Positions 1 through 64,000 of a stretch of DNA of 64,000 nt are shown piece after piece. The notes under the pieces are model-generated. The model saw nothing but the letters and a program-made list of their open reading frames with translations. It did no database searches and had not been told where the DNA came from. Numbering within the stretch: position 1 is the first letter of the stretch; every line of letters begins with the position of its first letter. This stretch comes from Mantamonas sphyraenae STR306 (taxonomy: Eukaryota; Protista; CRuMs), in NCBI GenBank assembly GCA_026936335.1, contig JAPMXV010000011.1:226544-290543 (forward strand). The letters run 5' to 3'. Made by a program: the position numbers and the translations under genes.

Positions 1-3000
1 TCTGGCGTGGTACTCCAGTGTCCAGCGCTTGACACGATCCCACTGACTGCGCCTACTCCACTGACTGCAAACGTGCTGGCCGAAGAGGAAGACACCACAC
101 CTTTCCTGGAATTCAAGTGGTTCCATGAAGCTGAACAGAATGACATGACGGTTTCGCTGCAAGCTTTTGACGTCGTATTGTGGATGCCGATGCTGGCGGC
201 TGTGCAGGTGTCATTGGAGCCAGTGAGCGGGCAGGGAGCAACGTCCGTACGGCCCACACAATCGACTGCTGAGGCGACACCACTGGCGTTGCCGCAAGTG
301 TTTCCTCGCATCCATGTGCAATGCGAATGTGTGCGTGTGTTTCTCCCAACCCAGTTTCCACAGGCCCACTGCCCGTTTGCCATGCTGGCTCTGAACTCGA
401 TGAATCTAAAGTCGACGGCCAATCTCATCCAGGCGCAGCTGAACCAGCTTGTGCTCATCACGGATGATCTGATGGTGAAGGGAACGCCGTCAATGTCCTA
501 TCTCGACTCGCGAGGACGGCACACCATGCTGAAGCCCCTCAGTGTGCAAGTGCAGGTGGCGCTTCGTCCACAGCTGTTGTCGCTAGACGTGCGGTTCACC
601 GAAGCACGCATGTACTGTTCGTCTGCACAGGTGGGTCTCATGCAACAGCTTGCCGCCACGGTGCCCAGCCCTTCAACAATGCATGCGGGGTCAGAGGCCC
701 CTGCAGCCCCGCCTCGGGCAACAGTGCCCATACGCCTGCAGATGCATGCACCAGCCTTGTTTCTGGAACTGCGCATGAGCCCCAACCCGACGCCGTTTGC
801 CATTGTGAGCGTCCACGACGTGGCAGCCCACCTGGACCTGCAGCGAATGTCGTCCAGCCTGGCGGCCTCGCTACATCATATGTTGGCCCATTATGTCGAT
901 GCAAACGACGACAAGCAGCTTGTGCGTGTGCTACAGTCTCATGACATCACGGTGTCCTGGGAGATGCCTGCTGCTTTGCACGTGGCTGTGCGTCCCATCA
1001 AGCTGGATATCTTTCCCGAGGTGCTGGTTGCGGCGGCACTCTTTGTTGATGCCTGCAACCGTGCAGCTCTGGCCATGCAGCTTGTGCGCAGTGCTTCGAG
1101 TGCTTCCATGGTCTCTCTGGCAGACGAGGGCGTCGACGTGTCCATCAACAACAACGATATCTCTGAATCGGAGGATGCGAAGCCACCCCTTGAGCATCAG
1201 CAATTGGATGTGGATTTGTCCCTGCGTGAGATCGTTCTGCAAATGCACACGAGTGTGCAGTCGCGAGTGGAGCAAGACGGAGAGGAAGAAAATGGGGATG
1301 CACACCGGGGCGAAAGCAATCCGACGTGTGAAATGGCGCTGTGCGACGCGTCGATTCAGATGGCGCTGCTCGGAGGCGGACGCTCACGGCTGCATGGAAG
1401 TATCCTCAACGTGACGGTACACGTGGATCGGAAACACCGTCTGCTTCAGCCGGCAACCGTTGAGGTGGACGTGGAACATGTGGTGCAGAGATCCGGATCG
1501 GCGACGTTGCATGTGGATGTGCGCGTGCCATCGCTTCGGCTGACCATGGCCCACCGACACCTGAGCTCGGCCATTGCCCTCAGTAACGTGTTTGTACCTG
1601 CCATACAGCACGCCATGGATGTACACGAGCATGCACCGGCAACCGCGACGCTGGACGATTCGACGGCAATGCTTGTGGATAGATCACAGGATGACTTGCG
1701 CACCCAAGACTTTTCGTTCACCAGCGCGCCTGCAGATGGTGGCATTGAAGCGGAAGCGCTCCCTGTACCCTTGCAGCTGATGCTTAGTGGTGAAGAGGCG
1801 TCGTCCGCGTGGATGGCCTGGGCATATCCAGAGGCACGCAGCGTGTGCGAGCTTGTGACAACGCCGCTGACGTTGCACCAGCACGAACAGGTGTCTTGTG
1901 TACTCAGCTACTGGTCACCGGTGACGGGTGCATATGTGGCCGCTGCTCGCGTGCGCGTGTCACAGCGAAGCATCCGCACCATTGCCCTGCGTGGATTGCC
2001 GCTGAGCACGCAATGGAGGTTGCACGTGGATGTGCAGGACACTGCGTTGCAAGGATCCACATTGGCAGCGAGTGTGCGCATCAGCAGCCTGTCCCCACGA
2101 AGCTTGTCTGCGCAGGTTTACGTTAGCGCGACAGTGAACACGATGCAGCTGTCTGTGCGCAATCCCATGGAGGACAAACTGGAACAGGAGTTGATGTTGC
2201 TGCACGCACACTCTGTGGTCACACGGTTGGATGTATCACCGCATGGCACGTTGCTTGTGGACGCCAACGTGCATGTGCACGCTGTGCTGAACAACATGGC
2301 CACCAACACACAGGAGCCGTTGCTGGACGCATGTCACCTCTCGGCAGCCCTGAGCGTGGACAAACACATGGACAGCCACGGGCGCACGGAACGAGAGTCG
2401 ACGCGGCTGGCAGTGCGAAGCAGCGGCTTGCAAGTGTGCGTAGGCCTGAATGCACTTCGAATGTTGCTTCAGAGTGCACGCGCGTTCCAAAGACGCTTGG
2501 AGCCTCTGTTTGCGCAACATGCACGCGTGTTGGCGCAGCGTTCGTACAGCGAGGACGAGCTGTGGTACGATGCGAGCGGAGACGGGGCAGTGACACCCGA
2601 CGAGGACAACGACGATGCACAATGGGCTGGTACGCGGGAACACGGAAGCTATGCCGTGTTTGTCTTGGTCAATCACACAGGCATCGACCTGCGGTACGGC
2701 CAGCTGGGCACGGCAGAGATCGGGTACCTCGAAGCAGGGCGCAGCTGCGACTACCATTGGTACACCCACCAAGAGACACAGTTCTGCAAGAAGCAGCTGC
2801 GAGTAGCAGCTGAGGCCGTCAAACTGCGGTGGACCGACCCTGTGGACATCCATCGTCCGGGTGTGCGTGAGCTTCGTGTCATGTACATGGGCGCGGAAGT
2901 GTCGATGTGGCTGCATGTGTATGCACAAGACTTCCAACTGCGGGTTGAGCTGTATCCAACACACACGTTGGTCAACACGCTGCCAGACAGCGTGCAGATG

Positions 3001-6000
3001 CAGATAGACTGTGCCGATGGCGATGGCGGTGGCGGTGGCAGCGACGACAGGATGTGGGAGCTGCCTGGCACAGACGTGTCTGCACGGTTGAGCAGCCCCA
3101 CGTGTGCATACGTAATGATGCGAAAGGAGGAATCACGGGTGCGTGTGCGCGTGTGCGCAGATGCTCAGTCGGACAGGACGACGGCGTGGTCTCAGTGGGT
3201 TGACATACATCCAACCGATGTGTCCAGCAGCACTCTGGTAGACATGGACATGCAGGACGGGAGCACACGATACGCATGCTGGCTACAGGTGGTCCGGAGG
3301 CGTGCGGCGGACGGCGGACTGCTGTGTGTGGCCCTGCACCCTGTGTTTGCCGTCCGCAACCGCACCACAATTCCCTTTAGCTACCAACTGTGGTCCACAA
3401 CGACAAGCGCTCTTATGGAAGAGCAAGTGCCCGTGGGCGAACGGGTGATCCTGGACGGGCCGGCCATGGATCCCACAAACGGCCAGCTACTGTCATTCCG
3501 CTTCCACAGCGTCCATCGTGACCGTCGCGCTCTCTCGCGCTCATACCCGAGCCTGCCTCTAACCCAGGACTTTATCGACAGTGTGAAACAGCCTCTGGAA
3601 GCCCTGCCCGACAGGTCTGCGAGGGTGCATAGTTCGTCTTTGTCGTCATCGTCGTCCTCCTTGTCTGCCAATGGCCCCAGACAGGGGGAGGAGGAGGAGG
3701 ACACACGCACAATGTATCTTGTGGACGAACTGCCTGCGGTGCCTGTGCGGACGCCTTCCGCGCTGAAGACTGCGCGGTTGCCTGCTGTGTCACTGTACCG
3801 ACCGGAATCGCAAGCCCGGGCGGTGGGGGTGCGATATGCGTTGGACATGGACAACCCTCTGAGAAAAGGGACGACGAGTGCATACGCAGTGGCACGCCCC
3901 GTGGCTTCCATGGTACCCACTGTGGATGTGTGTGTGTACAACCAGCTTGAGGTGCACAATTACACGCAGCTGCGCCTGCTCTTTCGTGTCGCACGCTCCG
4001 ACAAACCAGCCGAGGTGGGCCCCAGCGATCTGGTGTTGTACCCATCCCATGATGTGGCAGACGCATACACACGCTTCCAAGTCGCCGTGCTGTTGGAAGG
4101 CAACGATACAGAGTCGGTGCCCTCCACAACTTGCTGGAGCGTGCCGCTGCCGCTGTTTCGGGACCAGACGCGTGATTTTGCGTACATGTTTGCTGTGAAG
4201 AAGGAATCTGCAAACGCACAGCCGATAGTGCTCAACGCACACGTGCAAGTGCGCGGGTTTGGCGTACGCGTACTCCTTCGCCCACAAATGGTTGTGTTCA
4301 ACCAGCTGGACCGTGCCGTGGTGCTTTCAGGTGGAAACGAAGCGCCCGTGTGCACAGTTGACTCACAGAATCGGATGCAACTGGTCGTGTGGCCCAAATT
4401 GTGGCTGGAGGGCACCAAGACTGACCAGAAGCGGACCACGAGAGAGGAGGAGATGAACAACAACAACAAGAAGAAGAACAAGTACAACAACGAGAAGGAA
4501 GACCAGGATGGGCCATCGGGATCCACAGAGGTGGAAGAGGGGGTGGAAATTGGCCAGGACCTGCTGCATGTGACATTTGCGCTGCAGATGGACGGGTATG
4601 CTCGCAGCGAGATGATTGAGGTGCCGTGTGAACAGGATTACGTACGCGACGTGTGCCTTTTGGCAGACGACCTGTCGCACATGCGTGTGGTGCGTGTGCA
4701 AGTGACGTTGCATCGCCGCATGAACAAGCTGCTATTGTGGCAGGCGCACCAGGCGCCGTTTGTGCTGCGCAACGAAAGCACACATGCGGACATGCTTGTG
4801 TGGCAGCAGCACTGCCCCGAGGCTACGCTGAGACTGCGTCCAGGCCAACACAGCGACTTTGCCTTTCGCTCGTTGGACACAAAGCGTGCATCGAGCCGGG
4901 AGGACGAGGAGGAGGAGGAGGCAGAGGAAGGCAACACACGGGTGCAGCAGCGGATGTCGCTGTCGTCCATGCTGGGAATCCAGGTGGGCGTAAGCGACTC
5001 GGACCTGGCGACTATGAACACGCCGCCGAGACTGTGTGTGCAGATGGTGAGGGCCGGCGAGGAAGCGTCTGGAGCCAGTGAGCCGTTGACGCTGAGTGCC
5101 TTGACATGTGGTCATTCGCAGGGCAACGGAGTTCATGCGCTGGTGGAACAGCATGCATCGCACTTTGTGGTTACGCTGGACAGCCGGGATCAGGAGCACA
5201 AGGGAGCAGGGACGCACGAGGAGGATGCATCGGTGATGGTGGAGATGCTGGACAGCAGCAACAGCGTCGAGGTGGCGTTGGACACCCTGGCATTGTGCGT
5301 TCTGCATGAACCGATGCGTGGGGAGGAGCAGTGGGCGGAAGCGTTGCGTGTGGAGGTGGGTGCGGTTCGGGTGGAGGTTGTACAGTCAGAGGCACGCGCG
5401 CACACACGTGCAGAGCAGACGATGCGCGTGGGTGTGCGCCTAGGAAGCGTGCAAGTGGACAATTACATGCCCGGGGCGGAGTTCCCTGTGCTACTCACCT
5501 CGTTGCCCGAGGGCAGCACCAACGACTTGGGGCAGTTTGGACAGCCGCCAGCCGTGCAGGTGAGCGTGGAAGTGGATGAGTTTGGCGGAGGCGAGAGCCG
5601 ATTGCACAGTTTGGACGTGGATGCGCAACCGCTGCGGCTGTTCTTTGAGGACGGCCTTGTGGACGGCACGATGGAGTTGGTGGAAGGGGTGCTGGAGCTG
5701 GTGGGGGACGAGGCGTTGGACGAGGCCGGGGCCGGGACGAGTGCGGTAGTTCGGGGCTGGAGGGAGGCAGGCGCAGTCATGGGAGACGGAGAAGATGGGA
5801 CGACGCTGTATTACGTCGGATACGAAGTGGAACGCAACATGGAGGCGTTGATGGAGGCGCCGGTGCGAGTTGTGCAAGCGGTGCATGCCATCCGCAGGTG
5901 TAACATCAGCAGCGTGCAGCTGCGTGCGTGGCTGCATGTGTCGTCGCCGGTGTATCTGAGTGTGGCGGACAGTCCGCTGGCAACGTCTGCAGTGCGTGTG

Positions 6001-7071
6001 CGGCAGGTGCAGGCCACGCCGCAGCAGTTGGCTCAGCTGCTTGTGAGCACGTACGTCAACGACGTGATTGTGGGTGCGCCTGCAGTGTTGGGCTCACTGC
6101 AGCTGCTGGGAAACCCAACTGCACTTGTGCGCAGCATCACCACGGGTGTGCAGGATCTGGTGCGACTGCCCACACAGGGGTGGCAGCAGGGACCGCGTGA
6201 GTTTGTGGCCGGCATCGGCTCCGGGCTGTCCTCGTTGCTCGTGAGCGTGTCGCAGGGCACGCTGCAATCGTTCAGTGGCCTGCTGGCCAGCCTTGGACGG
6301 AACATCAGCCTGTTGGGCATGGACTCGGAGCAGGGACGCAGGCGTTCGGCATCTTTGCAGGGAGGTCTGGCCTCAGGATTGGCTCAAGGGGTGCAAGGGG
6401 TGGGCGAAGGACTCATGCAGGGGCTGTCGGGCATTGTGACGCAACCGATGCGCTCTGCAAGCAGGGATGGGGCGGCTGGGCTGTTCCGGGGATTGGGCAA
6501 AGGGTTGCTGGGCGCAGTGGCACGTCCGGTGGGCGCAGTGTTTGAAATGGCCTCACAGACTACGTATGGATTCATGAACAGCGTCGGGTTGGGTCACGGC
6601 GTGGTACAGCGGCGACCGCGACGCGCGGTGGCGTGGCGTGGCGCCGTTCCGTCGCATCCTGCATATGAGGTCATGCTGGAGCTGTTGTGGGCTCGCGAAG
6701 AGGTGACAGATGACGCATACGTGTACCACACGGAAGCATCTGTGTTGTCCATGGATATGGACTGTGTGCTGCTGCTGACACGGCGTACGCTGTACATTGT
6801 GCGGGATGGCCTGAGCGGTGTGCTGCACGACTGCATCCCGCGTGCTTCGGTGGTCGCATTCGGCGACGACCGTGGAGTGTTGGCAGACGCAGGCATCGAG
6901 GCATCGCCCGAGGAGCATCCTGCGGTGTTGCTCATTTTCACGCAGCAGGCGCAGGGTGCCGCCGAGGAAGGGAGCCAGGAGCAAGACGGCACAGCACGTG
7001 GAATCTGCTGGGCATTTGGATTTGCCACTGAGTTTCAGGCTGCGTTTGTGCGACTGGCCATGGAACAATGA
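1..7071 (+). CDS. VPS13B: VPS13B/COH1-type bridge-like lipid transfer protein, C-terminal ~2350 aa (5'-truncated by the window)
   Basis: The frame is open from base 1 to TGA at 7069-7071. It contains the VPS13 C-terminal motifs (GSLQLLGNPTALVRSITTGVQDL; GLFRGLGKGLLGAVARPVG) and VAB-like repeats. The segments DDLR...WAYPEARSV...CVLSYW and LRYGQLGT resemble animal VPS13B. Confidence 0.85.
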   Translation, partial: SGVVLQCPALDTIPLTAPTPLTANVLAEEEDTTPFLEFKWFHEAEQNDMTVSLQAFDVVLWMPMLAAVQVSLEPVSGQGATSVRPTQSTAEATPLALPQVFPRIHVQCECVRVFLPTQFPQAHCPFAMLALNSMNLKSTANLIQAQLNQLVLITDDLMVKGTPSMSYLDSRGRHTMLKPLSVQVQVALRPQLLSLDVRFTEARMYCSSAQVGLMQQLAATVPSPSTMHAGSEAPAAPPRATVPIRLQMHAPALFLELRMSPNPTPFAIVSVHDVAAHLDLQRMSSSLAASLHHMLAHYVDANDDKQLVRVLQSHDITVSWEMPAALHVAVRPIKLDIFPEVLVAAALFVDACNRAALAMQLVRSASSASMVSLADEGVDVSINNNDISESEDAKPPLEHQQLDVDLSLREIVLQMHTSVQSRVEQDGEEENGDAHRGESNPTCEMALCDASIQMALLGGGRSRLHGSILNVTVHVDRKHRLLQPATVEVDVEHVVQRSGSATLHVDVRVPSLRLTMAHRHLSSAIALSNVFVPAIQHAMDVHEHAPATATLDDSTAMLVDRSQDDLRTQDFSFTSAPADGGIEAEALPVPLQLMLSGEEASSAWMAWAYPEARSVCELVTTPLTLHQHEQVSCVLSYWSPVTGAYVAAARVRVSQRSIRTIALRGLPLSTQWRLHVDVQDTALQGSTLAASVRISSLSPRSLSAQVYVSATVNTMQLSVRNPMEDKLEQELMLLHAHSVVTRLDVSPHGTLLVDANVHVHAVLNNMATNTQEPLLDACHLSAALSVDKHMDSHGRTERESTRLAVRSSGLQVCVGLNALRMLLQSARAFQRRLEPLFAQHARVLAQRSYSEDELWYDASGDGAVTPDEDNDDAQWAGTREHGSYAVFVLVNHTGIDLRYGQLGTAEIGYLEAGRSCDYHWYTHQETQFCKKQLRVAAEAVKLRWTDPVDIHRPGVRELRVMYMGAEVSMWLHVYAQDFQLRVELYPTHTLVNTLPDSVQMQIDCADGDGGGGGSDDRMWELPGTDVSARLSSPTCAYVMMRKEESRVRVRVCADAQSDRTTAWSQWVDIHPTDVSSSTLVDMDMQDGSTRYACWLQVVRRRAADGGLLCVALHPVFAVRNRTTIPFSYQLWSTTTSALMEEQVPVGERVILDGPAMDPTNGQLLSFRFHSVHRDRRALSRSYPSLPLTQDFIDSVKQPLEALPDRSARVHSSSLSSSSSSLSANGPRQGEEEEDTRTMYLVDELPAVPVRTPSALKTARLPAVSLYRPESQARAVGVRYALDMDNPLRKGTTSAYAVARPVASMVPTVDVCVYNQLEVHNYTQLRLLFRVARSDKPAEVGPSDLVLYPSHDVADAYTRFQVAVLLEGNDTESVPSTTCWSVPLPLFRDQTRDFAYMFAVKKESANAQPIVLNAHVQVRGFGVRVLLRPQMVVFNQLDRAVVLSGGNEAPVCTVDSQNRMQLVVWPKLWLEGTKTDQKRTTREEEMNNNNKKKNKYNNEKEDQDGPSGSTEVEEGVEIGQDLLHVTFALQMDGYARSEMIEVPCEQDYVRDVCLLADDLSHMRVVRVQVTLHRRMNKLLLWQAHQAPFVLRNESTHADMLVWQQHCPEATLRLRPGQHSDFAFRSLDTKRASSREDEEEEEAEEGNTRVQQRMSLSSMLGIQVGVSDSDLATMNTPPRLCVQMVRAGEEASGASEPLTLSALTCGHSQGNGVHALVEQHASHFVVTLDSRDQEHKGAGTHEEDASVMVEMLDSSNSVEVALDTLALCVLHEPMRGEEQWAEALRVEVGAVRVEVVQSEARAHTRAEQTMRVGVRLGSVQVDNYMPGAEFPVLLTSLPEGSTNDLGQFGQPPAVQVSVEVDEFGGGESRLHSLDVDAQPLRLFFEDGLVDGTMELVEGVLELVGDEALDEAGAGTSAVVRGWREAGAVMGDGEDGTTLYYVGYEVERNMEALMEAPVRVVQAVHAIRRCNISSVQLRAWLHVSSPVYLSVADSPLATSAVRVRQVQATPQQLAQLLVSTYVNDVIVGAPAVLGSLQLLGNPTALVRSITTGVQDLVRLPTQGWQQGPREFVAGIGSGLSSLLVSVSQGTLQSFSGLLASLGRNISLLGMDSEQGRRRSASLQGGLASGLAQGVQGVGEGLMQGLSGIVTQPMRSASRDGAAGLFRGLGKGLLGAVARPVGAVFEMASQTTYGFMNSVGLGHGVVQRRPRRAVAWRGAVPSHPAYEVMLELLWAREEVTDDAYVYHTEASVLSMDMDCVLLLTRRTLYIVRDGLSGVLHDCIPRASVVAFGDDRGVLADAGIEASPEEHPAVLLIFTQQAQGAAEEGSQEQDGTARGICWAFGFATEFQAAFVRLAMEQ

Positions 7072-7344
7072 TGCGCGAGAGACGATTGCGCCGGCGTTCG
7101 CAGCACAAAAATGTTGGTTACTTCCCGCAGACACTTCATCACACATCGCCTCCACACACGCACACACGTCGCCAGCCACACATGCACACGCACACCCACC
7201 GGTTAGGAGGCGTGCAACGTGTGCATGAGGGCAGGAGGGCGTGCGAGGCAGCGGCTCATTGGCGGCTTGCATTTTTTTCGTACCCAGAAAAGGCCTTGCC
7301 CACAAGCCGTACAGGAAGCTCACACACAGCTGCACATCCCACAG

Positions 7345-8434
7345 ATGGCTATCGGCAAGAACAAGCGTCTGTCTCGCGGCAAGGGCAAGAAGGGAAAGAA
7401 GGTGTATGTTGCACGGGGACGGAGCAAAGAACGAAAGGAGAAAGCGCATGCGAAACGCAGCTGGAGGCGGCCTGCAGCGCGCAGCATGCACCACTGCCTG
7501 GCATGACCCATGGCCATGGCAGCGCACACCCGGCACACATGCATGGGTCTGGGTGTGCTGTGCTGTGTGTGGGCATGCAAGGCAGCAGCGTGCGGTTTTG
7601 TGCCTGCAGCCGGCCCTGAGAGGCCCCGGCTGCCGATTTTCGCATGCGCTTTCGTGCAAGGCAAAACGGGCGCGGGAGAGGTGGGGAGGAAGTGTGATGG
7701 GAAACTGACATGGCGTGTGACTGCATCACAGTGTGGACCCGTTCACCAAGAAGGAGTGGTACGAGGTGGTTGCACCCAACGTGTTCACGGTGCGCAACTT
7801 TGGCAAGACGCTGGTGACGCGCACTGCCGGCACCAAGATCGCGTCGGAGCAGCTCAAGGGCCGCGTGTTTGAGGCCTCGCTGGGCGACCTCAACAACGAC
7901 GAGGATCAGTACTTCCGCAAGTTCCGCCTTCGTGCGGAGGATGTGCAGGGCCGTAACGTGCTCACGAGCTTCCACGGCATGGATTTCACCACCGACAAGC
8001 TGCACTCGCTGGTGCGCAAGTGGCACTCGCTGATCGAGGCCTCTGTGGACGTCAAGACCACTGACGGCTACCTCATCCGCATGTTCTGCATTGCGTTCAC
8101 CCGCAAGTCGCGCGGCCAGACCTCCAAGACCTGCTATGCACAGACCTCGCAGATCAAGGAGATCCGCCGCCGCATGCGTGAGATCATGGTGCGTGAGGCT
8201 ACCTGCGACGTCAAGGATCTGATCCCCAAGCTGTTCCCGGGCCTCATCGGCAACGAGATCGAGAAGGCCTGCGCCCCGATCTTCCCGCTCAGCAATGTCT
8301 ACGTGCGCAAGATCAAGGTGCTCAAGGCTCCCAAGTTCGACCTCACCCGTCTCATGGAGCAGCACAGCAAGACCAAGAACGACGCCGGCAAGAAGGTCGC
8401 GCGCCCGGCCCCTGCTGCTGAGGCCGAGGCATAA
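7345..8434 (+). CDS. RPS3A: 40S ribosomal protein eS1 (S3a), 2 exons: 7345-7403, 7732-8434
   Basis: [20 protein letters not shown]|[10 protein letters not shown]...[11 protein letters not shown]...CYAQTSQI. The GTATGT..CAG intron at 7404-7731 restores the frame. Confidence 0.97.
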
Positions 8435-8577
8435 ATGCAATCACTGCGCCTTTTCTGTCCGTTTCCTCCTCCTCGTTGATGCTCCACAACAACACTGCCT
8501 GTGCTTTCTTGATCTCTGGGTGCTAACTGGTGGGCACATGCAAAGACAGCGGCAAAGAGAGAATGGACGTGGTGTTT

Positions 8578-10236
8578 TCATTCGGACGAGTTGTCCAGCG
8601 AGTTGAGGGCTTCGGCCAACTCGCGAATGAGGGCCGCCAGAGCAGTGCACTCGCTGACATCGTTGGTGTCCTCCAGCGCAGCGGTCGCCATATCCATCTT
8701 GGTGAGCATGGCGCCACGAGCACGTGCAAACACAGACGCAGCCTGCGTCTTTGCCGAAGTGCCGGCAAGGGTGGGCGTGTTCGGGGCGCCACTTCGTCGC
8801 GAGCGGGACGGGGAGGCGGCAAACTGCATAGATTGCACGGGTGTGGCCACACTGCCTGCCATGCTGGTTGTCGCCGTGTTGTTGTTGTTGTCATCTTCGT
8901 AGTACTCGTCGTCGTCGTCGTCGTCGTCGACGGTGCGGCGGCGTCGCTGTTGCGAATCCACCACAGTGGGCACCGCACGCAGCTTGCCACTGGACTTTTC
9001 CACCATTCGCTTCTTGCCCTTGTGCTGTGCGCGTGCTGCGTCGCTCTCGGCTCCTGACGACGGCCCGTTCAGCTGTGCCAGCGGTGTGCTTGTCTCTTCG
9101 TTCTCCACCGTCCTTTTCTCAAACTCGTTTGTGACGCCACGGTCCACCTCCACACGTGCTCGCTTGTGGTGCGCAAGATACGACGACGGCGGCGTCGGGG
9201 TGTTTGATGCTGCTGTCGTGGCAGACACAGACGATGAGTTGTGTGTGTTGCGTGTCTCGTGCCCTGCACTGTGTGCGCTTCCTGACGCCGACGCCGCCGA
9301 CCCAGACGCCGACGAGGACGCAGACCCAGACCCCTTTCCGGCCACTTTGATGTCTCCTTCTGCACCATACACGCGACCACACGCCACGCATAGCTTGTCT
9401 CCCGACGTACGGTCCTCCATCAGCGGCACCAGACACTCGTCGCGTCCGCAGTACTCGTTGAGCATTCGGTAACCCTGCACCAGCAAGTCTGCCAGTCGCT
9501 GGCTGTTTGCTGCGCTCTGCTTGCTCCTCTCCTCAATGCGGGCCATCTGCTCTTCTGTCGGTGGCACCCAATCGTCGTCGTCGTCGTCATTGTTGTTGGT
9601 GTTGCCCGCGTTTTCCTGCTGCTGTGTGCTTCGTCCCGCCCTTTCTTCCTCTCGAGCTCCCGCTGAGGACGACCCTCCTCGCAACCCATTGCCGCTGCTG
9701 CTGCTGCCACCGCTGCTGCTGCTGCTCTGTGCACCATGCGACGGAGACTTGCGTGCGTCCAGCACTCGCATCCCCGTGCTGTTTCCGCCGCGCAGACGCT
9801 GGTATTCCAGAATCTGCGCCTGCGTGTCGTCGTCCAGACCCGCCACACTCATGTCTGCCGAGCCACCTTGGCTTCCACCCTCAGCACCGCCGTTGCTATT
9901 GCGTTGCACTCCAACCTCGTCAAACTCCAGGTTGCGCGGGCTGCGGCCCTTGTTGCGTCCCACAGGCGACGCCCCGAACCGTGAGCCGGGTGAGCTTCGC
10001 ACCGGAGACGGCGAGCTCGCAGCTGGGCTCTTGGACGGCGTGCCCACCGCTTGGTTGTTGCCATCAAAGAATTGCAGGCAGCTGATGCAGTATCGCTGAC
10101 CCTCGGCGTTGGCCACCAGCGGGATGTTGCACCCGTCGTTCGGGCATGTGTCCGGAAGCAGCGTCCAGCCCTCCACCAACTTCTTTGACAGTTCGTTTAC
10201 ATTGCGCGACACTCGGTCACGATCGTACTGCGACAT
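8578..10236 (-). CDS. ZNRD2/SSSCA1 (autoantigen p27)-like protein with two zinc-ribbon domains
   Basis: Two p27-type motifs (LVEGWTLLPDTCPNDGCNIPL...YCISC and LVQGYRMLNEYCGRDECLVPL...CVAC) and a C-terminal helix. ATG at 10236 chosen because the longer ORF overlaps AP3D. Confidence 0.8.
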   Translation of the reverse strand: MSQYDRDRVSRNVNELSKKLVEGWTLLPDTCPNDGCNIPLVANAEGQRYCISCLQFFDGNNQAVGTPSKSPAASSPSPVRSSPGSRFGASPVGRNKGRSPRNLEFDEVGVQRNSNGGAEGGSQGGSADMSVAGLDDDTQAQILEYQRLRGGNSTGMRVLDARKSPSHGAQSSSSSGGSSSSGNGLRGGSSSAGAREEERAGRSTQQQENAGNTNNNDDDDDDWVPPTEEQMARIEERSKQSAANSQRLADLLVQGYRMLNEYCGRDECLVPLMEDRTSGDKLCVACGRVYGAEGDIKVAGKGSGSASSSASGSAASASGSAHSAGHETRNTHNSSSVSATTAASNTPTPPSSYLAHHKRARVEVDRGVTNEFEKRTVENEETSTPLAQLNGPSSGAESDAARAQHKGKKRMVEKSSGKLRAVPTVVDSQQRRRRTVDDDDDDDEYYEDDNNNNTATTSMAGSVATPVQSMQFAASPSRSRRSGAPNTPTLAGTSAKTQAASVFARARGAMLTKMDMATAALEDTNDVSECTALAALIRELAEALNSLDNSSE

Positions 10237-10299
10237 GGCTCGGCCCTTTTGGTGTTTCCGCGCCCGCACACACCACAAACCTCCCTCCTTGGCCCAACC

Positions 10300-13200
10300 A
10301 TGTTTGAGATGACCCTTACGGACCTGGTCCGTGGCCTCCGCACTGCCAAGAGCGAAGAGGCCCAGTTCATCAGCAAGGCCATCCAGGAAATCAAGGAGGA
10401 GCTCAAGAGCAAGGACCTTGATCTCAAGGCCCAGGCTGTTCAAAAGCTCACTTACGTACGTCTTCCGGTTTCCAGCCTCCCCCTGCCCTTTGTCTCTGCT
10501 CTTCTGTGTCTCTACCTGTGCTCACCCTCTCCCTTATCCCTCGTTGCCCGCGCCCCGCCTGTCCGCCCGTCCCTGTCCTCCTCTCCAGCTCCACATGCTT
10601 GGCTACGACATGAGCTGGGCGGCGTTTCCCGTCGTCGAGGTCATTTCCTCCACCAAGTTTGCCCACAAGCGCATTGGATACCTTGCTGCCTCTCAGTCCT
10701 TCAACGAGGACACAGACGTGCTCCTCCTTATGACCAACCAGTTCAAAAAGGTGCGCTCTTCCCCGCCTGTTCCCTGCTCCGCTCCTTTCCCTCCGTGTGT
10801 TTCGACCTCAGGCCATCCGCGCAAATTTCCCCTCCCGTCCGTCGGCCCACCCCCCGTGCCCAACACTTCGCTCACACCGTGCGCACCGCCCCCCACGCAC
10901 TGCCCTCGCTCTTGTTGCCACCCCTGTTCGCCTCCCTCTCCGTCACAGGACTTCTCTTCCAGCAACCAGTACGATATTGGAGCTGCCCTCAACACCCTCT
11001 CCAACATTGTGACCCCCGACCTTGCCATCGACGTCATCTCCGACGTCGTCGCTATGGTCAACAGCAGCCGTCCATACGTCCGCAAGCGGGCCATCCTCTG
11101 CCTCTACAAGTGTGTTCTCAAGTACCCCGAGGCTCTGCGCGCCTCCTTCCCGCGTCTCAAGGAGCGCCTGGACGACGATGACGTTGGTAGGTGCTCATAT
11201 GCGCGACTCTCCATTCACCCTCCATAGCATTAGCATTGTGTGTCTGTATGCCCGGCTGCTTCGTTCACTCACATGACACGCACAGCCGTCGTCTCTGCCG
11301 CCGTGAATGTCATCTGCGAGCTGGCACGCAAGAACCCCAAGAACTACCTGGTCATGGCCCCGTTGTTCTTCAACCTGCTCACGTCCCCTTCAAACAACTG
11401 GATGCTCATCAAGGTCATCAAGCTGTTTGGCTCCCTGGCGCCGCTGCAGCCCAAGCTGGCAAAGAAGCTCGTCGAGCCGCTGACCAAGCTCATCACAAAC
11501 ACCACGGCCATGAGTCTGCTCTACGAGTGCATCAAGACGGCCACGGTGGGCCTCTCCCAGTACAAAGATATCATGACGCTGTGCATGGAGAAGCTGCGCA
11601 TGTTTGTCGAGGACCAGGACCAGAACCTCAAGTACCTGGGCCTCGTGGGAATGGGCGAGATCATGAAGACCCATCCCAAGATGGGCAACCACAACCGTGA
11701 GCTCATCATGTCCTGTCTCAACGACGAGGACCTCACCATCCGCCTCAAGGCCCTGGATCTCGTCACGCAGATGGTGTCCAAGAAGAACCTGGTGGACATT
11801 GTCAAGACACTGCTCATCCATCTGCAGTCGGCCGACGACGAAACACGCAAGGACCTCATCCTCAAGACCATCGCCATCTGCTCGCAAAAGGGTGCCTACA
11901 CATACGTCACCAACTTCCAGTGGTACATCTCTGTGCTCGTGGATCTGACGCGCGTGCCGGGGCCCGTGGCTCAGGGCACAGAGATCGGACAACAGTTTAT
12001 GGACGTCATCATCCGTGTCAACGTCGTGCGCCCGTTTGGCGTGAAGAACATGGCCAAACTCCTCGACGAGGATCGCCTGTGGGAGAGTGCACGCCGAGAC
12101 GACTCGACGCTGTCCGAGGTGCTCTACGCCGCCGCATGGCTGTGTGGTGAATACCCCAAGTTTGTGCCCAACCTGGCGCACACGGCCGAGTCGCTGCTGG
12201 AACCGCGCGTGATGCAGCTCGGCCCGCACATCCAGGCTGTGTTTGTTCAGGCTGTGCTCAAGCTCTACGCCCACGCATGCTCGCTGGTCAACGACTCCTT
12301 GGATCTGATGGGCGACAACGACGACATGCGCCTGGACGCAGACAACGGCGACGGCCAGGACTCGGACGACGCAAAGCTTGCTGTCGTGGAGGCCATTGCC
12401 GATCTCATCATCCAGAGACTGCCCATGCTGACGCAATCAGTGCATCTGGAGGTGCAGGAGCGCGCATGCACAGCGCTGGCGATTGTCAAATTGGTGGAAG
12501 AGACTCGCGGAAGCATTCCGGCGGTGCTCAACCAAGTGGCTCGCCTGTTTGAAGAGGAGCTGGTGGTGGTCAGCGCCAAGGCGGCCAAGCGCCAGGCCAA
12601 GGTGCTGCTGGAAAAGCTGGGTCCCCAGGGGCTGGATTTGGACAGCTGGATTGGAGAGCCAATCACCGACCCGGAAGATGTCATGGACGACGACAGCGAT
12701 ACGGGCTTTGGCGTGCGGGACACCGATTCAGACGCGTCGACGGACGACGAGGGAGGATTCTGGGGAACGGATGCAGCCGAGGCCATGGATGCGGAAGGCA
12801 AGCGCAAGCGCAGGGACGAAGCCAGGCGCGCACGCGAGAGCACACCGTATATTCTCAGCGGCAACTCGTCGGGCAAGAAGAAAGCGTCTTCAGGGATGGA
12901 CAGCGACGACGTGGACGTGGACTCGATCCCACTGGTGCCTCTGGACGAACAGGATCTGCTTGGCGGCGCTCCGTTCTTGATGTCCTCCACCATGGCTGGG
13001 TCGTCCAAGGGAAAGAAGGGCAAGAAGAAGCGACGACGAAAGCATCGCGGTGGCGACGACGACGACGAAGACGACGACGAGTACGGCTTGGCCTCGGGAC
13101 CCATCCAGATTACCGCCGTTGCAGACATGCCTGAAGGCTACGAGAGCAACAGCGACGAGGAGCAGGGAGCGGCAGGACAGGGTTCGTCTGCAAGCAAGTA

Positions 13201-13591
13201 TGCTTCGCTGGACATGGATCTGACGTCTGGTGACACGACGCTGCCGCAGCTGCAGGCATACGGCGCACAGACGGCGAGCAACACGCGATCGCAGGTTGTG
13301 CACGGCGGCGACGATGCGGAGGGCAAGAAGAAGAAGAAGAAGAAGAAGAAGGACGGCGACAGTGAGGGCAAGAAGAAGAAGAAGAAGAAGAAGAAGGCGG
13401 CCGAGGAAGAGGAGCAGGAGGATTTGATCAGCTTTGACACGTTTGACCCGCTGGCAAACACGTCGTCCTCAAACGACGGGGAGGCAGCACAGGGTGACGA
13501 GGAGAAGAAGAAGAAGAAGAAGAAGAAGAAGAAGGATGGGGATGGCGAGGGCAAGAAGAAGAAGAGGAGGAAGCCGAAGAGCAGCGAATGA
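10300..13591 (+). CDS. AP3D1: AP-3 complex subunit delta, exons 10300-10455, 10589-10750, 10949-11186, 11286-13591
   Basis: MFEMTLTDLVRGLR, KLTYLHMLGYDMSWAAF, HKRIGYLAASQSF, NNWMLIKVIKLF, DQNLKYLGL, LEVQERA. Three GT-AG introns keep the frame. The tail is acidic and poly-Lys. Confidence 0.96.
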
Positions 13592-13644
13592 AAAACCCAG
13601 GCCGTTTGCTGGCAGCTGCGCCGCCAACGAAACGCTCCACAAAC

Positions 13645-15247
13645 ATGTCATCGTCGAGCAGGAGTGGTGGACGACACCGCAAGCGCAATGTGGCGTGGGA
13701 GGTGTACAAGTGTGCACGGAAGATTGGCAACCTGGAGACGTGCGGACTGAACAGCACGATGGCGCTGACGCAGAAGGAGAAGCGGAAGCGCAAAGCCAAG
13801 TGGAAAGCAACTCTGCATAGCGGGCAGGGGAAGGAAGCACAGGCGCAAGTGGACACATGGATTGAGGAGGCCAAGCAAGAGTTTCGAGAGCTGCAGGAGG
13901 AGCGGAAGAGGAGAAAGGCATTCACCGGACGAAAGCATCTGCGGAAGGCGCTGGAGAGGAGCCATGCAGCCGTGGTGAAGAAGATGAAAAACAAAGAGGG
14001 CAAGGGCAAGAGCCTGGCACGTGCTCTGGAGGCGTTTGAGGTAAGTTTAGAGATCCAAAGGAGATCAACGCGCGGAAGACGAATCGGTGTGACACACAGA
14101 GGCTGACGAGGACGGGCATGCATTGCAGAACATGGAGAGTGAGGCAATGTATACATGGATGGAGGGTGAGGAGGAGCTGGCACGGGACAAGGTGCTGGAA
14201 GAGGTGCTGCGTGGAGCGAGGAAGGGACATGCAGTGCAGGCGGACGAGGAGGCCATGGTGTGGATGAAGAGGATGGTGAAGGAATGGCTGAAGCGCAAGG
14301 AGGTGCAAGAGAAGTGGGAGGAGTGGCGAGAGATTGCACAGATTGAGGTGATGGACGTGCAGAGGTACCTTGAGGAGCAGGCGAACAAGCGCACGCCCGA
14401 AAGCGACTCTGAGGACGATGAGTCGGATGACGAGAGCGGAGACGACGGCAAAATGCGACGTGGAGGTGCAGTCACTTCCAGGACGGCGTATGCAATGTCA
14501 GACTTTGATGATGATGAGGGGGAGGAGGAGGAGAACGAGGATGGCGAAGACGGCGGGTGGAACTCGGCGGAGGAAGATGGGTGGAATTCTGCAGACGAGG
14601 ATGGATGGGGAGAAGAAGAAACGCAGGACACAGGGGCAGGCGGGCACTCGCTATTTATTGGATCCTTGGGCGGAGGCATGAAGGAAGAGGAAGGGAAACG
14701 GTCCACCACGAAGCGGGCATCCAAGGACAAGAAGGACAAGAAAGACAAGAAAGGACAAAAGGAGAAAGGCAAGGCCAAGGCCAAGGCGAAGGGGGCGGAC
14801 GAGAAGGCACAACCAACGCCAAAGAAGAAAAAGAACAGAATGGGACAGCGACAACGGCGGCAGCTGGCGGAACAGAAGTTTGGGGAGGATGCAAAACATC
14901 TGGCGGTGCATCCATCTTGGAAGGCAAAGCGACAGGCTGTGGAGGAGCAAGGGGTGGTGGTGGAGTTTAAGGGCAAACGAAAGACGTTTGCGGACGGAGA
15001 GGAGGAGGCAGAAGGACACCGGACTGGGGAGGACAAGGAAGCTCGTGCACAGCGGGAAATGGCCGAGCGGAAGCGGCAACGGATCGAACGGCAGGCATCG
15101 AAGGCACAGGATCAGAGTGCGGGAAGCACAGGAGGCGGCGGGAACAAGCATCCTTCGTGGCAGGCCAAGGAGCGAGAACGTGCGTTGATAGCCAAGGGAG
15201 GGCAAGGCAGTAGGGTTGTGTTTGGGGATGACGACGACAGCGATTGA
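13645..15247 (+). CDS. BUD22/SRFBP1-family ribosome biogenesis protein, exons 13645(or 13588)-14040, 14129-15247
   Basis: KKNRMGQRQRRQLAEQKFG...HPSWKAKR...FKGKRKTF is the BUD22 C-terminal signature. Phase-0 GTAAGT..CAG intron at 14041-14128. The start codon is uncertain. Confidence 0.8.
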
Positions 15248-15312
15248 GGATGCGAGGATGCGTTGGGTCCAGCACATCAAAAACAACAGCGTGAAGAAAC
15301 CAGACGCAAATA

Positions 15313-16071
15313 ATGTCGACGTTGAGAGTCAAATTGTTGAGTGAAAACGCACGACTGCCCACCCGTGGGAGCGCGCGTGCAGCAGGGTATGATCTGTATG
15401 CAGCAGAGGACGTGGAGTTGGGCGCACACGGCAAGGCTCTTGTCAAGACAGACATCTCGTTGGCCATCCCTTCGGGCCACTACGGGCGTGTGGGTAGGTT
15501 TTGTGGACGTGGGTCAAGGTGCAGTGCTGTGGGGACGTGAGACTGACACAGGAACGGGGTTTGTTGTTGGCGTGTCGGGCGTGTGATCATCACGACGGGC
15601 CTGGACCCGGTTTTTCACACCCACAGCCCCGCGTTCGGGCCTTGCATGGAAGCACCACATCGACGTGGGCGCAGGGGTCATCGACGAAGACTACCGTGGA
15701 CCGTTGGGAGTTGTGCTGTACAACCACAGCGACAAGGACTTTGGAAGTGAGTTGTGGTCGCGTGATCACCTCTGGCTGGAAAAACGACGCCTCTTACACA
15801 CACACACACACCCCTCTTGCACGCCGGAGCAGTTTCTGTGGGCGACCGCATCGCACAGCTGATCTTGGAACGCATCAGCACACCGGAAGTGGAGCAGGTG
15901 GAGGACCTGGACGCAACGGAGCGCGGAGCTGGCGGCTTTGGGTCGACAGGAGTGTCCGACTCGTCGTCGTCGAGCAACAGTGGCAGTCCCAAGAAACGCA
16001 AACTGGAAGATGAAGAGCAAGAGCAGGAGAAGGAGGGGGAATCAAGCGATGCGATGGAACAGGAGGGGTGA
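15313..16071 (+). CDS. DUT: dUTP diphosphatase, exons 15313-15493, 15627-15746, 15833-16071
   Basis: All five dUTPase motifs appear after splicing: [39 protein letters not shown]. Confidence 0.96.
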
Positions 16072-16088
16072 GGGGCTCGTCAAACACT

Positions 16089-17745
16089 TCACTTGCTGGT
16101 CTCGGCCACAAATGCAGAGAGGATGTAGGCGACACACATGGTGAGGCGCTTCGTAAAGTCGATGTGGAGGAACTCGTTGGGGCCGTGTGCGTTGGAGTTG
16201 GGGCCCAGGACGCCTGTGATGACAAACTGGGCGTTGGGGAACTTCTTGCCAAGCATGCCCATGAACGGGATGGAACCGCCCTCACCAAAGTAGCACGGGT
16301 CCTTGCCGTCGAAAAAGGTGTTGCTGGCAGTCTTGATGGCCTCGGCCAGGTAGTCTGCGGTGGCCGGGGCGTTCCAACCGGAGCCGCTCTTCTCGCCTTC
16401 CCAGGAAACCTGGGCGCCGTAGGGCGGATCGTTCTCCAGGATCTCACCCAGCTTAGCGCTCATCTCCTTGGCATCGGCGGTGGGCGGCACACGCAGGGAC
16501 AGCTTAAAGGCGGATTCGGTGCGAAGGACGTTGCCGGCCTGCTCCAGGGGCGGGAAGCCTCCGGTGCCGGTCAGGGTCAGGGCAGGACGCCAGGTGCGGT
16601 TGAGGAGCAGCTCGTAGACGTCTGTGCTGACCGGCTGGGAGTTGCCTGTGTAAGGGAACTCCTCGTAGATGTCCTTGCCCATGATCTCGGCGGTGACCTT
16701 GGCTTCCTCAAGGCGACCCTCGGGAATGTCGACCTCAAAGTCTGCGCAACGGCCTGTCTGCAGGTCCTCCACGCGCTCGAGCAGCATGCGTGCGACACGT
16801 GTGGAGTCGGCGACAATGCCAGAGCCGTGGCCGCTGTGCACGCCCTCAGTGAGCAGCGACACACGCAGGTTGCCTGCCACAATGCCTCGCAGTGACGTGG
16901 TGATCCACAGCTGTTCGTAGTTGCCCGCTCCGCTGTCCAGGCACACGACGAGCTCGACGTTGCCGATCTTGTCCGTCAGCTTGTCGACGTAGTAGGGCAG
17001 ATCCGGGCTTCCGGACTCCTCGCAGGCTTCGATGATGATCACAATGCGCGATGTGGCCACCTTTTGCTCCTGCAGGGCCTTGATGGCCGTGATGGCTGCA
17101 AAGGCAGAGTACCCGTCGTCCGCGCCTCCACTGCGGTCCAAACGAGGGAACCACGACCATGTGTGCGTGTGCGCATGTGGGTGAGCATGGGGGAATGTAC
17201 AAATACCGCATGGGCACGTGAGTTGGGGTGTGTGTGTGCGTGCAGCCTGGTCCAAAGCGGAAAAACAGGGGTGCACTGGGAGGGCTCGCGTGAATCACAC
17301 GTCGGCAAACCGCCCAAGCAACAACGTACCGTCCGTACAGCTTGCCGTCCTTGATGACGGGCGAGTAGGGACCCAGTCCATCGTCCCAGTCGTTTGTGAG
17401 AGGTGGCTGCTTGTCCATGTGTCCGTACATGAGCACGGTGGGCAGGTCCGGGTTGTCGGCCTCGATGGGGTTGCCCGCAGCCGGAAGGGTCATCATGAGC
17501 AACGGAGTGCGGCCCTCGTCGGCGTGCAGGTCCAGGGTAAGGTTCTCCACGTTCTGGGCCTTGACCCACTCGACGATGAGGTCCATGGCTTGCTCCTGCA
17601 GGCCGTTGGTGGCCCACTCCTGGTCGTACGCGGGCGACTGGTTGGGGATCTTTACAAACTCCACGATGCGGTCAATCACATCGTTGTCGTAGGCAGCGTT
17701 GACAAAGTCTTGCACTTGGGTGGAAGGAAAGTCGGTGGAGGACAT
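16089..17745 (-). CDS. M20-family metallopeptidase (dipeptidase-like), exons 17745-17330, 17130-16089
   Basis: YGHMDKQPP, LYGR|GGADDG, EESGS, CLDSG, GGSIPF, NAHGPNE. The GTACGT..CAG intron joins the two ORFs. Confidence 0.93.
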
Positions 17746-17800
17746 GGTCGGTGTCTGTATGTTCGTGTGGGCCTGCGGGGGCGAAGCCAAGTCCAGGCAG

Positions 17801-19445
17801 ATGCGAGTTTTCACAGGTGACGAAGTCGGGCTGGTCAAAGGTGAGTGCATACCCACAGAGGACACACGTGTGACACTGCACATGCGCGGGTTCGTGGGGC
17901 GGAGGGCAAGGGCAAGAATTCACCCATGCGAGTGTGTCAGGAGAGGGGCAGCTGACAACGGACCTGGGAGAGCGCAGACGTGCAGCCGGATCGCAAGAAA
18001 CTACTGCATCGTTTCGGGCAGATGAGCCGCAAGGAGGCGGTGTTGCAAATGGAATGGGCATCTACACAGGGCCCTGACGAATTGCGGGTGAGTGAGTGGG
18101 CGGCGATGGGTGGCGCGTACTGGAGTAGCAGGAGGCGGGGCGGAAAGCACATGCGAGGCCAGCGCTGACACAACGACGGTGGGAGCAGTTGCTGAGCATG
18201 CACCGCCATGGGAGCATCCGTGTGATGGATGCAGATGAGAAACAGGTGGTGCACACAATCAACGGATACACGGGAACGGGTGTGGGCGTGCAGTGGATGC
18301 AGGGCGGATCCTCGTCCTCGTCCTCGTCCTCCTCATCATCATCGTCGTCATCGTCCACAGGCACCTCTGAGTACGGCGAGAGAGAGTATGTGCTGCGAGC
18401 GAGTGCCGAGGGCGATGTGACCTTGCACGGATTCACGGTGGATGCACAAGGGGACGCGGAAGACAGTGTCGGCTCGGTGTCCAGCGTGGAGGGCCTGCAA
18501 GCCAAGCTCAATGTGGGCAAGGGCGTGGAATGCATGCGTGTGCAGTGGAATGAGCATGCGTATGATACACACGTGCTGGGCAGCACCTTGCGCTTTGCTG
18601 TTGGGGGGAAGGAACTCGACGCCCAGGTTTGGGACTTTGAGGCGGGCAAGAGCGTATGGAAGGCCAAGAACGTGAAGCACGACATGCTCAACCTGGCTGT
18701 GCCTGTATGGCACACCGACGTTCACTTTGTGCCTGGCCAGCACGAGAATGTGCTTGCCACTTGCACCGGGTACCACCAGGTCCGCCTGTACGACATGCGT
18801 GCCCAGCGCCGTCCGGTCGCCCTGATCGAGAACGGAGTCAAGAAACTGAACTGCATGTGCATCTCTGCAGACGGCAAATATGTGTTCACAGGCGATGTCC
18901 GCGGCGACATGCGTCGTGTCGACCTCGGCACACGCCGCTCTCTCGGCAAGTTTATCCAGCATTCCGGGTCCATCCGCGCCGTGGAGTTGCACCCGGATGG
19001 TGACTCGCTCTGCTCCGTATCTATGGACCGCTATCTGCGCATCTACGACGTGCACACCCGTATGCTGAAGCACAGCATCTACCTCAAGCAGCTGCTCAAC
19101 TCGGTCCTGGTCTCCTCCGAGCCCGAGCAGGAGGAAGAAGAAGACGAGGAAGAAGGAAAGGGGGACAGCGATGCAGATGATGGAGACAATGGCAGCGAAG
19201 ATGACGATGACGACGACCAAGACGACGACGGCACATGGAATGCTCTGGAGGCCGTATCCGACGAGGATGATGATGATGATGATGAGGAGGAGGAGGATGA
19301 TGATGAGGAGGAGGAGGATGAGGATGATGAGGATGATGAGGAGGATGAGGAGGACGAGGACGAGGAGCGTGTGGATCGCAAGAGGAGATCATCCACGCGG
19401 AAGTCCGCCCAGCCTGCGGGCAAGAGGCAACGAGCGGCAAAGTAA
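17801..19445 (+). CDS. WDR74: WDR74/Nsa1 ribosome biogenesis WD40 protein, exons 17801-17840, 17978-18087, 18189-19445
   Basis: TGDEVGLVK N-terminus, AVGGKE, WKAKNVKHDMLNLAVPVW, VRLYDMRAQRRPV, IYLKQLL; acidic tail. Confidence 0.93.
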
Positions 19446-19484
19446 TGGACAGCACCCACACAGCGTTCTTGCATCGTTCTTGCA

Positions 19485-22400
19485 TTACAGACTCTCCTCC
19501 GGTTCCTCATCTTGCTTGATCTTCTCTTGATCAACACTCGTTGCCCCGGCAACCACTCCCAACTCCAGCTCCTCGACCGGACTGGCCGAATTGTGCGGCA
19601 CAGACATGCGTCGCACGGAGATGCGCTTCATCGCGTTTACTCCCGTGCGTCCCATGCTCTTCAGGCGCACAGAGAGTGCACCGATGCCAATTTCCGACTC
19701 ACCGAGGAGTTGGAGAACCTTGGCCAGCACTGTCAACTCCCCATACGCAAGGCCCCACACAAACACATCGTCTTCGTGGATAGCTTCACGAGCAGACTCT
19801 AGCACAGCAGCCTGGGTGCCACGGCGCGTTGTCCTCAGTGTGCGCACTTCGTCCTCCACAGCCTCCATCTCCGCCACAGTCAGATTGTTCTCTGCAATCT
19901 CCGCCAGCTGTCGGTGATAGTCTGCGTGCACAAAGGGACTCACTGCGGCCACGAAACGCCCCACGACGGCTGCGGAGCTCTTGTCATCCTCGCTCATCGA
20001 GCCTTCTCTCTGCCTGTCCTGCACTCCTTGCCACACATCCCGTCCCACATACCAGGCACAGACCACAACCACACTCACGGCCACTGTCATGGTCAACCCC
20101 TCCCATCCCTCTCGTCCCGCAGAATCGGCGCCCGTCACAAACACCATCCCCGCCACGAGCAATAGCAGCGACTCCACGAGCAGGATCCCCTCCAAGTTGT
20201 TCTGCATGGAGGTTTTGTACGGGTGGAAGGAAGCTTGCAACTGCGCCGCACCACCCAGCACCACCATGCCCAGCAGGCCTTGAAGCGCAGGAAGATTGGT
20301 TGCAAACAACTTCACGCCGACCACACTCGCCTTGCGCAGCAGAACCATGGCTTCAAACCAGAAGTAGTGCGGTGCGTACTTGCTGTAGATGGTTGAGTAC
20401 TTCTGCTGAAACTCGGGCTGGGCGCGGATCTCGGGATCGCGCGCACGGAGCATCACAGCCAAGAACGCCGCAGGTGTGCCCAGCACGTACACAAACAGAA
20501 ACAACACCGCAGGCGCAACCAAGCGAGCGTGCACGCCGTCTTCCACCCAACATTGCACGTTTGGCGAGGTGTCCATCACCGAAAAGCCTTCGCGCACCTC
20601 GCTGCAGTCAAACACCTCCAGCACGCGTGTGCACAGTGTGATGTACAGCAGTCCCATGCTGAACACCATTTCGTTGACCAAACGACGCATTGTCTCGTGG
20701 TCCACCATCTCCGGTTCGGTGAACAGCGTCGACACGTTGTGCCGCACCAGCGACAGCGCATAGCGCCACTTGGGCAGTGTGGCGTCGGGTTCCGCACAGA
20801 ACACAGGGTGTGCCTTCCCGAACGCCTCGCCATTCGCAAGCACCCAGCGGCTCAGTAGATACTGGCCTGCCACACGCAGTAGGAGGCCAACAGCGAGGAG
20901 CACCGGAAGCAACATGGCCGTCCAAAAGCGTGTTTCTGCCGTCCATCCTTGTGCGACGCTGCACTCGGGAGACGCTGTGTCAATGTTAAAGTTTGCCAGC
21001 GAGAAGGAATTGAGTGTGCTCTCTACACTGTCGGGCCAGTTGAGCCGGAACTCGCCAAACGTGCTGATGACCTGCAAGTGTGTGATGGCCAGCGCCGCAA
21101 CCTTGCCTGTGTTCTTTCGCGGTCCCGCACGGCCTTGCTTCTTCACAAAGAACAAGTACAGGATAAAGAGAGCAACCAGGAGCACAACCGTGCCCCCGGA
21201 GCCCGCCTGGCATGGCTGGCAAGTGTTGCCCAGCTTGAAGTAGCCTGGTGAGCATGTTCCGCAGAGAATGCCCTGGTAGCCAGGAGCGCAGGTAGACGAT
21301 GCGCCACCCAGGCATGCAGACTCCACAGCACAGCGCACATACCGGCGCTCGCCCGTTCTGAAGAATCCCACCTTGGCAACGGGCTGGGTCAGCAAACCAA
21401 CGCAGTCTGCGTTCTCGGGGCACGCCTCACACGCCAGCCCTGGCCTGCCGTCTTCGCGAAAGAAGCCTGCTTTGCACTGGCAGTCCGTGACATCCAGTGG
21501 CGTGGAGCGGATCGAGTCTGTGTTGCTCGGGCAAGACAGCACGTCCTGCAACACACTCAACGTCACGCCTCGCGTGGATGCATAGTGCTGTCCGTTGTCC
21601 AAGCTCACCTCCACCAGGTGCACGGCCGTTGAATGGTTGGCCGGCGACTCAACCACAATCTCTGTTGCCGTCAGACGCTTTGGCACAAACACCTGTCCAG
21701 CGCCCATCTGCACGACCACCGAACCGCTGTCAAAGAACCCACTGCCTTGAATGGTGACGTCCGCAACCTCTCCGGGTGTCTTGCGATCGGGATCCACCGA
21801 AAGCACGCTGGGCTGTGCGTACACCGTCAAGCTCACCTGAGTGTCGAACCAGTCGGCACCGTTCAGAGCCATCCACACCTTCACTGTAGCTCCCGCGCCA
21901 TTTGTCCTCTTGTACGCCGGCAGGATGGCTGTCACCGACGTCGTCGACTTGCTTGCGGCCACGCTGTCGCTCTGCCATCCATCGCTGTCCTGCAGCCGCA
22001 CCAGTGTCGTTTCGCTCACAGAGGCAAATTGACCCTCCAAAGTTACACTTGTGCCTCCGGCCAGCGGCATCACGCGTGGAAACACGCTGGTGAACGCGGG
22101 CACCCTGTACACGCGCAAGGTGCGCCTGTCACCACTCCACAGAGCACCTCCACTTGTGCTCACCTCCACCTCCACATCCACATATCCATTTGGCCCCACG
22201 GTCACCTTGCCCTCCAGTGAAGGCATGGTAAACACGAGCGGCGTCGACGAGAGCTCGACAATGACGGCCGGTGTTGACTTGATCCACACACGCAGCGACC
22301 CAGCCACCGATGCGTCCAAGATGTTGATTCCACTCACAGAGAGCACAGTGCCTCCGGACAGGGACGCACTCGATGGCGTGATGGTGCCCACAAACGGTGG

Positions 22401-25400
22401 CACCGTTTCAAACGTCACCGCGCCGGCCGCCGTCAGCTGCGACGGATCCGTCTGGCCGTTTGTGGACACGCGAACGTCATATGTCCCTGTGGGCAGGCTC
22501 GGCACGGTGCATACAACATGGGTCGCATTCAGCCTGGTTGCAGCCACACTTGTCGAGCCAAACTGAACGACGGTGTTGCCCGTCTCGATGAACCCGGAGC
22601 CAACAAGCGTCACCGGCACAGCCAAGCGAGCTGGAGAGATGGCTGGTTGGATCGTGTGCACCACGGGGCCACCTCCTGTTGTCAGGAACATCCCAGAGTT
22701 GTTTGTGTAGGTCTGACCATTGGTGGTCATCTCTACGGCCACGGTGCCGTTGGGCATGTTGTTGGGACTGGTGCACACCACCGTACTGACGCTGACGTAT
22801 GTGGCAGACACCTCCTGCTGCGCAAAGCGGCACTTGAGATTGGCGGCCGTGTCGTTGAACCCGTGGCCGCTCAGGGTGACCACCGTGCCTCCTTTCCACG
22901 GACCCCACTGAGGCGAAAGACCAGTCAGGCGGAAGGCTGTCAGGCTCAACCACTCGCTCCACTGTTGGCCATTTAGGGCCACCGCCACTTGGGCCCAGCC
23001 GCTGTGCTCCAACACGGGCAATTGCGCTTGGATTTGGGTGGCCGCTTGCCATGCACCGGCCACTGTCACGACTTGGCTCGACGGCGCAGGTGTACGCACT
23101 CGCACACGTATCTCGTTGCCTGTGTCTGCAAACGTTTTGCCTCCTCCGGCAGGGGCCAGATTCAACGTGATACCTGGAATGCCTGCTGGCACTGTGCTGG
23201 GTGTCACCGAGCCCAAGCCGTGCTCTGGGTACAGGAAGAAGGGTACTGTGTGGGCAAGGTACTGCCCTCCATTGGGTGACACCGAGATGTTGGCCAGTAG
23301 CGTTGCTCCCGCCGATAGGGCGCCGATTGCAAACGGTTGAGTGGTGGCCAAAATGGACTGTTCGGGGTCAAAACTCGCCGCGTACTCTTGGGAAGCTGTG
23401 GCATCTGAGGGGACGATGCGAACGCGTGGCTGGTCGCGGCCGTTGACCAGACCCGTGCCGCGTACGACGATCTGTGTGAAGCCTGTGTCCAAGCCCGAGC
23501 GAGGGGTCACCGAGGTCAACACAGTGGAATACGCTGTGAAATTGCCTCCTGACGCCGTGTGCCAGTGCTGGCCGTCCAGTGAGATGCGCACGGGCGAAGG
23601 GCCGACTTGCATGTTTGCAGCGGTCACGCAGACAATTTGTGTTGCGCTGAGCTGCGTGGGTGTGCTCAACTGTCCGCCGATACTGCATCGAGCAGTCTCT
23701 CGTGAGCGTGGAGACAGTTGCACGCTGTCGACAGCCACCACGGTGCCTCCCGACGTCGGCCCGCTCTTTCGTGCAAACGTGGTCACGATGGGAGAGAATA
23801 CCTCCATGGTAGGTGGGATGTAGCCTGATCCGGTGATGTTGGTGGGCACGAGGACACTGACGTTGCCAAGGGCTGAAAACACAGGTGTCGTGCAGGTGAT
23901 GCGTGAGGCGGACAAGCGCACACAATTGACGCCTGCAAGCTCGGTACCATTCTCTGTGCGCCACACCGGTTGTACATCCACTGGAAACAGGTTGCCTGTC
24001 AGATCGACGACTGTTCCGCCCTGAATTGGGGTCACAACTGGCTGAACAAACGAAACCACGGGGAAGGTGGCATTGCAATCTGTCTGCCCTGGCAAGAATG
24101 AGGTGGTGTCACCTGCACACGCGGTGCAGGTAGTCGCGCCCGCTTGGCCGTATGTGCCGATAGGGCAGGCCGAGCACTCGGTCAGAGACTTGTCGTAGGC
24201 GTTGCGAGGAGCCAGCACGGAGCCGCTGATACTCCCTGGTTCACACGTGGCATTGGTGGGCCTGAAAGCAGACAAAAGGATGCGAGTGTCACTTCCTCCT
24301 GTTGAGGTGAACCCTGTGATGTCCTGCGGGACGACGCCCACGGCCCAGTACTCCCCTTTGGGACCAACGGCCACGCCGTGGGCACGGTCAAACCCAGAAG
24401 TGCCCCAGACCCGCGAAAACACCTCGATGCCATCATTGGTCAGCACGCTCAGGAAAATGTCAGCGCTTCCGTACGTGGGTGTGAAGCCCAGGCCAACACC
24501 TCCCAGGACGGAATAGCCCACGGCAACCAGCCGATTCGTGTGTGGATCTGCCGTGATTGCATGAGGACCAAACGTGTTGCGGCCCCATGCCTTTGTCCAA
24601 ACCCGTGTGCCTGAGGTTGTCCAGCGTGTGAGGAACCATTCCTGGGAGGAAGCGAGTGTCTCTCCGTCAAATGGGCTCCCTAGAGCCAACCCAGTGACAT
24701 AGACGTCACCATTGCTCCCAATAGTGATGGATTCTGCTTCCTCTGCGTTGGTTGTGCTTGAACCCCACTGGCGCGTGAACTGACGCACGCCGTCTCCGTT
24801 CCATTTCACCATCACCACATCCTGTGAGCCAAGTTTGGTTTGGCCGTCCAGCTCTCCCTGTGAGCTACCAACCACGTACACGGCACCGGATGCGTCCACG
24901 GTAGCACTGGTCACCGTCTCGGCGTTGAACGTACCCAGCATCCTGGTCCAGAGCAGCGAGCCCGTGCTGTTCCACTTGGCCACAAACATGTCCTTGTTGC
25001 CGACGTAAGGCTGTCCTTCAAGCGACGCTTGCGTATGTCCGGCAATGAATGCGTTGTTCTGCGAGTCCAAAGCCAGAGTGAACGCGCGCACCTCACCGGC
25101 GCTGGAGCCAAATCTGTGCAACCAGCGCCGGTTTCCCGAACTGTCCAAGGAAAACACAAATGCCATGTCATAGTTGGTGTTGTACGGGTCCAGGCCTCCG
25201 ACGTCGTGCGTGGTGTAGCCGGCCCCGAAAACGTGATTCTGCGCTCCAATCGCAACTCCGTACACATACTCGCTGCCGACACCGTCCAATCGATGTGACC
25301 ACTGCACAGACCCTGAAGAGTTGAACTTCATCACGAATCCGTCCCGATTGAGACGTGCCTGCCCTGCTCCGCCCTCGAGGAAGCCCGCGTAGAAGCCACC

Positions 25401-25541
25401 GATGTACACAAAGCCCTCCGGGTCCACAGCGACGGCCCATGCAAACCTTTCTTCGAGCCCATTTCCCACCATGAGTGAGGAATCTGCTTGAGCGAGATTG
25501 CAAACCATGGATAGGAGAGCGAGAAGCGCGAGGACATGCAT
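19485..25541 (-). CDS. Large single-exon cell-surface protein (~2018 aa): signal peptide, SBBP-like beta-propeller, multiple IPT/TIG domains, Cys-rich repeats, C-terminal multi-pass membrane domain
   Basis: Signal-like MHVLALLALLSMVCNLAQA. Propeller repeats of the type AVDPEGFVYIGG and DMFVAKWNSTGSLLWTR. IPT repeats (PxxGGTVVTLSG..F). CSACPIGTY and CAPGYQGILCGTCSPGY motifs. Several hydrophobic helices follow. Confidence 0.85.
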   Translation of the reverse strand: MHVLALLALLSMVCNLAQADSSLMVGNGLEERFAWAVAVDPEGFVYIGGFYAGFLEGGAGQARLNRDGFVMKFNSSGSVQWSHRLDGVGSEYVYGVAIGAQNHVFGAGYTTHDVGGLDPYNTNYDMAFVFSLDSSGNRRWLHRFGSSAGEVRAFTLALDSQNNAFIAGHTQASLEGQPYVGNKDMFVAKWNSTGSLLWTRMLGTFNAETVTSATVDASGAVYVVGSSQGELDGQTKLGSQDVVMVKWNGDGVRQFTRQWGSSTTNAEEAESITIGSNGDVYVTGLALGSPFDGETLASSQEWFLTRWTTSGTRVWTKAWGRNTFGPHAITADPHTNRLVAVGYSVLGGVGLGFTPTYGSADIFLSVLTNDGIEVFSRVWGTSGFDRAHGVAVGPKGEYWAVGVVPQDITGFTSTGGSDTRILLSAFRPTNATCEPGSISGSVLAPRNAYDKSLTECSACPIGTYGQAGATTCTACAGDTTSFLPGQTDCNATFPVVSFVQPVVTPIQGGTVVDLTGNLFPVDVQPVWRTENGTELAGVNCVRLSASRITCTTPVFSALGNVSVLVPTNITGSGYIPPTMEVFSPIVTTFARKSGPTSGGTVVAVDSVQLSPRSRETARCSIGGQLSTPTQLSATQIVCVTAANMQVGPSPVRISLDGQHWHTASGGNFTAYSTVLTSVTPRSGLDTGFTQIVVRGTGLVNGRDQPRVRIVPSDATASQEYAASFDPEQSILATTQPFAIGALSAGATLLANISVSPNGGQYLAHTVPFFLYPEHGLGSVTPSTVPAGIPGITLNLAPAGGGKTFADTGNEIRVRVRTPAPSSQVVTVAGAWQAATQIQAQLPVLEHSGWAQVAVALNGQQWSEWLSLTAFRLTGLSPQWGPWKGGTVVTLSGHGFNDTAANLKCRFAQQEVSATYVSVSTVVCTSPNNMPNGTVAVEMTTNGQTYTNNSGMFLTTGGGPVVHTIQPAISPARLAVPVTLVGSGFIETGNTVVQFGSTSVAATRLNATHVVCTVPSLPTGTYDVRVSTNGQTDPSQLTAAGAVTFETVPPFVGTITPSSASLSGGTVLSVSGINILDASVAGSLRVWIKSTPAVIVELSSTPLVFTMPSLEGKVTVGPNGYVDVEVEVSTSGGALWSGDRRTLRVYRVPAFTSVFPRVMPLAGGTSVTLEGQFASVSETTLVRLQDSDGWQSDSVAASKSTTSVTAILPAYKRTNGAGATVKVWMALNGADWFDTQVSLTVYAQPSVLSVDPDRKTPGEVADVTIQGSGFFDSGSVVVQMGAGQVFVPKRLTATEIVVESPANHSTAVHLVEVSLDNGQHYASTRGVTLSVLQDVLSCPSNTDSIRSTPLDVTDCQCKAGFFREDGRPGLACEACPENADCVGLLTQPVAKVGFFRTGERRYVRCAVESACLGGASSTCAPGYQGILCGTCSPGYFKLGNTCQPCQAGSGGTVVLLVALFILYLFFVKKQGRAGPRKNTGKVAALAITHLQVISTFGEFRLNWPDSVESTLNSFSLANFNIDTASPECSVAQGWTAETRFWTAMLLPVLLAVGLLLRVAGQYLLSRWVLANGEAFGKAHPVFCAEPDATLPKWRYALSLVRHNVSTLFTEPEMVDHETMRRLVNEMVFSMGLLYITLCTRVLEVFDCSEVREGFSVMDTSPNVQCWVEDGVHARLVAPAVLFLFVYVLGTPAAFLAVMLRARDPEIRAQPEFQQKYSTIYSKYAPHYFWFEAMVLLRKASVVGVKLFATNLPALQGLLGMVVLGGAAQLQASFHPYKTSMQNNLEGILLVESLLLLVAGMVFVTGADSAGREGWEGLTMTVAVSVVVVCAWYVGRDVWQGVQDRQREGSMSEDDKSSAAVVGRFVAAVSPFVHADYHRQLAEIAENNLTVAEMEAVEDEVRTLRTTRRGTQAAVLESAREAIHEDDVFVWGLAYGELTVLAKVLQLLGESEIGIGALSVRLKSMGRTGVNAMKRISVRRMSVPHNSASPVEELELGVVAGATSVDQEKIKQDEEPEESL

Positions 25542-26073
25542 TGCGCCAAACACAAAATTTGTGCTGGTTCTGGTCCGCCGTTTCTCGCTCTGCAACACCG
25601 CACGGATTGATGACTGCCACCTGCAACTGCTGTTTATCAAAAGTGCAGTCGCACTCATTCGTTCTGCCGAAATAATTGAAATGGGAGAGCAGGGGCAAAA
25701 TGCCGGGGAGGCAAGGACTGGACCTGCCGTTTCCAGCACTGGAGACGAAGCTTCGCGCTCCATGCATGCTCTGGGCCCCAGAAAGACGTGAGGTTGAGCT
25801 CACGTGAACAACAAGTGTGTGCGCAAGGTGATCCTCATTGGCCACGGCTAGGTGGGCGGATTTCTCCAGAGAGGAGTGTCGCTCGCAGAACAAAAGGACA
25901 TGCATGCCAACGTCGTGCTCTGTTGTTCGCCCTCGTATCTCCTCCGAGTCCGATATCCAGCAACTACAGGGTGGGACCTCACCCAACTCAGCAAATCAGG
26001 AACAAGGAGTCTTCTTCAACACAGAGCTTTTCCATCAGAATCCGAGGACAACAGACACTGCCAATTCAACAGA

Positions 26074-27417
26074 TCACTGCGTGTGTTCGGAAACCACGCT
26101 CACCGATCCCGCGTCGCCCCCAGCTCCCTGCCCAGCACCCGCATCGCTCACACCGCCCGCGCTCGACATTGCCTGTCCTTGGCCACCAGACATGGACTGC
26201 TGCTGCTGCTGCTGCTGCTGTCCCTCGCCGCCGTTGTAACCGCCGTTGCCGTTGTTGCTGCTGCTCTCGCCACCGTTGTAGCTGCCCTGGTTGCCGCCGT
26301 AGCCTCCGTCGTTGCCGCCGTAGCTTCCGTCGTTGCCACCCTGGTTGTTGCTGCTTGCGTTGTCGTACCCGGTGTTGCTGCTTCCTTCGTTGCTGTTGTT
26401 GTTGTTGCCTCCATCGTAGTCGCGAGGGCCATCGTCGCGGCGCCCGTCGTAGCCACCACGGCGGTCGTCATAGCCACCACGGCGGTCGTCGTAGCCACCA
26501 CGGCGGTCGTCATAGCCACCACGGCGGTCGTCATAGCCACCACGGCGGTCGTCATAGCCACCACGGCGGTCGTCATAGCCACCACGGCGGTCATCATAGC
26601 CACCACGGCGGTCATCATAGCCGCTTCCGCCGCGGTACGGGTGGTATCCGCCGCCATAGCGATCGCCGCCATAGCGGTCGCCGCCATAACGGTCGCCGCC
26701 ATAACGGTCGCCGCCATAACGGTCGCCGCCGTAGCGTCCGCCACCGCCACCGCGGTTGTTCGGCTCACGGCACTCGCGGGCCATGTGGCCGAAGCCGCCG
26801 CAGTTGAAGCACTTCATGCCACTCTTTCCGCTGTGTGGACCCCCAACATCATGTTGCAACCGAGTCAGTCATTGGCTGTTCCGTCCTTGTTCGCGGACCC
26901 AACGGGGCGCACTGTCCGCATCCGGCCAAATCCAACGCTTGCAGCACGGAAAAAAAGAACATGCACGTCACACTTTGCGCCTGCGCAGGGCCTGTGTGCA
27001 CGCTCAACTCACCCGCCACCGCTGGGGCAGTCACGCGCCCAGTGTCCTTCCTCGCCACAGTGGAAGCACTTGCCCTCTCCCGGGTTCCTGTGCTCGCAGG
27101 AGCCAAGTGTCAGCCGTTTGCGGCGCGCGCATCACTCACCCCCCCTCCACGCGTCGCCTTTTTGGATGCCACACCACATACTTGGGTCCCTTGGCGAACT
27201 GCACTGTCACCAGCGAGCCGTCCATGTCGCTGCCGTCCAGCTTGAGCGAGGCCTCTGCGTCGCGCTCGTCCTCAAACTCGATGAAGCCGAAGCCGTGCTT
27301 GAGATCCACGCTGCGCACTGCGCCAAACTGGATGAAGCGGTCCTCCAGGTCGCGCTTGCCTGTGCGAGGCGACAGGCCTCCAATGTAGATGCGGTTGCGA
27401 AGGGGAAGAGGTTCCAT
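26074..27417 (-). CDS. RRM + two CCHC zinc knuckles + Gly/Tyr/Arg-rich tail (RSZ/RS2Z-like RNA-binding protein), exons 27417-27182, 27087-27013, 26830-26074
   Basis: RIYIGGL (RNP2) and GFGFIEF (RNP1); [14 protein letters not shown] and [14 protein letters not shown]. Two GT-AG introns keep the frame. The 3' end may have a further intron (GTGAGC donor near 26103). Confidence 0.88.
26437..26735 (-). repeat. Coding tandem repeats: ~9 x 21 bp (GGYDDRR) and ~6 x 15 bp (RYGGD)
   Basis: Directly visible repeats (tagccaccacggcggtcgtca)n and (cggtcgccgccataa)n. Confidence 0.95.
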
Positions 27418-27490
27418 GGTTGTTGTTGTTGGTGTTTTTGGTCCTTTTTCGGGTGGCGCCTCTGGAGCAGCCTCCACCAACCCATCCTCA

Positions 27491-28942
27491 ATGTCCCAAG
27501 CTCTCTGCGCAGGCAACTGTACAGCGCCTTCGCACGGCACTTGCGACATGGCCACCGGCGAGTGCCATTGCACAGGGCCCTGGGGCGGCGTGGACTGCGG
27601 CACACCCGTTCGCGTCAACTTTGACGTCCTCTGGCTGGAAGGCTTTGCCGGCGTCACCGCCGCGTTTTTCATCTTTACCTTGCTCGTGTACACGGTTGCG
27701 CGCGTCATCTTCATCAAGGGCCGCCAGGATGACATCCTCGACGACGAAGAGTACGCTTCCCTGCCTGACGGCGAGGACGCAGACGCTGCAAGCGTTAACA
27801 AGGACTCTCTCGGTGCCGACACAGCGTCGGCCGTGTCCTGGAACAGGCGTTCCAACTGGCTGGTGGCTGCTTCCATGCTGGTCGAGGCTGTCCAGCTCAT
27901 GAGCGCCGTGTTTGCAGCTCAGCCCAGCTTTCGCTGGACCTTTTTCGCTCCTCTCAACACAGGCACCACCCTCGCCCACGTGCTTCTCTTTGACCTGTAC
28001 AACCAGGCGTGGCACGACGCCCTCATTGCCACCAGTGTTGTCAGCTTTGTCTTTGTGCTCTATGTCGTCCGCATGTTCCGCAGCCTCGACCAGCTCCTTG
28101 GCCATCCGCTCTGGCGCACCTACCTCTGCGGTTCCTGGTGGTTCTCCATCTGGGTACTCCTCCCCTACTTCCTCACCCTCCCCTTTCAGCACCTCCTCTT
28201 CTCCGCCTACGCCTGCTCCTACCATGGCCTGACACAGCTGCCCGTCCTCACCCACGACCCGTCCATCGAGTGCTGGTCCGAACACCATATGCAGCTCATC
28301 ATCCTCCCGTCTTCCGTCCTCTTTCTCCTCATCCCGGCCTGGATGGCCAGCGCCTCCAAGTGGCAGACTCTGCCCGAGGCTGCGGCGGGCACTCAGCTAC
28401 GCTTCCCTCCTCATGCTCTCCTCCTTGCCTGCTCTGCCAAGATTGCCTACTCCTTGCTCACGGTCCTCTCCCAGTTCAACACTGCCCTCTTTATCGGCGT
28501 TCAGCTCTCCATGGCCGCTCTTCTCCTTGTCCTCCTCTTTCTCTTCTGGCCCGCTGCAAACCCACATCTCAACGCCTTTCTTGCCCTCCTCAACGGCATC
28601 TGGCTCTGGCTTCTCTCTTGCACCCTACTCAACTGGTATCTTGACGGAATGCTCATTGCGGCCGAGCATATCATGAATGTGGCCGAGATTGTCTTTTTCG
28701 TCGGCCTCCTCCTCATCCTCGTCCTCCATGTCGTCTACCCGGCCAACCGCATCTACGACGCTCTCCAGCAGTGCCTCAGCGATGCCGAGCAGCGCCGCCG
28801 TGAGCGAGCTCGTCATGCGCGCGCCCCTCTGGTCACCGAGCGCAACTACCACAGCGACGATGAAAGTGAAACCACAGGCAAGAAGAAGCGCAAGAAGCGG
28901 CGCAAGAAAAAGAAGAACAAGCAGGCGCCCGAGACAAGGTGA
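27491..28942 (+). CDS. Multi-pass membrane protein with N-terminal EGF-like domain and basic C-tail
   Basis: CAGNCTAPSHGTCDMATGECHCTGPWGGVDC followed by many hydrophobic segments. Confidence 0.75.
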   Translation: MSQALCAGNCTAPSHGTCDMATGECHCTGPWGGVDCGTPVRVNFDVLWLEGFAGVTAAFFIFTLLVYTVARVIFIKGRQDDILDDEEYASLPDGEDADAASVNKDSLGADTASAVSWNRRSNWLVAASMLVEAVQLMSAVFAAQPSFRWTFFAPLNTGTTLAHVLLFDLYNQAWHDALIATSVVSFVFVLYVVRMFRSLDQLLGHPLWRTYLCGSWWFSIWVLLPYFLTLPFQHLLFSAYACSYHGLTQLPVLTHDPSIECWSEHHMQLIILPSSVLFLLIPAWMASASKWQTLPEAAAGTQLRFPPHALLLACSAKIAYSLLTVLSQFNTALFIGVQLSMAALLLVLLFLFWPAANPHLNAFLALLNGIWLWLLSCTLLNWYLDGMLIAAEHIMNVAEIVFFVGLLLILVLHVVYPANRIYDALQQCLSDAEQRRRERARHARAPLVTERNYHSDDESETTGKKKRKKRRKKKKNKQAPETR

Positions 28943-29002
28943 CACACAATCAACAACAAGGTATTTGGCTTTCTGTGGCCACTCACTCGGCTCACTCTTT
29001 GC

Positions 29003-30970
29003 TCATCCAGGCTGTCCGGCCAGACGGCGAAGATCGCCCACACGCAGGCCCTCCAGCGCAGACACACGCACCACTTCTTCTTCCATTGCCCGCTGCTGTG
29101 CCTCCTTGTCTGCTTGTGTGTTTTTCAACGACAGACGCACCTCGACCAGCTGGCTCTTCAACGCGTCCACCTGTTCTTCCAGCGCCTGCCTGGCCTGCGT
29201 CTCTTTGTTCAGTTGGACCTGCATGCCTTGGAACGCCCGCCTTTGCTGCTCTTGCATGCGCAAAAAGTCGCCTCGCATCACCACTTCGTGCTTCTCAATC
29301 ACAAAGTGCCGCTCGTCCTCCTCGCTCTCTTCACCCTCGTCGCCGTAGAGCGACTCTTGCTCCATGCCACTGTACGACGTTGCCGCACTTGCTTCACTGT
29401 ACACAGAGGCTGAGCGAGCACGTGCGTCTCCAAATCTTCGCCTTGGCGCGCTCGAGTCTCGTCCGCGCTCCACACGCAGCTGCACCTCGTGCAACACCTC
29501 CACCCCGTAGATGGGCACCCCAACTTGCACTTCCTCCAGTTCTCGTTTAACCATACGCATTCGCTCCACTGCATTCAGGCTCTCGTACGCATCCAGCTTG
29601 CGCTGAAGCTGAGACCTTGCGTTTTCTGCCTCCTCCAGCCGCAACTGGCATGCATGCAGTTCACTTGACAGCCTCTGTTCTCGCTGGGTCATTGCACTTC
29701 GCTCACGCTGGAGCCGCTGGTTCCTCGATGTCTCTCCGTGGCACACAGTGCGCAACTCCTTCAACATTTGCATCTGCGTCCATAGCTTGCTCTTGGCCTC
29801 TTCGTGCTCCTCTTGCAGCGCCTGCATGCGCATCTCGTCCCTGTGAATGCGATGGAAGCACTGACGCAGTTTGTCCACCAACTGTTTGACCCACGCTTTG
29901 AAATCGTCAAACAAAGCAAGCGTGTTCTCGGCCTCCAGCACATTGCGCCCGCCAATCATCACGCGTTCCTCGTCCTTGCCAAACACATGGTCTGACTCGC
30001 GTTTCAGGAAGGCTTCGATGCCCACACGGCTGTCTGCCATTTCACGCAAAGCCTGTGCAAATTCGCTCCGCAGCGAGTCTTCGACCCGCTTCTCATTCAG
30101 CCGCTTCTTTTCCAATTGCCCACGCAACGAGTCGCATTCCGCCTGGCTGGCTTCCAGCTGCTTCCTTTGCGCCACCACCTCGTTTGCGAGCTCGAGCAGC
30201 GTTGCCTGCACGCCAGCAGGGACAATCTCGGCTTGGGGTGCAGCTTTGTCCGTCTGCACCTCTGCGTGCACAAACATGCGCTGGCCCGAGCTCTTGAGCC
30301 TGTCAATCACTGCACCCAGCAGTTTGTTTTCGTCCTCCAACGCAACCAGCTTCTCCTGCAACTCAAACACCTCTGCTTCGCGCTCGTCGAGTTCATCCCG
30401 CAGCGCCTCGTTCTCTTCTTGCAGCTCCTCCACCACGTCCAGCTCTTCGTCTTCAGACGTGCTCGCGTACGCATCTGTGTTGGTTCCCTCCGCAGTTTGT
30501 GATTCTGGCTTCTCCGTTTCCGTGGGCGCGTGCTTCGCGCCGTCGTTGGTGGCCGAGCTGTTTGCGCGCGAACGCCGTTTGCCACCGACCTCCTCGTGTG
30601 CAGGCGGCACTTGCAGGGATTCCGTGACCCCCGGACTGCCTTGCTGGCTGTCACGCTCCATTTGCTCTTCCATCTGCTCCACGAGCTTCTCCAGATTCAG
30701 CTCAAACGAAGGCCGCGCGCGCTGAGTGCGTTCCCGCCTGGCGGAGTGTGGCCTGCGCGGCGGACGTCCACCCGATGCAGAGGATGCGTTCGAAGAAGAC
30801 CTCACACGCGATTTTGACACGGCTGCGCTGGTCGATGCCACGCTGCGACGGCGTGGGCGCTGGGAATGGCAGTGGAAAATGTGCGGGCGGATTTTTGGCG
30901 TGAGCTCGCCACAACGGTTGACAAAGATGCACTGGCCAAGAATTCAATGGAGATCACTTACACCTGTCAT
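29003..30970 (-). CDS. Coiled-coil protein, exons 30970-30962 (9 nt) and 30859-29003
   Basis: 612-codon ORF rich in E/Q/L/R heptads. ATG ACA GGT|GTAAGT..CAG splices in phase 0 to give MTGRPRRRSVAS. Confidence 0.75.
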
Positions 30971-31023
30971 GGACGCCGGCCCCACTGGTTGCAGAGTTTG
31001 AGATTGCATTGGCACTGTGCACG

Positions 31024-34000
31024 TCACGGGAGAACCTCTTGGGTGGGCAGTCGCATCCAGCCGCCACTCCGCCTTCGGCGAAGCCAACGCAGGCCCATAC
31101 CCATGGCAATGAACAGTCCGATGGCAGCCATAGAAGCGCCGAGAAACTGGAGGGCCACATCACGCAGGTTTTCGCGCTGGTTCTTCACGTTCTCCTGATG
31201 CTGGCTGCTCTTTTCTTGCTGGCAACGCAGGTACTCTTCCAGATCACCACACGTGCCACAATCGTTGTAGCGATTGCCCGAGTTTGGCACTCCGTCGCAT
31301 CCCGCACACGTGCTGTTGTCACCCGCACAGACCTCGCACGCGTCCATGACCAATCCGGAGTTCAACACACCGTCGCACCCGACGCACGACATGTCGTCTC
31401 CGCCACAGACACCGCACCTGTCCACGGTCTTGTTGGACCACAGCACCCCGTCGCAGCCACGGCACCACTGACCGTCGCCTGCGCAGCGGCCACAAGCGTC
31501 CACGGTCTTGTTGGACCAAAGCAACCCGTCGCAGCCCGTGCAGGTGCTGTTGTCGCCCCCACACATGCCACATGCATCTGTGGTCAGGTTGGACCAAGGC
31601 TGACCATCGCATCCGACGCACACGTTGAACCCGCCGCACACGCCACAGGCGTCCACAAGCAATCCCGAGTTGACAACACCGTCGCAGCCTGTACACGTGC
31701 CGTTGTTGCCACCACACACGCCACACGCGTCCACGACCAGTCCTGAGTGCAAGACGCCGTCACAGCCTGTACATGTGCTGTTGTCGCCTGCGCATACTGA
31801 GCACGCATCAAATTCAAACTGCCCCTGTAAGCACGGGAATGCGGCTCCTTCCACGCAGCGACCACCTTGTAACTCGTAGCCGTCAAAGCAGCGACAACGT
31901 TTGTCCCCGGTAGGTTGTGTGCAATAGTCATCCAACGCCGATTCCAAGCTCCGTTGCCAGGACGCCACGTCCCACATCGAAAGGTTGTACGACCCGTCCC
32001 TGATTGTTTGCATGACGCTGCGAATGATAGGTAGCCTCTGCTCGAGCATCCAGTACACCAGCGCATGACAAGAGGCTTCACCTTGCACATCAAGGATGCT
32101 GTTGTTGAGCAGCTGCAGAAGCGTCCCAGAGGGTCCTACCTTGTCCTGGCTTGCACAGCTGATGCTCTGGATGACATCGATGTACTCGCCAAAGCAGTAG
32201 CCGTTGTCCATGCCGTCATCCTCGAGAGACAGGGCCTTGAGCGTCAGTGCCATTCCTTCTGTAAAACACTCGGTGGCGGCAGCCATGGAGCTTGGGCGCA
32301 CAAAGGCTCGGAAGAGGTGGTCAAACACAAGGTGGCCCAAGTCGTTGTTGCTGGCCTTTTGGTACACGTACGCTTCGCCGGCGGTGGGTATGTACAAGAG
32401 CCCGCCGTAGCGTTTCGTAGCGTCGTTGGCTGGCAGCATGCTAACGACAAGGTCAAAGTCGTCCTGGGTGTCGAACATGTACACGCGCATGAGTTTGTGG
32501 CTGTCTGTACCGTCAAACGTGTTTACGTGGCGGAAGAATCTCCAGTCGAGGAGAGAAACAAATGTGCCGTACACGGAGCGAAGGTAGTCGTAGACGCGGT
32601 TGCGAGTATCTCTGTTTGCATGTGAGTCGCTGTACAAAGTAAATGACATGAGACAGGAGCCGAAGCGATGGACTTCGCGAGGGAGGGCGCAGTAGTTGCG
32701 CGCGTTGTCAAACTCGACCTCACTGAGATCCCATGTGAGATGTTCGGTTCGATTCAGCAGCCTAAGGGCACGAGCAACATCGAGACGAGCAGCAAAGTCG
32801 CGGCTCTCGATGGCTGTGTGATCCCAGTAGCTGCGCGCGCCGTCAAGGAGGGCGTCGTGCATATCCGCGTCCTCTGGGCGCAACTGTGTGGTCACGAGGA
32901 CGAGCGAAGCTGCTGCGAGGCGAACGTGTGTCCGTGATGGGCTACCAAGGCCAACAGGTCCGACGATATAGGTGGCCTGTTCAGCTGTAATGTCGGGAGC
33001 TGCCTTGTTGAGCAGGCTGAGGGCGCTGTCAAGGGCCAGAGTGCGCAGGGCACTTGAATACGTGTTTGTGTCGTTGGTGATGGCTTGCATGGGAGACAAG
33101 GCGCGGGGTTGAGGAAAGAGATATGTGTTGAGGAGGCTGAGGGTGGGCAGGAGAACCTCCGGACGATCAAACGTTGGTGTGAGACGTTGCAGGATGACAG
33201 GGGCGATGATATCTCGGTGTTGTGCAAATACGGTGCTGGGCTGCTGCTCCCCTCCTCCAGCGAATTTGTCGTAGGCTGCAATATCGGCGAGGGTAGCGAT
33301 GGCGTTGCGGCGGGCATGGAAAGAAGAGGAGTTTGTGGCATTCGCAAGCAGGGGTTTGAGGACATTGTCGTACCCATTAGTCTCGACGACAAAATGGTAG
33401 ACGGATTGGGTGAGCGTAGAGCGGCAGGTGGCATCTGCGAACGGAAGGATGTTGAGGATGAGGTCAAGACTCTGTGAGGCGTCTTTTCCGGTGACACATT
33501 CGAGGAGATCGCCGGCAAGGACATGGTCGGCCACAAAGGCATCCCACTGGGTGCACAACTGCGACGAGAGTGAAGCAGATTGGCACACAGAGGGGAAGGA
33601 CTTTGGAAGATCCTGTGCGAGGGCGTGAAACGATGACCACGGGAGACGGAAACCATCGCGTTGGACAACGGCGAGCCAAGCGGCGAGGAAGTCTGCGGAG
33701 GCGACGGACGAATTGGCCAGTGTGTACAAGGCGTCGATACGCGATGGATTCCGCTGGACGTCGTCGAGCAATGCTGGCGTGTGGCAAGGGAGCGGCAGGT
33801 GGGGGTGAGCGGTGGGAAGTGGAATGGAATGGGAAGTGTCAGGCGCCGGGACAGGTGATCTGGGGCATGCAGAGAGTCGGAAGGGACGTACCCGTGATAC
33901 ACGGACGGCTACATGGGCTGTCTGTGTCTCGTGTGACGTTGCAGTGTGCGAGGAGCGCAGAGGCGAGCTGGTGGGCGGTTGTGTTTTCGTTGCGAGCCAA

Positions 34001-34114
34001 CTGGCGCACAGTCAAAGTGCACTGGTCGTCATGCTGGCTTGCGGTTACCGACCCTGATAGCAACGCGCACAGTAAAACAATGAGCCACGGTGCTGGGGAG
34101 CCAAGGGAGCACAT
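31024..34114 (-). CDS. Type I membrane protein: signal peptide, helical region, degenerate gluzincin/collagenase-like domain, Cys-rich DxCGVCGG repeats, TM helix; exons 34114-33892, 33773-31024
   Basis: Signal peptide WLIVLLCALLSGSVTA; about 8 repeats of DACGVCGGDNSTCxGCDGV; TM segment FLGASMAAIGLFIAMGMGL. The GTACGT..CAG intron is in phase. Confidence 0.8.
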
Positions 34115-34171
34115 GTGTTCCAAGGGACGGATGTTTTGTTGGAAAGGGTGGGGACGGCCGCGACACACACA

Positions 34172-36947
34172 TCACAAGCTACTGCTGCTGTTGGTTTGCT
34201 GTTCGGTCTGGTCGTCCTTGGTGACGCCGAGGAGGGCGTTGGCAAGCTCGAGGTAGACGGCACAGTCTGGATCCTGGCGCCAGCGGGGTTGGATGAGATC
34301 AAAGTGTTTGAGAACGGCGTGGAAGACCTGCTTGTCGCCTGTGCTGCTGGCAACGCCGAGGAAGCGCTTTGCGGAAATGCGCTTGATGGGGTGGGTGCGC
34401 ACATACCGGAGGGCAATGAGAACCTGTTGACGGTCGAGAAGGACCTCGACAATGTCCTCGTACTTGCCGAGGCGCTCGAGCATGTCGAGCGCAAGCTGGA
34501 AGGCCGGTTCGTAGGAGTCTTGCAGACTGAGGAGTTGGCAAGCGACGTGGAGGGAGTCGTTGATGACGTGGTACTGGAGAAACTGGTGGAGCTGGTAGAA
34601 CTGGCCGTGTTTGACCAGGAGTTTGATGAGGAGTTCGCTGAGGTAGTAGAGAACGGGCAGCTGGTAGAAGCCCAGGGAGCGGATGTACTCTGTGAGGACG
34701 CCGACGAGGTACTTGTGGTCAAGTTCGCTGCTCTCAAGCGGGTAGAGGACGTAGGAGAAAAAGTCGTGCTGGTCGAGGACGACAAACCCCTCCTTGTTGT
34801 AGTAGGTCTCCATGTCTGCGCCGTCAAGGGCGAGCAGATCGTCTATGGAGGAAGGGAGTGCGTTTGATGACTGGTTGGAATTGGCGTCGGTATCGCGTGG
34901 GTCGCCGTCGTCGCCGTTGTCTGACTCTGCAACCTCGCTGACAAGGCCCGTGTCTGCGTCGTCGTCATGTCGGTTGAGAATGGAGCGGATGAGCTGACCC
35001 GTGGGGGTGTTTCCCATGTCGAGAAAGAGCTGAGAACCTTCCTTGTTGAGGGAAGAGTCTGCAGCGAGACCGCTGATCTGGCTGTACTGGCCAATGAGTG
35101 CGTAGACGCCTGCGCTGCCCTCGCTGCTGGTTGTGCTGTCTTGCATGCGCCTGCGTACACTGTCCTTGTCGATACGCTCCATGACGGCGCTGCTGTACAC
35201 TGTGTTGACGATGTCGAGAATGCGGGCGATGGTGGAGAGGCTTTCGCGCTCTTCTATGGCCGTGCGAAGGACGTGAAGGAGGAGGGCTTTGCTGTCCTTG
35301 CGTTTGATGAGAAAGGCGACGAGGTTGCCCTTGTCGCTAAAGGTTTCGCAGACGTCGCGAAGGTTTACGCGGAGCAGCCACATGTAGCCCGAGTCTTTGT
35401 CGAGGATGTAGCCCGGTTGATAGTAACGCCAAGAGTCGGAGTAGAGCTGGACGGCGCCGTCGATGGAGCTTCCGCGTGCGCGTTGGGAGCTGAGGCTGCC
35501 TGCGTTTGCAGTCTTTGGGGACGGGAGGTTGTCTTCGGGCGGAACAAAGGCACCCATGGGTAGCGGGGAGGCGACTGGGTAGAGGGGATTTGTCTTGAGG
35601 TCGTAGACGAGAGAGATCTTCTGGTCGGTGTTGTGGACAATGAGGAGGTTGTCAACTACGTTTACGGCGAAGCGGCCGCTCGCGTAGAGATTGATGACGT
35701 GGGGGTCGGACACAAAATCCCTGTTGAGCTGGTATAGGGCGAGTTGTTGGTGGGCGGCGTTGATGTGCACGACATAATTTCGTTCGTAGAGGAGGGCGAC
35801 GACGAGTTCGTTTTGGCGAAGAGGTTGGATTTTGCCCGTGTGGACATCCTTGGGCAGGTCGACGACGAGTTTTGCCATTTTGATGATTGATCCTGTGGAA
35901 AGGAGCGGAGTGGGGGGGTGGGGGGTGGGGGTGGGGGTGGGTGTTGGGATGGGTATCGGGGGGACGAAGCGGGTTGAGGGAAAGTGGGACCAGGGTTGTG
36001 ATCGGCGACGTACCTGGAACAAAGGTGTAGCCGTACATGATGTTGTTGTGGTCACCGGTGGCGAGGAGAGCCATACGTGCCTCGTGCTGCGGGAAGGAGC
36101 AAGGAGGGTTGGGGGGTGTGGTTAGCCTGGGGCCAGGTGAAGAGGGAGGGACAGAGGGGACACACACGTACAGAGTAGACGAACCAGCTGCAGGGCTTCT
36201 TGATGGACTTGACGCTTTTGAGTTTCTTGTCGTTGTGGATCTTGTGGACCTCGACGCCGGCGTTTGTGAAGAGAGCGATCTGGTTTGTGTGGGTCCAGTG
36301 GAAGCCCAGAAGATAGGACTTGGACTTGCAGACGTGGGAAAAGATGCCACCTGTTTGCAGGTTGACGAAATCCTGTGAGACAAGAGGTGGCGCACGGGGT
36401 GGCGCACGGGGCGTGGAAGGAAGGGGAGGCGGGGCAGGCGCAGGGCGAATGTTAGAAGGCGAGGATGGTGCAGGAGGAAGGTCAAGGGGGCGGCACGCAC
36501 GAGTTCTGTGTCTGATCGCTGGATGGCAAGGTAGAGGTTGTCGAAGCTGAGTTTCATGTTTGCGGCAGGCCTGTCATTGGAGTAGGAGAGGACGACGGAG
36601 GCTGTGTCGCGGGAGAGGGAGTCGGAGGGCTTGCTGCCACCGCTGCTACTGCTGCTGCTGCTGCTGCTGCTTGCGGTCTTGCTGATCTCCACCCAGTCGC
36701 CCTCGGTATCGTCGTCGAGGCCACGTGTGCTGTTCTGCTCAATGAGGACCTGTTGATGGTGGGCGTGCTTGATGTTGCGGGAGTGGGCGTCTTTGGTGAG
36801 GCGAACGGAGAAGACGGAGATCTGCTCGCCATTGGTGACAAGGAGGTGCTTGTGGGCCTCGTCAAAGAACACCTGGGTGTCCTTGGCGCTGTTTTCGCTT
36901 GCAAAGCGGACAAAGTGAGGCTGGAAGGCCACGTGCACACCGTCCAT
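34172..36947 (-). CDS. RMC1: Regulator of MON1-CCZ1 (RMC1/C18orf8/Mic1), exons 36947-36501, 36372-36172, 36086-36014, 35892-34172
   Basis: VFFDEAHK N-terminus, FAVNVVDNLLIVH, and the Mic1 domain LTEYIRSL...LHQFLQYHVINDS...QLALDMLERL. Three in-phase introns. Confidence 0.92.
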
Positions 36948-37050
36948 TGTCTGTCGAAGGTTTGGCGACGGGGCCGCCACCTAAAATTTGACCATTTCGG
37001 CCATTTTCGACCAAGATGGAAGCGTGAGATCAAGCGAGCACTATGAATAT

Positions 37051-38931
37051 ATGTACGGAGAGGAGCACGGGTTGGGGAGCAAGGAGGATGGAGAGGAGGT
37101 GGAAGAGGGGAGGAAAGTGGCAAGTCTGGTGGAGTTGTGTGTGCGGTGCGTGGCACGGCATGTGGGGCGACTGGAGCGGGATGCTTTGGAGATGGTTCCA
37201 CAAGAGCTATTGGAGAGGTGAGTGGTCAGGGTGTGCGTGGCATGGAGTGGAATGTGTGCCAAGAAAAAGCTGACGGGATTTCTCAGAATATGTGAGGAGG
37301 TGATTGGGCAAGAGTTTGTGAGTGCACAGGCAGTGGATCGGATGCTGGTGTCGAGCACAAGCGTGGTGGATTTGAGCAGTCTGACGCGGATGAGCGTGAG
37401 CGCACGACAGCGTGAGGAGGCAAGCAGCAGCAATGTGGAGCTGAACGAAGCGTTGCTGGAGGTGTTGACGGAGCATGGGGAGCATCTGGAGCATGTGAGT
37501 GTGACAGACGTGCGGCCGATGAAGGAGGTGGGGCGAGATTGCCTGCGGAGGTTTGTGCGTGGGATGCACGTGCTGCAGACGCTGGCGGTGAGCGGGTGCG
37601 CGTTTGTGACGGACGAGTTTGTCGTGCAGCTGTGCAAGCACACGCACGAGACGCTGGCCAACGTGGACTTTTCTGGTAGTGGGATCAGCGATGCATCGCT
37701 TCAGGCGCTGGGCAAGTGTGGTGGGTTGGCGCGGGTGACGTTGAATCAGTGTCCGCGGCTGACGGCGAATGGCTTCTGCAAGCTGTTGCGTGCGCGTGGA
37801 GCAGGACTGAGTGAGCTGGGAGTGAGTGACTCTGCACACTTTGACGACGAATGTTGCATGGTGCTTTCCAAACATTGCCAGAAGCTGGAGGCGCTGGACT
37901 TGAGCAACTGCACCGGGGTCAGCGCAAGGGGAGTGTGTGCGCTGGAGCCGATGAGCGTGGAACGGAGTGTGGAAGAGGAGGAGGAGGAGGAGGAGGAGGC
38001 GGATGCTTGTGTGGTGGAGTCGTGGGAGGATGGGGTCGGGAGCGAGGATGAGCTGGGGTTGGACTGGGATGTGGAGGAGGCGGATGAGGAGGCGCTGATG
38101 ATGGTGCCTGTGGAAGAAGATGAGTGGAGCGACGAAGAGGAAAAGGCATGGGTGGAGAAGGAGGCGTACGACGAGGTGAAGGTGGGCATGGATGGGGAAG
38201 CGATGGTGGGCTGTCCGGTGCTGCAGATCTTGATTCTGCGTGGCATCGGGATGACAGATCAGCTGATCGACCCGCGAGATGTAGATCGTGCATTGACAGC
38301 GATTGGCGGGCTGGCGCACCTGCGCGCACTGGCGTTGCCCAGATGGTTTGCGTTCCGGCAGCACCGGCGAGCAGTGACGTTGAGCAAGCGGCTGCGGAAG
38401 CTGGAGGTGCTGTCTCTGAGCGGGAATGCGTATGTGGACGACGCGACTGCGCGTTGTTTCGTGGATGGGTGTGCGTTGCGTGTGTTGGACGTGTCGTCGA
38501 CGCGTGTGACGCAGGCCTTTGCGAGGCACTTGTTGCGCACTGCGACGCGGCTGCGTGTGTTGCACATGGGACGAACGAGCGGAGTGGACGAAAGGACGGT
38601 TGTGCAGGGATTGCGAGAAGGGCATGTGATGCAGTCGCTGGCGTGGGCGAATTTCAGCCATGTGGTTGTGGGGACCACGAGCGAGGAGATGAAGGAACTG
38701 CTTCCCAATGCACGGCAGGTGCTTGTGGGCTACGAACACATGCACAGTGATCAGCTTCGGCTTGACCTGGACGAGGTTCACTGGTTGCTGGATGCGCCCG
38801 AGCTTTGGGCCGAGGAAACGCGTGTTGTGCGTTCGCGCATGCGATGGCTGCGTGGCCAAGAGGCTGAGGAGCATGTGGATTATGCGAAGCGTGCACGTGT
38901 GGCGATGCAGCGGGGGGTTGTGATCGGGTGA
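37051..38931 (+). CDS. Leucine-rich repeat protein (AMN1/FBXL-type Cys-containing LRRs), exons 37051-37217, 37287-38931
   Basis: VASLVELC (BC-box-like) and LRRs LAVSGCAFVTD, LNQCPRLT, LEALDLSNCTGVS, LEVLSLSGNAYVDD. Confidence 0.8.
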
Positions 38932-38989
38932 GGAGTGGTGCAGATGCGTGCGTGCGCCGCTGCATCGAAATTCAAACTTCAACGCAAAA

Positions 38990-41623
38990 ATGTGGGTGCA
39001 ACAGTGTGGGAGAAGGGGTGGGGTCCCATAGAAGACTTGTGGATGTGTGTGGGTGGGTATGGGCGTCGTGTGGGTGTTGGATGGGGTGTGGCACGGAGTT
39101 TGTGCACGTGGCCGAAAATGGCGAAAAAGGATGCTTTTTCAGTGACCAGCCCATTTCACCGTTTCCGTCCGCGCGCTTGCTGACGACCTGTACGGCGACC
39201 ACAGGGGAGGAAACTCTTCGAAGCTGCCTGAATTCCAGTCGCAGATGATTGACAACACGCGTGAGGACGAGTCGAAGATCCTTCGGTGAGTGGAGCGGGC
39301 GTAGAGGCGGTCAGAGAAGGTTGAGGGCGGTGACGCATTCGTGGCGCGCACACGCGTTTGGGGTTTGGCTGCGTCCACAAAAATGGCGTGTGCAACGCAG
39401 AGTGTACAGAAACACAGCCTCGCACGCAACACATATGTGCGTGCGAGCACGTGTGCGTGCAGGTGCAGAGGGAGCGCAACGGGAAGGGTGTGGGAGCCGG
39501 GAACGCTCGTCGCTGACACGGGAACGTGATTGTCTGCGCGTGCTGGAAAAAAACGGAAGCTCGCTCCACGCTACCAAGGACGGGTTTGTGGACACGTTCA
39601 AGGAGAAGCAGACGCTGTATCCGTGCTGGGAGGCTTCGGTACAAGCGTTCCCAGACCGTGATTGCTTTGGTGTGCGCCAGGTGGACGCCAACGGCGAGGC
39701 CGGTGAGTTGGCCATTTTTGTGGCTATTTTTTTCCCTCTCGCATGGTGCGGCGGGTTCACAGGAACGCGCTGGGGTGCGTGCAGGCCTGCGAAAGGGTGG
39801 ATCAAACTGACACACGAGCGTGCAACTATGCTGGATGGACAACGGCCGCAGGCGACTTTGCCTTTGAGAGCTACGCCACGGTGTCGGAGAAGGTGAACCA
39901 GATCGCTTCGGGTCTGGTGAAGCTGGGTTGCGAACAGGGCGCAAACATCGGTCTGTACAGCATCAACCGCCCCGAGTGGGTGATGTCTGAGCTGGCTTGC
40001 TACCGTCAGAACTTTGTGGGCATCCCGCTGTACGACACGCTTGGCGAGGAGGCGATCGAGTACATCACGTCGCAGGCCGAGATCAACTACGTCGTGTGCT
40101 CGGCGGACAAGATCGAGAAGCTGCTGCACGTGTCGGCCAAGACGGAGTACATCAACTACATCATCTCGATGGACGACCTGAGCGACGACGTCAAGGCACA
40201 GGGCGAGGAGTCGGGCGTGACGATTGTGGACCTCAAGAGCGTGATGGAGCAAGGCAAGGAGAACATGGTGGACGCTTCGCCTGCGGAGAGCCCCGACAGC
40301 ATTGCCACAATCTGCTACACGTCCGGTACCACGGGCAACCCGAAGGGCGTGGTGCTGAGCCACTCGAGCTTCTGCGGCATGCTGGGCTCGATCACCATCC
40401 ACGGCGTGGAGGTGTTTGAGACGGACGTGCACATCTCGTACCTGCCTCTGGCTCACGTGTTTGAGCGCGCAGTGATGACCATTGTGTACTCGTCGGGTGC
40501 GTCGGCCGGTTTCTTCCAGGGCGAGATCCCCAAGCTGTTTGACGACATCCACACGCTGCGCCCCACGTTCTTCCCGTCCGTGCCGCGCCTGTTCAACCGC
40601 CTGTACGACAAAATCAACATGGCGTTTGCCGACTTTGGCGGCGTGAAGAAGTGGATGTTCGACACTGGTCTGGAGGCCAAGACGAACGCCCTTTCGGACG
40701 GCACGCGAGAGTCTGCCATCTGGGACGCTGTGCTGTTCAACAAGATCAAGGACAAGCTGGGCGGCCGCGTGCGCTTCATCATCACAGGCTCTGCACCGCT
40801 GTCTTCCACCGTGCAGGACTTCCTGCAGTGCTGCTTCTGCTGCCCGGTGATCCAGGGCTACGGTCTGACCGAGACGTGCGCCGCCTCTACGGCCACTCTG
40901 TTTGACGACACCGCATCTGGACACGTGGGTGTTCCGCTTGCGTGCTGCGAGGTGACCCTTCGCGACGTGCCGGACATGGACTACCTGCACACCGACGACC
41001 CGCCGCGCGGTGAGGTGATGATCCGCGGTGTCAACGTGTTCTCCGGCTACTACAAGAACCCGGAGAAGACGGCCGAGGAGCTGGAGGAGGACGGTTGGTT
41101 CCACACGGGCGACATCGGTCAGATCAACCCGAACGGCACTCTGTCGATCATCGACCGCAAGAAGAACTTGTTCAAGCTTGCCCAGGGTGAGTACATTGCC
41201 CCGGAGAAGGTCGAGGGTGCGCTGGGCAAGAACCCGTACGTGCTGCAGATCTTTGTCACCGGCAACAGCCTGGAGTCTCGTCTGGTGGCCGTCGTGGTGC
41301 CGGACCCGGAGACGCTGCTGCCGTGGGCGTCGCAGCAGGGCATGGAGAACGCGGACGACCTGGCCGCACTGTGCCAGAGCGACGACGTGAAGAAGTTCAT
41401 CGCCAGCGAGATCAAGTCAACGGGCCAGGCCGCCAACCTGCGCGGTTTCGAGTTCCCGCATGCGCTGCACCTGGAGCCGGAGCCTTTCAGCGTGGAGAAC
41501 GAGATCCTGACCCCGACGTTCAAGCTGAAGCGCAAGGTTGCTCAGGACAACTACGCCGAGCAGATCGAGGAGATGTACGCGGCCATCCACGCCGCGGACG
41601 ACGCCAAGAACAAGAAGAAGTAA
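38990..41623 (+). CDS. ACSL: Long-chain acyl-CoA synthetase, exons 38990-38991 (AT), 39205-39285, 39560-39702, 39852-41623
   Basis: YTSGTTGNPKG, SYLPLAHVFE, QGYGLTET, GWFHTGDIG, IDRKKNLFKLAQGEYIAPEKVE, LTPTFKLKR. The 5' exon structure is inferred. Confidence 0.95.
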
Positions 41624-41729
41624 GCGCCATGTGTGGAGAAGCGGAGGTGAAGGAGAAGGACAAGGACAATTTAGCGGGCGACGCAAACGTTGCTCAAGTT
41701 GCACTCGCACACGATCTTGGTCACTCTTG

Positions 41730-43125
41730 TCATTGTTCGTCCTCGTCCCCTGGGGAGGAGGAAACGTTGGAGTCTGCATCGGAGTTGTTGTCTTCCGAGG
41801 CAGAATTGCCGTCGGCGGAGAGCTGGATGGCTACGGATGGTGTGGAGGTGGTGGAAGAGGTAGAGGAGGAGGAGGAGGAAGAAGAGGAGGTTTGTGCCTC
41901 GTCGCCTTCGTTGTCGTTGTCGGCTGTGTCATCCTCCTGCTGCTGGGGCACGTTGACGCCCATGCGACGCATGTGGACCTGGAGGTGCATGTTGACCTCC
42001 TCGGCTGCAGAGAGGTAGGGAAAGTTGCCGCCGAGCTTGATCATGCCGACGTGGGCGTTGGGGTAGCGCTCGTAAAGCTCGTCGCGGACCATGAGTGGGA
42101 TTGCAACGTCGTCATTGGTCTGTAACGGGGGGAAAGGGGGGGGAGATTGTTAGCCGTGAAACGAGGGCGGGTGGGACGAGTGGGGAGGGCGGGCGCGCGT
42201 ACGTCGATGATGGTGATGTTTTCGTCAGAGAGCTTGAGTTCGGGCACGCTCATGAGGAGACAGTTGAGGGTGAGGGCCGAGGCAATGCTGGAGCCCGGCT
42301 GAGAGTCGATTTGCTCGACCATGAAGTCGATCGAGTCGGCGATTTCGGAAGGGACCTCTTCGGTGGGGAAGTTGAGCATGACGGTGCGCTTGAGCATAAA
42401 GTCGGGCATGTATGGGAAGCTGGGATGGACAGAAAGTGGGTGGGGGAGGTGGGCGAACGGGGATTGTTTGAGGCAGTGTGTGAGCGGGTGGGGCAACAAA
42501 CGGGGGAAAGTGGGGGGAGGGCCCGTGCACGCGAAGATGCAGGCGGGCCAATGGAGGCAAAAGAGCGGGTGGGCGGGTGGGAAAAGGAGACTCGTACAAG
42601 GAAATTCCAGTGCTGTTCTCATTAAAGAACTTTGTGTCGAGAAAAGCGTTGGTGAGCACGAGAGAGAGGACCTTGTGCGGGCGGTAGGCGGCATAGAGCT
42701 GGACAAGGAAGCCGCCGAGGGAGCAGCCATACAGATGGGCCTTTTTGATCTGGATGGCGTCGAGGAAGGCATCAAAGCCCTGAAGCCACTCGGCGTGGGT
42801 ATAGTATGCGGCAGGAGTCACGGCAATGACGTGGAAGCCCTTGGGGGCGAGGGCATTGATCTGCTTGTAAAAGACGTCTGCAGTGCCTGCGACGCCATGG
42901 AGACACACCAGGGGCTCGCCATCGCGAGGACCGGCCTGATAGTACGACCACTCCTTGTCGGAGCCCCTGACACCGACGTTGACGCGCTGGCGAGCGATGT
43001 TTGCACGGAAGTACTTGAAGGCCTCGTCGTCCACTGGAAGGGTGTGAGCAAGCTACAATGGAATGGAAGGATGGGTTGGGAGAGAACAGGGCGGGGAGGG
43101 CGAGGGGGAGTTGGGGGCGCGTACT
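41730..43125 (-). CDS. SPG21: Maspardin (SPG21) alpha/beta-hydrolase-like protein, exons 43125 (A), 43033-42598, 42419-42203, 42119-41730
   Basis: AGPR..PLVCLHGVAGTADVFYKQ, GCSLGGFLVQ, DSIDFMVEQ, LTLNC, GGNFPYLS..EVNMHLQVH. The introns are in phase. Confidence 0.92.
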
Positions 43126-43418
43126 GGGTCGTGTGCGGTTGTGGTGACGGGGCGCGGGCAGAGGCAAGCGACGACGAATGGTGAGTGAGGAACGATGAGA
43201 GCGAGGAGGGTGTCGCACAGAGGAGAAAAGGATGGAAGGGAGAGAGAGCGGCCACTGACAGGTGGGGAGTGTGCGTTGCGTGTGTGCAGGGCTGTGGGAC
43301 GAGCAAGACGGGCAGAAATCCGACAGCCGGTCTGGCTGGCGAAGGAGGGGGTCAAGGGGCAGGAGGCGTGCATGGAAGTGGAGCATCATCATCGAGCAGC
43401 AGCAGTGGAAAGGCAGAA

Positions 43419-44533
43419 ATGGGAGTGGCAACGGAACTGGATGTGGAGGTGGGGGACTGGCTTGGTTTGCTGCGAGAGCCGTTGGTGCTGGGGCGGATCT
43501 TGAGGCACATGAGCACAGAGGAGCAGCAGCAGTTTTCACACTGCAGCAAGGAAGTGCGCAAATTGGTCCTGGTGGAGGTGAGTGGAGAGAGAGAGATGGA
43601 TGTGTGGGGACACAGGGAGGACGAGTAGAGAAGGAGCTGACGCGCGCGAAACGCTTTCCAAAGTTGGCAAGAGCCTACCAAGAACGGATCCGGGTGCTGA
43701 GCAAGCGGCGAAGCAGGGAGAAGCACCAGGTGGACTTTGAGACGGCAGTGAAGATGAAAACAGAGATGGGGCAGTTGTACATGCAATGCAGCAGCTTCGA
43801 CGAGGCCGGAGTGGGCACGGTGCTGGCGCTTGACGTGGCGCCCAACAGGGGCTTTGCGTTGCTGGCTCTGATGCTCCTGCATGTGTGTGGAAGGCTGTCG
43901 GAACGGGAACTGGCACAGATTGGCATGTCGAGCGAAGAGGACGGAGTGTTGGACGACGACGGATACCTGGAGGAAAAGTGGGAGCAGCTGAGCAGCAGCG
44001 TGCTGCCTATTGAGGTGATTCAAGGGATGAGGCAACTCTATGGGCAGGTGGAAAGCGGGACAATGGATGGAGTCACAGCAGGGCTGCTGGACAGACTGTG
44101 CACGTGCGAAGCGTTTGCGTCGGCTTGGGTGGACGAAAACACAGTGATTGCAGGTGCAGAAGGGGCGCTGGAAGGACTGGGGGTAGGCTATACAATGGTG
44201 GACGGAGTGCCGGTGCCTGTGGAGGGGGGAGGGAAAGGAGCAGCCGGGAAGGCCAAAGAGGCGAATCCGCAAGCGTACGACCACAAGGTGGCGTATGCCA
44301 AGGAGCACCTGGATTTCTTCCACGCTGTGTACAAATTCGAAGCGAGTGGGGCGGGGCAGCAGATTCTGAGCAAGCTAAAGGTGATTGAACTGCGCAAACT
44401 GGCCGACGCTGTGGAAAAGGTGTTGCGGGAAGAATATCCGCAAGAGTGCAGCACACATCCGCATGATGTGGAGATTGATGGGGAGAAGCTTGTGTTTGTG
44501 GTGAGTGTGGATGAGGAGAGCGGGCATGGATGA
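43419..44533 (+). CDS. Hypothetical protein with possible N-terminal F-box-like segment, exons 43419-43577, 43664-44533
   Basis: A GTGAGT..GCTGAC..AAG phase-0 intron joins LLREPLVLGRILRHMS...CSKEVR to a protein-like ORF. Confidence 0.6.
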
Positions 44534-44583
44534 AGGATGAATGGGAGTGGGAGTGGGGGGGGGAATGGACGGGATGATGGGGA

Positions 44584-44596
44584 CTGGGATTTTTAT
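44584..44596. repeat. 13-bp direct repeat, left copy (candidate target-site duplication)
   Basis: CTGGGATTTTTAT, identical to 52462-52474. Confidence 0.8.
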
Positions 44597-44845
44597 TCCT
44601 GTTTGCAAAACAGCGCGCGTTCAAGCGATGATCACGTCACACCCACGGCATCATGTCCACCCCCAATTGCAACAATGTTCGTTCACCCACAGTGTGTTCT
44701 TGTGTGAGTAGCTCGTCTTGCGCGTGGGAGGGGGTTGCAAACTCACATACGAATGTTTCCGGACAAATCTGCTTAGTGCCGGATTGAATTGTGTGACGAG
44801 TCCCTTGACACACACGAATGCGCAGGGACTCCGTCACACACACGC
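44597..44845 (-). ncRNA. Putative Fanzor omegaRNA scaffold
   Basis: Non-coding segment between the Fanzor stop (44846) and the element end. Stems: 44790-44805/44824-44840 (16 bp, one bulge), 44758-44762/44779-44783, 44703-44709/44741-44747, 44599-44604/44608-44613. The position matches known TnpB/Fanzor loci. Confidence 0.65.
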
Positions 44846-47800
44846 TCACGTACATGGCTGCAAGTGGGCCGGCCGTGCGCCGATGAGCGAATAGAGCAGA
44901 CCAACAGTGCCAATCTGCAAGGCCCCATTCACATCACGATCAACACAACGTCGACGGTATTCGGTGGTTGGGTTGATTGCGCTGATGAGCGACAAGCTGG
45001 CGCCAATGGCTGTGGTTCGGGTTCCCAGTGAGCGAAACTGGTCGCACTTACAGCGTTTGAGGCGGCCGTGCGGGCTGTTGGAGCCCAAGTCTGGCGCATA
45101 GGTCGTTTCGGCACCACACACATGGTGAGTCTTGGAGGTGTTGTACTCATTCACCCGCACCACCATTGAGGATCTGGAGATGAACTCGATGGCTGATTTG
45201 AACCCACCCGAGGATCCAGTCCATGTCACACTGCCCACAATGTACAATACTGTTCGTGCAGCTTGTTCTTTGCGAGGTTTTGCCACGTTTGCCATCATCT
45301 GCTGCGTCTGTGCGTGCTTGCCTGTGCGATGCAACTTGGCCACGGCTCCAGTCGGGTCTGCACCGCCCGCAGCATGACGCTCTACACTGTGTGCATGGTC
45401 GTCAATCTTTCTTGCGTGGTGTGGGAGCGTTGGCACTTTCCACCAGCGGCCAATCGTTTCGGAGCCATGTTGGACGTCGGTTGCCAGTTCGACACACACA
45501 ACGTTGGTGGCGTACGAGCCAGGGTCGATGAAGCACAGGCGCAGCCTGCGCAGAAGAGCGAGTGTCTCGCTGTACTGTGGTGGGGAAGTCGGATGGCGCA
45601 GCCGTACAGAGTGCAGGTCACCTCGGCACAGCTCACCGTCCCTGCTCAATCCAATGCCACTCTCCACAATCGAGTTGATGAGTCGCTCGCCTAGCGTGTG
45701 CTGAACTCGTCTTCTTCCAAACAGGCGACAAAGCCGGCAAATAGCGATCAGTTTGTCCCGTGGTTCTTCACACTGCAGCGACTTCAGGAGCGGTTGTGCG
45801 TATGCCAGAGAGCGATGGTGAGGCGATAGAAGCTCCAGCAAAGAGAAAGTGGCCTCCTGCCGTTGGGTTCCACGCGGCCACGTGGTGCGCAGTGTGGCTA
45901 GCGTGGACGGCACGTTCCAGGTTTGGCATTTGAGGATCTTGCCACACACGACGAGGGTCCCTGTCATGCGAGCCAGTGTGCGCAGAGACAGGTTGGCGAC
46001 GCGAGGGCATGCCAACATTGCCAGTGCCGGTGAGCTCGCCTGCCGTGCTTTTTGAAGTCCTTCGTCGGTGATTTCGTCGCCCAACAGAGTGTGCTTCGCG
46101 TACGCTTGCAGGTGACTCTGAACGCGTACGTGCTCCTCCGTATCCCCGCCCCATGCCCAGTCGTGCACTTGTGTGTTGGCATACTCAATTTCGTCGCCAC
46201 GATCGATGTGCAGGCCGGGAGGAAGTTGCAGCAAGCCAATGCTGAACATCCCCTTCAACGTGGTGGGAGTGAGACAAACATCGGGTGACAGGCTGCGGGG
46301 CTTTTGAGGCACGCCCACACCACGTCCAGACACATGTGCTGCAGCAAGCGCGACCCAATCCGCGGATCTGGTTTCACCGCTCTCTCGGCCGAAAAAGACG
46401 TCTGCGTTGCACATCCCAGCCGCATCCAAGGCTTCAAGCAGGTCGTCGGTTGCCTCCTTGTACACTGTGTCGTCGTCACCGTGTTTCTTCGGTCCAAAGG
46501 CGACGTTGAGGGCGGCGAGGCGGGCAGCAACGGCGACGGGGCCCTCGTCCAGTTTCTCGGCGATCGCTTCCACTGCTGTGTCACGTGGTAGTGCGTCGAA
46601 GTGGGGCTGCAGCTTCGCCAGAGTGTTGGCCAGCTGGAACCTCGTCAGCATTCCCTTCCACTCTCCGTGCAATTTCTGCGAGCTTTCTTGCAGAGCATAA
46701 TATGTTGCCGTCCACAGCGTCTCCCACATGTTTCGATTGTTGCGAGCTGGCAGGAGGTCCAGATCATCCAGATCCAACAGTACCGTAGCGTGATCATGCT
46801 CAGACAGGTCTGCCACGAGGTCGATGTGGTTGAAGACCAGCTCGTCCTCAAACCAATTGGAGCTTCGATCCCCCTTCAGCACAAGGAAACGTTGCTGGTC
46901 TTCTGCATCGCGTACAAGCTTCCTCAGAGACTGCAGCCACGACACAAGCTGTTTCTGCGAGTGAAAGAAGGCAGTATCGGCCGGCGAAGAGCCAGTGAAC
47001 CTGCTGTTGCTGCTGCTGCTGCTGCTGGCAACAACGTCATATCCGTCTTCCTCCATCTCGTCCTCTTCGTCGTCCTCTTCGTCGTCCTCTTCGTAGTCCT
47101 CGCTGTAGCAGCTGCCGGAGTCAGAGGAGTCTGATTCGGAAAAATCATCACCGCACACCCCCCCGCCCTCATGCTCTGTGGCGACACGCTGCCGCTTGTC
47201 CATCGACGACGTAGTCTGTATGCTCCGACGGCGCTTCTTGTTGTCTTGAAGCGTCTCTTCCTCGTCGCTCCACTCGTGGTCCTGTTGATCAGCAGCATCA
47301 ACATGTCCGCGAGGCCCACCAGCACTGCTGTGTGAGCGGAGGCTCATGCCGTGGTGTTCTTCCTGGGATAGAGCTCCAATGCTGTCGATCGCGCACACCA
47401 AGGTCGCGGTGGCAGCTCGTTCGAGACCGGCAACGGCCTGGCCGACTTGGAACATGGCATGTTCGCTGGCTTTGTCACCTGCGTGTGGACCAGCGAGTGT
47501 GACAGTGTGCTTGGGGTTCTTTGTAGACACACCGTACGCAGTCGTCTTGGCGGTCGGTCCCAGCGTGTGCTCCACAAGCTCCTTGGTGGCCCGCTCCACA
47601 TCGTGCTGCGCCAGCGGCGTGATTTCAGCCAACGTAGCTGTCACCTTGGTGGCCTTCTTCTCCAGTTTCTCCTCGTAGTCCCGGGCGTGCTTGTCACGTT
47701 GCTGCTTTTCTTTGCTCTGGGCCTCCCTCTCCTTCTCCGTTGAGACATACTTGCGCCGTACCAGCGTGTCGTGCAACGACTCTGCCACTGAGCATGCCAC

Positions 47801-50204
47801 CCCATGGACAAAGCAGTCTGCACCCAGCCTGACAAAGGTACACAGGTAGAGCGAACCCACATCCGCCTGGTCTGTGTGCACCTCGACACGCACGTGCTCC
47901 TTCACAGCGTGCAGCAGCGATGAGCTCTCGATCTCGCGCAACACCAAGGCGGCAGTGCGGACATCGTCAGGGTGCCCAAGCAGTACTTGGGACGCGCTGT
48001 CCTGTGCATCTTCCGTGCCCGTGCCAAATACCATCGTGTCCGCTTGGCTGATGAACGGCGGGTCAGGCGGGCGCGCATCTTGAACAATTTGCGCATCTTC
48101 GACACTGGATGTGGCGCTGGAGCTGGCGCTGTCCTCTGTTTCCATAGCATCGGTGTGGTCCTTGCTGTCGTTCTCGGCGTCTGTCAACGCCTGGTACAGG
48201 GGATGGCCGATGGCCGCTTCGAGATCGTGGATCTTGACGTTGATTTTCTCTCGTGCCTTGCCATTGCCTTTGCCTTTGCCTTTGCCCTTGCTCTTGCCTT
48301 TGCCCTTGCTCTTGCTCTTGCCTTTGCCCTTGCTCTTGCTCTTGCCTTTGCCCTTGCTCTTGTTCTTTCTCTTGCGTTTTCGGCCCGGTTGCGTAAGCGT
48401 GATTGTTTCGATCACCTCACCGCTTGCCAGGCCTCCATCATGGAACAGTACGTGTGCTCCCGCCTCGACCTCGTCGTTGCGAACGATGTATGCTTGCGCC
48501 GTGCCGTCGACGGCCACGTACAGCGTGTACCCGACAGTCGCCGTGGACACCCTGGTACACAGCTGCTCCAGCTCCTCCAGCCCGATGGTGGCGCCAAAGC
48601 ACACGCGGTCATGGATCAGACTCTCCAGCGTCCTGCTGGACATGCCCATACTGTTCACGGCCGTCCACAATCCATCCAAGTCTTCGGCGAGCGAGCTCTG
48701 CGACGGATTGCTCTCAGGATCGCCAATCTCCTCCAAACCGCCATTGTCGCTGCTCTCATTCTCCAAACCGATCTGCTGGCGCGCCAGCTCATAACGAGTA
48801 CCGTAAAGCTGCCAGTCTTCATCAGATGCGTCAGCCACGTGCTCGTCAAGCCAGGTGAACGTTCCGGGGTTCCGTGTGGAGGCCAAGCGGACGAAAAATG
48901 CCTTCGGGTTGTTGCGACACGCTTGCCCGGAGAGATCCATGTCGCTCGAGACTGCCGCGTGCGCAAGCGGCAGTGGAAGCCGCAGATAGGTGGTGGATAT
49001 GTCGCCACGGCCAGCGAGAACGGCAGCGACGGCGGTTGTGTGCCGCAACGCGGGTTCCACAGATGTCACGATCGCGTTCACAGGGTCGACGATGTGCAGT
49101 GTGCTCTCCACAAGCGGAGCACAGAAGTAAAAGTCAGAGTCTTGGGCAATCACGACGAACGCATCCACCTGCTGCTTGTCAATACTCGTGGCAAAGGTGT
49201 CCGTGATCGTTGCATCAGCACTCGTACCTTTGCGTCCGATCACCGTGACCCGCTCGTCCTTGGCGAAGTGTCTGGCCACAACCCCGTGAAGCACGGTGTA
49301 TGCCTCGTCCTTGGATCTGGGGCGCTGTTGGGAAGTGTGAGTCAGTGCCATGCAGCTGGTGAACTCGTCGGATGCACGCCGTGAGAGGGTTTTTTTTGCG
49401 TGCCCCTCCAGAAAACCAACCTCCTTGGCCCCGGCGAGTGTGGCGTTTACCATGGACTTGACGTTGTACAGCAGATGTGACGCTTGTTTTGGGTCCGCAC
49501 TATTGAACAGCGTGCCGTGACGATCAATGTGTAGCGAGAAGACGCAGCGTTCCACGATGGAGCCGATGGTATCCACAAGCGCACGCAGACGGAGGGCCAG
49601 CGACTCGCACTTTTGCTCAAAGTCAGTGTCACTCGCTTGCTTGCCTGTACTGAACAGTCTGTACTTGTAGTCTGTGTTGTGTACCGAGTCAGGAGGGACG
49701 AGAGGGCAAGGATTTTGCGGGCATCCAGCATGTGTGTCAATCACAAAGGCCGCGGTAGTAGCTTACAGAGATAACCAAGGTCAACAGCCACATGCAAAGG
49801 ACACTCGTCGTGCTTCTGGTTGGCAGCAGTCTGTACGTAAACCTGCCACACATGCTCCACACACATGGCAACGCGTTCGTCCACGTCCAAATCCTCGGCT
49901 TCTTCCTGTGCCTTCCAGACACTGCTCTGTCGCATGACGTGATTGCGCAGGGGGACCTTGCCTTGGATGTGCCTCTTGCGTAGGTAACTTCGCTCCCATT
50001 CCTCTCCGATGTCGGCTTTCTCGGCGTTAAGGATGGTGACGTCGACCACAGCAAAGACACCATTGAAAATGTGCGCGGTGTCGTCCAGCAGAGTGGCACT
50101 GGCCACATGTGGCTTGTGGAGCAAAGAGCGAACAGCAGACTGGCCCATGTCCCTTTGTGCCTTGCTCAGAGGAGAGCCAGCAGTGATGCCGCCGCTGCTG
50201 CCGC

Positions 50205-50236
<32 letters not shown>

Positions 50237-50238
50237 AT
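44846..50238 (-). CDS. PIN (XPG/FEN-like)-Fanzor fusion, ~1765 aa, exons 50238-49767, 49671-44846
   Basis: RuvC-I CFIDPG (D codon 45524-45526), shifted RuvC-II VNEYNTSK (E 45146-45148), Zn-ribbon-like HHVC..CKC, RuvC-III DRDVNGALQI (D 44933-44935), terminal RP motif. N-terminal PIN-like motifs VAVDLGYLY, HID, SAD, AQDSDF, LAGRGD. The intron GTAAGC..CCTGAC..CAG at 49766-49672 joins the two ORFs in frame. Alternative start at 50148. Confidence 0.85.
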
Positions 50239-51116
50239 TGTTCTTGACCAGCGTGCGCAAACAGACATAGCCGAGCACATGCACGAGGTGTATGTTGCGC
50301 AGATACGAGCATCTGACTGCAACGCAACGTCCACCCGGGTGTGCCCCTGGTGCCTTTTTTCCAGAGTCTCACGCATGCCAATTTCGTGGCGCAATCAGCC
50401 GATGTTCTCCTCACCAGCTACGCATGTGCCACTGTGAAGACAGGTTGGCGATGCTGGACATAGCCACACTTTCCTGAGGTGCTGCGGAGGATGTGCGCCA
50501 AAGGCTGCATGGGCTGCACCCATTCCTCACACTCGCCCACTCGTCCAGGGTCACAACGAACGACTTGCCTGAAACAGCAAGGCACAACGCCTGCCGTAGT
50601 CTGTGTCCCATCATGTGCTTCCAATGTGTCGACGAATTGGCCAAGCAAGGGTCGCCTTGCTCTGTGCCCATGCAATCACGTGCAAGATGACGCTGCACGA
50701 CAACCGGCTCGGTGAATCCATGTCGTATGCGCAGTAGGTGCACGCCGAATGGGCCACGGAGGCTACAACCTGGCCTAGGACGCCCGACGCTTGGCCGTTT
50801 GGGCACTGCCTCAACCTACTCCCCAGACCCAACACACTGAAGAAGCGAAAATCCTTGACGACCTCACCATCGCGTCTGTTCATTCGTAACACTCCTTTCA
50901 AGTGCACATCTCTGCACGTGTTCCAACGCCCCACCCCCCGCCGTTCTCAACCGAAGTACAACGAATCTCGAATCTCAATCTCACTTTGCACGCGGAGTTT
51001 GCTGGCGGCGGAGCACCCCTCTGCAATCATGGGCCCACTAAGACCTCACTCAAGGTGAGTACGGATTTTTCTAATACCCCATGCAGAGTGTGCTGCAGCC
51101 AGTCCACCGAAGATCA

Positions 51117-52138
51117 TCACATCCTGTACCCACAGTTGCGTCCCCACGCTCGCACATCGCGATTCGTAGTCATTCGCAGACAGTGCTCGATGGCAAATGG
51201 TGTGCACACGTCGACTCGTGCGTAATGCCGCCTGAGCATGGCCTTGAGCTTGCTGAACATAAATTCGATTGGATTCAAATGTGGGCTGTACGCGGGCAAG
51301 AACTCGACACGCACGCCAAACAATGCACACAGTGTAAGTACTTCACTTCCCTTGTGGATGCTACAGTTGTCCATCACCAGCATGCGCATGCCCTGTGCTT
51401 GCATCCGTGGAAGCAGTTTGAAGCGCAGAAAGTGCACAAAGTCACGACGTGAGTACGATCCGGTGAGCATGTCGAATGCCACAATGCCATTTCGAGCCCT
51501 TGCATTGATAGCTGCCAACAGAGAGATCCGTGACTGGCGTGCTTGCAAGGCGTGGACAACGGCGTCACAGCCGGCCCGTGCTCGGCCGTACCGTCTCCAG
51601 CAAGTGCGATTCTGCACTGCGCTCTCGTCCAGAAACACAATGTTGGCCATTGTCATGTCGATGTCGTGCCGCATCAGTCGCTCAAACTCCTGGCGTCGAC
51701 GACGCACGTGTGCAAGGCTGCGCTCGCGTGGGACAACTGCACACTGCTTGCGCGTCCATTTCATGCGCTTGAGGGCACGAAAGATGGTTGAAAGAGATGC
51801 ATGCACATGGCGCTGTTGGAACAGACGGCTCTGCAGCTCATCAAGGAACAGAGTGCAGTCCACGCGAAGCTCATCCTTCAGGAATGCATCATCAGCTGCT
51901 GCAAGCAGTCTTGGACGCCCTCCAGATCTGGGCAAGGGTGCCACGTGGTTCAGCCGTTGCAGCTGCTTGACATACTTGCGTACCGTGCTGGCTGCAACTT
52001 TCCAAATTCGAGCCGTTGCTGCAGCGGAGCGTCCGCTCTGAATGTGTCGTCCACCATACGTTGACGCAGTTCCAATGGAAGGGGATGACCAGGTGTGAAC
52101 ACCCCACCAAGTGAATTCACTTTGGTTTGAACCGGCAT
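51117..52138 (-). pseudogene. Tc1/IS630-family DD34E transposase with paired-like DNA-binding domain; 2-nt frameshift at ~52044-52045
   Basis: NIVFLDESA, LVMDNCSIHK, FLPAYSPHLNPIE, with 34 residues between the second D and E. The N-terminal 31 codons from ATG 52138 lie in a different frame from the rest. Confidence 0.9.
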
Positions 52139-52242
52139 TGTCGTTGTGCAATCGTTTGATTTTCTCGTCGAGCGGAGACGTGTGGAAACACCAAGAACAA
52201 AGAAAAGCATGGGTGTGTGGACAGTGAACGTAGCTTGTTATA

Positions 52243-52274
52243 TCATGGTGTCCCGTGTTTATGTCATGGTGTCC
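52243..52274. repeat. Two direct copies of TCATGGTGTCC (52243-52253, 52264-52274), candidate transposase-binding sites
   Basis: Exact 11-bp repeat with a 21-bp period, ~105 bp upstream of the transposase ATG. Confidence 0.55.
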
Positions 52275-52461
52275 ATCACCGTCCAGGGTGGACCACCTCT
52301 ACGCGTGCCAAATCGGAGAGAGCAAAGCTGATTGAAGAAGATATCGCCATGTGGAACATGCACAGTATGGAATACGACCAAAAATTGCATTTGAGCTGGA
52401 ATTAAACGAGCTGGGGTGCATACCAGGGCGTTGCACGAAAGAGTCGCTCAATTGAAAACGC

Positions 52462-52474
52462 CTGGGATTTTTAT
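52462..52474. repeat. 13-bp direct repeat, right copy (overlaps the CSL4 stop codon)
   Basis: CTGGGATTTTTAT, identical to 44584-44596. Confidence 0.8.
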
Positions 52475-53232
52475 GTTGATTCTTGTTCCATGGCGGAGGA
52501 GGTGGTGGTGGTAGAGGAGGAGGAGGAGGAGGAGGAGGATGATGATGATGATGACGATGAGGGCTGCTTGGCAACCTTGCGAGACTCGGTTTGGTTTGTT
52601 TTGGGGCAGCGCATGGTCTGGTAGTCTACAGGGACCATGGTCTCGCCGGCCATGCTGGTGGCAAAGATGACGCCGAGCTGGTCTTCGGCGGTGGTGAGGT
52701 AGAAGAAGCGGGAGTCGCCGAGGGAGAGGACGCGTGCGCGGACAATGTCGGAGGGGCGGAAACACTTGTAGAGCTCGACCTTGTCGATCTCGGTGGAGCG
52801 GACGTCTTGGAAACGAATGATGCCACCAAAGGTTTCGCGGAGGGCCTTTGTGCCGACGCAGAGGATGGCGACGGAGGCGAAGCGGGGATTGACTTTTGTA
52901 ATGCGCACTGTGACGAGGCTGCCGATGTCTGGGACGACCTGCTGCTGCTTGCTGGGGTTGATGACGGAGATGGTGGTGCGGGGAGAGGAGTCTTGGAGGT
53001 CGTCGGTGTCGGCGTCGTCGGTGTCGGCGTCCACGTCGGCGTCGGCGTCGGCATCCGCGGACGAGGCAGAGGCGTCGGCGTGACGGTTCACATAGCCCGT
53101 GATGGATGCGTAGATCCACTTGCGGCGGATGTAGGTGCCGTCGCCAGCAATGATGTCTGCAGACGCACGCTGGATGCGGTGACCCGGTGTGACCCAGAGC
53201 TGGTCTTCGGAGAAAGATGAGTCAAGCTCCAT
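52471..53232 (-). CDS. CSL4: Exosome complex component CSL4/EXOSC1
   Basis: VTPGHRI...GDGTY...IYASITG; S1 domain GIIRFQDVRSTEIDKVELYKCFRPSDIVRARVLSLGD...LGVIFA; CPKTNQTESRKVAK. Confidence 0.95.
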   Translation of the reverse strand: MELDSSFSEDQLWVTPGHRIQRASADIIAGDGTYIRRKWIYASITGYVNRHADASASSADADADADVDADTDDADTDDLQDSSPRTTISVINPSKQQQVVPDIGSLVTVRITKVNPRFASVAILCVGTKALRETFGGIIRFQDVRSTEIDKVELYKCFRPSDIVRARVLSLGDSRFFYLTTAEDQLGVIFATSMAGETMVPVDYQTMRCPKTNQTESRKVAKQPSSSSSSSSSSSSSSSSTTTTSSAMEQEST

Positions 53233-53239
53233 GTGCAGG

Positions 53240-55819
53240 CTACTCGGGCTTTTGTTTGTTTGATGGGCGCATGGCAACACGGGAAAACAGGGAGGACCAA
53301 AGTCCGGCAAGGCTCCAGAGAGTGAGGACGGGCGGGAGGTGGTAGACACGGACGAGAGCAAGTGGGAGAGCGCAGAGAGCGCAGAGGATGGCGAGCCAGC
53401 TCCAGGGAGCAAGGCCTCGCTGAGGGACGTCTGAATCAGAGAGGAGAGTGAGGATGTGGACAAGCATGGGGATGAGGTAGAGGAACCAAGGGTCGGGCAT
53501 GTCGACGACGAAGCGGTTCTGCTCGATGACGGCACGGATCCAGGCGGCGGTGTTGGGCGCAACGGTGATCCAGCAGATGAGATAGACGAGAGCAACGGCC
53601 TCGCGGAAGTGTTGGCGAGAGTGGATGATGCGCAGGCGTGTGAGGCCGACCAGATCGTCGTCGTCGTCGCCGCCGTCGTTGGTTTCGTTCGCTGGGACGG
53701 CATCGCGGTCGCGGCGACGGCGCAGGATATCGAGGATGTGGTCAGATGAGATATCGAGGTCATCGTGGCGTGTGGCGCGGTGTGCACGTGCATTGGCAGC
53801 GTGCCAGAGGAGGAGGAGGACAAAGCCAGCGAGGACAAGGCCGGCGTGGGAGGAGGAGACAAGGGCGATGACGACGGCGGCCTGGATGGCATAGGTGAGA
53901 AGGGGTCTGCGCGACGGACGGGCCTTGACGCGTGCGCGGCCGGCACGTGTGAGCAGATAGTAGAGCCAGTGGGGCCAGGAGAGGAGCCAGGTAAGGAGGC
54001 GGACGACGGCGTGGAGGAGGAGGGTGAAACCGGCGGCAAGGATGGCAAAGAGGAGAAGGGTGGGAGCGTCGGGATGGTGGGTGGCGGGGAGATCGGCAAA
54101 GAGGACCGGGTGTGCAAGGAGAGGAGAGACGGGAATGAGAAGGAGAGCGGCACGGATGAGGGCAGCGTGGGTGGACGGGAAGATGGCTGCAATTTGGTGT
54201 TCGCGGAGCTGCCAGGCAAAGGCGAGGAGGACAAGGGCGAAGGAGAATGCAGGGAGGAGACCCGCGTGAGCACGTAGGGTGGCGCCAAGGGTGCGGAGCC
54301 AGTCGATTTGGACGCGGGGGGCAAAGTGGCAGCGTGGATCGGCCACGAGGGCGATGGTAAGGTTTGCCGTGTGGAAGTAGGTCGATGCGGAGGCCTCGAG
54401 GATGGGCAGGGGCGCGACGCGGAGGCGGAGCGGAACCTGATGGAGGGATTGGTTGTGTGCGGAGAGCTGGAGAAAGGGATGCCATGGAAGAGCGTCGAGG
54501 GCCAGCCTGGTGGACGGGTGGGCAAGGAGAGGGCAGTCCGGGTGGCTGCGCTGGGGAACATGCTGTAGGCGGATGTGGAAGACCTGGGTGGGGTCAGAGG
54601 GCCCTTGCCAGAGGAGGGATGCGACGGACGGGTGCTCGCCGTGTTCAAACTGGGCAAAGAGGACGCGTTGCGGGTCTGGGGCAGGTGAGGCGTGCGGGAG
54701 CAGGCGACGGACGGACACCGATGAGGAGTGGCCGCGTTCTTGGACGGCAGCGAGGATGGGAAGTGTGGGTGCGTCGAGCCAGCGTGGGTAGGAAGTAAAC
54801 ATGCCTGCGGTGCGGGCATGGATGGGAGGGTAGGCCAGGGGCCAACGGGAGCGCATAGCGGCGAGGACAGATTCGGGCTCCTTGCGAGGAAGGTGATGGA
54901 GGTCAAAGAGGGTGTCCACGGTGCGTAGAACGACCTGATTGCACCAAAGGATGGACAGATGGTCGTTCTGGAGCTGAAGCATGGTCGAGACCGACTCTGT
55001 GAGGGCAAAGTGCGCGTTGGAGGCGTTGGGCAGGTGGGAGAGGCGGGCATCGATGAGCTGGTCGCGCAGACCTCCAGAGATGGAGAGAACGGGAGTGGGC
55101 GGGAGACTGGGCAGGCGTTGATAGATATGGTGGAGGCGGTGGTCGACAAGGAGGGGCGGGGCGAGGTGAGGTGTGGCGAGGGTGATGACAAAGGGGACGC
55201 TGTCGGGGAGGTAGTTTGTGGCGAGAGGGAGTGCGCGTGCGACGATGCCGCCCATGCTGTGGGCGACGACGTAGACGTGCTTGACGTGGGGCAGGTGTTG
55301 GTAGAGGGCGAGGAGGGAGCGGATGGCGTTGTTGGCAAAAAGGACCTGGTGCCAGAGAAGATGTCCACTAAAGGCAACGAGCTCCTCGTTGAGGTCCAGT
55401 GTGTACCAGTCCAACTCATGGATGGCGTCGTGGCGCCAGTTGACCTGGCCAAGGTGTGCGTTGACGACGTGGGAGTCTGCGTAGTTGCCGAGGGGCCGTT
55501 TGGAGTGGGCGCGGGCCGACTCTGCGGCTAAGGAACGGACCTGGCCACGGGTGCCTGCGTTGCCAGGGATAAAGAGGACAGGCTGGCCAGCCGGGGCGGG
55601 AAACGGCGCGCCAGGGCGGTGGACACCCTCGAGGTAGCGGTAGAGGGCGTACTTGGTGGTGGCGTTAGCCACAGGGACCTGGCGGTAGTTTGGGCGCATG
55701 TAGGTCATGGTGCAGTGGTTTGGCTGGGCCATGTCGTGGCGGAGGTGGAGGGCAAAGGGAGTGACGAGAAATGCAGCTGCGAGGAGGAGGGTGAAGAGGA
55801 CAGAAAGGGAGGAGGTCAT
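53240..55819 (-). CDS. PGAP1: GPI inositol-deacylase PGAP1/Bst1
   Basis: N-terminal TM, CTMTYMRPNY, PVLFIPGNAG, AHSMGG nucleophile, ITLATPH, HLSILWCNQ, and C-terminal TM helices. Confidence 0.93.
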   Translation of the reverse strand: MTSSLSVLFTLLLAAAFLVTPFALHLRHDMAQPNHCTMTYMRPNYRQVPVANATTKYALYRYLEGVHRPGAPFPAPAGQPVLFIPGNAGTRGQVRSLAAESARAHSKRPLGNYADSHVVNAHLGQVNWRHDAIHELDWYTLDLNEELVAFSGHLLWHQVLFANNAIRSLLALYQHLPHVKHVYVVAHSMGGIVARALPLATNYLPDSVPFVITLATPHLAPPLLVDHRLHHIYQRLPSLPPTPVLSISGGLRDQLIDARLSHLPNASNAHFALTESVSTMLQLQNDHLSILWCNQVVLRTVDTLFDLHHLPRKEPESVLAAMRSRWPLAYPPIHARTAGMFTSYPRWLDAPTLPILAAVQERGHSSSVSVRRLLPHASPAPDPQRVLFAQFEHGEHPSVASLLWQGPSDPTQVFHIRLQHVPQRSHPDCPLLAHPSTRLALDALPWHPFLQLSAHNQSLHQVPLRLRVAPLPILEASASTYFHTANLTIALVADPRCHFAPRVQIDWLRTLGATLRAHAGLLPAFSFALVLLAFAWQLREHQIAAIFPSTHAALIRAALLLIPVSPLLAHPVLFADLPATHHPDAPTLLLFAILAAGFTLLLHAVVRLLTWLLSWPHWLYYLLTRAGRARVKARPSRRPLLTYAIQAAVVIALVSSSHAGLVLAGFVLLLLWHAANARAHRATRHDDLDISSDHILDILRRRRDRDAVPANETNDGGDDDDDLVGLTRLRIIHSRQHFREAVALVYLICWITVAPNTAAWIRAVIEQNRFVVDMPDPWFLYLIPMLVHILTLLSDSDVPQRGLAPWSWLAILCALCALPLALVRVYHLPPVLTLWSLAGLWSSLFSRVAMRPSNKQKPE

Positions 55820-55960
55820 GGTGGGTAGAGGCGGGGTGGTGTGATGGGGGGGGGGAGGGGGGGAGGGGGGTGGGTTGGGTGGGGTCGTGGATGGGATGGG
55901 AGCGAGTGCGCAGGGCGAGGCACTGTTTCTGCCAGACGACGACGAGAAGCGAGAGGCGTG

Positions 55961-58900
55961 ATGAGTAACGTGGTCGGCAAGATGAAGCGCGCGGGCAAGA
56001 ACGTGCGCAGTGGCAGCAGCAGCGGAAACTACTTTGAGACGTCGAAACCCAAGTACGGGGAGATTAGCAAGCAGTTGAACGGGAACAGCAACAAGGAGAA
56101 GCTGGACGCGATGAAGCGGCTTGTGGCGGTGAGTTTTTGTGGGGGAGAGCGCGAGGAGGAGCGTGTAGAGGGCACGGAGAGGGGGAAAGGCGGGCTGACG
56201 AAGAAGAGGGCGCAGATGATGAGCAAGGGCCGAGACGTGAGCGAGTTCTTTCCGGACGTGGTGAAGAACGTGGTGTGCTCGTCGCTGGAAGTGAAGAAGC
56301 ATGTGTACATGTACTTGGTGCACTATGCGGACCAGCAGCAAGATCTGGCACTGCTGTCGATCAACACATTCCAAAAGGACATGGAAAACTCGAATCAGCT
56401 GATCCGCGCGCTGGCGCTGCGCGTGTTGTCGTCTATCCGAGTGGAGATGATCGCACAGCTGGTGGTGATGGCCATCCGCAAGGGGGCGAACGATGGAAGC
56501 GCGTTTGTGCGCAAGACGGCGGCGCTGGCCGTGCCCAAAGCATACAGGTAAGCGGCGGATGGCAGAGCGGGAGCGTGGATTGGCTGGCAAAATGCGCAGG
56601 TGTGAGAGGGTTAGGAGCGGGTGGGGCGAGGGGAGTGGGGATGAGGACGGGCAGAGGGCCAAGGAGCGTGGACATGAGGACGATGCAGAGTGGAAGAGAG
56701 TGTGTGCATGGGGCGGGGTGGAGCGGAGAGGCGGGTGCGGGAGGGAAATGGAGGGGCGAGAGGGAATGGGCAAAACCCTCCCGCGAACAAGGCCCGGGGC
56801 GCGGGAATGAGAAGGGACGGAGGGGAGAACACAGGCTGACGCGAGAGACACACGTACACACAGCCTGGACCGTGAACAGCAAGGAGAGCTGGAATCCATT
56901 GTGGCGTCACTGCTGCGTGACAAGTCGACGATGGTGCTCGGGGCGGCTGTGGTTGCGTTTACACAGGTGTGCCCGGACAAGTACGAGCTGCTGCATCCTG
57001 TGTTCCGCAAGCTTTGTAACCTGCTGCCGGATGTGGACGAGTGGGGGCAGATTGCAACGATCAACCTGCTGATTCGGTACTGCCGTACGCAGTTTGTGTC
57101 GCCTTTCAAGAACCAGAGCAAGAAGACGGGCACGCACAAGAGCGGCTTCTACTCGTCGGACGACGAGGAAGAAGAAGGCGGACAGAGCAGCGGGCAGAGC
57201 AAGGCGCGCGGGAGCGCGTTTGACGACGAGGAACTTGACTTTTTCGGCAAGGGAAGTAGCAAGGGATCGGCGGGCAAGAGCGGCCAGGAGAACGAGTCGT
57301 CGGACGAAGAGGAGTCTGAGGACGAGGCGGAGGGTGGCAAAGAAACGACACAGAACAACAACAAGGGCTATGTTATGGACGCGGATCTTCGGCTGTTTCT
57401 GGACGGGATCCAGTCGCTGCTGCAGTCGCGCAACAGCGGGGTGGTGATGGCGGTGGCGACGGCGTACTACCACCTGGCACCTGCAGCGCAGGCAGCCAAG
57501 GCAGGCAAGGCCATGACACGTGTGCTGCGCAACGGGCGAGAAATCCAGTATGTGATGCTGGCCAACATTGCTACGATGAGTGCGCAGTATCCGGCGATGT
57601 TTTCGCCGTACCTGCGGGAGTTTTTCGTGCGACAGACAGACCCGTCGTTCATCAAGATGCTGAAGCTGGAAGTGATCTCGCGAGTGGCGAACGAGTCGAA
57701 CATTGGGGAGATTCTGGGCGAGTTTCAGGCGTACGTCAAGAGCTTCGACAAGGGCTTTGTGACGGCTACGATCCAGGCGATTGGCCACTGTGCGTTTACG
57801 GTGCCAGAGGTGACGGACCGTTGCCTGATTGGTTTGATGAACCTGGCCAAGCATTCGTCGGACGTGGTTGTGGGCGAGGCTGTGGTGGTGATCAAGAAGC
57901 TGCTGCAGCTGCGACCCAACGACAACGAAATGGTCATCCGCAAGCTTGCGTTTGCGCTGCAAACGATTCAGGCGCCGGCTGCGCGTGCGTCGATTGTGTG
58001 GGTTGTGGGCGAGTACATCGACCAGGTGGAAAGCATCGGGCCGGACGTGCTGCGGTTGTGCGCCAAAACGTTTTTGAACGAGGCAAACGAAGTGAAGCTG
58101 CAAGTGATCAACCTTGCGGCGAAGCTTGTGCTGAAGAACCCGAGCGCGACGCGGCTGTTGGCGGAGTACGTGCTGGGGGTGGCCAAGTACGACCTGGACT
58201 ACGACATCCGTGACCGTGCACGCATGCTGCGTGTACTGCTGCTGGAAAGCGAAGAGGGAGGGTCGGGAAGCAGCAGCAGCAGCTTGATCGGAGAGGAAGA
58301 GGGCGGATCGAGCGGCGGGGACGGAGGCGTGTCGCTTCTTCGCGAGCAGGCGCTGTCGTTGTTTTGCACAGACAAGCCGACGCCGACGCTGACGAGTGCG
58401 ACAAAGGACCGCTCGCAGTTTATGCTGAATTCGCTGTCACACACGGTGGGCCATCGGGTGGCCGGGTACGAGCCGCTGCCTGAATTTCCAGAGGTTGCAC
58501 CGGAGACGGACCGCACGGAACCTGTGGTGGGCGGGAGCAAGGTTGGAGCCAGCGCGGCGTCGTCGACGTTTTACAGCGACGAGGAAGAGGAAGAATGGGA
58601 GACGGACAGCGAGGAAGAGTGGGAGACGGACAGCGAGGAGGAGAGCGGAGAGAGCGAGGAGGAGTGGGAGACGGACAGCGAGGAGGAGAGTGGGGAGAGC
58701 GAGGAGGAGTGGGAGACGGACAGCGAGGAAGAGAGCGGGGAGAGCGAAGAGGAGGAGGTGGTCAAGGTGAACACCAAGGTGGCGCCGGCGAAGAAGAAGG
58801 TGGCGGAGAGCGGCAAGAAAAGCCAGAGTGCGCTGGATCTGCTGAGCGGTATGGACCTGGGAGGGGTGGGATCGTCGTCTGGTGGTGGTGGTGGAGGAGG

Positions 58901-59690
58901 ACTGCTGATGACGAGCGCAAGCAGCAGCGGACTGTTTGGAGCCGGGGCGGGATATGACGTGCCCAAAATGAGGTAAGTGTGGTGAGAGAGGGTGGACGGT
59001 GAACGGGAGGGGGTTGGATAATCGTGTGCTGACGGGGTGTGCAGCGAGTACAAGCAGGTGTTGAGCCACTTGAACGGGGGCGGGCTGGAGATCGAGGCAG
59101 CGTTCCTGCGGCGGGCCAGCATCCACAGCGCGACTATGAATCCGGTGCGGCTGCGGCTGACAAATCACAACCAGGGCAACCTGTCTGGGATCCGGTGCGA
59201 AGTGGGGTCTGACGCGGACATGGTGGGGTTCGACGAGATTGACATTCTGGGCGGGCAGAGCAACATGACGGTGGACGTCAACGTGGACTTTCACATGAAG
59301 ACGTCGGGAGTCAAGTTTGACGTGAGCACAGAGCGGGGCAAGTACACGGTGTCGCTCGGGGCGCCTGCTGGTGAGCTGCTGCAGCCTGCGCATATGACGG
59401 AGGCGGAGTTTGATGAGAAGCAGGCGAGCCTGGGCGGGATGAACGCAAACACGGGCGACGTGGAGTGTGGAAGCGCGCAGGAGGTTGTGGCGGCGGTGCT
59501 GCAGGAGATGAACATGGCGGTGGTGAGCGGGGATGATGGGAAAAAGGTGCGTTTGGCGGCCAAGACGCTGCAGGAGCAGGCAGAGACGGTGTTGGTGAGT
59601 GTGGAGGAGGGCAAGTTGACGGTGAACTCGGGGAGCATGATGCTGGTGCATTCCTTGTGGCAGGCGGCGAAGAATGCGATTGAGGGGTGA
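55961..59690 (+). CDS. AP3B: AP-3 complex subunit beta, exons 55961-56128, 56216-56547, 56864-58972, 59045-59690
   Basis: KLDAMKRLVA|MMSKGRDVSEFFPDVVKNV, LALLSINTFQK, DVDEWGQ, YDLDYDIRDRAR, SLSHTVG; C-terminal ear exon. Confidence 0.96.
58579..58755 (+). repeat. Coding acidic tandem repeat (EEEWETDSEEESGES)-type, ~4 copies in the AP3B hinge
   Basis: Repeated gagtgggagacggacagcgagga units. Confidence 0.9.
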
Positions 59691-59705
59691 GGAAATGAAC
59701 AAGGT

Positions 59706-61005
59706 TCACACCACCAGCAGCTGCACCAGTGCGTGCCTAGCGGGCACCAGGTGGACTTCGTAGAACGAAGTCTGCGAAAAGTATGGGAAGACCTTGGCTT
59801 GAGCCACTGGCAGTTGATCGCAAGCGGCGTGGAGCGCGACAATTCGCTGATCGTTCCAAAACTTTCGCCGGTAGAACGCGGCCCAAAGAGTCGGCACACA
59901 CACAAGCATACCCCCCACCGCGAAAATACCCATCAGAGAGTCTGCAAGCACCTCTACCCACCATTCCGTCAAAGATGTCAAAATGACCAGCAGCACCGCA
60001 GCAACACTGGATGCGCCCATCATCCACATGCCAACATTTGCGACCCGAAAAGCACGCTTCATCTCCTCAGTTTGCTGTTCAGTGACCTCGTTGAACCGTC
60101 TGCTTGCGTTGTCGATCAACTCGTCCAGTTGTCTCTTGTCCAATTCCAGCCCAGGTGGCACTTCGGCAAACTGGTCAAATCGGAAGTCTTCTGGCTGATC
60201 CGAACACCTGTGCCACAAGCTCACCCAAACACCATCTACCTGCTGGCGAGGGGCATTGGGGGGGAGAGGTATGGGGGTGGATCCGTCCGGGATGTGTTGA
60301 AAAACAAGCGACTGCACGGTGCTCGTCCGATCGGTGTCCTCGTCCTCAAAGTCCACACGTAGGTGAGCCCTTGCAAAGGAAGGATTGGCGTTGTGTCGAA
60401 AGCACAGCTCTCTCGCTGCCTGCAACCAAGCTGATCGGATGGCGAACGAAATTGCCACAGCGACCAACAGTAGCAACAAGCCAAGGCCATACAGAACGCC
60501 CATCACAATCACCACAGTGGTTTTGTAGTCGTCGTCCACGAAGATGGTGGAAATCGCGGCGACCAGCCCGAGGATGAAGGGGCCGTATGACACCTGCCCC
60601 AACCGACTCTGGAGACCCCGGCGCTTGTGTGTGCGGTGAAAAGCCACCATGGCGTCGTCTATGGGAGCGTTGAGATCGTGTAGATCAAGGAACTGTGTTT
60701 GTGGTTTCGTTCTGTGGAAAGTGAGCAAACTCCAAAGGAGCCAAACTCAATCAATCAAACTCAATCAGGCAAACTCCAGCACCGTGCCCGCAGGCGCAAG
60801 ACAGAGTGGCCTGTGGGTTGCAGAAGCCCGTGTTTACGTGTATGCACTCAAGTGCAAAACGGACAGGCTCCCAGACACGTGCGTGCAAGGCGTGGCAACT
60901 CACGGGCGCAAGCTCGGCGGGAACCTCGTTCCAGCGCTGGAAGAGTGCGAAGCGATCGTTGGGAGTGCTATGGTGTCTGCTGAACCATGTTTTGTGGTTG
61001 GACAT
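59706..61005 (-). CDS. Hypothetical membrane protein with an internal duplication (2 x [soluble segment + TM hairpin]), exons 61005-60904, 60692-59706
   Basis: A phase-0 GTGAGT..CAG intron gives FQRWNEVPAELAPFLDLHDLNAPIDDA, which aligns with the downstream FDQFAEVPPGLELDKRQLDELIDNA. Each copy is followed by two TM helices. Confidence 0.7.
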
Positions 61006-61131
61006 GGAGGAGCACAGTCAATTTTGATTTGCCAAAGGAAGCGCTGATTTTTGGCGAGCCAGTGAGCCGGGAGTGATTGGGTGGGTGGAGAGGGGAGGGT
61101 GAGTGGGAAGGTGTGGGAATGAAGGGGTGGT

Positions 61132-63184
61132 TCATTCCAGGCGCTGGCGTTTGGAGGAGGAGGAGGAGGAGGAGGAGGAGGAAGGTTCTTTGCGCTTGGG
61201 GAGGGTGAAGGAGGGGATGGGGTAGGCGTTGACGAGTGCGATGGTTGTGGGGCGGGTGGTGATGTGAGGTGTGATGCGGTCGATGAGGGTGTGGAGGAGG
61301 GTGTGCAGTGTGGCGTCGGTGGGTTTGGGTTTGTCGAGCCAGGCGATCTTGAGGGAGAGGGAGGTGACGCCGCGGGTTAGGGTGCCAGTGATGGCACTTT
61401 GCACCTGCCTGTAGGTGAGGCGTGGTCTGAGGAGGCGGACAAAGAAGGCCAGGTCGACAGGGGGCACACTAACGTTGCCCAGCGCCAGGATGATGTGTCG
61501 CAGCAGGGACAGCAGGCTGCCTTTGTTGATCAGCTCACGCAGTGCCTGGTGCTCGTGTGTGTGTTGATGGTGAGGGTGCTTGGCTGCGCGTGCCTTCATG
61601 TGTGCCAGCAGCGTATGGAACTCTCGCGCCGTGCAGCTGCCACGCTCATCGCTGAGACGGCTGCTCCAGCCACTGCGTACAGGCTCAGGATGCCACTTTT
61701 CCACCTTGGTAGTGGTGAGGTGGTGGTCGTAGTCGCATTGTGTCCAGTGTGGGTCGCTGTCGTTGTCAGCAGGGCGTCGTGCTTTCTGCAGCCACAGCTG
61801 GGTCTGCTTGTGCTTCTTCCAGGTGGTGGGATGGGGCCTGTCGCCGAGAGTGTCTATCTCTGTCATGAGGAGGTGGAGGAGGGCGTAGTTGGGGTCGCCA
61901 TGGTCGTGTGGCTCCTCCAGCCAGCACACCTTCAACCCAGCCTTTGTCACACCCATGGCCAGACCAGCGTTCTTGATGGCAGCACTGCACGCCTGTTGAT
62001 CCATGTCACGGCCGAGAAGGGTGAGGCAGAAGGCCATATCTCCCTGGGAGAGGGGAATGTTGCCCAGAGCGAGCTGAATCTGTCGGACCAGCGTCAACAG
62101 GGTGCCATGGCAGACCACAACACGCGCCTGCAGGGTCATGAGGTCGGGGATGTCGTCGTTTGGATGCTCGTTGGCCAGCGTGTGCATGTGCTTCAGCAGT
62201 GCCGTGTGCTCCTCCTTGTTGCTGTGGCTGCGCTCGTCACTGTGTCCCGCTGTCCACCCTTTCCGCACAACACCATCCGGCAACTTGTTGATCTTGTTCA
62301 CGCCTGCTTTCTTCCGTGCGCCGGTGTCTCCGTTCTTGGCCATCCTTGCTCGTGTGCTCGACGTTCCTGTCTCGGTGCCACTGCCGGCCGTGACCCTGGG
62401 CCTGCCCTGTCCGATGCCTTTCATCGCTTGTGGATCAGTACGGCTGGTGTGGTTTCTACGACGCCGTCTGCGGCCTCTGCTTGTGCGTTTTGGCTGCCAT
62501 TCGTCCGTGTACTTATGTTCCATGTCGTCTGCGTCGTCGTCGCTGTCGTCTTGCGGCATGTACTCCTCATCCATGGCATCACCAATGTCTGCGAAGCTGA
62601 GTGCGCCCCCGGGTTTCCAACTCGTCGTCCACGTGCTGCTGAGGTGCGTCGTTTGCCTCGCCGTCTTCGTCGTACGCCTCCATCCCTGAGCTGGTCATCC
62701 ACTCTGAGTTGCTGGAGGTTGACCGTGGTTCAGGGTGGCGAAAGTTCAGGAACATCAGGTCCTCCACGTCGCCGGTGTCATGTGTGTGCGTGTCCTGGTC
62801 TGCGTCGTCGTCGTCGCTGTCTCCAGTCTGCTGTGTGGCCTGGTGGTAGGAGGACGATGTGGTGGTGGATGTGGTCCGTGCGATGCCGACAAAGGCAGGT
62901 CTGACGCGATTGGGGACGCGGTTGTGGTTTGTGGTGGGTTGAGCAGGTGGAGGGTGCAACGGAGGCTGAGCGAAGCGCATCTGGGCGGTTTGTCGCGGCT
63001 GAGGAGGCGGCGGAGGAGGGTAGGCGTAGTATGGGTGGCCCTGATGAGCATATGCGTGGTGCTGCTGGGGATGAGTGTTGACAGGGACCCAGATGATGGG
63101 TGGTTGTGGGTGCTGGTACGGGTTTTGAACGCCAGAGACGGGCAGCATGTTCGGAAACGGCTGGGCAGCCATGGGAGAGACCAT
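61132..63184 (-). CDS. Subtelomeric hypothetical gene: Pro/Gln-rich N-terminal ORF (63184-62579) and a 480-aa ORF (62574-61132) with a duplicated ~120-aa domain; probable frameshift near 62610
   Basis: Two similar blocks (GW..SDER...LL.HM...G.LL.L.R.I.LALGN...D.AF...GVT...LK..WL..P). Removing one C in GAAACCCGGGGG fuses the two ORFs. Confidence 0.6.
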
Positions 63185-63842
63185 GTACGCGTAGCTGTGA
63201 GGAGGACGGGAAGGGAATTGCGGGGAGGGTACGGTGAGTGGAAGGCGGGATGGACGCCGTCAGGGCAGAAGCGGGGGTGAAGGGAGGCAGGAACGAGCAA
63301 AGAGGGAAAACGGAGGAGATCGGCTGACGGGGAAACTGGCAACCGGGAGGGCAGTGACAGGGGAGAGGGGATCGGAGAAGAGCGGAGAAGGCAGCAGCGG
63401 TGGTGATGGGCAAGTGGAGATGCAGGGGAGGAGTGCAGGGAAGCGACGGAGGCATGGAGGAGGCAAGGAAGCGGGAGAAGCGGGCGGTCAGAAAAACGGA
63501 GTGGAAGGCAGAACGCACGGTGGGTAGGTGTTGGGTGTGTGTTGTTGCTTCGGAGTGCTTGAGTAGTCTTTGTCCATGGTGGTGATGGTGGTACTGGAGT
63601 GTATGTGGATTGTGTTGGACTGGTGGAAGGTGTGGTGGGTGTTGGTGATATTTTGGTTGAAGGCGGATGGGCAGTGCTGACTGCGCGGCGTTGCAGGACG
63701 ACGGCCACTCACCAGCGACATTTCCACTCCCACCCATTGCCCACTGCCCCATGTCACCACCCAACTCAGCCACCCCGCCAGCAGACACAAGCACAACTCA
63801 CATGACATAGACCGGACTCATATGACAACAGGGCAAACTATC

Positions 63843-64000
63843 TTAGGGTTAGGGTTAGGGTTAGGGTTAGGGTTAGGGTTAGGGTTAGGGTTAGGGTTAG
63901 GGTTAGGGTTAGGGTTAGGGTTAGGGTTAGGGTTAGGGTTAGGGTTAGGGTTAGGGTTAGGGTTAGGGTTAGGGTTAGGGTTAGGGTTAGGGTTAGGGTT
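63843..64000 (+). repeat. Telomere, (TTAGGG)n, ~26 perfect copies to the window end
   Basis: Uninterrupted TTAGGG array with the G-strand running 5'->3' toward the end. Confidence 0.99.

Follow-up and report, generated by a model that had tools for sequence, protein, structure and literature searches.

A candidate two-nuclease effector joining a Fanzor1-type protein and a FEN/XPG-like PIN domain in a Tc1/IS630-type transposon of Mantamonas sphyraenae

Fanzors are regarded as compact single-nuclease enzymes, and to our knowledge the way in which they aid eukaryotic transposons still awaits in vivo demonstration. A locus of Mantamonas sphyraenae, located in a 64,000-nt stretch of genomic DNA (the window), raised the question of whether such an enzyme can be joined to a second nuclease in one protein, and what the second nuclease would do there. 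The sequence evidence supports the reading of this locus as a large single protein that joins a Fanzor1-type RNA-guided nuclease to an N-terminal FEN/XPG-type PIN nuclease. A description of a PIN-Fanzor fusion was not found in the literature searched. All features given below lie on the minus strand, and the coordinates are those of the window.

Gene structure and splicing

The 1632-aa ORF (44846-49744), the 217-aa ORF upstream and every motif quoted in an earlier sequence-only reading were present in the sequence. The 95-nt, phase-1 intron claimed there (49672..49766), with a GTAAGC donor, CCTGAC branch and CAG acceptor, could also be recovered, and its position was kept in the paralogues. 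The same phase-1 GT donor followed a D-x-G-x-x motif in 14 family loci, including copies only ~30-35% identical, which argues that this predicted intron is not a product of chance. The claimed protein length of ~1765 aa would hold if this were the sole intron; however, a second predicted intron (49325..49420; 96 nt, phase 0, in frame), with a GTTGGT donor, CTGAC branch and CAG acceptor, reduces the inferred mature protein to ~1733 aa. It had been overlooked and taken for coding sequence because it contains no stop codon. At its position, the paralogues showed a frame shift or a stop, together with GT...CAG ends.

Exon 1 (49767..50238) encodes a poly-Ser N-terminus and the first PIN strand with its Asp (VAVD, codon 49782), while exon 2 (49421..49671) encodes PIN helices and the second strand with its Asp (HID, codon 49525). 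The first part of exon 3 (48690..49324) contains the PIN internal region, with the Asp of SAD (49216) and both Asp of DSD (49141 and 49135), and a degenerate H3TH-like motif with the GRGD Asp (49003). The linker and middle region (46970..48689) consists of a conserved QPG block, an alpha/beta block and an acidic tract, and may include the first WED/REC elements; an NLS-like Lys/Gly repeat in the linker (48233-48375) is expanded in this copy. The Fanzor1-type nuclease (44846..46969) follows with REC/WED, the RuvC-I Asp (45526), the RuvC-II Gly (45235), the shifted Glu (45148), the zinc finger and the RuvC-III Asp (44935). Since a single stop-free exon encodes the RuvC domain together with four of the six PIN motifs, the PIN-RuvC fusion is independent of splicing.

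The Fanzor and PIN domains

The Fanzor identity proposed for the C-terminus was well supported by motif conservation and whole-length model alignment. The C-terminal ~700 aa were of Fanzor1 type, the D/G/E/D motifs were unchanged across 16/16 paralogue rows, and the structure model, which contains an extended REC/WED/RuvC fold like that of SpuFz1, aligned over its whole length only to SpuFz1 and PpFz1. The motif that defines Fanzor/TnpB proteins, D-X(125,275)-[TS][TS]-XX-zinc finger-X(5,50)-RD (PMC3627910), could be found with 128 residues from D to TS and 35 from the last Cys to RD. The zinc finger was H/C3 in this copy (HHVC..CKC) and C4 in several paralogues. The rearranged RuvC-II, with Gly or Pro at the canonical Glu and an alternative Glu downstream (PMC10530073), was represented by a Gly and a downstream Glu, both invariant in all 16 rows, at a spacing of 29 residues compared to the ~45 quoted for Fanzors (PMC10530073).

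The rearranged RuvC (D, G for E, shifted E, RD), the zinc finger, the REC/WED/RuvC fold (~400 aligned residues), the introns and a conserved non-coding 3' end reaching the element boundary are common to this protein and Fanzor1 (SpuFz1, PpFz1 and GtFz1; PMC10432273, PMC11423790). It differs from Fanzor1 in its size (~1733 aa compared to ~600 aa; PMC10530073) and in carrying a middle region of ~570 aa as well as the N-terminal FEN/XPG-like PIN domain, and its identity to the solved Fanzors is only 10-12%. A close relative outside Mantamonas was not found (best E 1.6e-15). By analogy, this Fanzor would perform RNA-guided, TAM-dependent DNA cleavage.

The proposed FEN/XPG-like PIN N-terminus was supported by several independent, individually modest lines. 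FEN-like PIN domains carry four invariant Asp after S1, S2 and S4 and before H5 (PMC5499597), and all four were present in this copy (VAVD, HID, DSD). The domain resembles FEN1, XPG/Rad2, Exo1, GEN1, T5 FEN and Asteroid (PMC5499597) in the order and spacing of the Asp motifs that follow S1, S2 and S4, in having extra sequence inserted between S2 and H3, and in a G-x-D motif of H3TH-like type. The acidic motifs were kept in the paralogues, with Glu as the S2 residue in one subfamily. The claim that EAD appears as SAD stood for the second residue (A-D), which is invariant; the first of the two acidic residues ahead of H4 (equivalent by motif order to FEN1 E158), however, is Ser here, is Ser, Pro or Thr in several subfamilies and in P0120, a protein from another dataset, and is Glu in the C34b/C70, C29/C63/C10 and C33/C4 subfamilies. 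A C-terminal H2TH/H3TH motif with catalytic Asp could be recognised in GRGD, although its glycine loop is degenerate unlike that of other FEN-like PIN domains. GRGD aligned with the textbook H3TH motif of P0120, GCDD..IRGIG (hhalign E=2e-4; 9.9 bits compared to the best 2.0 in 500 shuffles).

Pfam 5_3_exonuc_N matched the single ORF of a paralogue (E=8.5e-7), with TNB in the same frame. When the spliced model of this copy was searched exon by exon, its pieces gave nothing significant against PDB and Pfam for the PIN part. Foldseek placed FEN, T5 and Exo1 in the top 15 (E ~1e-3, TM 0.2-0.3; alignments of 200-230 residues) for a folded paralogue with a natural ORF that runs on through both introns, which lowers model quality. 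The wide VIA-align search ranked unrelated folds first, and the models are consistent with a PIN fold, but weakly so. Atlas features favoured PIN, with FAM120A, Asteroid and MKT1 as the nearest clusters. A structure-specific 5' nuclease activity would be expected by analogy with these FEN-like PIN nucleases, from which the domain differs in its fusion to an RNA-guided nuclease.

The transposon and its junctions

From its sequence features, the locus could be recognised as a copy of a Tc1/IS630-type DNA transposon with PIN-Fanzor1 cargo; the earlier reading had noted neither this element nor its multi-copy family. A DD34E transposase with a paired-like N-terminus lies at 51117..52138 (Pfam DDE_3 E=1e-25; D-34-E spacing). 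It is frameshifted by a 1-nt deletion near 52046, and intact 340-aa frames were present in copies C2 and C44a. The transposase was absent, yet the fusion was kept, in 10 of the 15 elements whose upstream region was searched. The family elements have 20-bp imperfect TIRs, derived from 10 left ends together with the right ends, of which only 11/20 positions match in this copy. The left TIR, CAGGCGTTTTCAATTGAGCG (52445..52464), has related motifs at the start of nine further elements of the family and of a second family of transposases, and the degenerate right TIR (44596..44615) forms a sharp 3' boundary common to five other copies. A Helitron or retro-element vehicle could be ruled out by the Tc1-type TIRs and the retained introns.

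The 3' non-coding region (44596..44845), 94-99% conserved among three copies, is a candidate omegaRNA scaffold. Its first hairpin was strong (44786-44845, z=-5.7), while the whole region was unremarkable (z=-1.0), and an Rfam search of it gave no match. The omegaRNA would arise from the right end of the element with a flank-derived guide, the guide position being deduced from known Fanzor biology (PMC10432273, PMC13565253). The presumed guide is the right flank (44576..44595), of which the initial 9-12 nt recur as a duplicate at the left junction. The left copy of the resulting 9-nt target duplication, TAAAAATCC (52465..52473), extends to a 13-nt direct repeat via a 3-nt microhomology with the first bases of the element (CAG) and one preceding A. 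The stop codon of CSL4, the gene upstream, falls within the same left copy.

Instead of a TA TSD, this copy carries a 9-nt duplication starting with TA. Among 13 elements, six showed 2-bp TSDs (four TA/TA, two TT/TT) and six others showed 6-12-nt duplications of the presumed guide region, which might be left over from repair of Fanzor cuts. Excision-footprint dinucleotides before the long duplications were rejected owing to an inconsistent pattern. The two junction classes in one genome make a homing model testable from sequence.

The Fanzor1 Tc1/mariner elements PGv-1 and PUl-1 to 6 (PMC3627910) resemble this family in their TIRs and TA TSDs, in a DDE transposase that lies upstream of the Fanzor in the same orientation, and in having non-autonomous relatives that carry the Fanzor only. 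A second nuclease (GIY-YIG) occurs in PGv-1 too, but as a separate gene of another fold, whereas here it is fused and FEN-like; TT duplications besides TA and 6-12-nt duplications at about half of insertions further distinguish this family. The Chlamydomonas Fanzor1 elements CRe-1/2/3 share the precise 3' end, variable target duplications and 5' truncations, features in which Fanzor cleavage has been suspected (PMC3627910; PMC10288648), but they are Helitron2-type with 7-19-bp TSDs and no reported PIN fusion.

Possible role and spread of the fusion

The whole is best explained by a Tc1/IS630-type transposon whose Fanzor1 makes a guided cut that the FEN/XPG-type 5' nuclease trims before the element is copied back, an explanation in which our confidence and our doubt are about equal. 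After excision by a transposase acting in cis or in trans, the Fanzor, guided by an omegaRNA from the element 3' end, would cut the empty allele or sister chromatid within the guide-matching flank. The tethered PIN nuclease may then trim the cut ends by 5' resection or flap removal and steer repair to copying from the intact donor, which would give it a resection role in homing. Copying from the right end, completed by microhomology-mediated joining to a left end whose trimming is incomplete, would leave 6-12-nt flank duplications and sometimes a 5' truncation. Against this mechanism, the cuts of characterised Fanzor1s lie 14-21 nt from the TAM, farther than these duplications reach, so that trimming must be assumed. 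Also against it stand the Ser, Pro or Thr at the first pre-H4 position in many copies, the weak PIN fold support and the lowered editing by MmeFz2 when fused to exonucleases, including T5 exonuclease (PMC12923547). Since such engineered fusions to a Fanzor2 gave no help (PMC12923547), a naturally evolved cut-and-trim effector could inform the biasing of editing to homology-directed repair.

Alternatively, the PIN domain could act on RNA like XRN and herpesvirus vhs, trimming the omegaRNA 5' end out of the element mRNA or degrading R-loop RNA. The omegaRNA must be freed from the mRNA 3' end, the FEN-like group includes RNases (PMC5499597) and the nearest Atlas clusters are FAM120A, Asteroid and MKT1; however, most Fanzors have no PIN domain and an H3TH-like dsDNA-binding motif is retained, and this reading appears unlikely. 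We give similarly little weight to a PIN domain, conveniently carried by fusion, that serves flap or gap processing at transposase insertion or excision, or that removes 3' tails, an activity reported for Asteroid/ASTE1. The elements are Tc1/IS630-like, Mariner elements that carry a Fanzor and a separate endonuclease have been described (PMC3627910) and aberrant insertion could produce long duplications, but the fusion is old, is under selection in all subfamilies and persists in those 10 elements without a transposase. A PIN domain with little or no catalytic activity that serves the Fanzor as a structure-specific DNA-binding or scaffolding module is likewise improbable. The loss of one acidic position in many copies, the degenerate H3TH motif, the not clearly identified arch basic residues and the label of the nearby MKT1 cluster as an inactive endonuclease fit such a module, whereas copies whose synonymous divergence is saturated still retain five Asp positions and EAD/EAE is canonical in three subfamilies. 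That the N-terminus is no PIN nuclease, or that no single protein unites the pieces, is very improbable, since the missing Pfam and PDB sequence matches of this copy's N-terminus are outweighed by the four PIN motifs on the RuvC exon, the paralogue ORF with 5_3_exonuc_N and TNB in one frame, the intronless ORF of P0120 with GCDD..IRGIG and the conserved positions of both introns.

The genome contains 27 matches in seven subfamilies, all of which carried PIN motifs; part of the 27 loci were covered at full length, and the family tree was a quick version built from the family without reference Fanzors. Purifying selection acted on both domains in all subfamilies. The architecture, its mobile element, the conservation of both active-site patterns and this selection could be demonstrated. 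The 27 matches and the selection rule out a chance or single-locus fusion, and differing flanks rule out allelic copies. That an end-processing nuclease has stayed joined to a Fanzor across such deep divergence suggests that control of the repair outcome belongs to the system. Tentatively, and with somewhat more doubt than confidence, the protein may be a natural two-nuclease RNA-guided effector, in which the tethered nuclease processes the guided break so that the element is copied back; eukaryotic Fanzor1 would have gained this architecture on at least two occasions, with the 6-12-nt duplications of the flank as a genomic record of guided homing.

Word-index protein searches with the RuvC region (among long proteins), the PIN alignment and the PIN of P0120 each returned no homologue, and scans of viral and metagenome contigs gave no relatives of P0120. 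In the M. plastica transcript protein P0151, PIN-like motifs were visible by alignment at a statistically non-significant level, as a lead only. P0120 itself carries PIN and Fanzor in one intronless ORF, which, on its sequence, shows that the pairing is not unique to the M. sphyraenae genome.

Gene model and selection in the PIN-Fanzor fusion

The window gene, on the minus strand, encodes an N-terminal FEN/XPG-like nuclease domain (PIN) followed by a C-terminal RuvC domain of the Fanzor1 type. Positions of the ORFs and motifs named in the sequence-only reading were borne out in the window sequence, and so was its 95-nt intron (49766–49672), whose described donor, branch, and acceptor were all present and joined the frames. 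In 14 family loci the donor of this intron followed the first PIN strand at one shared codon position. A second intron of 96 nt (49420–49325; GTTGGT...CTGAC...CAG) could be predicted, which was in frame and without a stop in the window copy; at this position, the paralogues carried a frame change or a stop, with GT...CAG ends. The protein of approximately 1765 aa previously proposed from one intron becomes 1733 aa when both are removed, splicing of both being predicted by comparison of the copies. No further supported intron candidates were found in the long exon of the window gene.

Selection was evident across close and distant pairs, with dN/dS values of 0.06–0.48 for PIN exons 2–3 and 0.11–0.30 for RuvC; exon 1 gave 0.26 in one pair and 0.84 in another, the latter resting on few changes. 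RuvC dS was several-fold below PIN dS in 5 of 6 close pairs, which indicates that the 3' parts were exchanged or copied more recently than the 5' parts.

Family copies and outside relatives

The searched assembly comprises 78 contigs with a total of 25,061,354 bases, and one contig has a length of 751,365 bases; for Mantamonas sphyraenae, the published genome measures 25.06 Mb in 78 contigs, the longest being 751.365 kb (PMC10492846). The RuvC region as query revealed 27 genome matches with identity from 98% down to 24%, and 25 of them sat in open frames of 1175–2252 aa. The PIN-Fanzor family is multi-copy, old, and recently mobile. A quick tree divided the RuvC family into seven subfamilies, which, joined by a Mantamonas plastica transcriptome protein, made up a single group. 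The Fanzor1 form described here is real and new, and probably has a second nuclease. The literature searched yielded no paper containing both Fanzor and XPG, and no natural PIN/FEN fusion to Fanzor appeared in the main Fanzor papers, a 2026 review, or wider searches, all within openly available literature.

Among individual copies, L009 (G000:C68) had its ~170-nt 3' region duplicated in tandem, and its reading frame was broken, with an open frame of 433 aa. The most divergent copies, L048 and L051 (G000:C34 and C70), contained long tandem peptide repeats in their Fanzor part and had C-terminal tails of low complexity; repeated DNA lay upstream of L048.

Outside the genome, P0120 is a 1224-aa protein encoded by a single intronless, AT-rich ORF (L052, 300–3974) on a 4-kb contig of Logan run SRR7244345. 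It carried every PIN motif, including the H3TH motif GCDD..IRGIG, and then a Fanzor1-type Fanzor. Its PIN aligned with the Mantamonas family by hhalign (E=2e-4), scoring above all 500 shuffles. On the quick tree, its RuvC fell outside the Mantamonas group, beside PIN-less proteins, a placement that would fit a second fusion or, alternatively, losses; searches for close relatives of P0120 found none. P0151, the longer Mantamonas plastica isoform (EukProt), had EAD, DTD, and GKTD at its start and Fanzor at its end, its PIN-like match being statistically non-significant. Together with P0001 from the same source, it represents an expressed Fanzor of the same clade as the window family, with an apparently degenerate zinc finger.

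Transposon structure

The C2 and C57 copies were 95–98% identical to the window element across 44596–52464, with unrelated flanks. Upstream of the Fanzor gene lies a DD34E Tc1/IS630 transposase, frameshifted in the window copy, intact in other copies, and absent from 10 of the 15 elements searched; its N-terminus (52138–52030) may resemble the Pax paired domain. A 20-bp left-end motif was common to ten elements, and the right ends were its degenerate inverse, followed by TA in most.

The transposase coding region of the two C44 elements (L038/L039) was 95–96% identical in DNA to window 51031–52161; their flanking element sequence was not common to the window element and their Fanzor was just 37% identical. 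The transposase module was thus recently swapped between subfamilies. A second transposase family, 48% identical, occurred at L041–L044 (G000:C11, C43, C59, and C46), with a related left TIR at the start and at least 1.5 kb more DNA in common, without match to Fanzor elements.

Junctions and the proposed mechanism

Thirteen elements had both ends defined. Duplications of 2 bp were observed as TA/TA (4/13) and TT/TT (2/13), and one element was ambiguous. In the remaining 6/13, the first 6–12 nt of the right flank recurred at the left junction: 9 nt (+3 microhomology) in the window element, 6 nt in C17, 10 nt in C44a, and 8, 9, and 12 nt in the 5'-truncated C2, C63, and C54. A chance match at a fixed junction was roughly estimated at ~4e-6 for 9 nt and ~2e-4 for the shortest. 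A Tc1 transposase is not known to produce such duplications. The duplicated bases presumably represent the guide start. Junctions of a similar kind have been described in the Fanzor1 elements of Chlamydomonas (PMC3627910), for which Fanzor cutting was proposed (PMC10288648).

The most likely reading, to which we give an even chance, combines a guided Fanzor cut, PIN trimming, and copying back of the element. Fanzor, directed by a putative omegaRNA, would cleave the empty site, the tethered PIN nuclease would trim the cut ends, and the element would be copied back from a donor; one-sided copying closed by microhomology could yield the long duplications. Established here are the fusion architecture, the element, the selection, and the classes of junction; the omegaRNA, the cleavage, the activity of the PIN domain, and the connection with the duplications are inferred. 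Two observations speak against an easy reading of this mechanism: known Fanzor1 cuts lie 14–21 nt from the TAM, beyond the duplication lengths, and engineered exonuclease fusions harmed a Fanzor2 (PMC12923547). Other roles for the PIN domain can be envisaged, namely omegaRNA processing, which we consider unlikely, participation in transposase-driven steps, which is similarly doubtful, and non-catalytic binding, for which the prospects are just as slim. That the N-terminus is no PIN, or that there is no fusion, is highly improbable.

At the window insertion, a 423-aa ORF without a Pfam match (43262–44533, forward strand) is convergent with the right end of the element across a 63-bp gap. At the left, the exosome gene CSL4 has its stop codon (52471–52473) inside the duplication; the element inserted just after this codon, and the original CSL4 3' UTR is now 7.9 kb off.
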